A stretch of 15,893 bases of DNA, counting the filler, from Candidatus Woesearchaeota archaeon (GTDB lineage Archaea > Nanobdellota > Nanobdellia > Woesearchaeales > B72-G16), in NCBI GenBank assembly GCA_003650545.1. It is 6 parts of 6 records of this genome, joined end to end, with 100 filler letters (N's around TTAATTAATTAA, not from the genome) between each part and the next. Parts side by side here need not be neighbours in the genome. Positions count along the whole stretch, not along the records: positions 13,371 to 15,893 come from QMQO01000132.1; 5 more parts are not named here. One strand, 5' to 3'. Position 1 is the stretch's first letter. Each line of letters opens with the position of its first letter. The position numbers and the translations under genes were made by a program. The notes beneath the pieces were generated by a model that was not told where the DNA came from, made no database searches, and saw only the letters and a program-made list of their open reading frames with translations. Positions 1-15,893 of this stretch are shown here, in pieces.

Positions 1-2
1 CT

Positions 3-299
3 GTAGAGGACATTACAGTCCAGATAGCGCTTCCGCAGGAGAAAAGGGTTCAGCGGGTCGTAGCTCTGTCGCCTGATTTGGAGAAGGAAGTCGAGTTAAA
101 GTTTGAAGTCGCTTCGGACATTTTGAAATTTACCGTTCCCCAACTGAAGACTTATACCGTGGTCGCAGTGAAGTTTGAAGGGTACCGGCGGTCTCAAGAC
201 GCTGGAGAGGAGGCGCAGCCTTGTAAGGAGACCACGCGACTTCAACAGGGCGACAGGCAAGAAAAGACTGTCGGTGATCTGCTGACCGAGGCGGTTTGA
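3..299 (+). CDS. C-terminal fragment (5'-truncated) of a probable glycoside hydrolase-like protein with a C-terminal beta-sandwich
   Basis: The frame is open from the window edge: VEDITVQIALPQEKRVQRVVALSPDLEKEVELKFEVASDILKFTVPQLKTYTVVAVKFEGY... The SPD-x5-L-x-F...FTVPxL-x2-Y pattern resembles C-terminal beta-sandwich domains of GH66-type and related hydrolases (recalled, not searched). Confidence 0.5.
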   Translation, partial: VEDITVQIALPQEKRVQRVVALSPDLEKEVELKFEVASDILKFTVPQLKTYTVVAVKFEGYRRSQDAGEEAQPCKETTRLQQGDRQEKTVGDLLTEAV

Positions 300-347
300 A
301 TAAAATCTATCTTGTGGAGGATAGGAATTTATAAGGCGGTAGAAAAC

Positions 348-733
348 ATGAGAGAAAATGAGGAGAACAGTGAGATGACACATCCGTATCTCAAGGGATA
401 CCAGCAGGAGATAGCAAAGATTCAAGAGGCCTATCCAGCGGTTGTAGAAGTCCCTCAATGGCTGAAGACGGGGAAGATACGCGATGCCTGGATCTATGGC
501 GGCCCCTTTTGCGGAAGATGCTGGAACTTGAGGAGCACATTCCCGGACTCTGGTATGGACCAGAGCTTCCGCCAGAAGAGAGGATCTACGACCTTACCCT
601 GTCTCCAGATTTTGCAGGGAGGATGGAGTTGAAGTATGAATTGCTTCAGAGCGATCAAAACAAGGAAGTAAAATTCATCCTTCCAGTGCTGAAGGTCTAC
701 GCTTTGGTGGTAGTTGAACTTGTAGGCTACTGA
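348..733 (+). pseudogene. Probable frameshifted, internally deleted paralogue of the upstream gene
   Basis: The ORF from ATG 348 (MRENEENSEMTHPYLKGYQQEIAKIQEAYPAVVEVPQWLKTGKIRDAWIYGGPF) appears to continue in the -1 frame near GGCCCCTTTT (~501-510) as LRKMLELEEHIPGLWYGPELPPEERIYDLTLSPDFAGRMELKYELLQSDQNKEVKFILPVLKVYALVVVELVGY*. That end aligns with the upstream ORF (LSPD..EL.[FY]E...KF..P.LK.Y..V.V...GY). Confidence 0.5.
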
Positions 734-777
734 TAGATACTGTCTGAGGACCTGGTTGGGTAAAAGGAATGAAAAAA

Positions 778-798
778 CGTAAATCGTGAAACGTGAAA
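778..798 (+). repeat. Intergenic heptamer tandem repeat (CGTAAAT CGTGAAA CGTGAAA)
   Basis: Three 7-nt units directly upstream of the 811 start; the same unit recurs at 2100-2120. Confidence 0.65.
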
Positions 799-810
799 GG
801 AAGATGACAG

Positions 811-2061
811 ATGACTTCGAGAGAAAGAATCTACAGCACAATAAAACATCGTGCCCCTGATAGAGTGCCAATTGACCTCGGGGCTATGCGATCTACCGGG
901 ATAATGGCTATCGCCTATAATAGGCTGAAAGAACGGCTGGGGCTTGGCAGGCTTGCCACCAGGATGTACGATTTAGTCCAACAGTTGGCCTATCCTGACA
1001 GCCAGGTTCTTGACCGATTCCAAATTGATGCGGTGGATCTGGGCAATCTTCTGAACCAGGACGTATCTCTGTGGAAGAACTGGAGACTTCCCGATGGCAG
1101 TGATTGCAAGGTTCCAAACTGGTTCGATCCGAGCTACAACAAGGAGAAAAACAGGCTTGAGCTGCTTGATTCTGAAGGCGATCTTATAGGTGTCATGCCG
1201 AACGGATGCCTCTATTTTGAGCAATCGTGCTACCCCTTGGCCGACGGCAATATTCCAGCAACAACGGAAGAGCTGCGAAAGCAGATGGCCAAGGTAATCT
1301 GGGCATACCTGCCGTGTCCGCCGTGGGATAAAGCTCAGGATGAGAATTACTGGGAATGGCTAAGCAAGGCGGCAGCCCGGGCAAAGGCATCCACGGACAG
1401 GGCTATCATGATGGGATTTGGAGGGAATCTGCTCGAGTGGGGCCAAATGCTCTGCTCGAACGAAAACTTCCTGATGATGCTGGCAGCCGAGCCAAACAAG
1501 GCAGAGCGGCTTCTCGATATGCTGACTGAAATCCATCTGGAGAATCTGGAACAAGTAATCCGGGCGGTGGGCAATTCGGTGGACATCCTTCAGATGGGGG
1601 ATGACCTGGGCATGCAGACGGGGATGCAGATCTCGCCAGAGATGTATCGTCGTTTCTTTAAACCCAGACACAAAAGGATCTATCGCTACGTCAAAGACAA
1701 CTCTGAAATGTTTGTGTTTCTGCATAGTTGCGGAAGCATCGCGCCTGTGATTGGTGATCTCATAGACATAGGGGTGGATATTCTCAACCCGGTCCAGACA
1801 TCGGCTGCGGGTATGGACCCGAAGAGATTGAAGAATGAATTTGGTCGGTACGTCACCTTCTGGGGCGGTGGCTGTGAAACTCAGGGAGTTCTCTGCAACG
1901 GTACCCCACAGGATGTGGAACAACATGTCAAAGAGCGGATAGATATCCTTGCCCCTGGCGGCGGTTTCGTATTCAATCAGGTTCACAATATTATGGCAGA
2001 TGTTCCACCAGAGAATGTTATTGCTATGCTGGATGCTGTTTTGAAATATGGAGAATATTAA
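811..2061 (+). CDS. Uroporphyrinogen decarboxylase (UroD/MtaA-CmuA) superfamily protein, probable methylcobalamin-dependent methyltransferase-like
   Basis: 416 aa; MTSRER...DRVPIDLG N-terminus, GDDLGMQ, SPEMYRRFFKP, HSCG, DILNPVQ, FWGGGCETQ, GGGFVFNQVHNI...VPPENV motifs typical of this family. Confidence 0.9.
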   Translation: MTSRERIYSTIKHRAPDRVPIDLGAMRSTGIMAIAYNRLKERLGLGRLATRMYDLVQQLAYPDSQVLDRFQIDAVDLGNLLNQDVSLWKNWRLPDGSDCKVPNWFDPSYNKEKNRLELLDSEGDLIGVMPNGCLYFEQSCYPLADGNIPATTEELRKQMAKVIWAYLPCPPWDKAQDENYWEWLSKAAARAKASTDRAIMMGFGGNLLEWGQMLCSNENFLMMLAAEPNKAERLLDMLTEIHLENLEQVIRAVGNSVDILQMGDDLGMQTGMQISPEMYRRFFKPRHKRIYRYVKDNSEMFVFLHSCGSIAPVIGDLIDIGVDILNPVQTSAAGMDPKRLKNEFGRYVTFWGGGCETQGVLCNGTPQDVEQHVKERIDILAPGGGFVFNQVHNIMADVPPENVIAMLDAVLKYGEY

Positions 2062-2099
2062 TCCGGCTTTTTCATTTAGGAGAAGCTTTAAAGAGAAGA

Positions 2100-2120
2100 C
2101 GTGAAGCGTGAAACGTGGGG
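2100..2120 (+). repeat. Intergenic heptamer tandem repeat (CGTGAAG CGTGAAA CGTGGGG)
   Basis: Same CGTGAAR unit as at 778-798, lying between the UroD-family gene and the MttB-family gene. Confidence 0.6.
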
Positions 2121-2247
2121 AGTGTCCATTAATCATTGGTTTACACTATTTAGTTACAGAGTCATAGAGAAGGACAGTTGGTGCTGGTAATCTACAATTT
2201 GCGGCCGATTACCACTCACCAATAACCTCCGCAAGGAGCGATGAAAA

Positions 2248-2642
2248 ATGAAAATAACTGAGCCCATCAGGTTTCTCTCCTGGGAAGAGATGGAGAGAAT
2301 CCATACAACTGCCAAACAAATTTTAGAAAAAGTAGGTGTCAAGGTGCTGAGCCATCAGGCACTGGATTACCTGAAAGACTACGGCTGTAAAATAGACAGG
2401 GAAAATATGCTGGTACGCTTTCCTGAGGAAGTAGTTGAAATTAGCGTGGCTCGTATGCGAAAACAGTATTCTGATCCGAATAGGCTTCCCCGCAAGATGG
2501 CAGTCCGCTATTCCCAGATAAAATTTACCAGTGAACGGTTCTCTGTCCATCCGGATTTCTCGCTCAGTACCGGAGGATTCTGCTGTTTCACCACCGGCAT
2601 GGATGGGAGAAAACGGGAGGCAGCACTTGCTGATACTCGAGA
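2248..2642 (+). CDS. Trimethylamine methyltransferase (MttB) superfamily protein, 3'-truncated by contig end
   Basis: N-terminal LSWEEMERIHTTAKQILEKVGVKV..ALDYLKDYGC.ID...VRFPEEVVE is the characteristic MttB-family start. AAGGAG lies at 2233-2238; the ORF runs into the spacer. Confidence 0.8.
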
Positions 2643-2742
2643 NNNNNNNNNNNNNNNNNNNNNNNNNNNNNNNNNNNNNNNNNNNNTTAATTAATTAANN
2701 NNNNNNNNNNNNNNNNNNNNNNNNNNNNNNNNNNNNNNNNNN
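2643..2742. other. Artificial contig-joining spacer
   Basis: N44-TTAATTAATTAA-N44, 100 nt, with stop codons in all six frames; identical in all five gaps. Confidence 0.97.
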
Positions 2743-3384
2743 CTTAAATTTAATCTTTTTAATTAAGGGTATGAGTTCCTTGATATTTTTTGTTAATTTT
2801 TCCTCAATAGGCTTTGGCAGCTCCTGTTTTATGTTTAAGCTTACAGTTGCATTCCCTTCCTTAATATCTGCCTTTATGTCCTTTAAATTTAGTTGCAGCT
2901 TTAGCAATGCCATTAGCTTTTCCTCATCATCTTTTATTATCTTGTTAATCTTGAAGTCATAAACCAGTTCCTTCCCTGCAAGAGGATGATTAAAGTCTAC
3001 TAAAGTGCGGCCTCCACTAACAGTTCTTATCATGCCAATCATGCCATCTATATTCACCTGCAGTCCAGGCATTGGGTTAATCTTCTGCTTTATGAACTTG
3101 CTTGTAGCGACGAGCTGTATTAATTTTGCATTCTTTTTTCCAAAACCCTGCTCAGGGCTTAGCTCGATATGATACTTTTTTCCTGGTTCCTTTCCTTCAA
3201 GCTCTTCATCTAATCCTTTGATTACATGGCCTTGGCCGATGCAGATTATTATTGGGCCGTAAGATGCCTTTGCATCGTGGATATTGTTTTCCTTTGCCTC
3301 TTTCTCACTGGTTGTATCAAAAACAATATCCATGTCTTTTATTTTTCCAGTATATTCAAGCTCTACAAAATCTCCTTTTTTCAT
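2743..3384 (-). CDS. slyD: FKBP-type peptidyl-prolyl cis-trans isomerase (archaeal SlyD/long-type FKBP), 3' end at the contig edge
   Basis: KKGDFVELEYTG...VFDTT...IGQGHVIKGLDEEL...SPEQGFG...VDFNHPLAGKELVY motifs plus the archaeal C-terminal extension. ATG at 3384 follows a GAGGGA SD-like sequence. Confidence 0.93.
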
Positions 3385-3434
3385 CAATTTAATCCCTCAT
3401 TAACAGAAGAAACACTCTGAGAGTATTTATCATA

Positions 3435-3442
3435 TTTATAAA
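3435..3442 (-). promoter_or_regulatory. Archaeal TATA box for the PPIase gene
   Basis: TTTATAAA immediately after the cmk stop codon, about 50 nt upstream of the PPIase ATG. Confidence 0.5.
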
Positions 3443-3443
3443 T

Positions 3444-3971
3444 TTATCGAATTTTTTCAATAATTTTGTCAACAACCTCTTTTATTGTAAGGTTTGTTGT
3501 GTCAATAACATAATCATAATTTTTTTTGTCAAAAATATTTAAATTATAATATTTTCTGTAGCTTACCTTATCAGATTCAAGCCTCATTCTTATTTTTTCA
3601 ATTGCCTCATTCAAATCCTTGTATTTCTCATCATTTCTGCTGTGATTAAGCACTCTCTCAGCACCTATTTTTGGGTCAACATCAAGAAAGATTTTTATTG
3701 ATTTAGGTATAAAATGAAATGAGGTTCTGCCGACCATAACAAAATTATCTTCTGTCTTGCCTTTTTTCTCTGCAAACTTGTCCGGCTCTAAATCTGTTGA
3801 AGGATCTTTTTCCCCTAATTTATTTAACTCTTCTAAACTAATTCCTCTTTTCCTAGCCATTTCTCTTCTCAAATCACCAATGCAGTAATACTTAAACCCA
3901 AGTTTTTTTGCAACAAGAATTCCAACACTGCTTTTTCCAGACCCAACTGTGCCAGAGATTGTGATTATCAT
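3444..3971 (-). CDS. cmk: Cytidylate kinase, archaeal type
   Basis: MIITISGTVGSGKS P-loop, G..RREMARKRGISLEEL, KIFLDVDP..GAERV, YRKYYNL....YDYVIDTTNL; 175 aa. Confidence 0.88.
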   Translation of the reverse strand: MIITISGTVGSGKSSVGILVAKKLGFKYYCIGDLRREMARKRGISLEELNKLGEKDPSTDLEPDKFAEKKGKTEDNFVMVGRTSFHFIPKSIKIFLDVDPKIGAERVLNHSRNDEKYKDLNEAIEKIRMRLESDKVSYRKYYNLNIFDKKNYDYVIDTTNLTIKEVVDKIIEKIR

Positions 3972-3975
3972 TCTT

Positions 3976-5340
3976 TTAAAGCTTATCTTTTAATAGTATT
4001 TCAACAACAGCTGCAAATGCAGGCCTTGTAATAAACACACCGACTGAAATTCCTATAATGGTTGTTATTGCAAATCCCTTTAATAAACCTGCTCCTGCCC
4101 TCATTAATGGAAGCATTGCAACAAATGTTGTGAAATAAGCTGCCATTATAATAAAGAATGCATTCTTAATCCTCTGTTTCCAGTTAAAGAATAACTGCTG
4201 TTCCTTTCTCAGTAATTCATCAGATACAACAATCAGCTGGTCAACTCCAGTACCAACAACTATTATTATTCCTGCTATTGCTGCAATATCAATATTCCAG
4301 CCAATTAATGCAGCAACACCTAAAATAATTATAACTTCTCCTATAAGGTTTATTATCATTGGAAGTGATACCTCTATCCTCTTATATCTTAAGAACACAA
4401 TTAATGATACTCCCAATACTGCAAGAAATCCAATAAAAAATGCATTTTTAACAAATTTTTCTCCAAGAGCTGGTGAGATGGCATCTGTCTTGACAACATC
4501 GAGCTTAACAGGCAATGAACCAGTAATAAGTATTGTCTGAAGGTTCTTCATGTTTTTTAGTGCGTTGAATGATGCCTCCTGCTCTGTTGTTCCAAGTCCT
4601 GGACCAGATATCTGGATGTCTGTTATAGCACGCCCTTTTAGCTCAGAGCCTATGTTTAAGGAATCAACATGCTGATTATCTAGATAGAGATCAAGTGTTT
4701 CATTAAGGTAATCCTGATTGCCTTCTGTTACAATATCTAAATTTTTTGTAAGTTCTGCCTGTTTTTGAGCTGCTTCTGGACTTAATGAAATAGAAAACCT
4801 AAATCTACAAGACCATTGGCCATTGCTTTGGCCATATGAGTTAGGATCAATTCCTGAACAGTCAGCGCTTCTGCAAATATAAGTTATATCATTTCCCCCT
4901 TTAAAAACAACCTCCTTCCCTATTTTTGCCTCAAACTTTCCCTGCTTTGCAACCAATTCCCTAACCTCTTCTTCATTAGCGCCAGCTACCTCAATAAGGA
5001 TATATTGATTGCCTGAAAGGTCAGCAGTTGTTCTTACAACAATATCACTAAGGCCGTAAACGTTAAGTCTTTGCTTGATATTAGAGAGAACTAAATCCAT
5101 ATCCTCTACTGATATTTTTTCCTCTGGCTCAAGAAGAACTCTTGTTCCGCCCTGGAGGTCAAGCCCTTTTCTTATATTTGTTGTTGGTGCATTATAAACC
5201 CTTATTCCAAGGTCTATTGAATCATTGTAAACCTTGGTTATTGTTTTTGGAACAGTTATAATTTCTGTCTTGTTTATTGTTTTATTGACCTTTGTTCCAT
5301 TAATTACTATTGTTGCATTAACCTCTTTGGTAACTGTTTT
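3976..5340 (-). CDS. secD: Protein translocase subunit SecD (archaeal), 5'-truncated
   Basis: The frame stays open upstream of the ORF-track start (5100) to the spacer: KTVTKEVNATIVINGTKVNKTINKTEII...RKGLDLQGGTRVLL. It contains the SecD GLDLxGG motif, RLNxxGL, GSLPV, ISPALG, AGIIIVVGTGVD and KGFAITTIIG TM motifs. Confidence 0.93.
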   Translation of the reverse strand, partial: KTVTKEVNATIVINGTKVNKTINKTEIITVPKTITKVYNDSIDLGIRVYNAPTTNIRKGLDLQGGTRVLLEPEEKISVEDMDLVLSNIKQRLNVYGLSDIVVRTTADLSGNQYILIEVAGANEEEVRELVAKQGKFEAKIGKEVVFKGGNDITYICRSADCSGIDPNSYGQSNGQWSCRFRFSISLSPEAAQKQAELTKNLDIVTEGNQDYLNETLDLYLDNQHVDSLNIGSELKGRAITDIQISGPGLGTTEQEASFNALKNMKNLQTILITGSLPVKLDVVKTDAISPALGEKFVKNAFFIGFLAVLGVSLIVFLRYKRIEVSLPMIINLIGEVIIILGVAALIGWNIDIAAIAGIIIVVGTGVDQLIVVSDELLRKEQQLFFNWKQRIKNAFFIIMAAYFTTFVAMLPLMRAGAGLLKGFAITTIIGISVGVFITRPAFAAVVEILLKDKL

Positions 5341-5341
5341 A

Positions 5342-5441
5342 NNNNNNNNNNNNNNNNNNNNNNNNNNNNNNNNNNNNNNNNNNNNTTAATTAATTAANNN
5401 NNNNNNNNNNNNNNNNNNNNNNNNNNNNNNNNNNNNNNNNN
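5342..5441. other. Artificial contig-joining spacer
   Basis: N44-TTAATTAATTAA-N44. Confidence 0.97.
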
Positions 5442-5442
5442 C

Positions 5443-5580
5443 AAAAAAAGCCCTTTCTTGAGGAACATCAAGATAAATTACCTGACATATGGTGGCTTGA
5501 CTGAGAAACAGATAGAAGCATTCAAGAAAACAGTGAAAAAGACAAGAAAGAAGTTAAAAGAAGAGGCAGCAAAGCAATAA
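5443..5580 (+). CDS. Hypothetical protein, C-terminal fragment (5'-truncated)
   Basis: Open frame from the contig edge, KKSPFLRNIKINYLTYGGLTEKQIEAFKKTVKKTRKKLKEEAAKQ*, ending just before a TATA box; missed by the ORF track. Confidence 0.6.
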   Translation, partial: KKSPFLRNIKINYLTYGGLTEKQIEAFKKTVKKTRKKLKEEAAKQ

Positions 5581-5583
5581 ATG

Positions 5584-5599
5584 CGCAAGCCTTATAAAT
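5584..5599 (+). promoter_or_regulatory. Archaeal BRE/TATA promoter of the DEAD-box helicase
   Basis: CGCAAGC-CTTATAAAT; implies a transcription start near 5622-5624 and an ~90-nt 5' UTR. Confidence 0.6.
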
Positions 5600-5623
5600 A
5601 AGTACATATGACAAAATAATAAC

Positions 5624-5706
5624 GCAAAAAACTCGCTTATTTTATGTTGATAGAGTTTTTTGTCAATATAAAATAAGAAAGGGTAAGAATACTTTTTCTT
5701 AAGGAG
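5624..5706 (+). promoter_or_regulatory. Structured 5' UTR (two AU-rich hairpins) ending at the SD sequence
   Basis: GCAAAAAACTC (5624-5634) pairs with GAGTTTTTTGT (5653-5663). TAAGAAAGGGTA (5674-5685) pairs with TACTTTTTCTTA (5690-5701), abutting AGGAG (5702-5706). Confidence 0.5.
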
Positions 5707-5711
5707 ATAAT

Positions 5712-7022
5712 ATGGAAAATTTCAGAAAATTAGGCATTATTGAGCCTATATTAAAAATAATCAAAGAGCAGGGTTTTAAAGAACCCACAGAGATACAGAA
5801 AAAAGCGATACCTTTAGTGCTTGCAGGAGATGATGTTATAGGGGGTTCTGCAACAGGCTCTGGAAAGACCTTGGTTTTTGGGTCAGGAATAATCAAAAAA
5901 TCAGAAAAAGGGAGAGGAATACAATCTGTAATCTTGACCCCAACAAGAGAGTTAGCGCAGCAGATCAAGAGAGAATTGAGAAAATTCTCAAAACACAAGC
6001 CTCTTGAAATCACGGCTGTTTACGGCGGAGTGTCGATCAATCCGCAGATGGATGCGCTAAGGACAGCAGATGTTGTTGTGGGCACTCCTGGAAGGATGCT
6101 GGATCACCTGGAAAGGCAGACAATTGACCTGAGCCATGTGAACACCTTGGTCCTGGATGAAGCTGACAGGATGCTTGATATGGGTTTTATAGAAGATGTT
6201 GAAAAGATAATCAGCCAGTGCCCGAAAAACAGACAGACCTTGTTATTCTCAGCAACAATACCTCCTGAGATTGCCAAGCTTTCTGAGAATTATATGAAAG
6301 ATCCAATAAAGGTTTCTGCAGAGGTCTATGTTGATCCAAAAAAACTCAAGCAGATATATTATGATGTCAGGCCCAACTTGAAATTCTCTTTATTGGTCAA
6401 CCTGTTGAAAAAAGAGCGTTCAGGTTTGGTCATGGTTTTTTGCAACACGAGGAGAAACACAGACTTTGTTGCAAATCACCTGAAACAGCAGGGCATTGAA
6501 ACACTTGCAATACATGGCGGGCTTACCCAGAAAAAAAGGGATGATGTAATGAAGCATTTTCATTCAAAAAATGTTTATGTCCTCGTGTGCACTGATGTCG
6601 CTGCGAGAGGATTAGACATCAAAGGCGTGTCACATATCTATAACTATGACATTCCAAGAGACAGCAAAGAATATGTCCACAGGATAGGCAGGACAGCGAG
6701 GGCTGGGAAACAAGGCCGTGTGATAAATCTGCTTGCAGATAGGGATTATGATAATTTCACAAGAGTTTTAAGGGATAATGACGTGGAGATAACAAAAGAG
6801 CAGACACCTTACATTGAAAAAGTAAAACTAAAAGAGCTGCCTAAAAAAAGACCATTCTTAAAAAGGAGCCAGAGAGTCAGGAGAGGATGGTCTGATATTC
6901 CTAAACATCTAGGCGCAGGACATCATCAGGTCAGGTCTGGGTGGTCTGAAAAACGCAAAAAGCAGAGACCAAGACATGGCCAAACCAGATACAAAAGCAA
7001 ACAAAAACATAGTTCTTACTAA
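5712..7022 (+). CDS. DEAD-box ATP-dependent RNA helicase (DeaD/CshA/RhlE-like) with basic C-terminal tail
   Basis: Q motif (F...PTEIQ), ATGSGKT, PTRELA, GG, TPGR, DEAD, SAT, VFCNT, TDVAARGLD, YVHRIGRTARAG; Arg/Lys-rich tail. Confidence 0.96.
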   Translation: MENFRKLGIIEPILKIIKEQGFKEPTEIQKKAIPLVLAGDDVIGGSATGSGKTLVFGSGIIKKSEKGRGIQSVILTPTRELAQQIKRELRKFSKHKPLEITAVYGGVSINPQMDALRTADVVVGTPGRMLDHLERQTIDLSHVNTLVLDEADRMLDMGFIEDVEKIISQCPKNRQTLLFSATIPPEIAKLSENYMKDPIKVSAEVYVDPKKLKQIYYDVRPNLKFSLLVNLLKKERSGLVMVFCNTRRNTDFVANHLKQQGIETLAIHGGLTQKKRDDVMKHFHSKNVYVLVCTDVAARGLDIKGVSHIYNYDIPRDSKEYVHRIGRTARAGKQGRVINLLADRDYDNFTRVLRDNDVEITKEQTPYIEKVKLKELPKKRPFLKRSQRVRRGWSDIPKHLGAGHHQVRSGWSEKRKKQRPRHGQTRYKSKQKHSSY

Positions 7023-7037
7023 TAATTAACAAAACAA

Positions 7038-7053
7038 TAGAAAGCTTTATAAA
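7038..7053 (+). promoter_or_regulatory. Archaeal BRE/TATA promoter of the tRNA-rpo5-rpo2 unit
   Basis: TAGAAAGC-TTTATAAA (TATA at 7046-7053); predicted start near 7076-7079. Confidence 0.65.
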
Positions 7054-7078
7054 TAGACAAAAATCTCCATATATAAAT

Positions 7079-7140
7079 GGGGCAATATTTCTATAGACAA
7101 TAGAGTGTAGAACACAGACAGTCTTTAGATATAGTGCTCT
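7079..7140 (+). ncRNA. Candidate structured leader or small RNA (long imperfect hairpin) preceding tRNA-Asp
   Basis: GGGGCA-ATATTTCTATAGAC (7079-7098) pairs with GTCTTTAGATATAG-TGCTCT (7121-7140): 17 of 20 positions pair, including G-U. It begins at the predicted TSS and ends 3 nt before the tRNA. Confidence 0.4.
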
Positions 7141-7143
7141 TGT

Positions 7144-7246
7144 GCCCTGGTAGTGTAGTGGCCTATCACGTAGCCCTGTCGAGGCTACAACCCGGGTTCG
7201 ACCGTTACAGGGTTGATGCCTGTCACTGAATGTCCCGGCCAGGGCG
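7144..7246 (+). tRNA. tRNA-Asp(GTC) with a 30-nt non-canonical intron at position 59/60 (7203-7232)
   Basis: Acceptor GCCCTGG/CCAGGGC; anticodon arm TAGCC-CTGTCGA-GGCTA; T stem CCGGG/CCCGG. The T loop is interrupted by a bulge-helix-bulge (TTCG/TGAA helix, bulges ACC and TGT); the spliced loop is TTCGACT. CCA is not encoded. Confidence 0.95.
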
Positions 7247-7248
7247 TT

Positions 7249-7345
7249 GGGCCGGTAGCTCAGCCTGGTAGAGCACTTGACTTTTAATCAAGTGGTCGCG
7301 AGTTCGAATAAACCGGAAGAGGTTAAGAAAGTCTCGTCCGGCCCA
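7249..7345 (+). tRNA. tRNA-Lys(TTT) with a 23-nt non-canonical intron at position 59/60 (7309-7331)
   Basis: Acceptor GGGCCGG/CCGGCCC; D arm GCTCAGCCTGGTAGAGC; anticodon arm CTTGA-CTTTTAA-TCAAG; T stem GCGAG/CTCGT. The T-loop insertion forms a relaxed BHB; the spliced loop is TTCGAAT. Confidence 0.93.
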
Positions 7346-7365
7346 TTTATGCTGAGGAGAAATCA

Positions 7366-7596
7366 ATGAAGTTCAAAGTTAGCCAACACATCTTAGTCCC
7401 TAAGCATTCCAAGGTAAATGAGAAAGAGAAGAAAAAACTGTTAGAGAGATACAATATCACTTTAAAAGAATTGCCAAAGATACATAAAAATGATCCTGCC
7501 ATCAGTGAGCTTGGTATAAAGAAAGGCGATGTCATAAAGATAACCAGAAAAAGCAGATCTGCTGGAGAGGCAATATTTTATAGGGTTGTAATCTAG
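7366..7596 (+). CDS. rpoH: DNA-directed RNA polymerase subunit H (Rpo5)
   Basis: HILVPKH...LPKI...DPA...GDVIKITRKS.SAGE..FYRVV; preceded by a GAGGAG SD. Confidence 0.96.
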   Translation: MKFKVSQHILVPKHSKVNEKEKKKLLERYNITLKELPKIHKNDPAISELGIKKGDVIKITRKSRSAGEAIFYRVVI

Positions 7597-7597
7597 A

Positions 7598-8009
7598 ATG
7601 GAAAACCAAGAAAAGATATTGATTGAGAATTTTTTCAAAGAGAATTCTATTGTAATGTCAAATATAGAATCATTCAACAACTTTATAGATGAAGAACTGA
7701 ACAATATTATTGAGGAGAACAAAGAGGTTGTTCCCACTATCATCCCTCCTAACATGGAAAGCCTAAAGCTCAGGCTGGACAAGATATGGGTAACAAAGCC
7801 GGAAATCACAGAAGCAGACGGAAGCAAAAGAAACATATTCCCTGTAGAAGCAAGATTAAGGAAGGTGACTTATGCTGCTCCAATATTTATCGAGATAAGC
7901 TCTCATGTTGATGGTGTGCAGAAAGAGACATTCACAACCCAGATTGGCTCACTGCCGATCATGCTGAAAAGCAAAAACTGCCTGTTGCACGGGCTGAACA
8001 GGGAGGAAC
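7598..8009 (+). CDS. rpoB: DNA-directed RNA polymerase subunit B or B'' (Rpo2 N-terminal part), 3'-truncated
   Basis: IESFNNFI, KPEITEADG, PVEARLRKVTYAAP, IGSLPIMLKS motifs; canonical position directly after rpoH. Whether it is the split B'' form cannot be seen. Confidence 0.93.
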
Positions 8010-8109
8010 NNNNNNNNNNNNNNNNNNNNNNNNNNNNNNNNNNNNNNNNNNNNTTAATTAATTAANNNNNNNNNNNNNNNNNNNNNNNNNNNNNNNNNNN
8101 NNNNNNNNN
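8010..8109. other. Artificial contig-joining spacer
   Basis: N44-TTAATTAATTAA-N44. Confidence 0.97.
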
Positions 8110-8892
8110 TGGAGGAGGACTGGTTGGAGGTGGTGAGGTAGGACCAGTGCTTGGTGCTCTACAATGGCTCCTGCACATATTTAAAGTAGTATATGGACCA
8201 CTAGAACTTTTGTAGCACTGATATGTAGTTTTGTTACAAGTATAACAATAATCATTACCAGGACAAGAAAGAGGTCCAGATGGTTCTACGCAATTATCCT
8301 TACAAACACTTAAAGAAGAATACACTCCATTAGAATCTTCATCACATGTCCATGTAGAGGTATTACAGGAATATTTAGTTATTGTGGGAGTAGTGACTCC
8401 ATTATTACAATCAGCATCAGCTTTACACCCAGTACATCCTTTATTACACCCTTCGCAACGACAAACCTTTGGATATTTGGAAAAAGGGTTATAGCTTTTT
8501 CTACAAATACAACACATGCAACAATATTTTTCACACTTTTCCTGGGTGTTATATGAACCGCCCTTTTTATAAACACACTTGCTTGTGCATGTTCCTGCTC
8601 CACAACTGCCTGTAGGTTGACAAGCCCAACCTTTTTTTTCATCATCTCCATTGCCTCCTCCATTACCCTCACAATCACACACCTCAGCATCTCCGCAAAC
8701 CTCAAAATAAGTACCAGCTACTTCGTCCACTATATTATAACAGTACTCTTCTATGTGACATTCTTCTTTTTCACCAGGGGGACAATCCGGACCGGTTACT
8801 ATGATTCCTGCTAAAGCATTACCTATCATAGAGAATCCAAAAATAAAACAAATTAAAGTAATAAGTATGATATATTTTGATTTTTGTTGCAT
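8110..8892 (-). CDS. Secreted cysteine-rich repeat protein, 3'-truncated
   Basis: Signal peptide ending ALA; 33 Cys in the 261 visible residues; three related modules ending C-x5-G-x-Y-x5-C-x3-C; Pro/Thr/Ser linker at the contig end. Confidence 0.85.
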
Positions 8893-8919
8893 ATTAATAT
8901 ATTAATTTTGATTTATAAT

Positions 8920-9741
8920 TTATATTACTGGTTTTTCTATGTTCCATAAAATAGAATATGATTGTAATATGTTTTCTATGCTAGCAAAGGATTCTTGGGA
9001 TAGAAGTTCGTTTACAGTTGCGTCTTCTGGAATGAGATATACCTTTACCTGAAATAAATCTGTTTCGGGAACAAAACCATTAATTAAAAGGTTTAATGTT
9101 TCATTGTGTAGTCCAAAGAATTTACTACAAAAAATCTCTCCTTCGGAAAACACAATATTATGATTAATATTAAGTTGATCTTTAGGAAGTAGTTGTTCTC
9201 TAAAAGGATCTATTAAAGCGGGCTCGGTAATGGTGCAGAGATTAAAAGTATTAGTTTCAGATTGAACAATGGCCATATTCTTCTGAAGTAAATCATAAAG
9301 ATTTATACTCATACCAATATATTGTCCCCCTAGCAAAGCAGGAATTTTTCTTAGTGAGGCGAAGGCAGGTATATATTGATTCTCAGAATCAATGTCCTCT
9401 TTGCTTTGAACAAGAATGCAAAGTATTTCCATTATTTCCTGTTCTTTTATTTCCTCACCAAAACTCTTGCTTATTAATGATGGCGTAATAGATTCTGCTG
9501 TAATAATACATTTTTTTTGGAACGAATTTGCCTCTTCTGGAGAAATAGGATAGTTTTGACTAAAAAAAGTTGTTTCCATATAACTAGAATCGTATGAAAA
9601 AGTTGTTTCTATATAGCTAGAATCATATGAGATCGGCTCTTGAGATCCTTTTTCTTGATAATACGCTTTCAAGCCAAAAATAGTTACTATCAATAGCACA
9701 GAGACCCCAAAAATAATAATAAAATTTCTATTTATATTCAT
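8920..9741 (-). CDS. Hypothetical membrane-anchored protein
   Basis: 273-aa ORF with an N-terminal TM or signal anchor and its own sigma70-type promoter; no recognisable family. Confidence 0.8.
   Translation of the reverse strand: MNINRNFIIIFGVSVLLIVTIFGLKAYYQEKGSQEPISYDSSYIETTFSYDSSYMETTFFSQNYPISPEEANSFQKKCIITAESITPSLISKSFGEEIKEQEIMEILCILVQSKEDIDSENQYIPAFASLRKIPALLGGQYIGMSINLYDLLQKNMAIVQSETNTFNLCTITEPALIDPFREQLLPKDQLNINHNIVFSEGEIFCSKFFGLHNETLNLLINGFVPETDLFQVKVYLIPEDATVNELLSQESFASIENILQSYSILWNIEKPVI
9565..9630 (-). repeat. In-frame 33-bp tandem duplication (SYDSSYIETTF / SYDSSYMETTF)
   Basis: Units 9565-9597 and 9598-9630 differ at 3 of 33 positions. Confidence 0.9.
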
Positions 9742-9779
9742 ATATTTTGATTCATTAATATATCAACCTTTATGTATTA

Positions 9780-9807
9780 ATTTTAACACTCAAGTAAAGT
9801 CTGTCAA
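9780..9807 (-). promoter_or_regulatory. Sigma70-type promoter
   Basis: Minus strand TTGACA-16 nt-TAAAAT with a TG extended -10, about 40 nt upstream of ATG 9741. Confidence 0.7.
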
Positions 9808-9823
9808 GTAAATAAACTCAAAT

Positions 9824-9854
9824 AAAAAGGGGCAGAGTTCTCTCTGTCCCTTTT
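9824..9854 (-). terminator. Intrinsic terminator (possibly bidirectional)
   Basis: AAAAGGGGCAGAG-TTCT-CTCTGTCCCTTTT inverted repeat with T tracts on both strands, 13 nt downstream of the 9868 stop codon. Confidence 0.75.
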
Positions 9855-9867
9855 CTGTTCTCCATCG

Positions 9868-10473
9868 TCAAAATGGTTTAATAAGGTAATTCTTTTTATT
9901 TAATATTTGTAGACGAGGCACAAGTTGATCAGTAAATTTTCCTACATCTGTTTCATGAATTCTCTCCATTTGACTTACAATGAACTCACTAAAGATTTTC
10001 TTAAACTGAGTATCAGTATCTTTTGGGATTACAGATTCATTGTCTTTGAATGGAATTTTCCATTTTTCAAAAAACTTTGACTTATCATTTTCAATTTTAT
10101 ACGCCATAATCAGTACTTCCTCTTTTTCGAGAGGAAATGCTGCTATAGCAAATCGCGGATCAGGTATCTCATACTCTTTATCGGCGGTTCCTGATGAATA
10201 AACGATTACTAGAACTCTTTTTTTACTATCTCTCTTGTCTAAAAAAGCTAAGCCTGCATACAAAAAAATTACATTACCAGTCGGGGATAATACTTGTACT
10301 GGAATATGTCTGCCAGGAGCGTGGATAATCCAACTCCAATATTTACTATCCCAAGGTGGTAACGATTCGTCCCATTTCTTCCAAGATCCAAATGTTGCTT
10401 TGGCCGATACAATACCAGTAAAAACAATACCTAACATACACACTAACAAAAGAATTACCAATAACTTTTTCAT
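9868..10473 (-). CDS. Hypothetical secreted protein
   Basis: Classic signal peptide MKKLLVILLLVCMLGIVFTGIVSA; AGGTGA SD; flanked by a promoter and a terminator. Confidence 0.8.
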   Translation of the reverse strand: MKKLLVILLLVCMLGIVFTGIVSAKATFGSWKKWDESLPPWDSKYWSWIIHAPGRHIPVQVLSPTGNVIFLYAGLAFLDKRDSKKRVLVIVYSSGTADKEYEIPDPRFAIAAFPLEKEEVLIMAYKIENDKSKFFEKWKIPFKDNESVIPKDTDTQFKKIFSEFIVSQMERIHETDVGKFTDQLVPRLQILNKKNYLIKPF

Positions 10474-10539
10474 CACTATTCACCTTCTTTCTTCTAAAAT
10501 TTTTAATTTTCAAGCTACACATGCTAGTAAAACACCCTA

Positions 10540-10568
10540 ATCATATATCCTTTATCTCTTTTTGTCAA
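10540..10568 (-). promoter_or_regulatory. Near-consensus sigma70 promoter
   Basis: Minus strand TTGACA (10568-10563), 17 nt, TATGAT (10545-10540). Confidence 0.8.
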
Positions 10569-10605
10569 GCCAGAATAAAGAATTTTAATTAATATGATTT
10601 TAAGG

Positions 10606-10643
10606 TATAATGGGGATATAAAATATGAGAATTATTATTAAAA
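10606..10643 (+). promoter_or_regulatory. Divergent -10 box (TATAAT) and start of a truncated gene (ATG 10625, MRIIIK...)
   Basis: Perfect TATAAT at 10606-10611. Only six codons are visible before the spacer, so the product cannot be assigned. Confidence 0.4.
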
Positions 10644-10743
10644 NNNNNNNNNNNNNNNNNNNNNNNNNNNNNNNNNNNNNNNNNNNNTTAATTAATTAAN
10701 NNNNNNNNNNNNNNNNNNNNNNNNNNNNNNNNNNNNNNNNNNN
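10644..10743. other. Artificial contig-joining spacer
   Basis: N44-TTAATTAATTAA-N44. Confidence 0.97.
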
Positions 10744-11781
10744 ATTATCGAGACTTCCCGTGTCACCTTTTTGTTGGATTGTGGTGAGGAGAAGTTCTTC
10801 AGACGCTTGAAAGAGGTGGACTTTTTGGTAGTGAGTCACTGTTTTGACGAAGAAACCGAAATCTTCACCGACTCGGGATGGAAGAAATTTCCTGAGCTAT
10901 CCGCCAACGACAAGGTCGCAACATTGGACGAAGACGATAACCTATATTTCGAAAAGCCAGTCGGCTACATAGAGCAAGACTACAACGGACCGATGTACCG
11001 ACTGCACGCGGACTACCTTGATATGTGTGTTACCCCGAACCACAGAATTTTTTGTGATGTAGGGGAAGGTTTTCGTTTTTACACTCCAGTGGAGGTTTTT
11101 GGTCTCACCAAAAAGTTTTTGACTGAGGATTCCGAGACAATTGTTGATGGGGATGAGTCATGGGTCCCGTACAAGGGGAAGGTGTACTGTGTTGAGCTCC
11201 CCAAGTATACGCGGCATTTGCTCTTGGTCAGACGTGAAGGAAGAGTTCATTGGTCTGGTAACAGTCATCCCGACCATGTGGATGGGATCAGGGGCAGGAC
11301 TTTGCAGCTCCCGGTTCTTGCCTCCCGCAAAGTGATTTCGCAGTTGCGGAAGATTTGTGAGCTCAGAGATCCGCGTCCTGGTTCTCGCTTCGAGTACAAA
11401 GACGTTTCGCTCAAGTTGATCCCTTGTTTACATTCAGTCAAAGCTCCTATGTGGGGTTTGGTTCTCAACGAAGAAATTGGAATATTTACTGATATCATTG
11501 CGCCTCGCAGGGGTTGGGATGTTCTCAAGAATCTCAAGGTTTACATTGGTGACGGTTCTACACTGAACAGACCCATAATCCGTCGGGACAAGGAAACGGG
11601 TGAAATTTACGGGCACACGACGATGCTCACTCAACTGCGGAAGGCCGACTCGTACGGATGGAAGAAAGTGATCTTCACACACTTTGGGAAAGTACCTGTG
11701 GAGATGGGTGACGAAAAGCTACAAGAGGCGTTAGGCCAAGACGTTTTGATTGCACGCGACAATCTGACCTTAACCCTCTAA
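10744..11781 (+). CDS. Metallo-beta-lactamase-fold hydrolase (PhnP/RNase Z-like) containing an intein, 5'-truncated
   Basis: The frame is open from the contig edge (IIETSRVTFLLDCG). After intein removal it reads LLDCG...VVSH|SHPDHVDG (HxHxDH), CLHS, IFTD, IGDGS, GHTT, IFTHFG, IARD, matching the MBL motif order. Confidence 0.9.
   Translation: MIETSRVTFLLDCGEEKFFRRLKEVDFLVVSHCFDEETEIFTDSGWKKFPELSANDKVATLDEDDNLYFEKPVGYIEQDYNGPMYRLHADYLDMCVTPNHRIFCDVGEGFRFYTPVEVFGLTKKFLTEDSETIVDGDESWVPYKGKVYCVELPKYTRHLLLVRREGRVHWSGNSHPDHVDGIRGRTLQLPVLASRKVISQLRKICELRDPRPGSRFEYKDVSLKLIPCLHSVKAPMWGLVLNEEIGIFTDIIAPRRGWDVLKNLKVYIGDGSTLNRPIIRRDKETGEIYGHTTMLTQLRKADSYGWKKVIFTHFGKVPVEMGDEKLQEALGQDVLIARDNLTLTL
10840..11262 (+). 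mobile_element. Mini-intein (141 aa, no homing endonuclease)
   Basis: Block A CFDEETEIFTDSGWK, block B CVTPNHRIF (TxxH), block F YKGKVYCVELP, block G VRREGRVHWSGN, followed by +1 Ser. Its removal restores the HxHxDH motif exactly. Confidence 0.93.
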
Positions 11782-11820
11782 AAGAAAGAACCCGAGCCGA
11801 AGGAGGAAAAGGTGCTCGGG
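11780..11820 (-). terminator. Putative intrinsic terminator between convergent genes
   Basis: CCCGAGC/GCTCGGG stem (11791-11797 with 11814-11820), followed on the minus strand by TTCTTTCTTTT; the loop is long (16 nt). Confidence 0.45.
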
Positions 11821-11879
11821 CTGACCGCGGTCAAGAAAGGAGGGAGGTATTAAGATGATCTGTCAAAAAGCTTTGGTGA

Positions 11880-12734
11880 TCAAGGAATCCGATAAGCCTT
11901 CCTCAGAAGACTTCTTGTGAACCTAAGCCAAGCCAAAGCCCTTCTCGTGAAGAGAGGAGTTAAGGGGAGGGCGCACTTTCTTCCTTGCAAAAATTTCCCA
12001 ATGTCCCACGCAATTTTTTCGTACAATGCGGCTATTTGCTTTTCTGATAGCTCGGTGTAGTTCTTGTTGTAGAACTTGCGAGAGGCTCCCTGCAAATACT
12101 TGTAAAACAGGTTTTGCATTTCGCGATATCTTGATGTCGCCACCACTTCCAACTGCTTGATTTCCTTGGGGGAGATTTCTCCTTTTGACAACATCCTCTT
12201 TTTTAGGTTTTCCTGGAGGATTTCAAAGCGCCTGAGGTTGAGATCTAACGTGTCAAACAACCCATGTCCTACCTCGTGTGATAACACTCTTTTTGCTTTG
12301 GTTGGATCTGCCCCCAAGGTTCGGTTTAGGTAGATTCTTCTGTACACGTTGTTCCAGGTACCCAACACCCTGTACATGTCACCATCTATCAGGAGAATTT
12401 TGTCTTTCCTCCACTTAACTCCCCACACAAAGTACCTCAGCTCTCTCTCATACTTGAGTTTTTTGAACGCGTTCTCCAAAAACCTGTCCTCAAACTTAAC
12501 CGTACCCTTCCAGTTAAAGGGCTCAACCCTTATGAATCGTCTTTCTCCCTTGATAACTCTGATAACACCAAGTTCGCCTGTTCTGGGGTGAACAACCAGG
12601 TCGGAAAACGAGTAAGGAATAGTTTTGCGTGACCTCCTCACACTTTCTTCAACTTTTGTCAGAACAAAGACATTTGTCCCCTTCTTGAGGACGTAAAAAC
12701 CTTCTTCGATTTCCACCAAGAATGATTTTCCCAT
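11880..12734 (-). CDS. Hypothetical protein with zincin-like HExxH metalloprotease motif
   Basis: RIYLN...KRVLSHEVGHGLF (HEVGH at 12278-12264), with a downstream YEKIA (ExxA) candidate third ligand; very basic 284-aa protein. Confidence 0.7.
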   Translation of the reverse strand: MGKSFLVEIEEGFYVLKKGTNVFVLTKVEESVRRSRKTIPYSFSDLVVHPRTGELGVIRVIKGERRFIRVEPFNWKGTVKFEDRFLENAFKKLKYERELRYFVWGVKWRKDKILLIDGDMYRVLGTWNNVYRRIYLNRTLGADPTKAKRVLSHEVGHGLFDTLDLNLRRFEILQENLKKRMLSKGEISPKEIKQLEVVATSRYREMQNLFYKYLQGASRKFYNKNYTELSEKQIAALYEKIAWDIGKFLQGRKCALPLTPLFTRRALAWLRFTRSLLRKAYRIP

Positions 12735-12787
12735 GGCTACACTGCTATTGTAACCACGCTTGGTGCCAAGAGAAAGGGAAAATCAGT

Positions 12788-13270
12788 TTACTGGGAGACT
12801 TGGGGGTACTCCTTTGAGCAGTTTCTTTTGCACTCGGGGCAGTAACCCAGGATTTTACACCTGGGGCCAGCTTCGTCGAACACCGCAGGTAGTACCTCTT
12901 TGCATTTCTCAAGCATCTTTTCCGCGAGTCTTCTTATTTCCCACTGCGCTCTCTTGCACAACCTTAAGGAGAAAAAGTGTAACAACTCTCTACAGTTCAT
13001 GGTTACGATGATCTTGGTTGTGGTGGCATTGGGTAAAAGAAATCTAATGTCCTCGTTCGCCTTCTCACCTACTATCCCCCTCTCCGCCAAGATCCTCTTG
13101 AGCTCACGACATCCCTTCTTTATCTCACCTATTACTCTTTCGAACTCTTTTGATGCCTCGGGTATTTCAGCTATCACAGGAGGAACCACATACTCGAACT
13201 CGGACATATCCACGTATCTTTGGCTCTGTTGAGAGTAGGAAGCAATGCGATGCCTGACCAACTGATGCGA
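12788..13270 (-). CDS. thyX: FAD-dependent thymidylate synthase ThyX, 5'-truncated
   Basis: SHQLVRHRIASYSQQSQRY (RHRx7SxR), EDIRFLLP, TMNCRELLHFFSLRLCKRAQWEIR. Confidence 0.96.
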   Translation of the reverse strand, partial: SHQLVRHRIASYSQQSQRYVDMSEFEYVVPPVIAEIPEASKEFERVIGEIKKGCRELKRILAERGIVGEKANEDIRFLLPNATTTKIIVTMNCRELLHFFSLRLCKRAQWEIRRLAEKMLEKCKEVLPAVFDEAGPRCKILGYCPECKRNCSKEYPQVSQ

Positions 13271-13370
13271 NNNNNNNNNNNNNNNNNNNNNNNNNNNNNN
13301 NNNNNNNNNNNNNNTTAATTAATTAANNNNNNNNNNNNNNNNNNNNNNNNNNNNNNNNNNNNNNNNNNNN
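13271..13370. other. Artificial contig-joining spacer
   Basis: N44-TTAATTAATTAA-N44. Confidence 0.97.
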
Positions 13371-14383
13371 ACATAGAATTGTTTAACGAAATCTAAAGTC
13401 TTTTTCAAAGGATTCCAGAGATCCTCTCTTTTTCTAATAACTGCGAAGTGCATTAATGTTCGTATAGCCTCACACTGCTCCCACCAGCCCTTTCGTCCTT
13501 CCAAAATCTTTCCGTCGGGGGTGGCTGGGGAGAATATTCCTCCATCCTTGGGATCATAGCCTATCTCGAGACCATACTCTAGAAGCCGATTTGCATAAGA
13601 TAAATACTGTTTAGGGAAGCCTCTCTCCACGGCGCTGGAGAGGAGGAAAGCCCATTCAAACGCATGGCCAATATCAATTCTTCCCCCGCGTTCGGCTGGA
13701 AGCTCCCTCCATTCATGGGTATATAGTTCAGGCAGCATTCCATCCCGCTTACGTATAAGCCTATTTACGACGAATTCAGCTACAGCCTCCGCATCTCTAT
13801 AAATATGTTTTAGTCCATCCAGATCGCCTAGGGCGAGGAGGGCCTCAAAGGTATGCATGATAGGATTCTGAGATTTAGTTTCCTCGATCTCCTTGAATTC
13901 CCGGCTCATCCTCAACGAGAAGCCTCCATACTTGTCCTTAAAGCGGGTGTTCATGATCCTCCATGTCTCCAAGGCTTGGTTCATTAGGTTCTCATCTCCA
14001 GTTACCTTGAATGCATGGGAAAGCCCGAAGATGACGAATGCATGACCATAACTGCTTTTATGGGCGTCAAGAATCTTTCCCTCCTTATTGCAGGACCAGA
14101 ACCATCCCCCATACTCTTTGTCCTTGAAATTCTCAATTAGAAATTTAGCTCCGGATTCAACGGCATGTAAATATTGCTCTTCGCCCGTGAGCTCATATCC
14201 CTTCGCAAAATTATATAGGAGACGTGATTGGGAAACTAATGTTCCATAATTTTTACCTAGAGGATTCCATTTCCTATCCATGTGGGGGAGAAATAATCCT
14301 TCCTTCGTGACAGCTCCTTTCACCCAATGTGGCAGAACATCCTTAAGCAAGTGATTTCTAAACCATTCAAAGTCAAATCCCAT
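13371..14383 (-). CDS. AGE-family (N-acylglucosamine 2-epimerase / cellobiose 2-epimerase / mannose isomerase) protein, 3'-truncated
   Basis: LVSQSRLLY, DKEYGGWFW, YGHAF, QNPIMHTFEA, GHAFEWAFLL, D...GGIF, WWEQCEA motifs of the (alpha/alpha)6 AGE fold. The likely start is ATG 14383 rather than TTG 14413. Confidence 0.9.
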
Positions 14384-14538
14384 TTTCCCAGATGACAAAA
14401 TCAAAGCCTCCAAAGATAATTAAAGACTTCTCTAAAGATAAGAATTTAATTGAGGCGTGCTGAAAGGAGAGGGAAGAATTTATATCCTTATATATAATAT
14501 TATATACTACAAACAAACCATTCAGAATAGTGGATCGC

Positions 14539-14910
14539 ATGTCTAAAAATGAGGAAATATTACAGGTTTTGAGGGAGATTAAAGCACTTTTAGAACCGAA
14601 ATCGACTTCTTCACCGCCACCTCCAAAGGGTCTGTGGAATGAGTTCCTAGACTTCATCTCCAAGTATAAGGTTATGGGCATGGCTGTGGCATTTATCCTT
14701 GGTTTATATTTGGGCGCTTTAGTTCAGGCGCTTGTAAACGACCTAGTTATGCCGATAATAACGCTAGCGACGCCAGGAGTAGAGTGGGAGCTTTATATGG
14801 TTGGACCATTCCGTGTAGGTCACTTTATCGGCACTCTAATAACGTTTCTCCTTGTGGCTTTCGTCGTGTTCCTAATAGTGAAGATGACTAGAAAATTGGG
14901 AATAGAATAG
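14539..14910 (+). CDS. mscL: Large-conductance mechanosensitive channel, archaeal type, with N-terminal amphipathic helix extension
   Basis: EFLDFISKYKVMGMAVAFILG...LVQALVNDLVMPII (S1+TM1) and GHFIGTLITFLLVAFVVFLIVK (TM2); an AT-rich TATA-like region lies at ~14488-14507. Confidence 0.9.
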   Translation: MSKNEEILQVLREIKALLEPKSTSSPPPPKGLWNEFLDFISKYKVMGMAVAFILGLYLGALVQALVNDLVMPIITLATPGVEWELYMVGPFRVGHFIGTLITFLLVAFVVFLIVKMTRKLGIE

Positions 14911-15115
14911 CCCTAAATCCCACTTATTCGAAATTCATCCTACTTCCACGATAATCTCTCTACTGTAGAATGGCATATGCTGAATGCTATACTTCTTGAG
15001 TAGCGTAGCCTCTTTCATCCATGAATGATCTTCATTCTCATCCTCTTGTCTCAATATCATTGATTAGCAATGGAGTCTTTTAACGGCAGATTAGCTTCGC
15101 CAGTCTTTCGCTAGG

Positions 15116-15472
15116 TTACGTGCTTAGAATCATTCTCACAGCTATGAACACTAGGAGTATTGAGAAAATACGGGAGAGGAGGACGCCTTTAAGCTTCACG
15201 GATATTTTGGTGCCTAAATATGAGCCTAGGATAACTGACGGCGTAAGCCATAAACCAATATCATATCTAACTCCCCCCATCACTATGTGGGTGGCTGATC
15301 CAGCTAGGGTTGTTATGACAATCATTAGGGCTGATGTAGCTATAGAATTATGTATAGGTATGCCTAAAAGCAAATTCATTATGGGAACCTTCACTACTCC
15401 GCCGCCGATGCCAAGCATGGAAGCCGTCATACCTATAAGTAACCCCAGTATCGCCGCTATTACTATTAGCAT
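15116..15472 (-). CDS. TauE/SafE (TSUP) family membrane protein, single-repeat half-size form
   Basis: GLLIGMTASMLGIGGGVVKVPIM..LLG.PIH.SIATS...G...GSYLG motif; 118 aa, about 4 TM helices. An in-frame TAG lies 19 codons upstream. Confidence 0.8.
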   Translation of the reverse strand: MLIVIAAILGLLIGMTASMLGIGGGVVKVPIMNLLLGIPIHNSIATSALMIVITTLAGSATHIVMGGVRYDIGLWLTPSVILGSYLGTKISVKLKGVLLSRIFSILLVFIAVRMILST

Positions 15473-15731
15473 GTCAACCCATCCGTGGAATTCATTGGAC
15501 GTAACATGTTTAATTGCTATGTTATGCTAGGAGGATGAATTAAAATCTTATGTGTTTCCATCTAAAAGCTTAAGGCATCTAATTGATTAGTGATCCAAAG
15601 CACATTTAGATTCAGCTATCATTTAAAGCTGCTTCTTACATAATTCATTGGCTGAAGTGACGGAAACTTAATTTATTAAGGAGAAGCCTATAATCAGCCT
15701 GGTAATGGAAAGTTAGAGGAGACGGATTTAC

Positions 15732-15893
15732 ATGAGTTTCTCAGAAGTTTATTTTGTTGACGCCCGCGCCAGAAATTCTAAGGAAAGCTTACTGAATAAG
15801 ATCGCTCTCCTATTTGATCATTTAGATATCGCTAGTGTGGTTAGAGGTAACAGAGTTGCAATTAAAACTCATGTGGGCGCGCAGCTTTGCACT
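15732..15893 (+). CDS. DUF362-domain (Fe-S) protein, N-terminal fragment, 3'-truncated
   Basis: MSFSEVYFVDARARNSKESLLNKIALLFDHLDIASVVRGNRVAIKTHVG matches the recalled S.VYF.D.R......L..K...LF...........VAIK.H.G start of DUF362 proteins. GAGGAG SD upstream; missed by the ORF track. Confidence 0.75.
   Translation, partial: MSFSEVYFVDARARNSKESLLNKIALLFDHLDIASVVRGNRVAIKTHVGAQLCT

Follow-up and report, generated by a model that had tools for sequence, protein, structure and literature searches.

The window, i.e. the whole stretch of DNA that was analysed (15,893 nt), consists of six unrelated contigs of approximately 2.5 kb each, which are separated by N spacers and all belong to one metagenome bin. 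An mscL gene was found on the last piece (13371-15893, contig QMQO01000132.1). It encodes a protein of 123 aa (P0001) and is the sole MscL match in its own assembly. The Pfam family MscL (PF01741) matched P0001 with 67.9 bits at a cut-off of 27.4 and covered residues 32-117 (profile positions 1-95 of 123), while the score of 55.2 bits against TIGR00220 was under the cut-off of 71 and the NCBIfam equivalog cut-offs were not reached. The features of the locus are listed in Table 1.

Table 1. Features at the mscL locus and N runs of the window
Feature	Position in the window	Strand	Residues and basis
mscL, 123 aa (P0001), archaeal N-helix type	14539-14910	+	translation, Pfam
N-terminal amphipathic helix, predicted cytoplasmic bundle helix	14545-14592	+	residues 3-18; AlphaFold, alignment, profiles
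Pro-rich tether EPKSTSSPPPPKG	14593-14631	+	residues 19-31
S1 interfacial amphipathic helix (LWNEFLDF), aromatic-rich	14632-14667	+	residues 32-43; aligned with the Pfam MscL start and MaMscL
TM1, pore-lining, plus extension	14668-14769	+	approx. residues 44-77; MaMscL alignment, model
TM2, basic patch at its end	14815-14895	+	residues 93-119; MaMscL alignment, model
C-terminal stub of 8 residues plus stop, without linker or C-terminal helix	14884-14910	+	
Purine-rich run followed by TATA-like tracts, intergenic to the divergent epimerase gene	14467-14508	+	sequence alone
N-acylglucosamine 2-epimerase-family gene, divergent from mscL, cut by the contig end	13371-14413	-	
TauE/SafE ORF, half-length, 118 aa	15116-15472	-	profile positions 128-237
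N runs	2643-2742, 5342-5441, 8010-8109, 10644-10743, 13271-13370		

Alignment with the channel of Methanosarcina acetivorans (MaMscL), AlphaFold and Foldseek revealed the S1-TM1-loop-TM2 architecture of MscL in P0001. The AlphaFold2 monomer (mean pLDDT 81.7, pTM 0.54; pLDDT 80 for residues 1-10 and 74 for residues 11-20) contains helices at residues 3-18, 32-77 and 93-119 and a linker of low confidence. Its top matches in Foldseek were 4Y7K, 4Y7J and 2OAR, and in the ESM Atlas the whole protein matched archaeal MscL clusters only (Bathyarchaeota, Promethearchaeota and Thorarchaeota). A query of the Atlas with residues 1-30 gave no usable match, which speaks neither for the absence of relatives nor for novelty. 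The N-terminal helix contains the sequence EEILQVLREIKALL (residues 5-18, 14551-14592); Leu11, Ile14 and Leu18 are invariant in an alignment of 45 sequences, and the pattern of the family is [IM]L.[EV]L[KR].I[RK].LL. The tether, measured from the helix end to the Lys before S1, comprises 9-12 residues in 200 of 207 homologues and is 60% Pro. After K115, where TM2 ends, the chain continues for just 8 residues, a length shared by 198 of the 207 family members. The preliminary description of this DNA, which had proposed a circularly permuted MscL, is thus borne out by translation and AlphaFold as regards the ORF, its N-terminal amphipathic helix and its Pro-rich linker, and by the short stub as regards the missing C-terminal helix. 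Its statement that an N-terminal placement of the bundle helix is topologically feasible also holds.

A true start downstream of the helix was considered and ruled out. No in-frame ATG occurs from Met1 to Met46, i.e. ahead of TM1, and the single TTG (codon 11) falls within the helix. Over 67 loci the mismatches at the three codon positions amounted to 0.34/0.20/0.66, and a shifted frame contained a stop in 66 of them; because of this codon-position pattern the extension is regarded as protein-coding. Finally, in a check set beforehand, the extension proved to be conserved, the N-helix layout being present in 119 of 119 other top homologues.

P0001 shares 96% identity with a protein from Ca. 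Bathyarchaeota. The N-terminal helix and Pro tether were present in none of the 28 complete MscL proteins of the assembly's class, which are short and of the DPANN type. Further, the GC content of the mscL contig is 42%, compared to a median of 34.5% for the long contigs of the assembly, and its tetranucleotide distance is 0.112 to Bathyarchaeia loci and 0.205 to its own assembly, although 12 of 151 chunks of this assembly deviated equally. Judged from identity, class distribution, GC content and tetranucleotides, the gene probably originates from Bathyarchaeia and was mis-binned. The GC content of the six contigs in the window ranges from 33% to 49%, and several of them, the mscL contig included, may be foreign to the bin. 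Neither the epimerase gene nor the TauE/SafE ORF has a counterpart in any other MscL locus compared, and a conserved neighbourhood of mscL was not detected beyond close relatives among the MscL loci L001-L239. The TauE/SafE ORF itself may be truncated or frameshifted. The tracts upstream of mscL are a possible candidate for an archaeal promoter, based on what we take to be a BRE/TATA layout.

The N-helix type of MscL is widespread in archaea. It was found in 39 of 46 complete archaeal loci of a genome scan (3 of the 49 loci were incomplete), in 20 of the best 30 loci from Thermoproteota (where an MscL match was present in 104 of 401 genomes), in 7 of the best 30 loci of the Thermoplasmata class, and in 20 of 92 full-length representatives at 50% identity. 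Named carriers are Bathyarchaeia, Nitrososphaerales (Nitrososphaerota), Nezhaarchaeota, Methylarchaceae, Thermoplasmataceae (Thermoplasmata) and Thorarchaeota (Asgard), and a protein from Lokiarchaeota has a similar helix with a longer linker. In our collection of 502 MscL sequences, 437 of which are complete, 203 complete proteins carry the N-helix, 61 a C-terminal helix, and none carries both; these counts (0/203 and 0/61) come from related sequences of one lineage and do not represent independent events. With this restriction, the expected coincidence of an N-terminal helix with a missing C-terminal one was found, and so was the complementary C-terminal loss that circular permutation requires.

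Other cytoplasmic ends were also observed. One group of MscL proteins from Thermoproteota (loci L112, L114, L115, L117, L125, L126, L130, L133, L134 and L137) has neither helix and starts with a short charged stub (P..E-K-K-G); possibly these are N-helix forms that have lost the helix. In many MscL proteins, a Zn-ribbon-like tail with the pattern CxxC...CxxC replaces the bundle helix, namely in 22 of the best 30 loci of the Thermoplasmata class (L142-L160, L163-L165) and in 22 bacterial loci. In P0125, P0131 and P0139, MscL of the N-helix type is fused behind tandem DUF1508 (YegP-like) domains; the cluster of P0139 has 10 members and a length of 360 aa.

The closest solved relative of P0001 is MaMscL (4Y7K, closed; 4Y7J, expanded), which was the best match by sequence (E 1.4e-17, residues 30-116) as well as by fold (Foldseek E 8e-4, 40% identity). 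The two proteins share the S1-TM1-loop-TM2 core, and MaMscL is likewise described as having no C-terminal domain (PMC6167328). In contrast to P0001, MaMscL contains no N-terminal helix or Pro tether, the match beginning at residue 30. The MscL proteins of bacteria (E. coli and M. tuberculosis, 2OAR; PF01741, TIGR00220) also share the channel core and, in addition, have a helix with an L..IR..L core on a cytoplasmic Pro/Ala-rich linker. However, their order is TM2-linker-helix, with the helices forming a five-helix bundle, while that of P0001 is helix-linker-S1.

The likeness to the bacterial bundle helix, which had been noted from the similarity of LREIKALL to it, was confirmed at the level of profiles. 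A PSSM was built from 49 unique tail helices, obtained from 57 of 90 complete bacterial MscL proteins after exclusion of 22 with Zn-ribbon-like tails and 11 others. The P0001 helix scored 15.4 bits, a value reached by approximately 2-5 per million background windows and by none of 10,000 shuffled sequences, and hhalign gave a probability of 87% for N-helix versus bacterial tail. For comparison, true bacterial tails reached a leave-one-out median of 29.8 bits against their own PSSM, and the median of the N-helix family was 10.2 bits. This family median was attained by 0.7% of windows matched for amphipathicity and by 2.7% under a stricter match. The profile-profile comparison peaked at 16.1 bits in the register that places Ile on Ile, and no such peak appeared with the reversed profile.

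These data are in line with a true circular permutation, in which tandem duplication or fusion and subsequent truncation moved the own C-terminal bundle helix of a bacterial-type MscL to the N-terminus. The mutual exclusion of the two helices fits such an event as well, and a single origin of the N-helix group is compatible with the tree (p-AU 0.52); a later loss of the N-helix would neatly account for the tail-less archaeal forms of the MaMscL type. The permutation would additionally demand a new Pro linker. Several observations argue against it and make it unlikely in our view. Among the 437 complete MscL proteins, there is none with both helices that could represent an intermediate of the duplication. 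The linker is on the wrong side for the proposed transfer of helix and linker as one block, since the block would carry the bacterial order linker-then-helix, while that of P0001 is helix-then-linker. Moreover, the bacterial signature around the invariant Ile, L(-4), E(-1) and D(+2), is missing in most members of the family. The archaeal N-helix is one turn longer, with I/M-L at -7/-6, has mostly Glu at -4 (76% of the helices), K/E/Q/R at -1 and Glu at +5, and Asp is absent from the top residues at +2. P0001 itself carries a bacteria-like variant with Val at -4 and Glu at -1.

A much better fit to the N-helix was found outside MscL. Among the background sequences, the N-helix profile matched best at the C-terminal end of a small membrane protein, which is encoded near mscL in locus L051. 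When 61 genomes of the Bathyarchaeia class were searched with a profile of the helix only, 28 contained matches; the 13 strongest were MscL, the next were mostly the last 20 residues of YdbS-like bPH_2 proteins, and weak matches to Lrp-like proteins and one other protein followed. We collected YdbS-like proteins in two ways to limit circularity, using the PH part of one seed or PF03703 alone. In the PH-part set, the tail was present in 116 of 120 proteins. Of the 103 unique N-helices, 81 scored higher on this tail than on the bacterial one; the hhalign probabilities were 96% and 88%, respectively, and a score as high as the N-helix median on the YdbS profile occurred in only 1 of 483,087 background windows. 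PF03703 matched in 51 of 121 genomes, and 27 of the best 30 loci were recovered, with 25 complete proteins. The motif formed the end of 19 of these 25, which are all 19 complete YdbS-like members. With this set, the median scores of the MscL N-helices were 26.1 bits on the YdbS PSSM and 10.1 bits on the bacterial-tail PSSM, and 100 of 103 helices fitted the YdbS tail better; the YdbS windows had been placed with the N-helix profile, which is mildly circular, but their scores were bimodal (23-33 versus at most 3.2 bits). In the profile-profile comparisons, the N-helix and YdbS tails scored 28.0 bits, the N-helix and bacterial tails 15.0 bits, and the YdbS and bacterial tails 12.6 bits. P0001 alone was nearly tied in the PF03703 set (17.2 bits for YdbS, 15.2 for the bacterial tail) and favoured the bacterial tail in the PH-part set (10.3 versus 15.2 bits).

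The N-helix and YdbS profiles agree at positions -7, -6, -4, -3, 0, +1, +3, +4 and +5. We define the YdbS-type helix as the motif [IM]L.EL[RK].IR.[LAI]LE when it is located at the end of a chain and attached by a flexible linker, a module which stems from the present analysis and corresponds to no curated family; P0001 conforms to this pattern with the V(-4) variant. Archaeal YdbS-like bPH_2 proteins (PF03703), found in Archaeoglobi, Methanoperedens, Methanofastidiosia, Bathyarchaeota and Nitrososphaerota, thus share with P0001 a motif of 13-17 residues which is attached by a flexible linker to the chain end of a membrane protein. They differ in that the scaffold is unrelated (two TM helices and a PH domain) and the helix is C-terminal, where it is predicted to lie behind a disordered linker. 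In the YdbS-like proteins themselves (L253, L254, L255, L258-L261, L269-L291; P0272-P0391), the tail helix is strongly conserved, with invariant E, L, I and R in alignment A4, and in the five proteins scanned it lies outside the Pfam coverage.

The phylogeny of the channel core points in the same direction. In a tree of 49 hand-picked rows, the N-helix cores grouped with tail-less archaeal MscL and apart from the bacterial ones (SH-aLRT 98). The same grouping was obtained in a second tree (148 rows after dereplication of 208), in which automatic labels called some long-linker or truncated members short, and neither tree placed an N-helix core among the bacterial tail-bearing MscL. The trees are based on approximately 91 columns and poorly resolved, and whether tail-less MscL is ancestral or derived is beyond their resolution. 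The V(-4) form, P0001 included, is confined to one clade of 62 rows (support 88/95), in a tree of 79 rows dereplicated at 86%, from which P0140, P0158 and P0178 were left out and in which the bootstrap was unsettled. All N-helix rows beyond this clade have E(-4), as YdbS does. Accordingly, the V(-4)/E(-1) variant of P0001, which resembles the bacterial form, would be a later change within the family.

Based on the YdbS fit of 100 of 103 helices, the order of helix and linker, the restriction of V(-4) to a subclade and the grouping of the core with tail-less forms, a shared archaeal module appears to be a more likely source of the helix than circular permutation. Of the permutation proposed earlier, the N-terminal helix, the loss of the C-terminal one and the above-chance likeness between them stand, while the origin from the protein's own C-terminus is not supported; to retain it, the YdbS tails would have to be later borrowers or distant cousins. 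Our main reading, to which we assign a probability of roughly 0.5, is that a tail-less archaeal MscL acquired the N-helix as a mobile module which is shared with YdbS-like tails and is predicted to form an axial bundle.

Mobility of the tail module is suggested by one case. The L051 protein (L051:4759-5121, minus strand), encoded 1.4 kb from mscL, has at its end a linker and tail of the YdbS type (67% over 30 aa); in L300:1417-2109 (plus strand), which is 57% identical to it, transmembrane helices are found at this end instead. Judged from the two sequences, the pair resembles a recent tail swap. As a third large family bearing the helix, L051 remained a single case, with homologues in 1 of 201 genomes and without the tail. 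A ydbS gene adjacent to mscL was considered as the source of a fusion and rejected, because no ydbS-like gene lies beside mscL in loci L001-L239.

Alternatively, the helix could have arisen de novo as an N-terminal extension. Few sequences yield a compact bundle of four to five helices, so that L-x-x-I-R-x-L-L would recur by convergence. A second register between the N-helix and bacterial profiles (8.6 bits at offset +3), caused by the 3/4-residue hydrophobic period, is consistent with this, and within the family the V(-4) variant appears to approach the bacterial pattern. In the PDB the helix profile found nothing significant and left bacterial MscL tails unmatched at E<=10; its top match, a designed water-soluble phospholamban peptide, had a non-significant E value of 0.38. 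On the other hand, the match to YdbS extends to the non-core residues E(-4), R(+1) and E(+5), which hardly any background window imitated (see above), and in one bacterial phylum, of which 121 genomes were searched, the helix profile had no match at E<=0.01. We therefore regard convergence as improbable. Since the motif comprises just 13-17 residues, shared ancestry and convergence are not firmly separable, and in view of the 12.6 bits between YdbS and bacterial tails, the YdbS, N-helix and bacterial tail helices may be one old family.

If the helix was captured as a module, what would it do in the channel? By analogy to other MscL, the channel would be a tension-gated pentamer. The N-helix has on average 0.02 aromatics, a net charge of -2.2 and a hydrophobic moment of 0.51; like the bacterial bundle helix, it is net acidic and poor in aromatics, and it differs in this from S1 with its approximately 3.8 aromatics. 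Five N-helices would thus be expected to pack as a soluble coiled coil and not to lie on the membrane. According to coiled-coil rules, Leu at -3 and +4 and Ile at -7 and 0 would form the core, Glu(-4) and Arg(+1), a pair present in 64 of 103 helices, would be placed for a salt bridge between helices, and Val at -4 would make the hydrophobic face broader, as Leu does in bacteria. The high moment and the encoding of both proteins in some genomes (G307, G398, G1083) could also be explained without a self-bundle, the helix being a second membrane-surface helix or the dock for a partner, e.g. in a hetero-bundle with YdbS-like proteins. The acidic, almost aromatic-free composition, the lack of genomic linkage to ydbS in the loci searched and the occurrence of YdbS tails in genomes where the helix profile matched no MscL make this improbable.

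Returning to the bundle, we considered its geometry. An extended polyproline rises by approximately 3.1 Å per residue, and a tether of 9-12 residues would measure approximately 28-37 Å. With a channel diameter of approximately 56 Å (PMC13661626), this should be long enough for the tether to connect the channel axis with the start of S1, which points outward. The C-terminal end of the bundle would probably be directed toward the membrane, and the bundle would serve as oligomer clamp and sieve in place of its bacterial counterpart while hanging from the force-conveying S1 helices. It would either restrain opening or separate upon opening. Bilayer force is passed on to TM1 by S1; without S1 the channel is less sensitive, and N-terminal tags alter S1 dynamics in MscL (PMC4917966). 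Thus, a bundle hung from S1 would be expected to affect gating as well as assembly.

It is likely that the P0001 channel functions as MscL channels with a bundle do, except that its bundle would sit at the opposite end. More tentatively, we propose that a large MscL clade of archaea (Bathyarchaeia, Nitrososphaerota, Thermoplasmata and Asgard), with its rigid polyproline tethers, has re-invented the bundle with a grafted archaeal oligomerisation helix, and that the resulting five-helix clamp tied to S1 acts as a spring setting the gating tension. For the YdbS-like proteins, the tail helix is a candidate oligomerisation tag. Related bacterial PH domains (PF08000) are reported to form C5 rings (PMC2817789). 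No solved structure with a YdbS tail oligomer was found by the PDB profile search or by Foldseek of a YdbS model, which matched PH domains alone, none at E<=0.001.

The N-helix MscL is important since the role of the cytoplasmic bundle is unsettled. Truncation of the bundle was described to increase the gating tension of the E. coli and S. aureus channels and to decrease that of M. tuberculosis, and both a sieve and an oligomer clamp were proposed as its function (PMC6167328, PMC5722894, PMC13661626). The N-helix MscL, which has a similar helix on the S1 side and no tail, would separate the presence of a bundle from its attachment to TM2, and the roles can be tested by deletions and swaps. With the link to YdbS, capture of a module takes the place of permutation in the evolutionary account, and a putative, so far undescribed oligomerisation tag of archaea comes into view. 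A search of openly available full-text literature, judged by titles and beginnings of abstracts, yielded no description of the N-helix architecture; the accessible text of two genome papers (PMC7997004, PMC7554672) mentions the presence of MscL only. The N-helix MscL is a real and widespread variant, apparently undescribed, of a well-known channel.

Two further ORFs in the window deserve mention. At 8062-8892 (minus strand), a Cys-rich and Pro/Thr-rich, secreted-looking protein is cut by the contig end. An ORF of 336 aa without Pfam match is located at 10771-11781 (plus strand). By eye it has the look of what is presumably a metallo-beta-lactamase fold (SH..PDH motif), and it contains a small insert which we take to be intein-like, beginning with a Cys near residue 24 and having a Gly-Asn end before a Ser.
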